Positions 1-64,000 of a stretch of DNA of 64,000 nucleotides are shown piece after piece (position 1 is the stretch's first letter; every line of letters begins with the position of its first letter). The DNA is from Felis catus. Its lineage: Eukaryota. Made by a program: the position numbers and the translations under genes. Where the stretch lies: contig NC_058368.1 of assembly GCF_018350175.1 (NCBI RefSeq), positions 10,416,001 to 10,480,000 of the forward strand. The letters run 5' to 3'. The notes under the pieces are model-generated. The model saw only the letters and a program-made list of their open reading frames with translations. It had not been told where the DNA came from and ran no database searches.

Positions 1-960
1 TGGGTGCCAACCTGGAAGGTCAGGTAGGGACCTGACCACAGAGGAGCTGTGTGTCCTGTTAAGGACCCAGACCTTTCTCAGTACCTCTCAGGATGCCCTC
101 TGGGCATTTGAGAAGTGTTTCTTAGAGATCCAAGACAGGGCAGCACACACAGGAGGAGCCCGCAGTCACTGTTACTGAAAGCACCCCCCGGGGGGAACAT
201 GACTGGTAGGGAGAGCCATTAGGCTCAACCCGTTGGGTCTGCGTTTAAAGCCGTCACTCTGGTGGTTGTGAGGAAGGCAGCTGAACAGACCCAAGACCGG
301 GGCAAGGAGCCTAATCTAAGGTCCTTGGACCCATCCAAGCTAACGTGGCCCGAAATGGGGGTGTAGACCGCTGCTGGTGCTTTGTCACAGGCAGTTTGGG
401 AAGTGCCGGGCCGGGGGTGAGGAGTGGAGCTGGGGGGAGTGGGGGAAGTAGGGGGTGACTTGAAGCCACACCCGGGGAGTTTGGGCGAAGGCCTCAGGAG
501 GCATCAGGACCAGTGCCCCGCTAGGTCTGGTGTGGAGGGACGGGGCTACCATCTGAGGTGGAGGATGGGATTGGCAGGTTTGCAGGGTGCAGATGACTTC
601 CGGTCGCTATAGATGAAGTCTCAGGTGGAGGTGTCAGCTGCCCGAGCCTGGATTTTGTTCGCTTTAAACTCAGGAGAAACCTTTGACCCGAAGGTGGTGG
701 ATTTGGAATCGGGAACGTACCCAGGTAGTAGCTGAAAGCCTGAAGGTGCTGCTTTCAGGGGAGCAGTGGGAGCCTGGGAAAAACCAGGATCTGGGGGCCT
801 GGCAGAGTGGGAGCAGTTTCTGGGGAGACAGAAGGAGTGCGTGAAACACAGAGAAGGTGCGTTGTCTGATGTCAGGGAACCTGAAGGAATAGCCTTTCAA
901 ACAGCGATCAATACTATCCTGTTCCCAAGACAGAGCTTGTAAGAGAGGGTCTCAAAACGT
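1..960 (-). mobile_element. Degenerate L2 LINE fragment
   Basis: Purine-rich stretches resembling antisense L2 (e.g. tttaaagccgtcactctggtggttgtg); boundaries approximate. Confidence 0.45.
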
Positions 961-1431
961 CCATTTCACTGGGTTCGTCTTGTGCGCCTGTCCTGCCTGC
1001 GCACTTACCTCGAGGGAGGCATCCACACCCAGAGTGCTTTGCTGTCGCAGACGCTGTTATTGTTATTCTTCATTGTGGTAAGGAAAAAAAAAATAACATA
1101 AAATTTGCCCGCGAATGTTTTTAAGTACTGTAAAGTACATTCACGTTGTGTAACCAACTTCCAGAACTTGTGTCTTTCCAACGGAAACTTCATACCCGTT
1201 AAACAACAATCGTACATTTCCTTTTCCCTCACCTCTTGGCAGCCACCTACTTCCGCTTTGTCTCTGTGAATCTGACTGCTCTATGTACCTCCTATAAGTG
1301 GCATCTTACAGTATTTGTTTTTTTTTTTGTTTTTTTTTGTTTTTTTTTACCGGCTTATTGTACTTAGTGTGGTAATGTTGTCAAGAGGTTCATCCATGTT
1401 GTAGCCTGTGACAGGGCCTCCTCCCTTTTAA

Positions 1432-1547
1432 GTTGCAGGCTCCACGCTCGGTGAGGAGCCCGACTTGGGGCTTGACCTCACGACGGTGAGATCACGAACT
1501 GAGCCAAAATCAGGAGTCAGGTGCTCGACCCACTGAGCCCCCCCCCC

Positions 1548-1601
<54 letters not shown>

Positions 1602-1606
1602 CCCCT
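1432..1606 (-). mobile_element. CAN-SINE head (tail absent) with poly-C expansion
   Basis: gcaggctccacgctc...gagcccgacttggggcttgacctcacgacggtgagatcacgaactgagcc...actgagccc(C-run)ggtgcccc. Confidence 0.85.
1538..1597. repeat. 60-nt poly-C/poly-G tract (single T at 1548)
   Basis: Read directly. Confidence 0.95.
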
Positions 1607-2074
1607 GCCTCCTTTGTAAGGCGGAATATTATTATTGTGACTTTGACAGCCTCTCCTCCGTGTCTTCTCTGGTAACCTTGGTCTACCATGACGGCTGTTT
1701 TCATCCACGGGCACTACTTTCTGGGGCGCTCTTTCGGTATTCCGCATGGGCTCCCCCGCAGTGCCCTTTCTCCTCTCGGGCATCTGTCCTGCCTTCAGAA
1801 TCTGGAGGAAGGCAAGACCTCTGTACCTCTTCTTGTCTCCCCCTGCGGCACCTAGCGAAATGCCACACACCGACAGTGTTAGGAACTGTTATTTTCACGG
1901 ATGCGTTTTTCTCAGCTTTTAAGGCTTAGAAAGCAGTTCCATTTCACGGAAGTATATACCTCTTCTAGCGCTTTAATTTATGCTTGTGTTTTCAGTTTGC
2001 TTATACTTAATTTTTATTGTCCTTTACGTGTACAGTTTGCAGTTTTAGACATGTTTAGTAGGTGCCTTCGATTG

Positions 2075-2088
2075 CCACTAGGTGGCAA
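2075..2088 (+). promoter_or_regulatory. Candidate CTCF site CCACTAGGTGGCAA
   Basis: Close match to CTCF core CCASYAGRKGGCR; motif only, no binding data. Confidence 0.55.
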
Positions 2089-3947
2089 TGTTGGTTTTAC
2101 GTTTAAAGACCCGTAATTAAGCAACATCATTAAGCAAACCCTTCTTTTCCAGCATTTAATTTCTGTGATAATAAATGGAGTCTAGACTAAAGCAATAAAG
2201 AAGCTTCCCTTTAGTTGTAAGGTAGTCTATTTTTCTTATTCTGAAACTCTTTCCTAGGATGGAAGTCAGCTACGAATACTGAGGTAGTTTTGACAAAACT
2301 TTTAACACTTGGATTTAGTTTGCTGCTAAGATCCAGCCTTTTCGTAGTTGAAACGGCCAGAAAGATTTTAGAGTCTGCAACTGGACCTGATACTGGTTCA
2401 TTTTTTCTCCTTATAGGGTTTTTTTGTTTTTTTTTTTTTATGCCATGCATGTGATTAAAAGCTGAATTTTAAAGATCCAAAGACTTGTTGACAGCTAACA
2501 TAGGGTCTACAGACAATACTTGGGGCAGTGGCGAGCTTGCCTGATCTAGAACTACACGAACACCGAGCAATAAGGTTAAATTCAGAGAATTAAATGTTGA
2601 GATGCACAAAACACGGTGGGTGGGGCAAAGCCCCTTTAAGAGGCAGGTATGGGTCCCTGCTTAAAATTGAGCTGGGACTTGTTCTTCGAAATTGACATGT
2701 TCTTGAGTAAGAATTGACAGCTAATTCATCAGCCATGGAAGGGGAGAAAAGGAGAGTCTAAGGCAGAGGTCGTCAGGACCTCCCCAGCACTGTGATGGGG
2801 AGCTTGCTCGCTCCTTCGTGGAGGGGTCAGTCCCACGGTTTGGCAGGCGTGCGCCGTACCTCTAACTGAACAGCATGTCTGGGGCCCTCGTATCACTTGG
2901 GATCTGGACCGTGCAGTGTTCAGGTTCCCCAGAGATTTGCCCACCATGAGCATTCACAAAAGTTGCTTGCCGAGGGAGGGATCAACAGTAAGTTTTATCA
3001 TTTGAATATTTATCTGATAGCCCAAAATATCTATTCCTCCCACACTACCAGATGTCTAGAACTGCTGTTTATTCATTACTCTTGTCAGGTTGCACTTGAC
3101 TACAAAATCTGCCAAAAATTAAGGTGCAAAAATTTAATGGTTTCTGTGATTATGCATCTGCTTCTAGCTGTTCTCTTTGCTTTGGCAAGTCATTACCTGC
3201 CCCTGTTTTGCCTCAAGGGGCTAAAATGAGGTCTTATTAAAAACACAAACATTTTTCATTCATCTAAATGTGAATATAAAACCAGGAGCCTAAACTGACT
3301 TTCCGTCTGAAACTTAGTGCTGTACCGGGGGTTGCGGCTAAAATAATTCGAGTCGTCGTGGGTTATCATTCCCGTCTCCAGTGTTGACGCTTACGATGCA
3401 GCTTATCATGGCTCTGTGCTTTATAGTTATGTGTTTCTCCTAATCGCTGAGACTGCAGACTTCACCAAGTGCTCGTCTCTGAGCAGAGTGCCGTTCTTGA
3501 TTGCCGTGGAGTGAAGGGTTCGAAAAGGTACGCTAGCTCTTTGCGGCACTTACGAGGTCGGTGGTACCTGTTTCGTGGTAGAAACGACTGTATCATTAAG
3601 TAGGTAAGAGAAGTCCAAGATAAGCGTTTAAAAATATCTGACAACTGTTAATTGGACATCTGTGGTTGTATTGGGTACTTATGAATGTAACAGGACACCT
3701 CTAGACAATACGCAGGGCCCTTTAGAACGATGGTGCCCGTTTGAGGCCATCAAAGCCGTAGAGCAGTATGTAAAAAGCACACGTTAATATAGTTTTCCTT
3801 GTACACGTGAAGCCTGAGAGGACAAAGATGGAAGGTGTGTCAACTCATGTGAGAGTGAAGGGGAAAGTGAGCCGGAGGGATGTCAGTTCAGAGCATGGAA
3901 GCTGGAACTGGAAGACAAAGACAACTTGTCAGGAAGGCTTACTTTTA

Positions 3948-3974
3948 GTATTATTATTTTTAAAGTGTATTTAT

Positions 3975-4013
<39 letters not shown>

Positions 4014-4181
4014 AAAGCAGGAGTGGGGGAGGGGCAGAGAGAGAGGGAGAAAGAGAGACTCTGAAGCAGGCTCCTCACTGTCAGCGCAGAGCCCGATGTG
4101 AGGCTCCCTCCCCCCGCACCACGAGATCATGACCTGAGCCAACGTTGGACTCTTTACCCACTGAGCCTCGGCTGGCGCCCC
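3948..4181 (-). mobile_element. CAN-SINE (SINEC)
   Basis: (GA)n tract plus tRNA-derived head; 17-bp TSD AGGAAGGCTTACTTTTA at 3931-3947 and 4182-4198. Confidence 0.95.
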
Positions 4182-4533
4182 AGGAAGGCTTACTTTTAAG
4201 ACGCCAGGTGGCAGCTGGGATTTTTGGAGCAGTTTAGGTGATGCGTAAAGATGTCTTCACAGGGAGATGTGTAGCGAGATTGGAAATAAAGTCAGTGAGA
4301 TGGGGGATGTGGTTGAATAGGGGGTTCCTAAATGCAGACCTGGAGATATGAGGGTACAGACTTTGAAGAAGTGCTATTTTCTTTCCTTAGATTTTTTTTT
4401 CCTCCCTGCATTACAGATGGAAGGATAATGTGAAGTTACCCAAAGATTGGCTCTTTAAAGAGGTGCACAGTCAAAAAGCCACGTGAAGGGGAGGCTGACA
4501 GAAACCCATACGGAGAGTCTGTGCAACAGTCTG

Positions 4534-4576
4534 TTAATCAGGAAGTTAATTAATCAGGAAATCTCTTAATCAGGAA
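4534..4576. repeat. Three TTAATCAGGAA copies at a 16-bp period
   Basis: Copies start at 4534, 4550 and 4566. Confidence 0.9.
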
Positions 4577-4707
4577 ACGAAACCAGTATTTCCTGTTAAA
4601 TGCCTACTATGTGCATAGCATCTGTGTTGTGTGTGTGTTATGATTTGACTTCTGTTTTTTGAACCTAAGAAACTTCCTTTTTGAATGAACATTTGTGTGA
4701 AAATACT

Positions 4708-4763
4708 TGTGTGTGTGTGTGTGCGCACGCGCGCGCACACACACACACACATACACACACACA
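4708..4763. repeat. Compound (TG)8-(CG)n-(CA)n inverted microsatellite
   Basis: Read directly; 19-bp perfect inverted arms at 4708-4726 and 4733-4751. Confidence 0.95.
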
Positions 4764-5634
4764 TTTGTTACTTGAAGTGGGAACATATCCTAGCCTCTGA
4801 TGAAGACACTCTGGGAGTATCTTGTGTTTATGTTTTGGTGGAGAGGCGGTCCTCTGAAAGTCGTCTTTTCCCTTCTGGGACCTGGGACCCAGGAAACCCA
4901 GGGGATCCTGGACCATGATCATTTTTACAGTAGCTTCAGAGGCCTTAGGTGTTAACACTTGCCTAAAGTTACAGAAACCAGTATTGTTCTCCAAAGGAAT
5001 TTTCAAAATAAGATTAGATTGGAAACAATAAAGGACAGAATACAAAGCATCATCATGGCATTTTTAGTAGGTTCTAGTAAAACCAAGATTCAGACACTGC
5101 TTTGAAGACTGTCAAGTGTGAGCTCAGCCACACATAGCACAGGACAAGGGTCATGCTTGGTTGGGGAACCATTTTGAGTGGGGAGTGGGGAAGTCAGCCC
5201 CTGTAGGGGTGAGTGCAGGAGACAGGGGAGTCCCGAGTTCTTGCTGAGACAAATATGGGCAGAAGTACAGATACATTATTTTTCTGTTTTTAAGGCAACC
5301 TGCAAATACAGAAAAGAAAGTTCAGAGGTAGGACACGCTTATGAGTTTTTTCTGGGGGTGGGGTGGGGGAATGTTGAAGCTGTATACGTTACATTTGGCA
5401 GATGCTGGGTTATATTTTCTGCTTTGGGACAAATGGAGCCGAAGCAGCTGCTTAGAAACCTCTCTGCTCTCCCCACCCCCAACTAAATAGCTTTCGAAAA
5501 GAACAGACCCTTCTAATTTTATTGCCTTCTTTTACCGTACAAACTTTATTTAAAACCTGGATGAATCTCAACCTGAATGAATACATGATATCTTTTCCTT
5601 GTTCGTGGAAAGTTTTGTAAGTCACTATTTTCTT

Positions 5635-6097
5635 TTTTTTTTTTTTTAATAATTTAAAAAAAAATTTTTTTTTCAACGTTTATTTATTTTTGGGACAGAG
5701 AGAGACAGAGCATGAACGGGGGAGGGGCAGAGAGAGAGGGAGACACAGAATCGGAAACAGGCTCCAGGCTCCGAGCCATCAGCCCAGAGCCTGATGCGGG
5801 GCTCGAACTCACGGACCGCGAGATCGTGACCTGGCTGAAGTCGGACGCTCAACCGACTGCGCCACCCAGGCGCCCCTTAATAATTTTTTTAATGTTTATT
5901 TATTTCCGAAGGAGAGAGAGACAGAGCGTGAGTGGAGGAGGGGCAGAGAGAGACAGACAGACAGACAGAATCTGAAGCAGGCTCCAGGCTCTGCGCTGTC
6001 AGCACAGAGCCTGACGCGGGGCTCGAACCCACAAACCGTGAGATCATGACCTGAGCCGAAGTTGTACGCTCAACTGACTGAGCCACCCAGGTGCCCC
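5635..6097 (-). mobile_element. CAN-SINE (host element) with a younger SINE inserted in its tail
   Basis: Body 5887-6097; TSD tgtaagtcactattttctt (5616-5634) / tgtaggtcactatcttctt (6098-6116). Confidence 0.9.
5656..5876 (-). mobile_element. Young SINEC_Fc-type SINE
   Basis: CpG-rich, near-identical to the copy at 25178-25403; TSD TTAATAATTT at 5646-5655 and 5877-5886. Confidence 0.95.
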
Positions 6098-9000
6098 TGT
6101 AGGTCACTATCTTCTTGAGGAGAGTTAGTCTCTTTGGTTCATTAGTTTAGAAAAACCTCATTTCCGTGAGGTAAGGCAGGAAAGCCAGAGCAAAACCTCT
6201 CATAGATCAGTGTGAGGAAGTTTGAGTACAACGGTTTTGCGTTTCCTGCTTTTAGAAATGTTTTTATTGCCCAGGAGACAGCATGAGGTCCTTCATTGAA
6301 AGGCTAGCTTTGGGAGTGTCACTGGCTACCACTAAAGTTCTCTTTTGAGGAGAGAGCGGTTGGATGCTTAATTACCTACTAAAGGTTCATTTCTTGTACT
6401 AACTGATAGGTGGTAAGACATCACATTAATTATTAAACCGGAGACTCCATGACGTTGCTGTCGAGTAAGAATTTATTCATCCATTCATTTACTGAATCCT
6501 CATTGAAAACTTACTTTAAGCCGGGACCTGGGCAAGACGCCCCAGGAGAAAATAGGACAGTGAGACTCACATTGCCTCAGGGGCAGTTCCTGAGCAGCCA
6601 TGAATTCATCGCACTGTGGAGGAGGCCATGTTGGGAGCATCTGTCTCCTTTTGGCTGCGTAGCATCTGAACCCCTTCCCTGTCTTGGAGAACACTGTCCC
6701 GTGTGTATCCGGTGGGAGCTGGGGGCTTGGCCCAGCAAGAACATCAGAGGCCAGATGCTGGGTCTCCCCAGCTCAGGGGAGGGCAGCCCGTGATGGAGTG
6801 TGGCCAGTCAGATGTGGCCATGCGGGACTGAGTCTGGAGCCAGGGGCCCACAGTCGGTGAGCTTTAGAGCTCGCTGACTTGGTAGTGACGTTGGTACACA
6901 GTGGCTAGAGCTGTACGGTGGGGACCAAGTTGAGGGCCAGCACCTGCAAGTGTGCAGAGAAGGTAAGTGCTGCTTGGGGACGGGGTGCTAGAGGGGGGCG
7001 ATGCCGAGCAGGGTGGCCTCTTGTGGGTGAGTCGGTGTAGACGGCAGGCCTGTGCCCCCCCCTCCCCCCACCTCCCGGAGGCTCATTCTAGTAGGGGAGA
7101 CGCTGCATGTGGCCCTGTGAAACAGCCACGGTACCACACTCCCAGAACACCAGCAAGGAGGCCCCCAGCCCTGCCTGGAAATGTCAGCGAAGGCTTTGTT
7201 GTCGAGGCATTTGAACTGAGCCTCGAACAAACAGTGAAGAGTTTTGCTAGACTCCTGCCTGCAGCAACGGGGGGGACCCCCGTTGAGGGCAGCCGGTAAT
7301 CGTGGGTCTCACCGGGTATCCGGGAAAGAGGGAATAAAACGAAAAGGGAGCCCCTCTGGGAGCTAACACGTGAGTTAGGTGGGGTTGCAGGGACTGGTGA
7401 GATCTCCGATGCGTGGGGCCGGGCTCTGGGTCCCGGATGGAGACAAGAGTTGGGCAGCGCAGCAGTGAGCACAGCCAACTTTCCCTGAGCGCACTCTCTC
7501 TCTCTCAAAATAAATAAATAAACTTAAAGAAAAAGAACAGTGCTTGGCACATAGTAGTTGTGCAACAAATATTGTAAAGTCAATGCTTATATTAATCACC
7601 ATCACGTGCACAGCACGTGCCAAATGTGTGGCATGTATTAACTTCCTTGGTACCCAGGACCGTGGCTGTCCCCACACGAACGATGAGATAACAGAGTCAC
7701 AGACAGGGCAAGCAAGTTGCTCCAGGTTGCACGTCTCAGAGGAGCCAGAGCAAGAACTCTGATGCAAGTACCTTGGCTCTAGAAATCAGGTCCTTAAATA
7801 CTCAGCTGTACTGCCTTTCGTGAATGAATGATTAGTTAACACAGATTTATTTGAGCTATAAAAATGCATTTAGTAATGTATTTCAAAGTAAAGAGTTAAT
7901 CAAAATAAATTTTATAAATAACGAGGTAATATTTTTCTCTTGTGAGGAGAAGATAGCGATTAAGACAGGTACCTGGAAAAAAATATATATGTTTTTTAAA
8001 TATAGGCTCAGGTTCCTGGAAGACACGTTATTACAGCATCACATATAATCTACTGGTTCATAAATGAATACCGGATTTTTAAAGACTAGTAAATCTGTCT
8101 GATATGTGTTCCAACCAGCATATCATACACCTTTATCAGCATCCTATAAGATATACCTCCTTCTCATAACAATAAACAGATGTTAATTTTCATCATAATT
8201 CATGTGTTTGTCTAAAAGCTCAGTTCAGTGCCTAAGGGCTATATAATAGTTGGAATTTGGAAGTGCGGTTGAACTGGAATCAGTCTTAAAACAGGATTCA
8301 GTCTTTCAGAACGATTGCCTAATACTGAACAAAAGCCTTGGCTTTTGCTTTCAAATTTAGTACTTGGTCTGAATGTTGAGACCGAATTGGACCATGAACT
8401 CCTGTTCTGCTAGGTTTATACTCTGAATTAAGGTAGGGGCAAGTTACAAATATTGGGAAACAGTCCGTAGAGAAGGGAAAAGGCTGGTGGCATGAACTTA
8501 AATTTGTTGAATTCTTTCCAGACACAGGCTCGAAGAGTAAAGTGATTCAAAACCAACTTCGCCTAGTGAAGTTATTTATGATAAAGTATTGAGCTGTTTT
8601 CGTCCATGTTTAAATGTTGGTTCTTTCATACTATTCGTGTTTCTAGACATAAATTTTCGTGATTTTGCTTCCATATCAAGAATGAAGGGCCGTCTCCATT
8701 CGCAGAGCACTGTCAGGGTGCTCAGCTGCGGAATCGAACCCCTTTGCCAAACGAAGGCAATGGGTTTGTGTCAGAGCCAGGGAACGAATGGGAGCGTTGG
8801 TTTTGAAGGTGTTTGTTTGCTCTTCTTAAATGTTAGGGGCCTTAAGTGCGAACATATGCCTTGATCCAAAACGCGTTCAAAGGAAGCACTGACGGCATGT
8901 CCAGTGGGCTTTCTGACCTGAAAGCACTTGTTAGGGGACCGGTAGATGCTGGAAGCAATGGCAGACGGGTTCAATGACATGAGTAGAGTTGATATAAGCA

Positions 9001-9115
9001 GTTTAGGTGAACTGTGGTCAGTCTTTTCATTTTCTTTCCCTTTTCTGTCATTTGCCCACAGTAGGCCCTGTTTGTAGCCCGTTTATGCCTGCCTCTCTTA
9101 CGGCATTATCTCATT

Positions 9116-9232
9116 TTTTTTTTTTTTAATTAAAGAGGTTATTTTTAAGCTCTACACCCAACGTGGGGCTTGAACCTACAGCCCTGAGATCAAGAGTCGC
9201 ACGCTCCACTGACTGAGCCAGCCAGGCACCCC
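9116..9232 (-). mobile_element. Short CAN-SINE lacking the CT tract
   Basis: tRNA-like head plus poly-T; TSD CATTATCTCATT at 9104-9115 and 9234-9245. Confidence 0.9.
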
Positions 9233-9718
9233 TCATTATCTCATTATTGACACAATTTTGCCTTACCTTTTAGGTTTGAAATAGTAGCATTGTTTGGTGA
9301 ATAGGCATCATTTAGGTTGACGGCAGGCAGTGCTGCACGCATGGGCATCTTTTCTGTAGCTTTTATTCCAAATGGCTCTGCTGATGCAGCATTTTCTTAT
9401 TTTCTTTCCCCTTGATATTTCACTTGAAAACTCTCTTAGTCATCCACCCAGTTACATATTAAAAAAACTTGCATTGCGTACAAAAGTGCCGTAAGCTGGT
9501 GATACGGCACCTGTAAGGAGGTCTAAATCTGGTGGTGGTGTTATTTGTAACAGACAAATGGAGCATAAATTATTACAATTCCAAGTAATCAAAACTGAGA
9601 GAAGATCATTTGGTGGAAAATTTTATTGTGACCTTTTAAATTATTTTTTCTTAAAAAAATTATTTTTTCTTAGTGCTAACACATGTGAACATGTGTGCAT
9701 CCGTATTCACACACAGGA

Positions 9719-9724
<6 letters not shown>

Positions 9725-9764
<40 letters not shown>
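9725..9764. repeat. (TA)20 microsatellite in a TA/CA compound tract
   Basis: Read directly. Confidence 0.95.
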
Positions 9765-9774
<10 letters not shown>

Positions 9775-9933
9775 TATGCATGTACATTGTATATAAATAC
9801 ACACGTATACACATATGTGTGTGTATAAAAAACAAGAATAAAAGCTCTTGGGCCTTTTGGGGGGTTAAGTGGATGAAGATTTATTTATAATTGAAATGGC
9901 CTTGGGTTAATTGAGAGGTAAGACCAGGTTTCT

Positions 9934-11160
9934 TTTTTTTAATATAATTTATTGACAAATTGGTTTCCATACAACACCCAGTGCTCATTCCAACAAGTGC
10001 CCTCCTCAATGCCCATCACCTACTTTCCCCTTCCCCACCCCCCATCAACCCTCAGTTTGTTCTCAGTATCCAAGAGTCTCTTATGGTTTGCCTCCCTTCG
10101 TCTCTGTAACTTTTTTCTCCCTTCCCTTCCCCGATGGTCTTCTGTTAAGTTTCTCAAGATCCACCTATGAGTGAAAATATATGGTATCTGTCTTTCTCTG
10201 TATGACTTATTTCATTTAGCATAATACCCTCCAGTTCCATCCACGTTGCTGCAAATGGCCAGATTTCATTCTTTCTCATTGCCAAGTAGTATTCCATTGT
10301 GTATATAAACCACAATCTCTTTATCCATTTCGTCAGTTGGCGGACATTTAGGCTCTTTCCATAATTTGGCTATTGTTGAGAGTGCTGCTATAAACATTGG
10401 GATACATGTGCCCCTATGCATCAGCACTCCTGTATCCCTTGGGTAAATTCCTAGCAGTGCTACTTCTGGGTCATAGGGTAGGTCTATTTTTAATTTTTTG
10501 AGGAGCCTCCACACTGTTTTCCAGAGCAGCTGCACCGGTTTGCATTCCCACCAACAGTGCAAGAGGGTTCCCATTTCTCCACATCCTCTGCAGCATCTGT
10601 AGTCTCCTGATTTGTTCGTTTTGGCCACTCTGACTGGCGTGAGGTGATATCTGTGTGGTTTTGATTTGTATTTCCCTGATGAGGAGTGACATTGAGCATC
10701 TTTTCATGTGCCTGTTGGCCATCTGGATGTCTTTTTTGGAAAAGTGTCTGTTCACGTCTTCTGCCCATTTCTTCACTGGATTATTTGTTTTTTTGGGTGT
10801 GGAGTTTGGTGAGTTCTTTATAGATTTTGGATACTAGCCCTTTGTCCGATATGTCATTTGCAAACATCTTTTCCCATTCTGTTGGTGGTTTTTTAGTTTT
10901 GTTGATTGTTTCCTTTGCAGTGCAGAAGCTTTTTATCTTCATGAGGTCCCAATAGTTCATTTTTGCTTTTAATTCCCTTGCCTTTGGAGATGTGTCAAGT
11001 AAGAAATTGCTGCGGCTGAGGTCAAAGAAGTTGTTGCCGGCTTTCTCCTCTAGGGTTTTGATGGTTTCCTGTCTCACATTCAGGTCCTTCATCCATTTTG
11101 AGTTTATTTTTGTGAGTGGTGTGAGAAAGTGGTCTAGTTTCATCCTTCTGCATGTGGCTG
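9934..11160 (-). mobile_element. 5'-truncated felid L1 (ORF2 C-terminus plus 3' UTR), frameshifted
   Basis: ORF2p fragments [23 protein letters not shown]..., [10 protein letters not shown]..., [11 protein letters not shown] in different frames; 13-bp TSD AGACCAGGTTTCT at 9921-9933 and 11161-11173. Confidence 0.96.
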
Positions 11161-13250
11161 AGACCAGGTTTCTGAATGTCATGGTAGACATATTTTTGAG
11201 ACAAGGGCATTCACACACCTTTGGAAACAGGTATCGACATAGCCCACTAGGTTTTGGAATGTTTCTATTTGGAGGTGGGATGGGTACAGAAAGCTGGATT
11301 GCCGTTTTTGTGTTCACTGACTGAAACAGATCTGAAACCCAGGCATACGATTCAGTAAACAAAAAAGAATGGAGACAGGGATGAGTATAATTCGCTAGTG
11401 TAATCCACTAGTAATCCATAGAGTTCATTTTAGAGTAGAATTTAGCTCCTTTGTGCTAAGACTTTGCCTTTTCACTTTTATTGTTGTGACAGAGGTTATT
11501 GATAAGTCTGTCTTTGCATCCTTGCTGGGAAGGTGCCCTTTTTGTGATACCCGGTGACATCACCTACGTATTTCCCATAACCGGGAAGGATAGGACTTGT
11601 ATGGAAGAATTTGGAGGTGTATTCATTTTTCCTCAAGAAATTTTTAAAACTAAACTGTGTTTTAACTACATTAAAGGATTTTAAAAACATCGATGTAATA
11701 CTTTGGTCATCTTGACACAAATGTTTTCATTTTTCTGGTTCCTTCCTAGTCTCTGTTCATATGTGAATTTATTTTACGTATTTAGAATCATGTCTGTTTT
11801 TCCATTTAACATAAAGACGTTTCCATTGTTTCGAAGTCTTTATTATTACAGTTTCAGTTGTTACACAATAGCTCATTCGCTACTTATTTTCTTATAAAGC
11901 CTTTTAAAGTATTTGCTATGTTTCTTTTCTGGCTGGTTCGTATTAACATGCTGCCATAGTTATTTGAAAGTTTTATGCAACTATTAATAATATTAGTTCT
12001 CTTCACACATGATTTCTGTTCTTATATAATCCCTCATGAATATACATGTGGTATAAATATATATAATACATATATAGCCATTTCTTAAAAGTCACTGGAA
12101 ACTACTGCATAATTCATAATCAACAGCAGGAAAGCCCTGAATTTTACTGAGTAATTAACTGCTAATTCAGCCTTTCGGGTGTTTTTTTCTCTCTGACATG
12201 CCATATTATTAGTCTGACTTAACCTTTCATTACTGTTCTTGCATTTCATATTTGTACATGAAAGTTAAAATAAATACTACATAAAATAAGTGAAGCTTTA
12301 TTTGATAATTCCAAGTATTTATATTGAAAACCATTCTTTATATGAACTTAAAGGTTGGTGTGGAATCTACATTAGTGTTGTAATAGTTCCAATATTTAGG
12401 CATTTATTCTTAATAATTCTTTTCTACATAAGTCTTTTGTCTGCAACAGTTACCAGGAAATAGAATAAAACACAGAATATACTAAAGTTTGTTGGGAGGG
12501 TGGTGTTCAAGCGTATCATATAGCTGACTTTGGGCTTGTGATAACGTGAAATATATTGAATAGTGTTTTACTTCAAAGCTGACATTCATGGCCTGAATCA
12601 TATTAATCTCTCTTGGTGTTTATGCATATTTATTTAACCATAGTTGTGTCTTATTTCTGAATCTTAGTTCCTCCTATGTTTGTAAGTTTTAAAATTCTAT
12701 TGTTACTATCATTGACTGAGTACTTAAGGATTATATTTCTAGTATTTAGAAATACTCTTCCTTACCATGGTGTTTTAGCTTTTTTTAGGGCACTTAAATT
12801 TTTTTTTTTTTTTACATGAGATAAACGGGATATTATATATGCTCTTTTGTTCAGCTGAAGGGTTTTATTTTCCATCTGCTACCTGTGATGTCTACACAGT
12901 GAAATCTGTTTCTGTGCCTCTGAGTTATGCCTGGTTGCTTCGGGGCTCTTCCCTCCCGGTAGCCTTTGCGAGTCTGCAAATTTCAGGTCAGCTCCGGTAC
13001 CAGTGGAGACCCTTCTTCGAGGCCCTCTGCACTGTTTTATGCCTGAATGACCAAGAGATTGTGTGGATCCAGCCAACATCCTTCATTTCTAGTAGCTCGT
13101 GAAGAGAAGAAAAAAAAGAAAGTAGTTAGGAGAGTAAAATGTCAGGTCTCTAAAAATACCTGCATTTAGAAATTGAGTGTTTTCTTTTTTTAATCAGAGT
13201 GATCATATCGTACTTTTATTTATTTCTTCTCTTTGATAATGTTTCTTCAG

Positions 13251-13327
13251 GAACTCCCAAGAGTCCTCCTTCTCCATCAGATGTCTAAGCAGGAGGGTGC
13301 ATGGACCATACTTCCGTTGTTACCACA
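13251..13327 (+). CDS. B3GLCT: B3GLCT coding exon (human exon 5 equivalent, 77 nt)
   Basis: ttcttcag|GAACTC...TTACCACA|gtatgt; translates [25 protein letters not shown](H), matching recalled B3GLCT sequence; phase joins next exon. Confidence 0.96.
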
Positions 13328-13637
13328 GTATGTTTAATTTGAAATGTGTGAAGTTTGACGTTTCCACCTGAACATTCACTCCTCTTATTGAGTGTGTTTT
13401 TCCTCAGAGTCAAGAAAATTTGAACTCTGTTTTTTATGACTACTACGTTACCCAGATTTCTTGATTCTTTTAACCATGAATGGCTTCTATTTTTAAATAT
13501 ATTGCTTTCTTAAAAGATAAAATGTTGATGTATTTGATAGTTGCATTTGAAAACTGTCTCCCTTCTGGACTGGTGGTGTTGCAGAGAGAATTTAAGAATT
13601 CTAGCTGTTTGATAAACTATTAGTATCTGGCTTTTGA

Positions 13638-13970
<333 letters not shown>

Positions 13971-14224
13971 TAATAAAACCACCTAGTTTAAAATGAGAAA
14001 GAATGAAATAACAGTTGACTGTCTCGAAGCAGTGTTGAATCATTTCTCTTTGAGGTTTCTGTCGCTTTCAGAGGGATAGAACTTATAAGGAACCCTTTTT
14101 AAATGAAACCAATCTATTTATAGGTGGTGGCAATTTCAGAGAGTTAAAAAGCTATAACCCAGAGTTAAGAAATAAGTTTAAATTGCTTATTTCTCTTTGT
14201 CAATGATGACCACGTATTATTTTA

Positions 14225-14570
14225 GATGGGAGTATTTCTTGGTTGCCAACTGTGTGTCAAGCACCATGACAGCAGGGGCTAGGACAGATGCACATCCTGA
14301 TGACATGGCTGGTACAGAATGACAGGGAGAAAACAAGCCATTAAAGAAGCAATAAAAAGGGAGATGGTTTATAGTCAGGGAAGCCTAGGGTGCTGTTAGA
14401 AGCATATAGCAGGGCATCCAGCCTAATCTGGAAGGGTCACGACAGGAGGTGAACTTTAATCTGAGTCCTGTAGGACGAGTAAGAGTTAACAGGAGAGAAA
14501 GAGAGTGTTTTAAGCAGAGGGAACAAAAGTTGCGAAGGTCTGGAGGTAACGGGGGCATCTTGTGTTAGTA
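14225..14570 (-). mobile_element. L2 fragment
   Basis: ccaactgtgtgtcaagcacc...gaggtgaactttaatctgagtcctgtaggacgagtaagagttaac...agcagagggaac, typical of L2; approximate. Confidence 0.6.
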
Positions 14571-16934
14571 GTTCAGTGCGACTTTCCATATCCGTATCTT
14601 TCATATTGTCAGGTTTTGTTTTATTCTGGGCAGATACGACGTAGCAATTGGATCTTGTTTATTTCTAAGTCGCTAGCACTGAGCAGAGCATTTGACAGGT
14701 AATGGGTGGTCAGTGAGTATTTGTGAATGGCTGAATAACCCCGTGATGGCCGCCTTCCTGATGGCCCACGTTGCGTCTCAGGAGGATGTCTTGGAGACAT
14801 GGCGAGAGTCATCAGGTCTGCAGTTCTCTTGGAGAAGCCCGGGTTATACCCTGATCACCACGTGGAATCTTTAAACTTGGAATAAACAGAAGTGGGCCCT
14901 TGGGGTACCACTGGATGCCTGCCCCACCCCTCTTCTGGTGCCCACTCCCAAACTAAATCAGGCTTAATGAGAGTGTGGGGAAGGAAAAGTGGCTTCTTGG
15001 GTGTCTGCTTGGTTTGTTGATGTAGACGAATGATGTTGGGCACCAGTGACCATTCTCAAACACCGGAAAGTTTGTTACCTTAACAGAACCACTGGTTTCG
15101 ATGTTCTTTAAAAGCCGCAAGGGTCCATTATGGTTCCTTTTTGTGCTTTTGCTTTCTGGGAAGATACAGACATAATTGAATGAGCAGGTTGTCGGGTTAA
15201 AAAGAAAAATCCTTCGAAGGAGAAGAGAATTACGAATGCATCTCATCCCGTCTTTCCAGATGATGCTAACCAGCATCCATGTACTTTGGCCATGTTGCGT
15301 GTAAAACATTTGTTAGGCTGCTATGTTTCCTTTTGACTCGAGAAAAACTCCCAAATGTTTTTTAGGATATAGGAGTTTTAATCTCCTCCTAGTGTTCATT
15401 TCACCTGGAGATTATTTTTCCATTATCCATAGCTCTAATTCTGTGCAGAAGATGGTGACTCACTGTGCTTTTTAATGAAAATTGGAAGGATAAATTTAAA
15501 AGTTCAAAGCAAGTTCATGAAAAGCAAGTACAGAACAGAGGTAAAATGAGATGCTTTCCTCCTCTCTTCTGAACTCAGCCTTTAAAAAAGAAATCTAGGA
15601 TGCTTTATTTCTTTTGAAACTAGCATTAGGAAATAAAGATTACATAATGTTTAAGTTAGCTCAAACCAGTGTGCTTTTTCCCCCTACCATTTGAAATTTT
15701 AGAAACAAAGCTATAAAGCCAACCCGGCTTTGCTAGTGACACAAATAAACTCTATTAAAATAATAATTATGTTGTATGTTAGAGCATCAGCCTTTTTTTT
15801 TTTTTTTTTTTTTTTTGGATTCTGATGTCTTTTCCCCTTCCATATCTTTGTCATTCTTATGCAAATTTATGCTGTTATACAATATTTTAAATGAGAAATT
15901 TTGATCTTTATTAAAGTAATTAATCTTTGTTAAACTGCCTTTCCAGGTGATTTGTATAAATTTCTGTGTCTTGCTGGATTCTTTCTTTTTTTCCCTGCCG
16001 TATGCTTTTAATGTGAGCATGCATTTGCTGAAATGTCTTGACATTTTTTTTAATAGAGGTGAAACCAGGGTGCTGGTAAAGAGTAATTCTCTGATACTTA
16101 TAGAACATTCTCTGAGTTATTCTTTTACAGTTTATCTTGATTATAATTGTCTTTATTATGAAGCTATTAAGAAAATCATTAAGAAGGATAGGGGAAGTGC
16201 CCTTTCCAACAGATTCCATATTAATTTCTCCCTTAAATTAGTTTACAGTATCTCCTCCCTTTCCAAATATTGGAAAACAATCTTATATACTAGATAATAG
16301 CTGGACACTGCCATTAGGAGTTAAAACATAGAAACATGTTCTGCATAAAATTGTATTTGCAACAGGAGATTATAACAGTGAAGGGTTCGTGAGAAAGGTG
16401 CTGAAAATCTCCTGGAGTGTTTTATTTTCTTTAAACAAGCTATATCGACAGGGTAGGTTAAATGTGATGATTTTCACGTTGGGTAACATTTAGCAGTTTG
16501 ATAAAGTGCTATAGTATTGATTTTTTAAAAAGGATCACGAATTTTCTATCTTAAGCCAAAGCCATTTGCCTTATAATTATCCCTCTTGCCCAGTGATGAC
16601 TTAAAATCTCCATAAAGCATCGGGAAGAAGCTCATGATGTAGTTCTGTAACCTTCACACACAGTTTTGTTGATGGCTTACATGTGTTCAGTTAGGACCTG
16701 TTGCTGAATTGACTGAAACCGAGAGCCTGGGAGGTACTGGGGACACACCCATAAGCAGAAGAAACAACACCGTGTCCCTCCTGCTCTCGTTTTTCTGATA
16801 AGGAGCCGAGAGTGAGGTGGTGATGGTTGAAACAGAGAAAATATGCAAAGCATTTAGGACTTAGGGTGTTTGGTTTAATTACTTTCGCTTCTTTAATAGG
16901 AGAGTTGCCTTTTGAAGCTTTCTTGGGCTTGCTC

Positions 16935-17230
16935 CATTCATTTAACAAAAACCGGTGAGCACTTATTACGCGTTAGGTATGCTGGTGGGGATACAGCAGT
17001 GAGCCAAATGGACAGCTTCCGTGTCCACAAGGAGGGGAATAATCCTGTGGCGGGGAGATAGGCAAGGAGCGAAAGTGCAAACAGCGTGTCAGGTGGTAAT
17101 AAGGACTGCGGAGAAGAAGAAAGCAGAATGCGAGCGATGCGGGATAGAATGGGGTTGGGCTGACTATTCCGTATGGGATGTTCAGGGAATACCTTGCTGA
17201 TCGGGTCACTTTTGAACAGCATACGAAGGA
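16935..17230 (-). mobile_element. L2 3' end
   Basis: cattcatttaacaaa...tgagcacttattacgcgttaggtatgctggtggggatacagcagtgag. Confidence 0.65.
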
Positions 17231-17279
17231 ACCAAGGGAGTGAGCCATGCGTGGCCTGCTCCTGGGTCAGACTGCCTGC

Positions 17280-19590
17280 TTCATACCTCCGCTTGTCTCA
17301 TCGGAATCTCAAATCCAACATGTGCAAAACTGAACTCTTAATGCCCCTTTTAAACCTCTCCCACCTTCAGCCTCCCTCACCTCAGAAATGGCATCATGGT
17401 CCATCCAGGTGGCTCCTGTAAAAAAAAAAAAACCTAGGACTCGTGATCGATTCCTCTTTTTCCCTCAACCCCATGTTGGCATATTCCATTGGGTCTACCT
17501 CCAAAATACATTTCTTTCCTCCTCTCTCCATATTTAATACTACTGCTCTGGTCCAGGCTACCATCCTCTCTTGTCTCGACAATTATTAGGGTCTCCTCAC
17601 TGGCCTCTTGGTTTCTACTCTTGCCATCCTAATAAGCTAGCATCTCCATAATCTAGCCTAATAATCCTGATAATCTCGCCTCTCATTCAGATCATACCAC
17701 GCACCTGTTCAAAAGCCTCCACCTCCAGCTAAGATAGTTTCACTTGATACAGCATTTTAGGGTGGCAGTGATTTTCCTCTATCACTGTAAAGACGTTGTT
17801 CTATTGTCCTTCACATTCTGTTGTTTCTCTTACAAATTCAACCATATGCCTTGTTTTAGTTCCTTTAAAAGAAATGTGTCCACCCTTTTCCCCTCAAGCT
17901 ACTTTTAAGATTTTCTGTACCTTTGGTTTTTTTGACCACCTGCTTCTGTGGCCTCCTCTGTACTTATCTTTATTGGTGTTTAGGGAGCTTCTTGAATCTA
18001 CGGCTTGATGACTCTTGTTAGTTTTAGAAGATTCTGAGGCTATATTCCTTCAAATGTTGATTCAGTTTCATTCTATTACTCCTCCTATTCTGGTCTTCCA
18101 ATTTTTCGTGGGTTTTAGACCTTCTTACTCTGTCCCATATTGTTTTTATGCTCTTTTCTGTATTGTCCTCCTTTCTTTTTCTTTTTTATACACCAATCTG
18201 GATATTTTTTACTGACTTATCTTCCAGGTCACTAATCCTACCTTCTCTTATGTCTAATATCCTCTGAATTCCTAATTTCAGTTGCAGTGTTCAGTTTTGG
18301 AATTTCCATCTGACTTTTGTTTCTTATTCTAGCTCTTTGGTAAAATTCTTTATCTTTTCATCTATGTCCTTAAATATGTGAATACTACTTATTTTTTGAT
18401 AACGGAAGAATTTGATTTATCTGTGCATCTCATTTCTCTCTGTTTTTGTTCTGGTGCTGATTTTTTTGGCACATGTGGTAGTTTTTCCCTAAATGCTAGA
18501 TACCGTATGTGAAAAATCGAAGAGGCTGTGGATGGTATTCCTTTCTATACGAGCAATATTTTTCCGGGTTGTAGACCGTGTTTAGGTAGGTCTATTATAC
18601 AGATTGCCCTTATTCCTAGATCCCTTTCTTCCAGCAGATCCTGCACATGAGCTTTTGGTCAGCAATTAGGCCCTCTACTGCTGCTTTCCACTTGGTTCTT
18701 CTCTCGGTTTTTGTTTGTTTATTTGTTTATTTTTTTGTTTTTCCTTTTTTTTTTTTTTTTTTTTTTTTTAGCCTAGGAGTTGAAGGGAAATCATATGCAG
18801 AATTTGGGACTCCTTTCTCTGGATCCACTTAAATCTCTACCTTGTTGGCAGCCTCCAGCCCCAACCGCTGTCTCAGTCCAGCAGGCTGCACGGTCCCAGC
18901 TGCTGCCTTCTGTTGTGTGCCATTGGCTGCTATGGGAACCAGCAAATTCCATGGGGGGAGTGACTATGGGGTTCCCATGCATGGGCTTCCCTTCTTTCTC
19001 GGATATTTTTCTTCATCTACTCTCTGTCTTTGTTTTCCGATGCCCGTGATTATTTGGTTTAAGTGTTTTCTCCGGCTTTAATACTTGCTCTCAGTGGGAG
19101 AGCGGGTCCGATCCAGGCTATTCTGTTGTGGCCAGAAGTGTAAGTCTTCTACCGCACTTTGAGTAAAGTCCGTGTTGCTTTTCACGGGCGTCTAAAACGC
19201 ACCCTCGGCTGTCCCCTGACTGTGTCTTTCATACCATATTTCCCCGTACCCACTGTATTCCAGCCACATTGGACTTCCTTTTTTATCTAAGGTATCAAGC
19301 TTTTCTCACCTTGGGACTGTGTATTAACTGCCTTGATGGCTCTTCCCTGGATTTGTGCATAGCTGGCCCTTTGGTATTATTTACTCTCAGTTCAGATGTT
19401 AGCTCATGAGAGGTTTCCCTTTCTTTGCCGGGAAGTCCCTGGGTACCCCGTTTTCATCAGAGCACGTCGCGGTCACCAAATGAACCTGCTTTATTTACTT
19501 ATTTTCTGTGTCCCCCACTATTGCATAAGCTGCGTTCTCACGTGATGTGGAATAAATGTTAAATGTTAATTGAATGAATAAATGAATCAA
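17280..19590 (+). mobile_element. L2 split by an old antisense L1M insertion (about 17730-19140)
   Basis: L2 motifs ctcaaatccaacatgtgcaaaactgaactc (17310s), resuming at ccagccacattggac (19260s) and ending aataaatg...gaatgaataaatgaat; intervening T-rich L1-like sequence. Confidence 0.6.
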
Positions 19591-19968
19591 ATAGGCACTG
19601 ATTCTGGAAGGGATTTTTCAGATTCTCCTTTGCAGACCTCAGTATGGCATAAAGGAACACTGTTTTCTTTGCCTTAATAGTATTTTGATGTGGAATTTTC
19701 TATAAAATGCCACTTCTACATGTTTATGGCATAAAGATGCCATTTCGTTGATCCTGTTAATATACTAAGCTACTCTCTTTGTAAAGATTATGCCGTCTTG
19801 CTTATCATAGAGTATTGCATTTTTGTTAAAATGCTTTAGAGAGTAATAATCTGTGCTAATTCTCTATCGCCCAGAGGATTTAATTAACTAAAATTAATGA
19901 CGTGACTTTGTTTTTGGTCCTATACGAAATGGCTTTTTAAGAAAATGACATTTTATATCTTTATTTGA

Positions 19969-20109
<141 letters not shown>

Positions 20110-20125
20110 TAAGGATTTACTAGAC

Positions 20126-20127
<2 letters not shown>

Positions 20128-20167
<40 letters not shown>
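20128..20167. repeat. (TG)20 microsatellite; purine-pyrimidine alternation continues to 20189
   Basis: Read directly; starts 20 nt after the end of exon 7. Confidence 0.97.
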
Positions 20168-20171
<4 letters not shown>

Positions 20172-20254
20172 CGTGTGCGTGCACGCGCGATTCAACTTCT
20201 GTTTCACTGAGTCCTGTAACTGATGGATCCCAAGTGAGTTTTGCAGCCCGAGAC

Positions 20255-20445
20255 AGTGTGTGGTGGGGTGGGAGGACCTGGAACAGGAGCCTGAGGAACC
20301 TTGAGGTTCTTGCTTCTGCTCTGTCACTTACTAGTGCCCTCAGACTGATGACTCACCCCTTCCTTATTTCTTCTTCCTCACCTGCAAAATAAGGTGAATA
20401 ATAAATTGTGGGACCAAGGGAGGGCACATAAGTACTCTGAGAACT
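20255..20445 (+). mobile_element. MIR fragment
   Basis: ctctgtcacttactag...tttcttcttcctcacctgcaaaataaggtgaataata resembles the MIR core. Confidence 0.55.
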
Positions 20446-20959
20446 CTACACCCAGAGGGGTTATTACTATTATTAATGGATCTGGTTAGCTACAGATGTG
20501 ATTTTGATTGTCAGGAAGAAGATGAATCAGTAACATTGCCCGGGGGTGGGAGCTGATGGCAGATTATGTGCGTGGGTACACACGTTTAAACATGGGCCAG
20601 GCAAGAGGGACACTTAATCAGAGGCTCCATAGCTATTCGGGCCCAGATATTTGTGTGTATAATCACAATAATGCTTTTTTTCAAGGTGAAAAGGAAAGAT
20701 AATTAAGTTGTAATTCAGGAGAACCATGACTGTTGACAGGCTTTTAATTTGAATGCTTCAGATTAATTATTATGTGTTTTTTGTTCTTTAGGGAAGAGAA
20801 AGTTGGTAAAGCAGTTGTGGCCTTTGTATCTTCAAAGATGGAGGGTTTCTGTTATTTCTTACGTTGGGCGTGTTGTTTCTAGGGCTCAGAGTCTCAGAAA
20901 CCTTTTGAGCCCGTGGTGGATGTGGGCTGGGTAGGCACGGTAGTCCTACCTTCTCATTT

Positions 20960-21470
20960 GTGGCTGGCCAACACTTGGTGACTACTCCCTTGACATTGGA
21001 AAGTGTTTTTTTTATTTTTATTTATTTTTTATTTTTTTTAACGATGTAAGACCCTCCTTCCCAGTGTAGAATCCGCAAAGGGACAGTAACAACGAAACTT
21101 CCATGCAGCCTTTCTTGCTGCTAGAGAGCAGCCAAGTGAGATGGCCTCCATTAGGCAGATGCACTCAGTCATATGGGGAAGGAGACGGTGCCTGGTGGTC
21201 CGTTTGGCTTGAGAGGTCATGACAGAGGAGGAGTCCTTTGGGGGCTGGCAGCCGAGACGGTACTTCCTGATGGTGGCAGAGACCCCAGCTCCTTGACGAC
21301 CCACTTCTGGAGTATAAATCTGGAGGTTGTTCTGGGGATCTCAGCCTAGAGCTTCTCTATTCAGACTCTCCAGTAATTGTGTCAGCCAACTCTATGCATT
21401 AATAAGTGCACTTTGTGCCCAAACTGGCCAGAGTGGATTCTGTTATCTCCGACTAAAACGTGTGACCGTC
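20960..21470 (+). mobile_element. Ancient ERVL solo LTR (LTR33-like)
   Basis: Internal cttcctgatggtggcagag and 3' end aaactggccagagtggattctgttatctccgactaa resemble recalled LTR33/LTR16-class consensus. Confidence 0.55.
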
Positions 21471-22402
21471 CTGAGACTCCCGGGCAAGGACGCCCTGCCC
21501 CCAGCCTGTGCCAGGCATGCCTAGGAGGGCTCATACATTTTCCCGGCCCCATTCTTGGAGGGCAGGAGGGGAGGGGCAACGAGAAGAGAGAGTTGTCATT
21601 TCCTTCTCACCCTGCACTGGTTGGCCTGGCTCTGCTCTCCGCTCTCTGCAGGGGTGAGGGGAAAATACTGCGTTTCAGCGGCCCAGGGTCATCTTTATTC
21701 TCAAATTCATTCAGCTTGGGTTTGCTGCCGCTCGAAGAGCGGGAGCCCCCAGGACACTCTTCTCCCAGTATGTCCTGCAGCCCTGTGTTTGGGCCCAGTT
21801 CAGCTCCCTGTGTCCTGTCTGGACTCTCTGGAGCCACGAGTGGCACACCGCAGCCCCTCGGCCGTTCCTTGGGCCTTCGGGACTCTTCGCCCTGGCGGTC
21901 GCCTTCCTCTGGGTCTGTCCTCACCCTGTGGCTTCAGAGCCTGGAACTACGGGGGCTGCCTTCTCTCCAGAAGTTCTGGTGGCTGTGGTTTCTCCGACTT
22001 GTGACTCAGAAGCTCTTCGTCAGTCTGTCGTCTTCTGTTTCCCGGAGGACCAAGTCCCCCGAGAGAGGGACAAGTACAGCTGATCCTGTCCTGTGCGGTG
22101 CACTGTTCCGAGCGCAGACGCCACACTCTTTTCCCAGGGCTGGAGAGAAACCCAGAGACCTGTGACCCTGGGCAGCAAGCCCGGGCTGTAACCATCTCTC
22201 TGAAGCCCGTATAACCCTCTCCTCATATCTCCCTTCCGATCCAGGAAGCCACTCATCTGGGAAACAAATCCGGTAGTTTATAGTTTCACTTTCTTTCCCT
22301 CCCCCATCTAGCAAGGACCTTGGTGGTGCCTTGATACGGAATGCACTTCACCTTTTCCTGAGTTAGATGTAATCAATAACTGTTAAGTACTGCTTTCCTT
22401 TT

Positions 22403-22596
22403 TTTTTTTTTTTCTTAAATTTTTAAATTTCTTTTAATGTTTATTTATTACTGAGAGAGAGCATGAGCGTGGAGGGGGCAGACACGGAATCTGAAGCAGG
22501 CTCCAGAGCCTGACGCGGGGCCTGAACCCGAAACCTGTGAGATCATGAGCTGAGCTGAAGTCGGACGCTTAACTGACTGAGCCACCCAGGCGCCCC
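22403..22596 (-). mobile_element. CAN-SINE
   Basis: TSD aagtactgctttcctttt (22385-22402) / aagtattgctttcctttt (22597-22614). Confidence 0.93.
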
Positions 22597-24171
22597 AAGT
22601 ATTGCTTTCCTTTTGACTTACTTTTAAACCCCGTGAGTGAAAGTAGTTTCTGTTGTGCACCATCTTTGCCTCCTAGAATCCTCTTAAAGGACCGTTTAGC
22701 CCAACTCCTTGCTTGCCATGCAGGCAATAAAGCATAACCTGTTCTTCAAAACCTCTTGGGTCTATGAATTCTGCCGTCTGGCTTCACTGCTTATAAGATG
22801 TGGAGGCAGCCAAAGCCCTGGCAGGTTCTGTTGGCTCTGGCTTACGCTCATAACTACCTCATGCTCACCACTGACTCACTGCCAGGGCCTTTGCGAACCG
22901 GTGCTCCAGGTTCTGCACTAGCCAAGATACTGGTCTTATTAAGGGGAGACTGTGTTATGGATAACCTGGTGTTCTGTGGAGGTGGTCCCACGGGCACGTG
23001 CTTCTCTCGTCCTCTTTACGAGGTCGCTGAAAACATCTATGGGCAAGCGGCAGCTTACTCTGAGTACCGAGGGCCCCACTGCAGCGGGGTATGTAAGGAA
23101 CTGCGGCTAAGGGAATTGGGGCCAAAAGGCTGGTCTTTTGTTCGAGTTCAGGAAATGTCCAGCCCTTCCCCCATAACTCTGGCATGATAGAGGAGTAAGG
23201 CACCAGTCAGCCTTCTGCATTCCGTGTCGTCTGCTTTTATAACGCTGAACGGTTGCCAACAAGCTGCACGATGTTTGTAGTTAATTAACATCCATGGTCT
23301 TTGGTGTGCCTCCCCTCCCTTTCCCCTGCCAACAAAAACAAAACAAAAATGTGGGCTCTACCATAGTGGTGTCTTCTACCATACTTCCTTTCTCTTGGGA
23401 TGCAGGCAAGTAATCAAACAAAATATAATGTAACCCATCTAGCATAGCAACTGTCCTGTGGCCAAGATCTATTTAGAAATGGTTTTCTCATAGGAGATTC
23501 TATACATTCTTTAAGAACCCGGTATTATTCTTAGAACTAAAAGAGGCATAAAGTATCCACGAGCCCCACTGGCTGCAAAATTGGATCTTCCCAGTTGTTT
23601 TCTCCCGGTTCCAAAGCTAATGTGCTGTTTCTCCCTGTTATTAGAAACTGTATTAGTTAGCATGCTGGATTAAGAAGATATCGTTACTGTAACTGGAAGG
23701 TGAGGTCTATGTTGGCCGATGTAGGGGTTCTGCCCTGTTATTGAGGACGCTGGTTCTGTCTCTCTCATGCTTAGTATACAGCATCCTGCAACCACATACA
23801 TCATCAGTTCATCCTAAATCTGGTTCCCTTTGTTGATTTTCAAGGCAAAAAGGGCTTTCTGTATATATATCTTATGTTCAGCAGTGAAGAAGCTCTCTAA
23901 CCATGGAATGTAAGTGCTTATCTTCAGTCTCTAGTTGGATCTTGTCTGCTCGCAGTTGGTGGGGTCAACTTTAGGCATGTACCAACTCCTGGACCATTAA
24001 TGGTTGCAGGGAATTTCAGTGCTTTGGTTGGGATCAAACGAATTCTGACCCTGGAGCCCATTTATAGGGCTCAATAATTTAATCAAAATGAGAAGTCTCT
24101 TAGGACGAAGGAAGAGGAAGCTCCTATATTGTGTAGGCAATCAACAGTGCCCGCTACAGGAGTCTCCTTTT

Positions 24172-24391
24172 TTTTTTAAATTTTCATTTTTAAGGTTTAT
24201 TTATTTTTGAGAGAGAAAGAGCAGGGGAGAGGCAGAGGGAGAAGGAGACGCACAATCTGAAGTAGGCTCTAGGCTCTGAGCTGACAGCACAGACCCTGAC
24301 ACGGGGCTCAAACCCACAAACCATGAGATCATGGTCTGAGCTGAGGTCAGACACTTAACTGAAGTCGCCCCCCCCCCCCCCCCCACCTTTT
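24172..24391 (-). mobile_element. CAN-SINE whose 5' end is replaced by a C17 run
   Basis: TSD GTCTCCTTTT at 24162-24171 and 24392-24401; poly-C 24368-24384. Confidence 0.9.
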
Positions 24392-25177
24392 GTCTCCTTT
24401 TCTTGACTTTATGGCCCACTCGGTAGGTAGGGCAACTGTTAACCGTTGCTTAAGTATTTCTCTTGCTCCAGTCATCAGAAAAACTGGTTACTTAAAAACA
24501 TTTTACGACACACACTTTTATAGACTATTTCCCACCAAAAACATTTGCCCTAGTAATCCCACATTAGTGAGTTTTGGATTAACACTGCCTAACATTTCCT
24601 GATAATCCGTCTGTGTGATCTTCTAACAATAGCATCGATAAAAAAAGTACTTGCAGTTTTGGAGACATTTACAATAAGACGATCTTTTCAAATAGGTGTT
24701 TTTACAGAACACTGTTACTGTTTTTTTCTGTTGTTTTTCCACCAGTAAAACTTACCTAGATTTCCTTCAATAGTTTGCTCTTTTGACTAGCTCACGAATG
24801 GGACTGTAAAAGTCAGCTAGGAACTTGAAGTTGAAGAGGCCCTCTGTCTGTTGCAAATTTCCAGTCTAGGTGGTTGTGTCTTTAGAGCTGTATTATTGGG
24901 ACATGACTTAATGCCTTCGAAAAATAGGCAAGCTGAATATCAAATGTCCTATTTTCCAGGAACTGAATATTTAATGAGGAAATATTTTATCAAAATAATT
25001 GGAATTTCTGGCCTTAATTGTTTTTTTTTTTTTTTTTCCTGGTATTGTTGGTCACTGCACTTAGCATTTGGAAAACGCTTGTGCTGTCTTGTTTAGAAAA
25101 GTGAAACCTAGTTCCCATTTTAGGGCTTGCCTTTTAAGTTAGGTGAATGCCTTGCACACTTTTAGGACTTGACCATA

Positions 25178-25403
25178 TTTTCTTTAATTTTTTTTTTCAA
25201 CGTTTTTATTTATTTTTGGGACAGAGAGAGACAGAGCATGAATGGGGGAGGGGCAGAGAGAGAGGGAGACACAGAATCGGAAACAGGCTCCAGGCTCCGA
25301 GCCATCAGCCCAGAGCCTGACGCGGGGCTCGAACTCACGGACCGCGAGATCGTGACCCAAGCTGAAGTCGGACGCTTAACCGACCGTGCCACCCAGGCGC
25401 CCC
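25178..25403 (-). mobile_element. Young SINEC_Fc-type SINE
   Basis: 14-bp perfect TSD AGGACTTGACCATA at 25164-25177 and 25404-25417; CpGs retained. Confidence 0.96.
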
Positions 25404-25550
25404 AGGACTTGACCATACATTCAAGGTGACCGACTTATGCTCACGAGACCGACTCATTGACATGAAGTTGGTGGTGTTGAGGTAACCATCACTTAAGGTT
25501 ATGGTAGACTCCACGGGCTGCTAGACGTAGCCACAGAATGTCAGTATACA

Positions 25551-25727
25551 GGGTGCCTGGGTGGCTTAGTAGGTTGAGCGTCCGGCTCTTGGTTTTGGCT
25601 CAGGTCACAATCTTGTCATTGCGGAGCCTGCTGGGGATTCTCTCTTCGCCCTCTCTCTCTGCGCCTCCCCTGCTCGTGCTCTTTCTCTCTAAATAAATAA
25701 ACAAGCAAACAAACAAACTTAAAAAAA
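25551..25727 (+). mobile_element. Older CAN-SINE, internally deleted
   Basis: gggtgcctgggtggcttagt head, CT tract, A-rich tail; imperfect TSD aatgtcagtata/aatgtccgtata. Confidence 0.88.
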
Positions 25728-27173
25728 TGTCCGTATATATATCTGTTTACCCTCAGATTAGTCAGTGTTCATCTTAAAGAAATTCTATCAGTGGTCTTCA
25801 AGTTTTGCCTCTCTGAGATTTCCCCCAAATACAGATTTTCAAGAATGGAATGAGAAAGAAACTTGAAAAGTCAAAAAAGTAGAGAGCATGTTGAGGGTAA
25901 CAAGTCAGAGGTACTTATTGTCTAGTAAGAAGGGGCTTGTCATGCATGGCCATCTAACAATGGATGTCACATGCCATTTGGTTCCTATCACAATTCTGTG
26001 TCCCTTGCCTGTGTCAGTAAGCCCAGGTATGAAGGTGATCTGATCAGAGTTTGGAGGCACTTAGCAGGAGTCCAGATTGCAAAGTTAAAAACTGGCTCGA
26101 ACTGAGCAGAAGTCAGACTGGACAAGATCCCTTGCCGGGGCAGAATTTTTTCTCTCACTGTCTATCGGGAGTCTATCTGAGAATGCTGTCTCTGTACGTG
26201 TCCTCACTCACTCCTATTGACAAGTCTGTGGGCAGGAATTGCACAGGAATGTGACCAAGATTCCGCGGGCTGCTTTTGGAGCTATCTGCTGCCGAGCTGC
26301 ATTAGTATCCACCCTGAGACAAATGCTTTAATACTAAACATAAATTATAACCTGTGTCCTTCTTTATCTTTCCTCGAGTTAGAAGTAAATTTTTAAAGAA
26401 ATCTTTGTGGCTCAATAAGGCTGAAAACTCAGTAAAGAGTTTTGACACTTATGACTACTTTTCCTTTAAAAATCACTGTGATTTCTCTCCAGTTAAAATA
26501 TGTGTTAGGGGGGTTGTAATTGAGACTGATGGTCTAGTCTCTAGTCCTGTCACAAATACAGAACCGTGTGTATTTCAGCGGCCTGGTTACGTACGGAATT
26601 CCGTCCCACCAACTTGGAATCAAAGCATATCTTGCCCTCATTCATTCAGGCAGCTCCCCGAGTGCTCCTTTTGGCCAGGCATGGTGGGCGGGCGGTGCTG
26701 GCCATACAAAGAAGCTGTGGCACAGAAGGGGACTTACACACAACAGGATGTCACGCATGTGATCAAAGTAATGGAGCTTCCTTCCTATTCTGGGAGCAAA
26801 GGAAGTTTCCACTTATGCTGGTGGGCAAGTCTGGCAAAGTTCTGCAGAGAAAGTGCCCTTGAGTTTGATCTGGAAGAAAGGTTTGCCAGGTAAGGTTTGG
26901 GTGTGGGTGTGCTAGGCAGATGTTCAGCAGGAGAGGTGTGGGCAGGTGTGCACTCGGGGTGGGGGGTACAGTGCTGGGTCGGTACTAGGAAGCTGGGCAC
27001 CGGCGGTGCTCTCACCTGCCCCGAAAGGACTGCTGAAGATTTCTTTAACCCTTTAACCAAGAAGGGGACTGGAAATGTTTTTTTTTTTTCTCCTTTCCTG
27101 AAACCACATTCTCTCTCCCCCCTAAAAACTCCACAAACTGTAGTTCCTTTGGGTTATTAAAAGAAGGAGACTG

Positions 27174-27287
27174 TGGGAGGGAGGAGAGGGTGGGTGATGG
27201 GTATTGAGGAGGGCACCTTTTGGGATGATCACTGGGTGTTGTATGGAAACCAATTTGTCAATAAATTTCATATATAAAAAAAATAAA
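27174..27287 (+). mobile_element. Extremely 5'-truncated felid L1 (114-bp 3' end)
   Basis: Reverse complement of the L1 3' end at about 9934-10040; perfect 16-bp TSD TAAAAGAAGGAGACTG at 27158-27173 and 27288-27303. Confidence 0.94.
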
Positions 27288-27721
27288 TAAAAGAAGGAGA
27301 CTGAAAAGTAGTAACTTTTGTTTCTCTGTCATGCAAGTTTTTTTTTTTTTTTTTTTTTTTTGTCTTTTTTGTTCTCTTTCTCTGTCAGTATTTGGTGTCA
27401 AGATTATCAGGAGTCACCAAACTTTGTGGCTTTGTTTTTAAGGCATTTAGTTTATTATAGTGTATTTTACGTTATTTGCCAGATGTTGAAACAATGACTG
27501 TTCCATTTGCAAAAAGGCTTGTGTTCGGTTCCTGGTCGACAAATAATTCCATTTCCACAAGTGCTTTGCCTCAAGGGAATGTGAAACTCTTAATTTTATG
27601 TTACAGTGCGTCCTTGTATCTGTTTTCAAACATTAGAAGGTCTCGAGAATGTGTTATTCTTGTTCGATGCTTCTTCTGATTACAAAAAAGAAAACGGCCT
27701 CAAATTGTATCTGTTTTCTAG

Positions 27722-27785
27722 GCTTACCAAGAGGTTAAGGAGTGAATCCCTGAAATCCGACTTCACAATAGATTTAAAACATGAG
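27722..27785 (+). CDS. B3GLCT: B3GLCT coding exon 8 (64 nt)
   Basis: ttttctag|GCTTACC...CATGAG|gtacgt; LTKRLRSESLKSDFTIDLKHE. Confidence 0.97.
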
Positions 27786-28659
27786 GTACGTCTTGTTTTC
27801 TTTTTTAAAAGTTGTAGCAACTGAGAATTCACGTGTTTTGCTATAAAAGGTGTTTTTGATTCCCTACCAGCGCATCCCTTCCCAATGCATTTATACATTT
27901 TCTCCCACCAAGGTAATTCTTCTCCAGAAAATTAGGTCTTTCTCTTTAAACTCACTTTCATCATGTAGGTGGAGAAGGAACAGTGGAAAAGGTTGCATCT
28001 GTGATTCTTGATTTTTTTTTTTTTTTTTTTTTTTAAAGCTAGGTGGATGAGTGCAGAGGCGGATTTCTAAAAACATGCACAAATGTCGCAAAAGTACCTT
28101 TGGTCTTATTCGGTGCTTTGGTCGTACATATGCCTCGGTTGTGTCCCTGTCCTTGGCCCTCTGGGGCAGAACTGAGGCAGTTGGCCCTAAGCAGGCAGCT
28201 GCGGCATGCCAGCCTGGATGGACCCCAGCACCCCTGGCATCTAGTGGACATCTGTGACCCGTCGTCCTAGATGCAGGGGTCCCATCATGAATCATTCCTG
28301 AATCATTGTTAAGAAGGTTTCTTTGTGGGTTTCATTCACAGGTGCATCTCACTGCCTAAAACGGCCCCACCTTTCCCTCTGCAGGAACCTGTACTTGGGA
28401 CGGTGGGGTCAACGTTGACATGTGCTGCTGGCAAGCTGCCAGGAGCAAATAAGGGCACACGCAGCACCTTACCTTCTCAGGTGTTTGAATGTGATGAAAT
28501 AGCCTATTTGAGGAGAAACATACATGTAAAAAAATCATTCTTGTCTCCCATAGAAAGGAAAGAATGATTAATTGAAAGTGCAGGCCTGCCTAGATATTTT
28601 TAATGAAAAGTCAACTTTGGTATAGATACCCAGGTTCAGGAATCTATTAAAAATTAAGC

Positions 28660-29378
28660 ACACACAGAAAATATTTCTAACCCATGTGAAAGGTATGAAG
28701 ATCAGTCACAATATCTAAAAGCCCACCTCCTGGCTTAAGACCTAGCCCATCATCAGTCGCTTTGAGACTACCTGAATGCAGCTTTTCTGTGTCCCCTTCA
28801 TTCTCACTAAACACTTTCTTGAATTCTCTCTTCCTTTTCTTCATAGTTTTCATTATATGACTGTATCTCTGAATAACATATTATGCAGTTTTTTTAATGT
28901 TTGTTTATTTTTGAAAGAGGGGGGGGGGGCATGGAGTGTGAGAGAGGGAGGGGCAGAGAGAGAGGGAGACCCAGAATCCCAAGCAGGTTCCAGGCTCTGA
29001 GCTGTCAGCACAGGGCCCGATGCGGGGCTTGAACTCAAGAACTGGGAGATCATGACCTGAGCTGAAGTTGGGCGCTTAACTGACTGAGCCACCCGGGTGC
29101 CCCCATATCATGCAGTTTTGTATCCTTCTGGACTTCATGTAAACAGAATTGCACCGTGAGTATTGTTCTGACTTGAAACTCATCCGTGTTGCTGCGTGCA
29201 GCCCTACTGAACTTATTTTCACTTCCTGCAGTAGTCTCTGCTATGACTATATCGGTTTACTTATCCATTCTCCTGGTGGTGGGCTTCTGGATTGCCATGA
29301 CTTTTCTGCTACTATAATCATTACTTCTATGAGCATTTTGGATGTGTGTTAGGACAGTCCTCTGCAGGTGTTTCTCTA
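28660..29378 (-). mobile_element. Old L1ME-like 3' fragment interrupted by a SINE
   Basis: aactcatccgtgttgctgcgtgcagc...ttatccattctcctggtggtgggcttctggattg motifs. Confidence 0.6.
28893..29104 (-). mobile_element. CAN-SINE
   Basis: TSD catattatgcagtttt / catatcatgcagtttt. Confidence 0.92.
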
Positions 29379-30304
29379 GGGCAGAGGCCCTTTAACTATT
29401 TTTTTTTTTTTGACTGTGACCCACTTTAAAAAATACATTGTTCATTGTGACCCAACATATCAGTGTGTGTTGTTATTGTGTCTTGTTACTGATCTCTAAC
29501 GTGGTATTGTTGTGGTCTGTAGAAATATTTTTAGGTTTGCTTTATGGCCTAGTTCATGTTTCCTTTTCATAAGTGAAGTAAATGGTGTGTATGTTATAAT
29601 TTGGGGGGGGGGTGTAATATTCTCTTTATTAGATTAAAGGAGAAGTAGGTTTAATCTACTAGGTTAATCTTCCTTCCTCCTTTCCTTCTTTCTACTTTTC
29701 TCTGCTTGATCTGTCATTTATTAAGGGAGGAATGAGAAAATCTTCCATAATAATGGTGGATTTGCCAGTGTCTCCTCTTGTAACTGCCAGCTTTTGCCTT
29801 TTATACTCTGAGAGTCTGTTAACTCAATGCATACAGGCTTACAGTCATTATGTCTTCTTACGAATTTACCTTTATCTCTTGTGATGCTCTTTGCCCTAAT
29901 GTGAACTAAATGTGTATTTAATGTTATGGATATTTCTTTACCAGCTTTCTTTTGGTGTGTGGTTCATAATTCTCTCTTATCTTTTTCTTACAGCCCCTTT
30001 GTGTCCTTATTGATTGATTGACAGAGACAGAGCATGTGCACATGTGAGCTGAAAAGGGGCAGAGGGAGAGAGAGAGAATGTTAAGCAGGCTCTATGCTCA
30101 GCATAGAGGTCTTTTTCTTAAAAAGGACATATCTTTTTTTTTTTTTCCTCTCTTCCAGTTTGCCAGTCTTTGTCTTTAAATCAGGTAGCAAATTCACATT
30201 TACATTGAACATGATTACCATTATATTTGAATTGATTCCCAACACTTCGTTTTATCCCTTGCCCATCATTTTATCTGGCTCATTTTAAAACTTCCTTACT
30301 TTCT

Positions 30305-30499
30305 GGGGCACCTGGCTGGCTCAGTCAGTTGTTTCCGACTTCAGGTCACGTTCTCACAGTTCGTGAGTTCGAACCCTGCATCAGGCTCTATGCTGTCAGC
30401 ACAGAGCCTGCTTCAGATCCTCTGTGTCCCCCACCCCTGCCCTTCACTTGCTTGTGCTCTCGCTCTCTCTCTCAAAAATAAACATTAAAAAAATTAAAA
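30305..30499 (+). mobile_element. CAN-SINE
   Basis: ggggcacctggctggctcagtc head, CT tract, aaaataaacattaaaaaaa tail. Confidence 0.9.
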
Positions 30500-30898
30500 T
30501 GTCTGTTTTTTTGTTGTTTCTTTTCCCATTTTGTCCTTCTCTGCTATTTTGGAAGTTCAGTCTCTGTATCTGTACCTTACTGGTACTTACCTTACCTTAC
30601 TGTACCTTCATTTAAATATTTTAACATGCATTCTTAATAATGGCTAGTTGATCACCTAAAAAAAAATCAGGGGACTTAGAATAATTGAACTCTGATTATC
30701 CCCCTCACAATTTATATACTTCTTGCTGTCCAGCATCTTTTTAACCCCTCAAATATTATCTTTGCGTAGTTAACATTTGTAGGAGCTTAATTATGTATTT
30801 GCTGGGATCATTTTTATTCTTGCTGAGGCATGTCCTTCAGAATTTCTAATAGTGAGCTCATAAATTCTCATTTTTTTTCCCTTAAAAACACTTCCATT

Positions 30899-31020
30899 GG
30901 GGCACCTGGGCGGTTCAGTTGACATCTGACTCTTGATCTCAGCTCAGGTCTTGATCCCAGGGTGGTGAGTTCAAGCCCTGCGTTGGGCTCCACGGGTTTG
31001 AAGCCTACTTAACAACAAAT
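30899..31020 (+). mobile_element. Short CAN-SINE
   Basis: ggggcacctgggcggttcag...gagttcaagccctgcgttgggctccac...agcctactt. Confidence 0.85.
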
Positions 31021-31521
31021 GAACGAAACATTTATGTCAGCTTTGTTCTTGAAACATAGTTACCTTGTGTTGACCATCGTAGGTTGTCTGTCCTTTTCTC
31101 TCATCACAGTGGGGTCACTGCACTGCTTTCTGGCTTTTCTGTTAATTGCCGTGGCAATTGCTGTGGGAAATAAAACATCAGTCTCATGTGGCTTCTTTGT
31201 AGGTAATCTGCCTTTGTCTTTGCCTGCTTTTAAGATTGTTCCTTTGTCTTTGGCGTTCTGCAGTTTCACTATGAGATGTCTAGATGTAGACTTAAAAAAA
31301 AAAAAAAATCTTGCTTGGGATTCTTTGACCCTTACATAATTTTGGAGATTCGTAGCCATTGTCTTTTCAAGTATGTTCTTATCCCCTTTCTGTCTGCTAT
31401 CGCCTCCCGGATCTGGGCTAGCTCTCTGAACTTTTGTCTTATGCTCCCCCCCCCCCCCCCCCCGTTTCTGCTGTGCTATTTCAGATAATTTGGGGACCTT
31501 CATCTTTTAGTTCCTTAATTT

Positions 31522-31710
31522 GTTTAAATTTATTTTGAGAGAGAGAGAGAGCACAAGCAGGGTAGGGGCAGAGAGGAGAGAAACAGAGAATCCCAAGCAG
31601 GCTCTGCACTGTCAGCACAGAGCCCGATGCCAAGTTCGAACCCACGAGCCGCGAGGTCATGACCCGAGCCAAAGGCCTATGCTTAACTTACTGAGCCACC
31701 CAGGTGCCCC
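31522..31710 (-). mobile_element. CAN-SINE
   Basis: (GA)n tract plus head ending gagccacccaggtgcccc; imperfect TSD tagttccttaattt / taattccctaattt. Confidence 0.9.
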
Positions 31711-32714
31711 TAATTCCCTAATTTTTTTATTCACCTGTGTTTAATATACTACTTATCCTAACCATTATATTTTTCATTTCAATTGTTTTTTTATTTTTAA
31801 AAGTTTTAGTCCTTTCTTTTTCAAATTTGCTTATTTTATATGATCATTAAACACATTTTTTGCTGACGTGTGAAAGTTTTTACTTCTATATGAAAATATA
31901 TTCAACACAGTAATTTTGTAATCTATGTTTGGTAATTCCAGGACCTGCAGTCTTTTTGGTCTGATTAAGGTTTGTCTCCTGGCTCTGGGTCATCAGCTCA
32001 TGTCTTATGTGCTTTTTATGATTTTCCTCTGAGCAGTCTTGCTTGGAACCGTATCTGTGGTAATCCTTGGAGTCCTACGTTAAGGGTGTGGGTTCCCCGG
32101 GAATGATTTGCATTTGCTTTTCCTGCTGCTAGAGGGTTCTACTGACCGCTGTAAATTACTATTTGAAGTGTTTTGGCCCACACTGGTGGCACAAATTAGG
32201 GAAGCTTGGGATTTGATGACAGGATCTCAAAGGAGATCTGGAAATGGGTTTTCCCCTCCATCTGCTCCAAAGTCCTAGCTTTCTAGTGGGGTTTGCTCTC
32301 AGATACCTCCCACCTTAGCTGCATCATAGTCTTTATTTTTTTAACTCCTACCAGAAACAGCATCACCAGAGTCCTCTATCTACTGAGGAAAATTACCCTT
32401 CTTGTCCTTATCCCCAGGCTCTTCCTTTTGCATGTTTGTCCTCACAAGTTCCATACTTTTGTGGCAATTTAGCAATCCATTTAAAATCATTTTGAAGATA
32501 TCTTATCCAACAGTTTTAGATGTTTTCAACAAGTTGGTTAGTCAAGGTATATAATTACCACACTGTAGAAAAACAGACTCCCAGTTATATTTTCTTTCAT
32601 CTTTCACGGCAGTATTTGACAGACCCTAAAATAGCTTCCCTGCAGTTGCTTATGACGACTTTGGAATTGTTTGGTGGTCAGAGTATGGATTCCTGTCAAT
32701 AAAAGATTAGATTG

Positions 32715-32924
32715 GGGGCGCCTGGGTGGCTCAGTCGGTTAAGCGTCTGACTTCAGCCCAGGTCACGATCTCGCGGTCCGTGAGTTCGATCCCCGCGTCG
32801 GGCTCTGGGCTGATGGCTCAGAGCCTGGAGCCTGCTTCCGATTCTGTGTCTCCCTCTCTCTCTGCCCCTCCCCCGTTCAAGCTCTGTCTCTGTCTCAAAA
32901 ATAAATAAACGTTAAAAAAAAAAA
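32715..32924 (+). mobile_element. Young SINEC_Fc-type SINE
   Basis: ggggcgcctgggtggctcagtcggtt...aaaataaataaacgtt(A)n; TSD ATTAGATTGG at 32706-32715 and 32925-32934. Confidence 0.95.
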
Positions 32925-33118
32925 ATTAGATTGGCCCACCTGAGATTACTATTTTTATAAGTAAAAAAAAAAGAAATCTGTTGAATATTGATGGATTGAT
33001 ATGGTTCAGTCTGAATGCTCTGTAGAAGAGGTGGTCTGCTTTCCCTTGAGAGATTTCGTGCTAACAGTCGTGGTGTTGGCTGAGTTCCTTCATTCATTGC
33101 TGTCTCCTGTCCTGACAG

Positions 33119-33238
33119 ATTGCCCTCTACATCTGGGACAAAGGGGATGGGCGTCCCCTTACTTCGGTGCCCGAGTTTTGTACGGATGCTGTGAATGCCT
33201 CCTGTGCTACCACGTTCCATTCTTTCCTACCACTTTGC
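33119..33238 (+). CDS. B3GLCT: B3GLCT coding exon 9 (120 nt)
   Basis: cctgacag|ATTGCC...CTTTGC|gtaagt; [40 protein letters not shown]. Confidence 0.96.
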
Positions 33239-33374
33239 GTAAGTAACAGAAGAAAGACTTTCTTGCATATCAAAGGAAAATCTGCATGCTGTGCGTGATG
33301 TTGTCTAGCACTTTACCTATACATTGAAAAAACCCCAACATTTGTCATGTGCCAGGTAAAAACTACACATCATG

Positions 33375-33530
33375 TTTCTACTAATAACAGCCCTATAAGG
33401 TAAGCACTGTTGTTACCCTGTTTTACGCACGAGAAGAGAAACGTACTGAGAAGTGCTTGTTCAAGATCACACAGCGCGTCTTGGGGGGCGGGAGTGGGAA
33501 CTGTGACCGCACAGACTCATTCCGGAGCCT
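33375..33530 (-). mobile_element. MIR fragment
   Basis: taacagccctataaggtaagcactgttgttaccctgttttacgcacgagaag...ttcaagatcacacagc. Confidence 0.65.
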
Positions 33531-33939
33531 TTGTGCCGAACTGCCTGCCACAGCTCTTTAGAGTTAGTGCGCCTGGAGTCATTTCTCTTGATGATACAGC
33601 ATGTGTCTACTGGAGTATCTACTAGAATGTTCCTAGAAGGGTGATTTCAAACATTGCCTGTTAATACCTAAGCCTTTTCCTCAAGCCCATCTCCTCTTGG
33701 CTGGAGACCTTGATTTGATCTCACCTGAGACTGTTGAGAACTTTCAGAATGAACTGACTTGTTATGGACATACCCTTGGTTCAGTGCCCAGGATGAGCCT
33801 GAAGACCCCTGAAATTCACTAGGTTGTTGAATTCTTCCTCATAAAGGAAAATATATGCATCATCCTCAATTGTTGTCTGTTCTTCCCAAGTCAGTCATAT
33901 GGAAGTCTGTGTGTTACATTTTCAAAGATGACTTATGGG

Positions 33940-33944
<5 letters not shown>

Positions 33945-33978
<34 letters not shown>
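33945..33978. repeat. (AC)17 microsatellite
   Basis: Read directly. Confidence 0.95.
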
Positions 33979-33982
<4 letters not shown>

Positions 33983-34935
33983 GTAATGGGGAAGAATCTG
34001 TAATGTTTGTTCAGTCCCTGAGGGGAAAAGCCTATCTTTCTAGACATGATGTTTGCTTGTTCTTTAATGCTCTTTTAGGTAATTTGGTGGGGTCAGCCTC
34101 CTAGTGCCTTGAGTGACATGCCAAAGCTGTGCTTAGATGTCACTCTAAACCCTCAAATGATGTTTGAGTCATGACTGAATATTATTAAAGGCCTAAGAGA
34201 GATAATAAAGGGCTCAGAAGACCCCCACGAAGCAGTCCCTGGCCTTGAGTGTAGGCTGGCCACAGTCTGCCTGTGTGCTCCCTTTCATTTGAGTGGTCAG
34301 CTGGGCTGGGCCAGCCCAGGGCTCTGTTATTGCCCTCCCCGCCCCCCCCCCCCCCCCCCAAGTGTTTGAAGTAGTCCTGCCTTTGGCAGAGGACAGGATG
34401 TTGCTGTAGCCTAGACTTGGGTGGATAATACAGGGCCCATAAAAATACTTCCAACATCAAAGTAAGACCAGCCCACAGAAGGGAGTCAGCTCCTATTTTA
34501 CACTAACACATCCTCCTGCTTCTCTCCCTTTGTCAAAATCTTCACCAGCTGGGAAGAGGAAAGGGAAGGTGACTAACATTTATTGGGCAGCTATAATGTG
34601 CTTAATAAATGGAGTAATAAAAGCAGCCTGACTGGTAGCTATTCTGACCGTTTTCTAAATGAGCCGACTGAGCTGAGAGCCGAAGACTGTTGTCTGGGTG
34701 ACACAGTGTGTATAGGGCAGTCTGGGATTTGGGCCCAGGTCTGGCTGACGTCAGAGGCCTTGTCAGCTCAACTACAGTTCCTGTTTTTCCCTAAAACTGA
34801 ACCCTGGAAACAGGTTTGATACCCTTGACGTCAGTGAATTTCACCTCCACAGCATGTGATATCTGACATGGGTGTGAATGTGGATGTTCATATAACATAG
34901 ACTCATATGTGCATATATGTTTTCTTGTCTTTTAG

Positions 34936-35031
<96 letters not shown>

Positions 35032-37059
35032 TGAACTTTTAAAATCCAAGCTGCCTTTAAAAAAAAGTACAGACGAGATACAAACTCAAGAAAGGGAGAA
35101 TGAACACATATATTGAAGTGAAAAGCAGTTATTTAATTAGTACTCCTCATCATACCATTTCAGTCACCAAGATCAATTAGAAAGGATAGTTTTGTACTGA
35201 AACATGAGTGTCCCTAGCCCTTCTGAATACTGTTCAGAGCAGTGTTTTAAATTGGAAATGGGAAATCTCAGCTGTGGTAATCTCGGACACAATGTGTGAA
35301 TAACAATCCATTTTGCAGAATAACGTCCTATTTTGTCCATGCTCCGTCTCTGAACTGTACGAAGAATGTTAGAGGGGACTTCAAGGTGAGAGAATGCCAG
35401 TGAAGGATGTTTTCTTGGAGACTAATCCTTCTTTTTACATTTCTGTTGGATGCACACATTGGAACTTTCAAAGTAAGATACGTATGTGCTCACGAGAAGA
35501 TTATGTTACGGAAAAGACAGCAGGTGGCTTATACACAGTGGTCCCTTCTTAAGGAAATCTTGGCATGCAGACGAATGTTGTTTTTATTCAAGTTTTTGGT
35601 GTCATTACAGAATTCTACTAAGTTATGGTGATAATGTAAAAGAAAAAGCCCACCCTAAATATAAGTAGACATAATTTTTTTCTTTTTTCGCCTTATTTCA
35701 AGCTGCACTTTTCTGAAATTGAAAATTAGACAGTCTTTTGCATTTTCTAATTTTAGCATATATTTTAATTTTTTTCCATGAAAAGACTGTCGATTTCATG
35801 AAGAGTGTGATATTTATGTAGAAGAGATTTCTAAACCAGCTGTCGTTTTCATGGGATTGAAGCTATGGGGGAAGTTCATTTATATAATTTATTTGATAAT
35901 ATGATTCTTACAAATTATGTTTTAAAGGGGAACATTTCCCAAATAAAAGAATATTATTATTTGGAATTCAAGTATTGTTTAAGATATTGACATTAATTAA
36001 AATCTGGTTATGATGAACAGTTTCTTAAAAGTATATAACTATAAACATTCATGTTTACCTAAAATAGCCACGTAAAGTGCCAGGTCCTATTAAATCGGCC
36101 TAATATATGCACTCATTATGCAAGGAGTCCTAAAGGCTATTAAAAATCAACATAGTGTCAACATTTTCATGATTCAAAAATTTAACCTAGATTTAATACC
36201 CTTTTTCCTTTTTGAAAATCAGGAAGGGCTTTTGGGGACAATTTTTGACATATCTTACAAAAAATTATCAAAGGAAATGAATGAGGCGACTGCTTTATTT
36301 ATTTGTTTTAAGCCAGCAGAAGTGTTCAAATTGATATTATTTGATCTTGAAGCTGCACTTGGGAGTAGTGACTGCTTTCATAATATTGATGTTAAGGACG
36401 GTGGCATAGTCTCTTTTGAGACATTTTTCAACGGACAGTAAAGCAGTAAAATTAGGGACCATCCCTGTTGTAGTTTTCATATTCTACAGAAATGAAAAAA
36501 AAAAAAGTTCGCTAACTTAATAGTTTTGAATGATCTAGTTTATTGCCTTCTTGTTGGCATAAGCTTGAGGTCATCTTTTCAGATCTCCGTCAAACGCTTT
36601 AAGGTTTGAATTTTAAGTCAAAGGTCTTTAAAAATGACAAGTCTTCAAAGCCTGTTAGGAGCGTTGAAACCAAACCTCCTAAAGCTGGATGCGTTGATTG
36701 GCTGCTATGAATTTGGATCCGCAGACACTGCAGCCTGAGACTTAAAAGGTAGCATGAGGCTTTCACAGTTGGCTTTCCGTGGCAAGCCATCTTTAAACTT
36801 GGATGTTCGTTTGAAAAGGTGGTCTAAGGCAGCAGGATTCTAGGGACTTTGATGTCCATATTGCTTGATGGAAGTGAGCCTGCTAGGCCACGGGGCTCCT
36901 TTGCTCCTTTTGGGCGGCTAGGCTAGCCACCAGTGGGTCCAGAGAATTATGCAGTAATCGTATTAGTTACATTGAGAACACCATAGTAACTGCTTCTGCT
37001 GACCTCTTCTGCATTTTCTGACGTGTTTTTTACGTACATTCTATCGTCTGCGTTCATAT

Positions 37060-37240
37060 TGACAATTCCACTTGATGTGGTAATTAATGTTGTTATTCCT
37101 TTGATACCGTAGAGAAATCAGAGTGTGGGACAAGACGCAACTGGCCCATGTTCTCGTAGACTATTGAGTAGGAGAGCTGGGACTCGGGTTTTCTGGCTCC
37201 AAATCCCAAATTCTTTCTGCCACAGCACAGCTATAGTGTA
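37060..37240 (-). mobile_element. MIR fragment
   Basis: ttattcctttgataccgtagagaaatcagag...gagctgggactcgggttttctggctccaaatccc. Confidence 0.55.
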
Positions 37241-38676
37241 ATCTCCTTGGATGTATTACAGTCTTAACACTTGATAAATAGTATTTGATATTCATTTTGA
37301 CATTCTGCTAGGCTCAAGGTCATTTTTGACTTGGCCAGAAGGTGGGAAAGTAGGCTTTTTATTTTCAGGGGCAATGGGGATAGCCAGGAACTGAAATCTA
37401 CAGATGATCTAAAAGATAAACCAAGCTGCTTGGACAGGGATGAGAGTCTACAGTAAAGCAGAATATACAGACTGGGGTGGGTTTTTTTCTTTTTTCTTTC
37501 CCTGTGCACTTTGTGGTAGGAACAGTGAAGTTACAAAGGCCAAACGACAAGGGGAAGAAAAACATAGATAAGACTGTATATTTATCTTTGGAAAACCGAG
37601 AGTCGGCTATACTGTTAGTGACGTGGGTGCCCTGCCCCTGGATGCAGCAGACCCTAGCGATGCCCCCCCCACCCCAGCTCCTTATAACGTTGGCCACATC
37701 CAGGATGAGGGATGGAACTTTCTCTTCAAGGCTCCAGTCAAGGCAAGGGAAATATACACTGAACTCATTTTTTATATTCTCAATGGAGAATGGATGATAA
37801 AGGCAAGTCCCAAAATTAAAAAGAAATTATTTTACATCTTGTACCTTTTTGGCCTAACAGTGAAACCAACGTTTATGTAACTGCTTTGTGCCTGGATTTT
37901 GATTTAAATGAAATAAAGCATTCTTAGGACACAGCAAAAAATATATCCTATCTTTTGGCTTAAGAAAGAAATACATATTGACACCATCGAAATAGCAACA
38001 CACTCTTGAGACGCACGCAGTTAGTGGGGTTTGAAAGAAACTTTAAAAGTATTATATAAAGCAAATTAGGCATAGCCTGTAAAATTATGTTTAAGCAAGG
38101 AAAAGGTCTCTGGAGTTTTAATATTCTGCTTGTTCACTTCCTCTTGGGTTATGTGTGTTTCCACTGGGTGACGTGAGCTGTCAGAAAACGCAAAGAACTT
38201 TCTTTGCACCATTTGGCCCTGCCGTTCGTTCCTCCGCGTGTCTTGAGTGTCTCGTGGCAGCCACTGGTTTGTTCATCAGGTGGCGGGTCGTGAGAAGCTC
38301 TCCTCCTGCAGCCTCCTCTGATTAAAGAGGTAAAATTGCTGTTTGCTCAGCCTTTGGTCCCTTTTCACAGCTTCGTGGGCACCTCAAAATAAACTTTTTT
38401 CCTTTCAGACCGGGAAACACAAAACAGCCACCCACCCTATTATCTTTACTGCAGTCATCTTGTCTAGAAGAGGCGAGTCTGAACAAACTTATCGAAAGGA
38501 GCGTATGGTAGCTGGCCGTTTCGAGTAGAGAGGCTTCCGGGTACTGCGGTAGGCTCTGCTCGCTTAAAACACGAGGCTTGAATTAAAATGCAGCCAGACA
38601 GAAGGCTACGCCGCGCCCAATGGTGTGATTCGATTAATTATTAAAGAGAGGACGGGAGTCAGGTGCTGCCCTCCCC

Positions 38677-38710
38677 CTCCCCCGGCTCTCCCCCTCCCCC
38701 GGCTCTCCCC
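38677..38710. repeat. Tandem duplication of the 17-mer CTCCCCCGGCTCTCCCC (G4-prone on the minus strand)
   Basis: Read directly. Confidence 0.85.
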
Positions 38711-41620
38711 CTGGCTGTTGAACAGATAGCGAGGTTCCGGGCTGTTTTAGATGTTGTTGTTTGAGAGCAGCCGCGAGGCTTGCTTTTCAGTTCTGCGTGT
38801 ATCTCATCTTTCAAAGCACGAATGATAACACACCCTTGGGGTGTGTGTCTCTAGCCCTCCCCTGAGGAGAGAGGAGCAGTCAGGGTCTTGTCATGGACGT
38901 GCATACAGAGAAGAAAGGTCCATTTGTCCGTTGAAACCAGCAGACTTCCTAAAATCGGGAGTCCTTCACGTTTGATTGTGTGTTTTCGCACGGGGTTTCA
39001 GGGTCTCGTTCATTTTTCACTTGGAATCGGAGTTTTGCAAGTAAATCCACCGGGGGTAAAAATGTGTGTTCTGTGCCTCGTAGCGAGACACATCTCCTCC
39101 TGCTTCGAGTCTGTAAAGCCATGTGGAAGATTTATGCCATCTGTGCAGTGGGGTTTTTTTTAATAGTAAAGTTTTACTTTGCTCCAATTTTAAGTTATCT
39201 TGTGGCAAACCTTCTTGAAAGAGGCATTCACTAGTGTTTCATTAGGTGGTAGAAAGCAGGCTTCTCTGTATCGAAAACGAGATCATGGATCACGTGACTA
39301 TATTCAACTATTTTCTCTAAGTTCAATATCTTTAGGGATATAGCACCTCAAAATAGAATATCTTATAAATAGAACGAATTCAACTTAGAATTCAAACAAT
39401 GCCCAATATTTTAGAAGAGAGCAGTATTTTAGAAGTTTTAGGTAATTTGGAATCACCCCCAGTTGAAAATAAAGGCTTTACCTGCGGTTGCAGGACACTT
39501 AGCCTTAGTTTTAAATTCTTTACAGCTGCCAGATACGACAAATGCCTCAGGAGTTATAATGATCAGGGGACAGGCGATAACAATTGTTGAATGCTTTAGG
39601 GATAATAGAACCGTAACACCTTACTATGCTAAAATGGTGGCAACAGTCTCGTGCCAAATGATGGCTTGCCTTTTTGAGTGCAGCCTTCCTTTAACACTAG
39701 TTCCGCAAATGGCCCTAAGCCCTTTGTTGGAACTTCTACAAAATTCAGTCCTCATTCAACTATTTATCGAGCACCTGCTACATCCCGGCCACCGTGCTAG
39801 GTGTTGGAGAGTGAGGTAATTCTTACCTTCAGTGAAATTTCTGTTTCAGCAGTTTCTAACAAAACCTGAAAGCAGGTAGTTAGGTGCAGCAAAGGACTCG
39901 CTCTTGATTTGAATAGCATTTAAATCAGCCAAGAAGAAAGACCTGTGCTGTTTAATGAAGCTACTCGAGCAGACAGGAGCTGAGGGCTAAAGGCTGAGGA
40001 CCGCGAGCGCAGACTTTGCACAGCTTGCAGCACTGAGTGCTGGGGACTGAGGAACATTCTTGACCTCTCCTCACAGCTTCTTCCAGAGTCATGCAAGGGA
40101 GGACATTTTACCCAAGCGTGAACATTTAGCGGCTGCAAGCTGCAGGGAGCCCTTTTCCGGGGTAAGTCCTCTGCTTGTGACATGCAAAGTGCCACTGCAG
40201 TGCCAAGGTGAAGATTCTTATTGTGCTGGAACTTGAAAGTAGAACGGAAGAGGATTTTTTCCTACCCGCCCCCCTCCACCCAAGCAGCCGCATCTATTAT
40301 TATGCATCTTCTCTATTATTATGTTATCTATTATTTATGCATCGTTGTCTGTTTTGACAGGAACAAATCTCTGCCTTTCTGATTGCAGAAGAATTACATT
40401 TTAAGATCTAAAAGTTATTTAGTGGGTTGCAATAGGTAATTTAGAGATTATAGCAAATGTCCAGAATTCATAGGTCTTTCTTAAAAGCTGGCGAATAATG
40501 AATAAAATGGCGTGCTTTGGTATTTTATATACAACGGCTGTCTGACTTTGAGTTTGTTGACACGCACAGCCAGACACTTAGATTTGGCATTGCGTTGGGA
40601 GTTTTTGCATACATTTTTATTTGGGCTGGGAAAAAGGAAAAAGAGAAATGATCTGATAAAAGTCTCAAAATACTGACCTGAAGATTTAAATTCTTTGCGG
40701 TGGAGATTCTTAATAAATTACCAGGGTTTAAAATCTAGATATGATTTTTTTTTCTATTAAAAAACAGAAACCTCTTCTCAAAATTTAAAGATGCACAGCC
40801 AGTAACTAAAAAATAAGTATCTAAGAAAATAATTACTTCTATATTGGGCCAAGTGAATTAATGTCACATAATCAGGCAGAATTCCATCAAGGGTGGAGAC
40901 AGGAGATGATTAAAGTTAGCTCTAAATTACAGACAACCTGGAAAGTTTTCTGTGTTCTTTTTTTAAATTTTATTAGAAATTTATCTGTTAATGATAGAGG
41001 TCAAAAATACAGTAGTGGTTCTCAATATTACTTCTTCCGCACTTTCAAAAGTACAACACAGGCCTGTTGGCTATTCAGTGCAGTGACTCTCAGTGGTAGG
41101 GTCGTGCCCTCCATAGGATTGCGTGGTTCTGTTAGGGTGTAGTTTGAGAAGCCTCCTACCCTCATTGTAAGGGAGAGAGCTTTGCATCTCAGCCAGAAAC
41201 AAAGAATATTCCCATCCCGTAGAGGTAATTTTATTCCTCACCCCTCTGAGAAGCATTTTAAAAATCCAGTTGTGAATAGTAAATGAAATAGCCTATGGGG
41301 AAAAGACGAAAATTAAACACAACAGTATTATCAGACTAGAAAATGTATCATTACATGGATGTGAGAAATGTGGAGTCACCAGGAGTGAGAAGTATTGGGC
41401 TCTAAGGTACACTAAAAATGTCTCAAGAAGAGGGTTCTATCCACCTGCTGCCCTTGACAAACAACCTGATATTTCTCAGGGTGGGAAAAGCAAGCATGTT
41501 AGAATACCTGAAGAACAACAAATAATGGTTCTCTTCCTTTATAGGTGGTAATGCTGCCCTTCTGAGATTCTAAGCTTCCTTATGTAACTGTGCCAGTGAC
41601 TGTCACTCCTCTCATTTCAG

Positions 41621-41734
41621 TCCCCATTGTAAAGCAGACCTGGGCAGGACAGGCAAGTCTCATCGAATACTACAGTGATCATGCAGAAAGTTCTATTCCT
41701 ACGGTAGATCTGGGGATTCCTAATACAGACAGAG
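41621..41734 (+). CDS. B3GLCT: B3GLCT coding exon 11 (114 nt)
   Basis: catttcag|TCCCCATT...GACAGAG|gtgagt; (I)[37 protein letters not shown]. Confidence 0.97.
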
Positions 41735-43612
41735 GTGAGTCCTTAATTCTCACTACTCTTATTCAGAATGTCCATTCTGGAAAGAGAGTAAATTAGGATG
41801 AAAATGAAATGTCTTAGAATTACTATGATTTTTGCCTTACATAAGTTTCACTTCCTTCCCTCCCAACGTCTTTGCCCAGGGATATGGACCAATTCTCTCA
41901 GATTAAGAGCTGCTTTATAAGCACTAAGAAAGGTTGGAAGTTGTTGGGCCATATCAATAGGACAGAGCATATGACAATTAGGATTACTTAACAGATTTTT
42001 TTTTATACCTTCATAATTCATTGTGACCATAATGGAGTGTCCCCAGTTAATTTATCATCTTTCCACACAAAGCTTCTCCGCATTGGATTTTAGCAGCTTA
42101 ACCCGCCAGGATTGTTCTATGCCTGCTATTTGCCAGCCCCAGAAGCTGGGAAAATAGGAACGAAGCCGATGGTTTCTGTCCTCATGAAGCTTATGGTCTA
42201 GCTCACATTTTGTGTGTAATTGTCGCGTAGTGTTCACCCACGTTTTGCACTGGTTATGTGTGGCGTAAGCTCTGTGATATTCATGTATTTTGTTAATGTT
42301 TTCATTAGTGATGATTGGTAGTGCACCGGTTTTTCTCTTCAGATTCTGGCTTCAAATTAAAAACATTGTTTATTTCAAAAAAATGCAAGTAGAAAGCTGG
42401 CCACTTTACCTGCAGACGCTCTTTGTTCATCTCACTTTTTATCTAGTGTTCCTGTCACACTCTTTTCTTCAGTTTCTGGTTCCCCATACCCTTTTAGGAG
42501 TAGAAAAAGAAGTAGTAAGTTGATTTTCTTGTTCTAAAGAGTAATTTATCTGGATTATTTCATGGTCATGTCTCTCATAATGCCTTGATTGATAATGCAC
42601 AAAGTAGAATCAGATAAGCCATTCCTGTAGTTATCAATTCTTCTGACAAGGTTACATATATTACTGAGTCTGTCTGTTGCTTTGTTTCGGAAAAATGATT
42701 TTAGACTGAGGTTTTCTTGGTTAGGCTTGCTTTTTAGATTGCAATTTAGGTTGCCTTTAATATTCACTTACTCGTGTATTTCTTATTCGATTTCTTCTTT
42801 TGTGTTTAGTCTGACATTATTATTGCTATTCCTATTTTGCCTTGCTCCAAAAGGAATTAGAGATGGCCTTCAAATAATGGTTAAAAATACCTTAAGCGAC
42901 TAAGAAAAATGAAAACAAAGGTCACATTGAGTGGTTTACTATTAGTTAACATTAGCTTGTTCTCTCTTGTGTCACCAAATATTTTGTTGCAATCCGGCGT
43001 AGATGGCTGTTTACTGATTTGAGTTCTCTTCCCAAGCATTTTATTCTTAGCTTGGGCCCCAGCATTTTCCATTAAAGCAGTGACGTTTGTCTGTTGGCAT
43101 CTGAAGAACTATAACTTAGTCCACACTGTACTTTTAGGGCAGAACCTGCCACAGTATCTAGCATATGGCAAATATTTATAAAGTCAACGATTGAAGGTGT
43201 AATATCCTGCTTTTGTACCATTGTTTCCCTTTAGTTGCAACGCTTGGAGTTCTAAAAGTTCCTTCAGAATAAGGACATCTAAGGAAAGGTACCAAGCCTT
43301 ATACTTTCCATGAGGCTTACAACTTTGTCTGGAGTGGAAATAACTGGCCCCGCCTCCAATCAGCTCAGTGACCTTGTGTTATTCCTGTCTCTGGGTCCCC
43401 TGATTTCCCATGTGTGAAGTACATGGTTTAGACTTCATGATCTCTAAAGCTCCCACATTGGTTCACGAGGCCTATGCAAATTACAGAAAGCTAATTTTTT
43501 AAGTTTCTAATTATTCCTGTGTATGTCAGCAGTTAAGCTTTTAAAACCTTGAAACTATAAACATGTTTAAAATGAGTTCTATATGTATTTTAAAGAAAAT
43601 ATTACATTGTAA

Positions 43613-43735
<123 letters not shown>

Positions 43736-43807
43736 TAAGGAGCCCTCATCAGCCTAGGGTGGCTTTATATTCTACATATATTCATATTCAGAAGCTAGGA
43801 TGGGTAC

Positions 43808-46800
43808 TTCTGCTTCTGGCCAAGATGGAATAACAGGGACTAGATTTACCCTCACGTTTGAAACAATGCCCCAAAAAGGACAAAATATATGAAACAAGGG
43901 TTTTTAAGACCCTGGACATTAGGCAACAAAGGACAGTAACCCATGAGACATATGAGACGTATGAAGTAAGTTCTATGACAGCCCCAGCTAACTGCCTTAA
44001 GAGAATGTAAATAGCTGCTGAGGGAAGGGAACCCCGTTGGAACGTGGCCAACTCCTTGAGTTGAAGAGATGATGCTGAGAGCCTGGGGTGACCGAGACCC
44101 ATTAGCTTGCAGGACAGGGCACTGGAGAGGGAGAGCTGCACAGAAAGAACACTGGAGATCTGTGGGGGCTCCCCTCAGATATTCAGTTGAGTATTGATCA
44201 GTGCATACATGTGAGGAAACTACTGGACGCTGGGGAGAGAACCAGCCAAGATGATGAGAGGTGATGGTGCCCAACACTCACACAGGGCTGAGTAGGGTAC
44301 CTATTTCTACCAGCCAGACTGGGAGACCCTGGACTCATAGGGTGTTGGGTAGAGTAGATAGATATAGAAGTATCTTGCTTTAATAGTGGGAAATAGCTAA
44401 GTACTGCTTCAGCCCTGCCTAAGAGATCTTAAAAGACCAAACTGTTTCCAGGTAACTAGTCTGCATCCAAGAACAAAGCTCAAGATTTAGAGAAGTACCA
44501 AAATATCCATCACCCAACAAGGAATCACAATGCTTGGCATTCAATCAAAAGTTCCCAGACATGGAAAGCAGCAGGAAAACGTACCCATGATGAGAAAAAT
44601 CAGTTGATTGAAATTACCCCAGAAATGACAGTGTTAACTAGTTATTTATAACTACAAGTTGTGTTAGTTGCAGCTTAGTAACTCTTACATTTATTCAAAA
44701 AGGGACATGGAAGGTATAACCAAAGTAAACTTCTAGAGATGAAAACTACTTTGTCTGAGGTGAAAAATCCATTGGATAAGATTAACAGCAAATTAGAACT
44801 TGGAGAAGAACGTATCGGTGAACTTGTGAATATTGCAATAGTAACTGTCCAAAGGAAACACAAAGATAATTCAAAACCAGTGAACAGAACATCACTGCGG
44901 TGTGGGACAATTTCAGGTGGCTTTGTATGTATGCAATTTGGAGTCCCCAGAAGGGGCATCTGACAAATATTTAAAGAAAGATTTTCAAATTTGATGAAAA
45001 CTATAAACCAACTGATCCAGACACTGATTCCAGATCAGTGAACCCCAGACACTACTGTGAGTGTCCAAATGGAGCACAATCACCTCCAAGAATGGACTCT
45101 TTCAGTAACATCGTGTGTAGCATTTGTTAAATCTCTACTTCACTTGTGTCATCAGTCCTCAGTACAGTCCTGTTTTGCCACATGTTCATTTAGAGTTTCT
45201 TTTTTTGTTCATCTTTACCAGCAATAATATCTAATTGCCTAGTGAGGTCTTAAACGTGTTTTAGTTTGAGCTTGTCACCTTTTCCTTGTGAGACTCTCCA
45301 ATCATCCTCAGTTGCATGAACTCTTCTGGCTTCTCCTAAGTCATGAAGCTGAATAATTACAAGACTGAGAGGTCAAAAATTCAAAAACTAAAAAAAAAAC
45401 TAAAAAAAAAAAAAAGAGGACAAGAAAGGGAAAAAGCAAAACTAGAATTTTAGACTCAGGAAAGAAAGAAAAAGGCAAATTCATCTCTGAAGTTATGACC
45501 AAAACATCCAGAAGTCAACAAATTCAAATGAGAATTTAACAAGAGACATGGATAAAAATTAGGAAAGCATTCTAGAAAATGAAAATGGGGTCTGTTAGTT
45601 AAAAGGGTGAGAAAAAAAGGGGTTAAAATGAACACGTACTGAGGCCCAACACCTGTATAATTGGAGTTCCTGATTGAAGAAAATAAAACATAGAAATAAC
45701 ACTTAAATTACCAGAAATAAAAGAGGACCTTAATGTATATATTAAAAGGGCCTACCTGGTAGGTGCCACGGAAAATTCACCTGGGATCATCAACCTCTTC
45801 CCATAGCTGGACAAATCCAGTAGATTTTGATAACGTCCTCTGAGTCTTGTGGCAAAATGATGAAAGAGCAAGAAAGTAAGACTGGCATCAGAAACAGTAG
45901 AGGAACATGTTAAACTCAAAAAATGGTGAATCATAAATTTTATATGAAGCTAAGATGCTCTTCAGTATCAGGAAATTTCTTAATGTCCACCAACTAAATG
46001 AGTAGTGTGCACATGCATCCTTCGTGGGGAATGTATTAGAGAAAGAACTTCATGCAGACAAGAGAGATGAAATTTGGGCAAGAGGACTGATGGTGAATAT
46101 TTCATATATTTAACTGTAAAGTTAAAACAGGGTTGGGGAATAGGTATATAGGTAGGGGAATGGTATATAAATATGCTATGTTTTGACAAAGTAGAAAGTA
46201 TGTAACTTTAAAAAAATGGAAAGAAAAAGGAAAGTAGGATCAGATCATGGCTTATTGTATAGCTAGTAGATGGGATTCAAAGGATACCGTGTAAAACTGA
46301 CAGATCTTAATACTATTAAATAGGAAAAACACAATAGGCATAAAAAGTTAAACACAAGATAATGGGGGGGAAACTTCCAACACCAAGAATATTTTTTAAA
46401 GCAAAAAGTAAAGAAACACAGTAAATAGTATATGTATAATTCAAACCCAAAGTAATTTCAGTGTAGAGACCAAATATTATGAGTTGTGTCACTAAATGTG
46501 AATGGGTTTAACTTGCCTAAGAACTTTCAGATTGGTTCATAAAACAAACCCCAACTCTACACTTTTATAGAAAAGACATACACAAAACAGTCCTTCAAAA
46601 GTCCAAAAGGGATGGATAAAGAATTGCCAAGCCAATGAGAATTAAAAAAATTCAATTCCCAACTCAAAAAAAACCAGAAAAGAATAAAAAAGCCAACCCA
46701 AAAAAGCATATGGAAGGAAATAAGAAAGATACATGTGGAAATGATGAGGTAGAGAAAAAGACCAAATTAATGAATGAGAATTTTGTTTCTTTGAAAAAAT

Positions 46801-48464
46801 TGTATTGAATGCTTTTCTCATTTAATGGTATCTATTGCCTGGAAATCAAAGTGCACAAGAATATATTTAGGAACAAAGGGGAAATAAACATGCCTGTGTC
46901 CCCTTATCTTTCCATAAACAAAATGAGGGACGGTTGAACCATGAGGTTGGTTTCTAAAAGGACTGGGTGGAAGAAGAGGATAGATGGAGTAGGGGAGGGT
47001 ATGACCCTACTGAATTTATCTTTTAATTTAGTTGACTGGGAAAGCATGCTCATATTTTACTGATCTGAAAATAAATCAGTAAGGACAGGATTAAAGTCAG
47101 TAAGGACGGAGAGCAAGCTGAAACAAATGGACCCGACTGTGTTTCGAATGAAAACATAATCCCACTGAAGGAAAACTATAACTGATGCAAGTAACAGTGG
47201 AAGACCATATTTATAAGTGTACCTTACTCACGTGTGGGAAGAGGTGAGGAATGGCAGACAAATCCTGAATTTGCAGTTAGTCTGATTTTTTTTTGTGGTG
47301 GTGTGGTAAAGCAATTCTGCAGTTTTTTTAGGTACACTGGAGGATTGAGCAAATGGCGTTGGAACCTAGGGTTGTGCAAGAAGGAAATTGTGCAAGAAAG
47401 AAAATACGGATATGGAATCAGGCAGGTCAGGAGGTCTATGAGAGGAGATTGGAAGTGGAGACATTTCTCACAACTCATAAGTTTTGTCAGACCCATGATT
47501 TCTAAAGTATGTGTATGTGTACATGTGAGCTTCCTAGTTCTTTCTAGAAAAGAAGACTAGAAGCAGATATCCCAGTAGCACTGACCAACTAGGGAGCGCT
47601 GTGGTGCCGGCTGCCCCACTGAAAGGAACCAGGCCTTCCCCGAGAAAGTGTGGATTCTAATGCTGAGGCAAGAACATTTGGAACATTCTACACCCCCCGC
47701 CCTTACTTTCTGGTATAAAAAGAAAAGTGTGTTTTAGGAGGACAAAGAAGCAGGCTAGAGTGGCTTCCCATTGGCCAAATTTTGGATAAGCATCATATAA
47801 TTAAGGACAATAAAAAATTATGAACCATTAAAATTAGGAATCCATGAGTTCATGCTTATAAGAAATAGAAAATAGGTAAATAGGTAAAAATAAATGGGGG
47901 AGAAAGGTGGTATCTTAGAGTGGGCACCGTAACAGAATATCATAGGCTGGGTAGCTTAAAACAATAGAAATCTATTTCTCACAGTTGTGGATGCGGGGAG
48001 GGTCCAAGATCAAGATACTGGCAAGGTAGGTGTCTGAGGCCTCTTCTCTTGGGTTTCTGTGTCCTCACATGACCTCTTCTTTGTGCTCCACGGAGAGAGA
48101 GCTCTCCAGCGTCTCTTCTTACAAGGACATTAATTCTATTGGATCAGAGCCCTACCCTTAGGACCTTATTTCACTTTACCTCCTTAGAGGCCCCATTTCC
48201 AAATATAACCACACTGGGGGCTCTGGCTTCAACATACAAATTTGGTGTGGGCACAATTCCATCCCTAGCAGGTGGGCTGTTGCTTGCAGGATAATGAAGA
48301 GTTGTGACTGGTAAATGTGGGGGTCGTGATGGGGTGGGAAAAGCCATCACTTTGTCACCATCATAGTAAAGATTAACAATCATTAATTGACGCTGAACTA
48401 CGGGTACGTTTTAATGAGGACAGGATATTTGCTGGTGTTAAAGCGTCTGCCCGGAGACTCTCGG
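43808..48464 (+). mobile_element. Cluster of ancient sense L1M fragments (5' end, ORF1, ORF2 start, L1MC-like 3' region)
   Basis: ttctgcttctggccaagatgg 5' end; ORF 44739-44963 is ORF1p-like (EVKNPLDKINSKLELGEERIGEL...FGVP); ctaaatgtgaatgggtttaac endonuclease start near 46490. Confidence 0.7.
47908..48270 (-). mobile_element. MaLR solo LTR (MLT1A-like)
   Basis: ggctgggtagcttaaaacaatagaaatctatttctcacagtt...ccaagatcaag...cttcttacaaggacattaat...gcttcaacatacaaatttgg. Confidence 0.85.
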
Positions 48465-48480
48465 AAATAGCAATGGAAAA

Positions 48481-51400
48481 GCGTAAGATGTGCGGGTGAC
48501 ATAGGACCCCCAGCTCACCTTGTCGTGTGGCTACACCTAGATACCACCCATGTCGACATAAATAACCCAGAAAAGGACCCAACGGCTGACAGACCAGAAT
48601 CTTCACAGCTAAACATGAAGAGGCCACAACAAAAATGGTAGGAAGGGTAGAGATGCAGTCAGGACCCAAGCTGACCAATGGGGCTGTCCATGGGAGGGCC
48701 ACTACAAGCATGGAGAAGGGAGAGGAACAGACCCCACCCTGGGCACCCCAGTATGAAACTACCTGCACTGGGAAGATGAATCCCCAGAACACTTAGCTTT
48801 GAAGACTAGAAGGGATCAACATGGCCTGTCTTTACAGTCAATGGGGCTTAACACCTGGACCTTTACATTTCAGAGGCTCAGCCCTGGGAGAGCTGGAGGG
48901 CTATTCATAGGAAACCGAGTCCCCACCCTTAAGAGACAGCATAGCAGCCCCACTGAGATACAGCATAGAAGCAGCAGTGTGAAAAACACCTGGGAGAGAG
49001 AGATTTATTAATCTCAGGATGTGTGCTGGAGGGGCAGGGATCTTTAGGAGACTTCTCTAAGAACAAAAGAGTTGGCAGCCACCATATCCCTCCCCGCCCC
49101 CCACCCCACCAGCCTAGACCCATGGACGTGTGCAGAAACCAGCACAGTGTGTGTAGTTTGCTAACCATCTGCCAGCCCTGTGCTTTTCTGCAGACGGTCC
49201 CTCCAACCAGGCCTTGGCAGGAGTTCTCTAAAACAGCACCAGGTCTCCTCCCATAGCAAACTGGAGTAGACCTCGCTAGCAGTGTAGATGCACCCCCTCC
49301 ACCCAGCCCACGGCAAGCCCATCCAAAGTGGTGCCACAAGCCTGGAAGTGTGCGAGCAGCCCCAGTGGGGGCCGGCACCACTTCAAGGTGACTCCTGCCC
49401 CTGGGAGAGGGTCAGATAAAAACACACCAGTTCTACTGTGGTCCCAGCAGTGGCCTGGGGACAGGCAAATGGTCTGTGGGCCCCACCCACCAATGGCTTC
49501 CCAGGGGACGATACAGGGAGAGTGGCCTGTAGCTCAGTGCTACTGCATCTCTGGCAAATCCCTGGTCTGACCCAACTCATGCCTAAGGCAGCCCCAGACT
49601 AGCCCATTAACAACTGAGGGACCAAACCCTGCCCACAACAAACAGACAACTGGGCTGAAGGCAAAAGCAGCTCAGCCACAACAATACGGTGCATACAACA
49701 CACAGAAGAGACAGCCCTGAAGTTCAAGGTTCTGCTGAATAGGGGCACTGCACTACAGTGTGCCACAGGACCTACTCTTCATAAGGCAACTACTTTCAAG
49801 ATCAGGAGATATAACTGTATTTCCTAGTACACAGAGATAGACACAGGGAGTTAGACAAAATGACACAGGAATATCTCCCAAATCAAAGAACAAAATCCTA
49901 GCAAGAGAGCTAAATAAAATGGAGATAAGTAATACGCTTAGAGAATTTAAAGTAATGGCCATAAATATATCCACCGGACTAGAGAAAAGAATGGAGGAGC
50001 CCACCAAGACCCTCCACAGAAAGAAAACAAAGAACCAGAGATGAATTCAATAACAAAGTGACAATACACTAAATGGAATAGTAGACTAGAGGAAGCAGAA
50101 GAATGGATCAGCAACCTGGAGGACAGAGTAACGGAAACCAACAAGTTGAACAGGAGAGAGGAAAAAATAAAATAAATGAAGGTAGCTCCGTGACACCATC
50201 AAGTGTAATATTCACATTATAGGGATCCCAGAGGGAGAAGAGAGTAAAGAGGGCAGAAAATTTATTTGAAGAAAGAATAGCTGAAAACTTCCGTAATCTA
50301 GGAAACAAATCCAGAGGTACAGAGAGCCCCCCCCAAAGTCAGCCTAAAGAGGTCCACACCAAGATACATAGAAACTAAAATGGCAAAAAAGAGAATTTTA
50401 AGAGCAAGAGAAAAGAGTGACTATATCATGCCACTCCCTTCTGGCCTGCAAAGTGTTACAAGAAAACAACAACAAACCTTCAGCCAAGAATACTCTGTCC
50501 AGCATGGCTGTCTTTCAGAATAGAAGGACAGATAAAGAGTTTCCCAGACAAAAGTTAAATGAATTCATCACCATTAAACCAGCCCTATAAGAAATGTTAA
50601 AGGGCATTCTGAGTAGGAAGCAAAGACCATAAGCAGGAGTAAGAAAAGTAGGAAACACAAAAGTAGTAAAATCAAGTGTGTATATTAAAAAGAAAAAGTC
50701 AAGAGATTAACAACAAAAATGGATATTAAGTATTCTTATACTATAGGCCTGAAATTGGGGAGGGGGGGGGAGTAAAGATTTAGTGCTTCTAGAACGTGTT
50801 CAAACTTAAGTGACCCTCAATATAGACTGTTCTATGCATAAAATGTTATACATAAACCTAATCAAATAAATTAGTAATGGATATGCAAAAAATAAAAGAA
50901 ATCCAGGTGTATCACTAAAGAAAGCTAGCAAAATGTTAGAAGAGTACAAGAAAAGAAAGGAACAGAGAAGAACTACAAAAACAACTATAAAACAAAATGG
51001 CAGGAAGTATATATCAATAATTACTTTGAATGTAAATGGACTAAATGCTCCGATCAAAAGACACAGGGTGACAGAATGGATAAAAAAACAACACCCATCG
51101 ATCCGCTGCCTACAGGAGACTCATTTCAGACCTAAAGATACATGCAGATTCATAGGGAAGGGCTGGAAAAGCATTTATCATGAAAATGGAAGTGAAAAGA
51201 AAGCCATGGTAGCAATATTTGTGTCAGAAGAAAAGACTTTGAAACAAGGACTGTAACAAGAGACCAAGAAGGATACTACATGATCATAAAGGGAACAATC
51301 CAACAAGAAGATGTAACAGTTGTCAATAGTTATGCATCTAACATGGGAGCACTCAAATATATAAAACACCTAGTAACAAAGGAAGTAATTGATAGCAATA

Positions 51401-54400
51401 CAATGATAATAAGGACTTAGACACCCCACTTACATCGGTGGGTAGACCATCCCAACAGAAAGTAAGTAATCAGTGGCTTTGAATGACACATGGACCAGAT
51501 GGATCTAACTGATATATTTACAACATACTATCCTAAACCAGTGGAATATGCATTCTCCAAGTGCAGATGTAACATTCTCCCGGATAGCTCACATGTTAGG
51601 CCAGAAAATAAGCCTCAGCAAGTTCACAAAGATTCCAATCATATTCATCTTTTCCAACCATAATACTATGAAACTAGAAATCAACCACAAGAAAACAAAA
51701 TCTGGAAAGAACACAAATACATGGAGGTCAAATAACATGCTACTAAACAATAAACAGGTTAAAAACAACAAAAAAAAGTAAAAATATACATGGAGACCAT
51801 TGAAAATAAAAATGGTTGGGGTACCTGGGTGGCTTGGTTGGTTAAGCATCTGACTTTGGCTCAGGTCATGATCTCACAGTCCATGAGTTCAAGCCCTGTG
51901 TCAGGCTCTGTGCTGACAGCTGAGATCGGATTCTGTCTGTCTCTCTCTTTTTCTCTGTCTCTCCCCCGCTCGTGCTCTGTCTCTCTCTCTGTCTCTCTCA
52001 AAAATAAACAAACATTTAAAAAAAAAAGAAAAATGGTGGTCCAAAATCTTTGGGATGCATACAAAAGCTGTTCTAAGAGGGAAATTTATAGCTATATTGG
52101 CCTAACTCAAGAAGAAGAATCTCAAACAATCTAACCTTATAGCTAAAGGGGCAAGAAAAAGCAAAATTAAACCCCAAATTGGTAGAAGGAAATAATAAAA
52201 ATTAGATCAGAAATTAACAAAATAGAAACTAAAAACATAGAGCAGATTATCAATGAAATCCAGGAGATGGTTCTTTGAAAAGAATAAAATTGATAAACCT
52301 TTAGCCAGACACATGGAAACAAACAAAACATCAGACTCAAAATCAAAAATGAAAGAGGAGAAATGACAGACTATAGAAATACAAAGTATTATAAGAGACT
52401 ATTATGAAAAACCATATGCCATGCTGAACAACCTAGAAGAAATAAATTCCTAGAAACATACAACCTCCCAGAACTGAATTGGAAAGAAATCGAAAATTTG
52501 AACAAAGTGATTACCGGCAAGGAAATTGAATCCCAACAAACAAAAGTCCAGACCCAAATGTTGAATTCTACCAAACATTTAAAGAAAAGTTAACACCTAT
52601 TCTTCTCAAACTATTCCAAAAAATAGAAGAGGAAGAAAAGCTTCCAAATTCATTCTATGAGGCCAGCATTACCCTGATACCAAAACCGATAAACATGCTA
52701 GAAAAAAGGAGAACTACAAGCCAATATCCTGATGAACATAGATGCAAAAATCGTCAATAAAATATCAGCAGACTGAATCCAACAATACATTAAAATCATT
52801 CACCACGATCAAGTGGGATTTATTCCCAGGATGCAAGAGTGGTTTGTATTTGAAAATCAGTAGGATATATCACATTAAGGGAAAGGATAAAAACCATATG
52901 ATCATTTCAATAGATGCAGAAAAACCATTTGACAAAGTACAACATCCACTCACGATAAAAACCCTCAACAACATAGGTTTAGAGGGACCATACCTCAGCC
53001 TAATAAAGGCCGTATGTGAAAAATCCACAACATCATACTCAATGATGCAAAACAGCTTTTCCTATAGGATCAGAAATAAGGATGTCCACTCTTGCCACTT
53101 TTATTTAACATAGTACTGGAAGTCCTAACCACAGAAATCAGACAAGAAATAAAAGGCATTCATATTGGTGAGGAAGAAGCAGAACTTCCACTATATGTAG
53201 AGGACATAATACCCTATATAGAAAACCCTAAGACTCCCAAGAAAAAACTACTAAAACTGATAAATGAATTCAGTGAGGTCACAGGTTGCAAAAATCAATG
53301 TACAGAAATCAGTTGCATTTCTAGACATTAATGATGAAGTAGAAATTAATGCCATTTATAATTGCACCAAAAAAAAAAAAAAAAAAAAAACAAAAAAAAC
53401 CAAACACCTTGGAATGAACTTAACCAAAGAGGTGAAAGACCTGAACTCTGAAAACCATAAACCACTGATGAAAGAAATTGAGGACACAAACAAATAGAAA
53501 GATATTACATGCTCAGGGATTGGGGGAACAAATATTATTTAAAGGTCCATACTACTCAAAGCAATTTATAGATTCAGTGCAATCCCTATCAAAATACCAA
53601 CAGCAGTTTTCACAGAACTAGAACAAATAATCCTAAAATTTGTATGGAACCACAAAATACCCCTAATAGCCAAAGCAATCCTAAGAGGAAACTAGAGATA
53701 TCACAATCCCAGATTAAGATATACTGCAAAGCCATAACAATTAAAACCTGTAAGGTACCGGCACAAAAATAGACACAAAGATCAATAGACGAGAGAGCCC
53801 AGAAAGAAACCCACAATTATACGGTCCATTAATCTACAACAAAGGCAAGAATATGCAATGGGAAAAAGTCTCTTCAAAAAACGATGCTAGGAAAACTGGA
53901 CAGCTAAAATAATGCTAATAATGAAATAATGCAAAAATAAGCCGAACCACTGTCTTACACCGTACACAAAAATAAACTCTAAATTAAAGGCCTAAATGTA
54001 AGACCTGAAACCATAAAAATCCTAGAAGAGAGCATAGGTAGTAACTTTTATGACATTGGCTATTGCAACATTTTTCTAGATAGGTCTCCTGAGGCAAGGG
54101 AGAGGAAAGCAAAAATAAACTATTGGCGACTTTGTATCAAAATTAAAAGCTTCTGCCTAGCAAAGGAACAATCAACAAAATGAAAAGACAACCTACTGAA
54201 TGGGGGAAGGTATGTGCAAATGATGTATCTAAAAAGGCGTAGTATCCAAAATATATAGAGAAGTTTTACAACTTAAAACCAAAACCACAAATAATCCAGT
54301 TAAAAACTGGGCAGAAGACATGAACAGACATTTCTCCAAAGAAGACAGATGGCCAGCAGACATGTTGAAAAGGTGTTCAATGTCACTAATCAGAGACATG

Positions 54401-54766
54401 CAAATCAAAACCACAGTAAGTTATTACCTTATATGTGTCAGAATGGCTAGAATCCAACATACAAGAAGCAACAAGTATTGGTGATGATTTAGAAAAAAGA
54501 ACAATCATACACTGTTGGTGGGAGTGCAGACTGGTGCAGCTTTTGTGGATAACACAGTGGAGGTTCCTTAAAAAATTAAAAATAGAATTGCTATATGATT
54601 GAGTAGTTCCACTACTGGGTTTTTTACCCAAAGAGTATGAAACCATTATTTCAAATACATATATGCACTCCTGTGTTTCTTGAAACTATTTAGAAGAGCC
54701 CAAATATGAAAGCAACCTCAGTATCCATTGTGTCCACTGATAAATGAATGGATAAAGAGGTAGTGT

Positions 54767-54804
<38 letters not shown>

Positions 54805-55151
54805 GATTATTAACCATAAAAAAGAATGAAATCTTGCCATGTGCAATAACATGCATGGATCTAAAGGGTAAAATGCTAAGTGAAATAAATCAGAGAATGA
54901 CAGATACCATATACTTTCACTCCTGTGTGGAATTTAAGAAACAGAATGAACAAAGAAAAATAGACAAAACCCCCAGACTCTTAAATCTAGAATATAAACT
55001 GGTGGTTTGGGTAGAACTAAACTGGTGGGATTGGGAGGGGGAATGGATGAAACAGATGATAAGCACCGAGTAATGTATAGGATTGTTGCATCACTATATC
55101 GTATGCCTAAAACTAATAGGACACTGTACATTAATTATACTGGGGTTAAAA
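48481..55151 (+). mobile_element. Essentially full-length but decayed carnivore L1 (5' UTR, ORF1, ORF2 EN/RT, 3' UTR)
   Basis: EN: YISIITLNVNGLNAPIKRHRVTEWIKK...CLQETH; RT: NHMIISIDAEKPFDKVQHP and [11 protein letters not shown]; many stops/frameshifts; perfect 16-bp TSD AAATAGCAATGGAAAA at 48465-48480 and 55152-55167. Confidence 0.93.
51818..52028 (+). mobile_element. CAN-SINE inserted in L1 ORF2
   Basis: ggggtacctgggtggcttggttggtt head, CT tract, A tail; short TSD aaaaatggt. Confidence 0.9.
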
Positions 55152-55167
55152 AAATAGCAATGGAAAA

Positions 55168-56080
55168 AGTATCCAGTGGAGAAGTGAAATAACAACTCGA
55201 CTGGAATATCACCAGTGAAGAACAGAAGGGCCAGACACAGTGTCACACATACATAATACTGTGACTGGGAACATACATGCTAGACTTTGTCATGAGGGAA
55301 CACCAGACAAACCCAATATGAGGATCATTATGTTAAAAACAGGGGAGGTGCATTTATTATGAAAAATACCAGTGTCATGAAAGACAAAGAGAAGCTGAAT
55401 AACTATTATAGATGAAGGGGGAATAAAGGGATATGATAAATGCAATAAGGGATCCTGGGGTTCATCCTGTACTGGAGGGAAAATGAGCCACAATGAACAT
55501 CGGGTCAAGTGATAACCTTGGAATATGGGTGGTAGCTTAGATGAAAGCATTTGTTTTCAGGTTTGGAATTCTAATTAAGGCAGCTGTGAACCTTTGTGTA
55601 CATATCTTTGTATAGATACCTGTTAATTTATCTTGGCTAAATACCTATGAGTGGAATGCCTGGGACATATAGTAGCTATATGTTTTAACTTTTTAAGAAA
55701 TTTACTGAATGAATGTTAAAGTTTTTGAACTCTTAATTTTTCCCATTTTAAGGAAATACACAATGATGTATTTCATGTTCTGAGGGGGAAAGGGACATAA
55801 TGTATGAGGTTTACTCCCAAATACTTTAGAAAAGAGAAAATCTATCTATATATACACACACGTACACAATGCACATGTATACACACATGCATACATGTAT
55901 ATATACACAGATGAATATCTGTCTACAAAGATTGAGAGAGAACGATAAAGCAAATGGTGTAGAACTAACAACTGGCTAATTTAGGTAAAGGATATATAAA
56001 AGAGTTCTTTCCACTGTACTACCCTTGGAATTCTTCTGTAATCTTGAAGTTTTTCCAAATAAAATGTTAAAAAATAAAAG
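55168..56080 (+). mobile_element. Continuation of the older L1MC-like 3' region
   Basis: catgagggaacaccagacaaacccaat...gtcatgaaagacaaagagaagctg...gataaagcaaatggtg...ttttccaaataaaatgttaaaaaa. Confidence 0.65.
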
Positions 56081-56350
56081 CCATAATAGGTTTGAGTGGA
56101 ATATTATCTGGCTTCCAAAAAATCGGATAGCAGCTAACAAAATGAAGCATAAAAATCATATGATCATCTCAATAGATGTGTGAAAAGCACTTGACAAGAT
56201 TCAACATCCATTTAGGATAAAAACTCTCCAACAAAAGTGGTGTGTTCCCACTAAATCAAACATAATAAAGTCCGTATGTGAAAAACTGATAGCCAAGATC
56301 ATCCTCGGTGATGAAAAACAGAACTTTTCCCCTATGATTGGAAAAAAGAT

Positions 56351-56459
56351 GGGGTGTCTGGGTGGCTCAGTCAGCTAAGCATTTGACTCTTGATCTCAGG
56401 TCATGAGTTCAAACTCTGCATTGGGTTCCACACTGGGCGTGGAGCCTACTAAAAAAAAA
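56351..56459 (+). mobile_element. Short CAN-SINE
   Basis: ggggtgtctgggtggctcagtc...gagcctact(A)n. Confidence 0.85.
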
Positions 56460-56897
56460 TGAGGTCTTCTCTCACCACTATATTCAACATAGTACTAGAA
56501 GTCCTAGCCGTGGTAGTCTAACAAGAAATAAGAGGCATTCATACTGGTAAAGAAGAAGTTTAACTGTCACTGTTTTTAGATGACATGATACTATACTTGA
56601 AAATCTTAAAGATTCCACCAAAAAACTACTAGAGGTAATAAATGAATTCACTAAAGTTGCAAGATTCAAAATTTATGCCCAGAAATCGGTAGTGTTTCTA
56701 TACACTAACAACAAAGTCACAGAAATTAAGAACATAGCGTTTACAATTGTACCAAAAAAAATAAAACACCTACGAATAAACTTAACCAAAGAGGTGAAAA
56801 AAGACAACCTACTTAATGGGAGGAGAAGATATTTGGAAATGATATCGAATAAGGGGTTAATATCCAAAATATATAAAGAACTCCTACAACTCAACAC

Positions 56898-56940
<43 letters not shown>

Positions 56941-56961
56941 AGTTAAAAAATGGGCAGAGGA

Positions 56962-57180
56962 GGAGTGCCTGGGTGGCTCAGTCGGTTAAGCATCCGACTT
57001 CAGCTCAGGTCATGATCTCACAGCTTGTGTGTCCTAGCCCCGCGTCGGGCTCTGTGCTGACAGCTCGGAGCCTGGAGCCTGCTTCGGATTCTGTCTCCAG
57101 CTCTCTCTGTCCCTCCCTTACTTGCTCTCTCTCTCTCTCTCTCTCTCTCAAATATAAATAAAAACATTAAAAAATTAAAA
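56962..57180 (+). mobile_element. CAN-SINE in L1 ORF2
   Basis: TSD aaaaaatgggcagagga (56945-56961) / aaaaaataggcagagga (57181-57197). Confidence 0.92.
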
Positions 57181-59794
57181 AAAAAATAGGCAGAGGACCT
57201 GAATAGATATTTCTCCAAAGACGACCAACAGGTGACCAACAGACACATGAAAAGATGCTCAATATCAATAACTTTGAAGGCACTTCAAATAAAAACCACA
57301 ACGAGATATCATTGCACAACTGTCAGAATGGCTAAAATCAAACAAGAAACAAGTGTTGACAAAGATGGAGAGACAAAGGAACCCTTTTGCCCTGCTGGTG
57401 CACATGCAAACTGGTGCAGCCACTGTGGAAAACAGTATGGAGGTTCCTCACAAAGTTAAAAATAGCAATACCATATGATCTGATAATTCTATTATTGGGT
57501 ATTTATGCGGGGAAAAGGAAAACACTAATTTGAAAAGATATATGCACCCCTATGTTTATTACAGTATTATTTACAAAAGCCCAGACATGGAAGCAACCCA
57601 AGTGTCCATCGATAGGTAAATGGATAAACATGTGGTGTATATATCTATAGTGGAATATTACTCAAAGATCTATCTTGCAATTTGGACAACATGGGTGGAC
57701 CTAGAGGGTATTAAGTGAAATAAGGTATTCGTCTTTCTCAGGCTGACTTATGATTCCACTAATAAGCATAATGTAAAAAAATAAAAAGTAGAATCAGAAC
57801 TATAAATACAGAGAACTGATGGTTGCCAGAGAGGAGGGGAGTGGGGCTCTGGGCAAAATGTGTGAAGGGTAGGGGAGATACAGACCTCCAGTTATGGAAG
57901 GAGTCAGTCATGGGAACGAAAAACAGAGCATGGGGAATACAGTAAATGTAACAGCAATGTAATTAATGGGACAGATGGTAGCTATACTTGGGGTGAGCAT
58001 AACATAATGTATAAACTTGTCAAATCACTAAGTTGTACATCTGAAACTTTGGTAGTATTGTGTGTCCAGTATATGCAAAATCAGTATTATAAGCTGTTAA
58101 AGTCTATATGCAGCACTGTGTTCATATAAATTTGATAGCACGTAATCTAAAGTGTTGCTGTACTATTTTTCTTCATTTCTGTGCCTCACAATTGCCTGAA
58201 ATGGTAACAGATTGTGAATAAAGTTCCTTTCCTGGATTAATAGCCAATCCATTTGGATAGAATTAGATATCTGTTTTATCCACATTTACAGTTTTTAGCA
58301 AAATAAAGTATATGAGGGTTGTCAGACTCCGTTTATGATTCCTCAGCTTTAAAATGATATTGTGAGTAGGGAAAGGGTTGAGGTAATAAGAAACCCAGAT
58401 GAGATGTTAAATCCCAGTTATTTTAACCAAAGAAATTACAAGTTGTGGACTGAATTGGTATTTTTATAATATGCAGAAGAAAGAGAAATACGTTTCTTCT
58501 TAGGTCAAGAAGTAGATATAAATTTGCCCTAGAGGTTTTTGAAGTTTTGTTTGTTTTTTGTTGGTGTTTTGTTTTTTTTAAACACAAACTTTTACCAGCC
58601 AAAGGCCACAGTTTCCTTAAAGAGCTATAAGAATAAATTCTCTATAACCAAATGGCGTCTTACTAGGTATCTGCATATTTACTTACCTTTCTCCGCAGAG
58701 TTATTCGCTAATTTCCTAAGGATGGATTCCAAACTGGGTGCCCAGAATGTTTACCTTGTGTGCCCAAAACAGGATAGTTTTAAGGATAACGTTTTCTGGC
58801 CACTCAGAAACCGTCAGTATTGTCAGAGGCCTTGACCTGCAGACGCATATAAACATGATCAGCAAACTGGTCAACTCTTAGCACCACATTTTAAGGCAAT
58901 TTTTTCATACATTAAATTGGTTTTCTTCGCTTTCAGCTTTAGGTTTATTGGCTGGGGTATTTGTGTAAGATGCACGAGTGTGGATTGAAGCGATGTCCTT
59001 CTTTCCACTTTGTGCATCTCCACTTGGGTTTCTTAAGACCCCACCTGTCCCCCAAAAGAAGAAAAGTGAAATCCTAGAACACTAGTGTTCTAGATGTTAA
59101 TACTTCCCTGTAAGAATTTATGATTAATAACGTAGAGAAGTCCTTGATATCCTATCTCCCTCTTGGAGATACGCAATGCTCATCAGGCTTGAGAAACATT
59201 GGAATTTACTTAGCTAATTAAAAAATTTTAATCCAAAACTGATCACGGAACATCTTTTTTTGGGGGAACACTGATTAATACCACGAGAGAACCTAGGATT
59301 TGGTGGTGTGTGACCCAGAAAGCTCTAGTTTAGAATAGTGGAAGGACTTTACAAGGCGTTTGTAAACGGTACAAGTTCTTAAAACATGGGAAAACTAGCC
59401 CTTCTTAATATTAGCCTTTGTCTCACCTTTGAAAGGATACTTCTAGATTTTATTTTCCTATGAAATCTTTTTCTTCACCCTCATGGCAGCTCTAGCTACA
59501 GGCATTTCTCTGACCAGCTCCTGGATATTCTCACTGCCCTTTTAAAGCTATCTCGTTGACATAGGACAAAGAAATACAGGTGCCAGAAGGTATATACATA
59601 AGTAGACGTAAAAAGACAACTTATGTGGCCTTACTCGGGGGAAACAGATGCGTGGTTGTGCACCGTAATTGAAAAGTTTCCTGGAACGTCTAAGAAAATC
59701 CATTTGCCCACCCGTCAGCCACGCGCCTGACATGGACCTCATTTGTATCTCGAAATTTCTGTTTGGGGGCCATTAAAATTTAAAAAGTACTAAG

Positions 59795-60164
59795 TGTTAG
59801 AAAGGGGTGGAGGTTTATAATGTATCCTCCAAACCAGGAAGGTACATTAATACCGAAACATGAAGCAAAGCTGTTCTATACCGTTCGCAGTGTTTTCTTC
59901 AGGGTAACTTACCGGCAGGCAGTCGAGTGGGCCAACGGACGGAAGATCCAGGCGGTAATATGCTCCTAATCTCCGCCCCTATTCCCAGCCTTTATCTGGA
60001 CCTTCCCCCAGCTCTTATGGAGTGAGGGGCGTGGTGGGGAGGTCATGGGTAGTTATCTTAAGTGGCACCATCTGTGCACCCGATAGCCGCCAGTTATCCA
60101 AAGTGGTGCCACCTGTGCAAGATGGCGTCCCACAGATGGAGTCAATGTTGTTAGCACTCCCACA
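59795..60164 (-). mobile_element. ERV 3' LTR (370 bp)
   Basis: TG...CA termini; shares TGTTAGAA, TAATGTATCCTCC, CGGTAATATGC, AAGTGGCACCA and AGATGGAGTCA blocks with the 5' LTR. Confidence 0.85.
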
Positions 60165-60176
60165 TTCCACCTCTGG
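60165..60176 (-). other. Polypurine tract (minus strand ...CCAGAGGTGGAA|TG)
   Basis: Directly abuts the 3' LTR; resembles class III PPTs (GGGGTGGAC|TG type). Confidence 0.7.
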
Positions 60177-60336
60177 CATCTTTTTAGCCCATGCCATCTT
60201 TGCCCGCCATTCTTTCACAATGGCCTTAGAGCCAGATGTCAGGAAGTGACTTGTACCCCCCTGCCACAGCAGCAGTATAAATAGCAACGTGAGTTGAACC
60301 AGTACCACCCCTGGTTTTTCACCATTCCTCATTCTT

Positions 60337-60540
60337 TGTTTTAATGTGTATTTAAGAGAGAGAGAGAGCACATGCAAGGGGCGGGGAGGGGGAAGAGAGA
60401 GACAGAAAGACTCCTAAGCAGGCTCTATGCTGTCAGCGCAGAGCCTGACTCAGGGATCCATCCCGTGAACCATGAGATCATGGCCTGAGCCAAAGTCAAG
60501 AGTCAGATGCTTAACCCACTGGGGCACCCAGGCGCCCTGA
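60337..60540 (-). mobile_element. CAN-SINE inserted in the ERV
   Basis: Perfect 16-bp TSD ACCATTCCTCATTCTT at 60321-60336 and 60541-60556. Confidence 0.94.
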
Positions 60541-61516
60541 ACCATTCCTCATTCTTGAGGGGTAGGGGTAATGACCCCTCTAGCTGCTTCCTGCTGGAAA
60601 AGGGTGTAGAGCAGGATTTCACGAATTAAGTTGCCATTGCATCCCACTGCAGATATTCCCTACAGCTCAGCTGAGCGCCCATCCTTTGTAACCACTGTTT
60701 TGGAAGTCTTGTATATAGTCTTAGCATCTCATTCTACATTTTATAACAAGGTCAGTTAGGTCCGTTCAGTTAAACAGTGGTCTCTTTTCAGGAAGTGGTC
60801 CTGCCAATGTGATTTCAAAGTCAGGTTTGTAGAGTGCAAGCAGGTAGTAAGTGAGCCGTATATGCACAGAAGCCAGAAGAATTCGGGATCTAGCCCCTGG
60901 TTTTATAGGTAAACAATAAACATTCAACCAGAAATAGAATCTAACACCCATAGAAGTGTGTTACTGAAATATTTTTTTCTAAAATCACCCTCATTTCTAT
61001 CAAAGGTAGTCAAATTAAGACTAAGTTGTTTGTAAAACAAGTCCACTTTTAACAAACTTGGCCTAAATGTTTACATGCGTGCAACAAGAATGGTGATGGG
61101 CCATTTGGGTTCTTTTAAGTCTGCTTTTCTGGAACTTCTCATAGGGAATTTCAGTTTGAGCCTTTTACAGCCTTTGGAGGCCAGAAGCCACGTCACATAC
61201 TTGCCATCAGACCCACCTGCAATACCTTTAATTTGAATTAAGTCCTCTCTTCTTGAGGTCCCCAAGTGACCTTCCTGACTTGCACGGTAGGGCTCTCAGG
61301 AACCTGTAAGCAAGGTAGCAGGCCATTTTTTTCCAAGGAATTTCCTTGGCTCTATAAAGTCAACCTTAGTTCCTTAGGGCCGTTTGGCCATATTTGAGTC
61401 TATACGTGTCTCTTTCAAATGTGACATTCCAGTCAAAGCCTTGGTAATCAAGGTTTCCAATGGTGTCCTGTTATAAGAACATATTGTTATTGAACTTACG
61501 CAAATAACTGTAATTG

Positions 61517-61800
61517 ATTTCCCATTGTATTGTTACCACAAGCCCCAGCCAAACCCTTCTGGATGTGCACTTACATCCAATTCACCACTAACACCTGGCA
61601 TTAATACCCTCGGGGCCTAGTTATTTTACTACCATTTTTGCCTTTATTTCTCCCCCCCACCCCCCGCCAAATTTTGAGGCATTTCCATAGATAAATGTGC
61701 ATTTAGCCAGTGAATATTAGAGCTAGCACAGTCTGATGGTTAGTGAAAGACAAATAGTTAATAATGGGGCCTCCAGTTGTCCACTGTTGCATGCACTAGA
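61517..61800 (-). pseudogene. Protease remnant fused by deletion to an RT-RNase H tether remnant
   Basis: DNWRPH...QTVLALIFTG / KCTFIYGNASKF (decayed DTGA-type protease), then GELDVSAHPEGFGWGLW*Q at about 61520-61590. Confidence 0.65.
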
Positions 61801-61939
61801 GGGAAACGCTGGCCTAACCCTTAGTTTCTAGGAATAGTCTGTGTCCACCCCGAAATTTTTCCATTAGCAGAGGGGCACTGGGCAGCACACCCAACTTTTT
61901 TAGCCTGCCTTCAAGGAAGTAAACTGCTTTCCATCAGGC

Positions 61940-62580
61940 GATGCCTTCTGGAGGCTCAGCAAGACCAACTTGGGTTGTCTATATTTTCTCTCGGGGTCCC
62001 AGATAATATTCGGTATTGCTCCCATTGTTTACAAATCTTGATAGGCCCCCTTTCTGCCATTTTCTCATCAGTGGGATCGTTTTTCCCTCTTTTTTAATCT
62101 ATTTCCCTCATAAGGGATTCTCTGAATTTCACTTAAGTCTGCCACCATAGTAGCTACCGTAGCAATGGGCCATTTAGCCACAGGGGCAAGAACAACCTTT
62201 AAAGTCCCATACCATGCTCCTGGGGCTGAGATACGGTCATTCATACAAGAGGAAAGTCATTCTTCATTTGGGCCACCAAAATGCTGCGTGTAAATAGCAC
62301 ACTTCATCCCTAGTTCTTCCACAGAGGTCTGCTGCAACAGAAGGGAGGGAACAGCCTCGTTAGGCCAGGTTTTCTTAATGCTAGCATTTATCCAATCAGT
62401 CAGATTAGCAAAGTGCCTGCAGTTCTCGACCACGCCTGCCGTATATAATCTTTCATCACCAGGCAGGTTCAGCAGTGGCTGAGGCCACATTTTCATCTCG
62501 AATCCATTCAGCATAATACCATCTCCTCCACAGTCCTAAGACCCAAGCTGCCACCCCTTCTTGGCCCTTTTGCTTCACCA
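61940..62580 (-). pseudogene. Degenerate class III ERV gag
   Basis: AWVLGLW..DGIMLNGFEM, NLTDWINASIKKTWPNEA, ELGMKCAIY...GPNEE (ORF 62257-62514) and SGTPRENID resemble ERV-L/ERV-S Gag; frameshifted. Confidence 0.7.
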
Positions 62581-62774
62581 CCATTTCAGACTCGTGTTGG
62601 TTAGGGCGTTTCTGTACCCACACGCTGGTCTGAAACGCTCACAAGACCTGGCCGAATCTCCTGGCTAGCAAGCTTGGGCTTTCCCCCAAGGGACCACAGG
62701 CTTTCCCTGCGTGGACTGTGGGCTTCTCCTGGCATCGCCCCCTTTACCCCTCCCTGGCTTGTTTCATTTTCAGT

Positions 62775-62792
62775 CTCCTGTCCGCTACACCA
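62775..62792 (-). other. Primer-binding site, tRNA-Ser-like (TGGTGTAGCGGACAGGAG)
   Basis: 2 nt from the LTR end, begins TGG; resembles the complement of tRNA-Ser 3' ends (TGGCGTAGTCGGCAGGAT, recalled) with several mismatches. Confidence 0.7.
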
Positions 62793-62794
62793 AG

Positions 62795-63135
62795 TGTTAG
62801 AAGCTGGAGGAGGGTCAGTAATGTATCCTCCAGACTGAGAAGGCACTTTAATGCTGAAAAAGGAAGCAAGCCACTCCAAGCTGTTTACGGTTTTATTCAG
62901 GGAAACTTACTGATGGTCAGTCTATCAGTCAGGACGGTAATATGCGGCTATTCTCTGCCACTCTCCAGGTTTTATGGAGCTAGGGGCATGGGGGTGCCCT
63001 CACAGGGTAGCTATCTAAAGTGGCACCACCTGGGCAGGGGCTCTCTGCTATTATCTAAAGTGGCTCATTCAGTGCGCCAGAGGCGAGGACAAGATGGAGG
63101 GCCAAGATGGAGTCAGTGTTGTCAGCGCTCCTACG
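62795..63135 (-). promoter_or_regulatory. ERV 5' LTR (341 bp)
   Basis: Ends ...TTCTAACA on the minus strand; minus-strand ATAAAA (TATA-like, 62970-62975) followed by AATAAA (62892-62897); homologous to 59795-60164. Confidence 0.85.
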
Positions 63136-63456
63136 CCAAGTACATCTGAAGAGATGTGACGGTTCACGCTCACTGAGAAACAGGACTGGTAGACGTGAGC
63201 TAAACAGTACGCTGGCCACCTCAACTTCGTTAACCTGCCACCCTACCCACCCAATGGAGGCAGCCATGTTCTGGCAGGGGCTTATTAAAACCGGGGAGTA
63301 AGCCCCTTGTTTTTTAGTTTCTCTTCTGTTTCCAGGAATCTACAGTGTCCACTTTTTTTCTTCTTCTTTTTAAGTGAATTTCTTCCGTAAATCACTTGAA
63401 CTTCATCTCTAAGCGATTTCCGTACAGTAGTATATAACGTGACCGGTGGGATGTGA

Positions 63457-63651
<195 letters not shown>

Positions 63652-64000
63652 TAACTATGAATAGAGCTTTCTGCAAATACTCTCAGCACTCACTTCTGTT
63701 TCTGTGATCCAGGGCTGGGCGTGTAGCAGCGGGACCAATCCTGACACATAGGTGCTCTGTAAATGGTAGCTGTGACTGTAATAGGAAAGTAAACATGAAA
63801 TTTTCTAAATATGAGAACGGTTCACCACAAAGAATATTTTACCCCTTGGAGAAATATAAATGGATGTCGAGGGACTTGGTAGAAATTTCCCTAGAGGAAT
63901 GATTGCTTCTAGGTAGACAATTAGCTTTGCTTGTTTTAATGAGAAAGAAATTTGGATATAGATTTTATTCCAGAAAACAAGTCACCAGACTTTTAAATGA

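Follow-up and report, generated by a model that had tools for sequence, protein, structure and literature searches.

Does a single decayed provirus in the cat genome combine sequences of two retroviral classes and, if so, how were they brought together? The question is raised by an element found at 59795-63135, on the minus strand of the 64,000-nt stretch of Felis catus DNA (from NC_058368.1) analysed here, referred to as the window. An earlier note had described it as a class III (ERV-S-like) shell carrying an ERV1/MER4-type internal segment. This reading is right in outline: the element is a genuine, long-dead retroviral insertion, very likely chimeric, in that two retroviral classes contributed to it, and is probably a template-switch recombinant, a class III/class I hybrid of a type already known from human repeats. 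The novelty attached to it was overstated, as hybrids of classes I and III, HERV-S x MER4I among them, are already on record. Nothing points to a present-day function; no gene is intact, and divergence between the LTRs has reached a quarter.

The class III shell

All the parts previously listed, i.e. LTRs, primer binding site (PBS), gag, protease, tether, polypurine tract and 5-bp flanks, were found in place; unless otherwise indicated, all features reported below lie on the minus strand. The 5' LTR (62795-63135, 341 bp) ends in CA, has a mutated first base and carries AATAAA at offset 238, while the 3' LTR (59795-60164, 370 bp) starts with TG and ends with CA. Local alignment of the pair gave a score of 99, compared with a maximum of 25 among 200 shuffles, and four scoring schemes placed the identity between 74 and 78%, over 323-324 ungapped columns. 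The two LTRs are set apart by block indels of 13-25 bp. An internal repeat, with a spacing of about 41 bp, is seen in both (62965-63076 and 60008-60119).

The target site duplication (TSD) was evaluated by comparing the flanks. The 5-mers at 63136-63140 (5' copy) and 59790-59794 (3' copy) are equal at 4 of 5 positions, with one transition, as had been proposed; the corresponding figures are 1 of 4 for 4-mers and 2 of 6 for 6-mers. This evidence is modest, because the 5-mer following the 5' LTR (62790-62794, composed of spacer and PBS start) is equal to the left copy and nearly equal to the right one, a likeness which is probably a coincidence. TSDs of 5 bp are a mark of class III, and are made by some class I families too. 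The possibility that the left LTR is a solo LTR with a TSD of its own was ruled out, as no second LTR is found upstream and PBS and gag directly follow.

The PBS (62775-62792) is decayed. By-eye counts gave 13 of 18 bases in common with a HERV-S PBS typed as Ser, and 12 of 18 with an unrelated, low-scoring HUERS-P3 PBS; the fit to tRNA-Ser is presumably better if a one-base slip is allowed. Judging from these matches, tRNA-Ser is the likely primer. The polypurine tract is located at 60165-60185.

The coding remnants were compared with the HERV-S consensus puteins of supplement 3 of PMC4724089, motif by motif and by eye, with no scored alignment. The motifs VAAWVLGLW and DCGGDG of gag, CTFIYGN of the protease, and ELDV and GFGWGLW of the tether follow one another in this order. 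The gag remnant (61820-62590) is ERV-S-like and interrupted by frameshifts and stops. In it, WVLGLW is only 215 bp away from the PBS end, yet about 200 residues into the HERV-S Gag; therefore, the 5' part of gag has been deleted too. No zinc knuckle (CCHC) was found in three frames of gag, although decay could also have erased one. The protease remnant (61612-61815, CTFIYGN at 61701) is frameshifted and without a catalytic motif, its C-terminal part being deleted. It abuts, near 61612, the remnant of the tether between reverse transcriptase (RT) and RNase H (61517-61612), recognised against HERV-S Pol by ELDV at 61583 and GFGWGLW at 61556. Neither YxDD nor D[TS]GA occurs in any minus-strand frame of the element. 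Protease and tether being adjacent, RT must have been deleted, in agreement with the earlier note; the part of pol in which a dUTPase would be sought is gone as well.

What had been called a hydrophobic tail is instead a remnant of the env transmembrane/cytoplasmic tail (60263-60310), with CYLYCCCG at 60286, 99 nt before the 3' LTR. LYCCCG also closes the Env putein of HERVL32, and is found in no other putein visible in the supplements of PMC4724089. The tail alone survives, no ISD being present in the env remnant. Matches to the consensus proteins of HERV-S (Gag, Pro and Pol) and HERVL32 (Env), as seen by eye at the motif level, support the assignment of the shell to the ERV-S group of class III. 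Profile searches returned no Pfam match at curated cut-offs in 11 frames of the element and no Rfam match within it. Word-based protein searches scored none of 1617, 406 and 1 candidates, the first two covering longer proteins only, which suits fragments poorly, and the third being the search across the tether-block junction described below.

The internal block and its SPRE-like element

A block that appears to be foreign, a putative class I (ERV1) 3' internal region, separates the tether from the env tail (60541-61515). The earlier description of a non-coding block of about 800 bp was correct as to its presence and lack of coding sequence, but the limit set at 60700 was wrong and made the block about 150 bp too short: it reaches about 60541, and probably continues for a few bases beyond a carnivore SINE (60337-60540), overlooked in the earlier list of parts. 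The SINE, which we take to be a SINEC of the feliform type, is a later insertion, bounded by a perfect 16-bp TSD (60556-60541 and 60336-60321).

No recognisable coding sequence is present in the block, six frames of 61515-60541 giving no Pfam match, and a protein search across the junction between tether and block yielded one candidate and no match. The G content is 21%, compared with 28.5% in gag-pro, and the difference in composition is significant (p=0.003). As had been stated, the block has no LTRs or TSD of its own: the longest word common to its end zones is 6 nt, which is ordinary for random 51-mers. Retroposition of the block by L1 was ruled out, as polyA, U3-R and TSD are all missing. 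The block presumably resembles MER4-group internal sequence, in proviral sense. Scans of viral, metagenome and genome collections without mammalian loci, by using DNA patterns, returned 0, 0, 1, 3 and 0 stretches; the four loci were discarded as chance matches, since they agree at the pattern alone and show a bacterial CpG content.

A 13-nt word from the 3' end of the block led, through PMC8579622, to the identification of an SPRE-like element (60561-60617). As described there, SPREs (syncytin post-transcriptional regulatory elements) consist of a 17-nt core and two C-rich motifs, and are located near the 3' ends of ERVs, after env. The core in the cat element (60597-60581) is the sole match in the window, where 0.03 are expected, and its flanks contain 8 and 7 C per 20 nt on either side, against a background of 20%. 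The likeness to the published SPRE, a sequence match only, concerns the core (15 of 17 positions) and the two C-rich flanks near the 3' end; the differences are two core mismatches and the class III-bounded setting. Folding of a 69-mer containing the element gave a z of -2.2, with 6 of 200 shuffles equally good; according to PMC8579622, SPREs share no common structure.

Among the families listed in Table S1 of PMC8579622, 29 curated Dfam families carry an SPRE, 24 of class I, including MER41-int, MER50-int, PRIMA41 and PABL_B, and 5 murid (class II); none of those listed is named ERVL or ERV3, HERVL18 does not appear among them, and the 349 further families, among the rows inspected, are de novo and unclassified. 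The class of these families is by itself no proof of a second event, because the env captured by HERV-S is PRIMA41-like, and both PRIMA41 and PABL_B carry an SPRE. The argument lies in the position: the SPRE-like element is found upstream of the class III env tail, and not after env, and is therefore not the shell's own, so that a second donor is needed. The block thus ends like a class I 3' region, placed ahead of the shell's own env end, which supports chimerism. The presence of an SPRE-like element inside a class III shell is the one fresh point of this locus.

A class I origin, as proposed by the earlier note for the whole block, is accordingly supported at its 3' end, where about 60 of 975 bases are backed by a computed match; the remaining bases have a putative likeness to the MER4 group. 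It is very unlikely that the block had no second donor and consists of decayed class III sequence or of host DNA, its SPRE-like match having arisen by chance or come down from an old class I env capture by ERV-S. Such an origin would agree with the lack of any coding or DNA match for the block in the searches run. It would leave to chance a site for which 0.03 matches are expected per 64 kb, and which has C-rich flanks and lies upstream of the env tail; moreover, GFWS and QLW, the usual class III continuation of the tether, are absent in all frames after about 61517, and HERVL18 is not an SPRE family.

A proposed route to the hybrid

The reading that we favour, with a probability of about 0.6, is that of a dead, non-autonomous provirus, generated by recombination between two co-packaged RNAs, one ERV-S-like (class III) and the other of class I (ERV1, probably of the MER4 group). 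It builds on what is directly observed, namely the parts, their order and sense, and the SPRE-like motif; template switching, a helper and a MER4-group donor are what we infer from them. During minus-strand synthesis, RT would have begun on the class III RNA, copying U3, the purine tract and some 150 nt of env tail; it would then have moved over to the ERV1 RNA, entering it a short way upstream of the ERV1 purine tract. A purine-rich run at 60320-60305 may have been the landing site of this first switch. About 1 kb of the ERV1 3' internal region, including the SPRE-like element, would then have been copied, before a second switch back to the class III RNA at the tether, so that RNase H, integrase and the greater part of env would have been replaced. 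Separate deletions would account for the missing RT and 5' gag. A class III helper, possibly a CarERVR1-like virus, would have primed and integrated the recombinant, producing the 5-bp TSD; the SINE would have been gained after insertion, and decay would have followed. A helper of this class could copy and integrate the recombinant because LTRs, PBS and polypurine tract all stayed class III.

The proviral sense of the block, and its lack of LTR, polyA and TSD, speak for recombination. Co-packaging and template switching are stated in PMC4724089 to be the usual cause of ERV mosaics, and carnivore families catalogued in RepeatMasker are available for both likely parents, namely CarERVR1 (ERVL) and CarERV4 (ERV1, near MER65), according to the tables of PMC5753468.

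A nested insertion, in which an ERV1 provirus, or an ERV1 RNA moved by L1, entered a class III provirus, would have to be followed by deletions taking away not only the ERV1 LTRs and 5' part but also RNase H, integrase and env. Old proviruses often receive secondary insertions (PMC4724089), and in this element a SINE did arrive and three or more deletions took place. The two extra deletions needed, one of them ending almost exactly at the donor purine tract, together with the absence of an LTR piece, polyA tail or TSD at both ends and with the sense orientation, make this route unlikely.

The recombination reading can be carried further. An uncatalogued, early-carnivore class III family may have caught an SPRE-bearing class I 3' end, kept it for RNA output and spread to many loci by means of an ERV-S helper, an extension which we consider rather improbable. 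If true, SPREs would be recorded for the first time in a family bounded by class III sequence; a cis-regulatory RNA element, rather than a gene, would have been taken across retroviral classes, with a bearing on the proposal, made in PMC8579622, that SPREs spread via recombination between endogenous elements.

Relatives, age and known systems

An exhaustive phmmer search of 1.84 billion proteins with gag returned 27 at E<=0.001, comprising the cat locus itself and 26 non-self relatives. No names were found on the 55 members of the 10 clusters looked up, out of 27. By tblastn, 24 of 24 non-self representatives tried mapped to 62584-61820. When 17 of the 26 relatives were placed in a tree together with the cat copy, 15 of 18 rows formed a star-like cluster of decayed copies, with three more intact sequences outside it. 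The latter, P0021, P0022 and P0028, are ERV-S-like Gag fragments, unbroken for 186 residues in P0021. The cat copy joins P0004, P0003 and P0012 (support 93/91, bootstrap unsettled). P0029, 92% identical over 86 residues and with an off-frame stretch in common with the cat copy, is probably an orthologue in a close species, on the strength of this identity. On these alignments, the shell belongs to a multicopy family; the gag relatives say nothing on the block.

Searches based on structure added little. The gag alignment found no matches among PDB sequences, the model obtained was uninformative (pLDDT 61.6, pTM 0.29) and, used as a low-confidence query for Foldseek, gave no matches at E<=0.001 in PDB and BFVD; the best value for P0021 in the ESM Atlas (0.82) is at chance level. 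Scans for related loci, in collections without mammalian loci, confirmed 0 of 10 and 0 of 80 candidates.

Whether the chimera itself spread as a family is a separate point, on which we lean slightly towards spread. A one-off hybrid, which entered the genome a single time, or very few times, without later amplification, the gag relatives being ordinary deleted ERV-S copies, has a substantial, though less than even, chance of being correct. By-eye inspection revealed the 7-codon gag gap of the cat copy in only one of the 13 non-self representatives covering the site (P0003), the other 12 being without it; the nearest relatives, P0004, P0003 and P0012, could be orthologues in other carnivores; and the cat genome has only 6 SPRE matches at E<1e-5 in Table S1 of PMC8579622, which argues against many well-kept copies. 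The gag gap, however, is silent on the block, old copies would drop below the SPRE threshold, and every cis element for mobilisation in trans is retained. P0003 clusters with P0032, and this cluster has in common with the cat copy the gap (62310-62340) and, apparently, the upstream gag junction (about 62575), at 58-63% protein identity; it may represent a distant orthologue or else a sub-lineage carrying the deletion.

The hybrid was compared with known systems. HERV-S/HERVL18 (LTR18), HERVL32 and HERVL66 share with the cat element the Gag, protease and tether motifs, probably the Ser-type PBS, and the lack of a zinc knuckle, and HERVL32 also the LYCCCG env tail. Recombination between class III and class I also gave rise to HERV-S, HERVL32 and HERVL66 (PMC4724089, PMC5753468), and ERV1 x ERV3 recombinants are reported as the extreme of ERV recombination (PMC5753468). 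In the HERV-S group, however, it was an env gene that came from class I, whereas the cat element has received non-coding 3' internal sequence, set ahead of the env tail, and has lost RT, RNase H, integrase and most of env. LTR57-int (HERV57I), together with MER21 and MER31, is of the same hybrid type, but LTR57, set apart here by its description, has a Leu PBS and pol remains. Harlequin is a mosaic with MER4I pieces, attributed in PMC4724089 to co-packaging and polymerase jumps, that spread after recombination; its parts are all class I and primate, in contrast with the class III shell found here. CarERVR1, compared by name and match rows only, is a carnivore class III family like the cat shell, the top protease match of several HERV-S chains, with one env segment match in common with PABL, and differs in its long ORF (514-1810) (PMC5753468). 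It is the best candidate for the parent or the helper. The provirus of CARenvV was ruled out as a parent, being gamma-like (PMC9604959).

Repeat families of such size are usually already in libraries, and there is nearly an even chance that an existing carnivore or eutherian consensus of RepeatMasker/Repbase, CarERVR/CarERV or LTR57/MER21-like, already covers the element in full, with the block, and that the cat locus is one of its copies. The 26 non-self gag relatives, the 15 of 18 star-like rows and the existence of CarERVR1 and CarERVR1_LTR agree with this. CarERVR1, with its ORF of 1,300 residues, is not itself the deleted form, and a Leu PBS speaks against LTR57. Such a description would be compatible with the recombination mechanism; novelty alone would go. 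No paper on this hybrid was found in the literature searched, Repbase/Dfam entries, where such a family would be recorded, lying outside that search, and the odds that the element is already a library consensus are about even. For repeat curation, it is a clean case of a class III shell with a class I filling, which may need a library entry of its own. Many loci with the same junctions would mean that RNAs of classes I and III were packaged together in early carnivores, with a non-coding RNA element passing from one class to the other.

The LTR pair shows a K2P distance of 0.27-0.32 (0.23-0.28, CpG excluded). While this age range is observed in substitutions, the years are derived: at a rate of 2.2e-9 substitutions per site per year, the insertion would be roughly 50-75 million years old (52-73 from K2P), and would fall close to the carnivore radiation or precede it. 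The LTRs differ by 41 transitions and 40 transversions, a near-even ratio that points to some misalignment and, perhaps, an inflated age. Sampled words were present at 97-99% in 20 of 24 listed sequencing runs, all from one organism, of which 14 may be the source of the window itself and the other 6 come from three studies; the insertion thus looks fixed in that species. The SINE within the element, inserted some 40 bp downstream from the core of the SPRE-like element, would provide a minimum age when assigned to a subfamily.

The element has decayed L1 and tRNA-derived carnivore SINEs as neighbours, which marks the window as mammalian. On the plus strand, at 52000-58100 of the window, the 3' halves of two decayed L1 copies are found, with SINEs inserted; one of the SINEs, near 56940-57200, lies within L1 and has a flanking duplication. 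A lone Rfam tRNA match at 9155-9227, on the minus strand (37.3 bits), may be a tRNA pseudogene or the head of a SINE.
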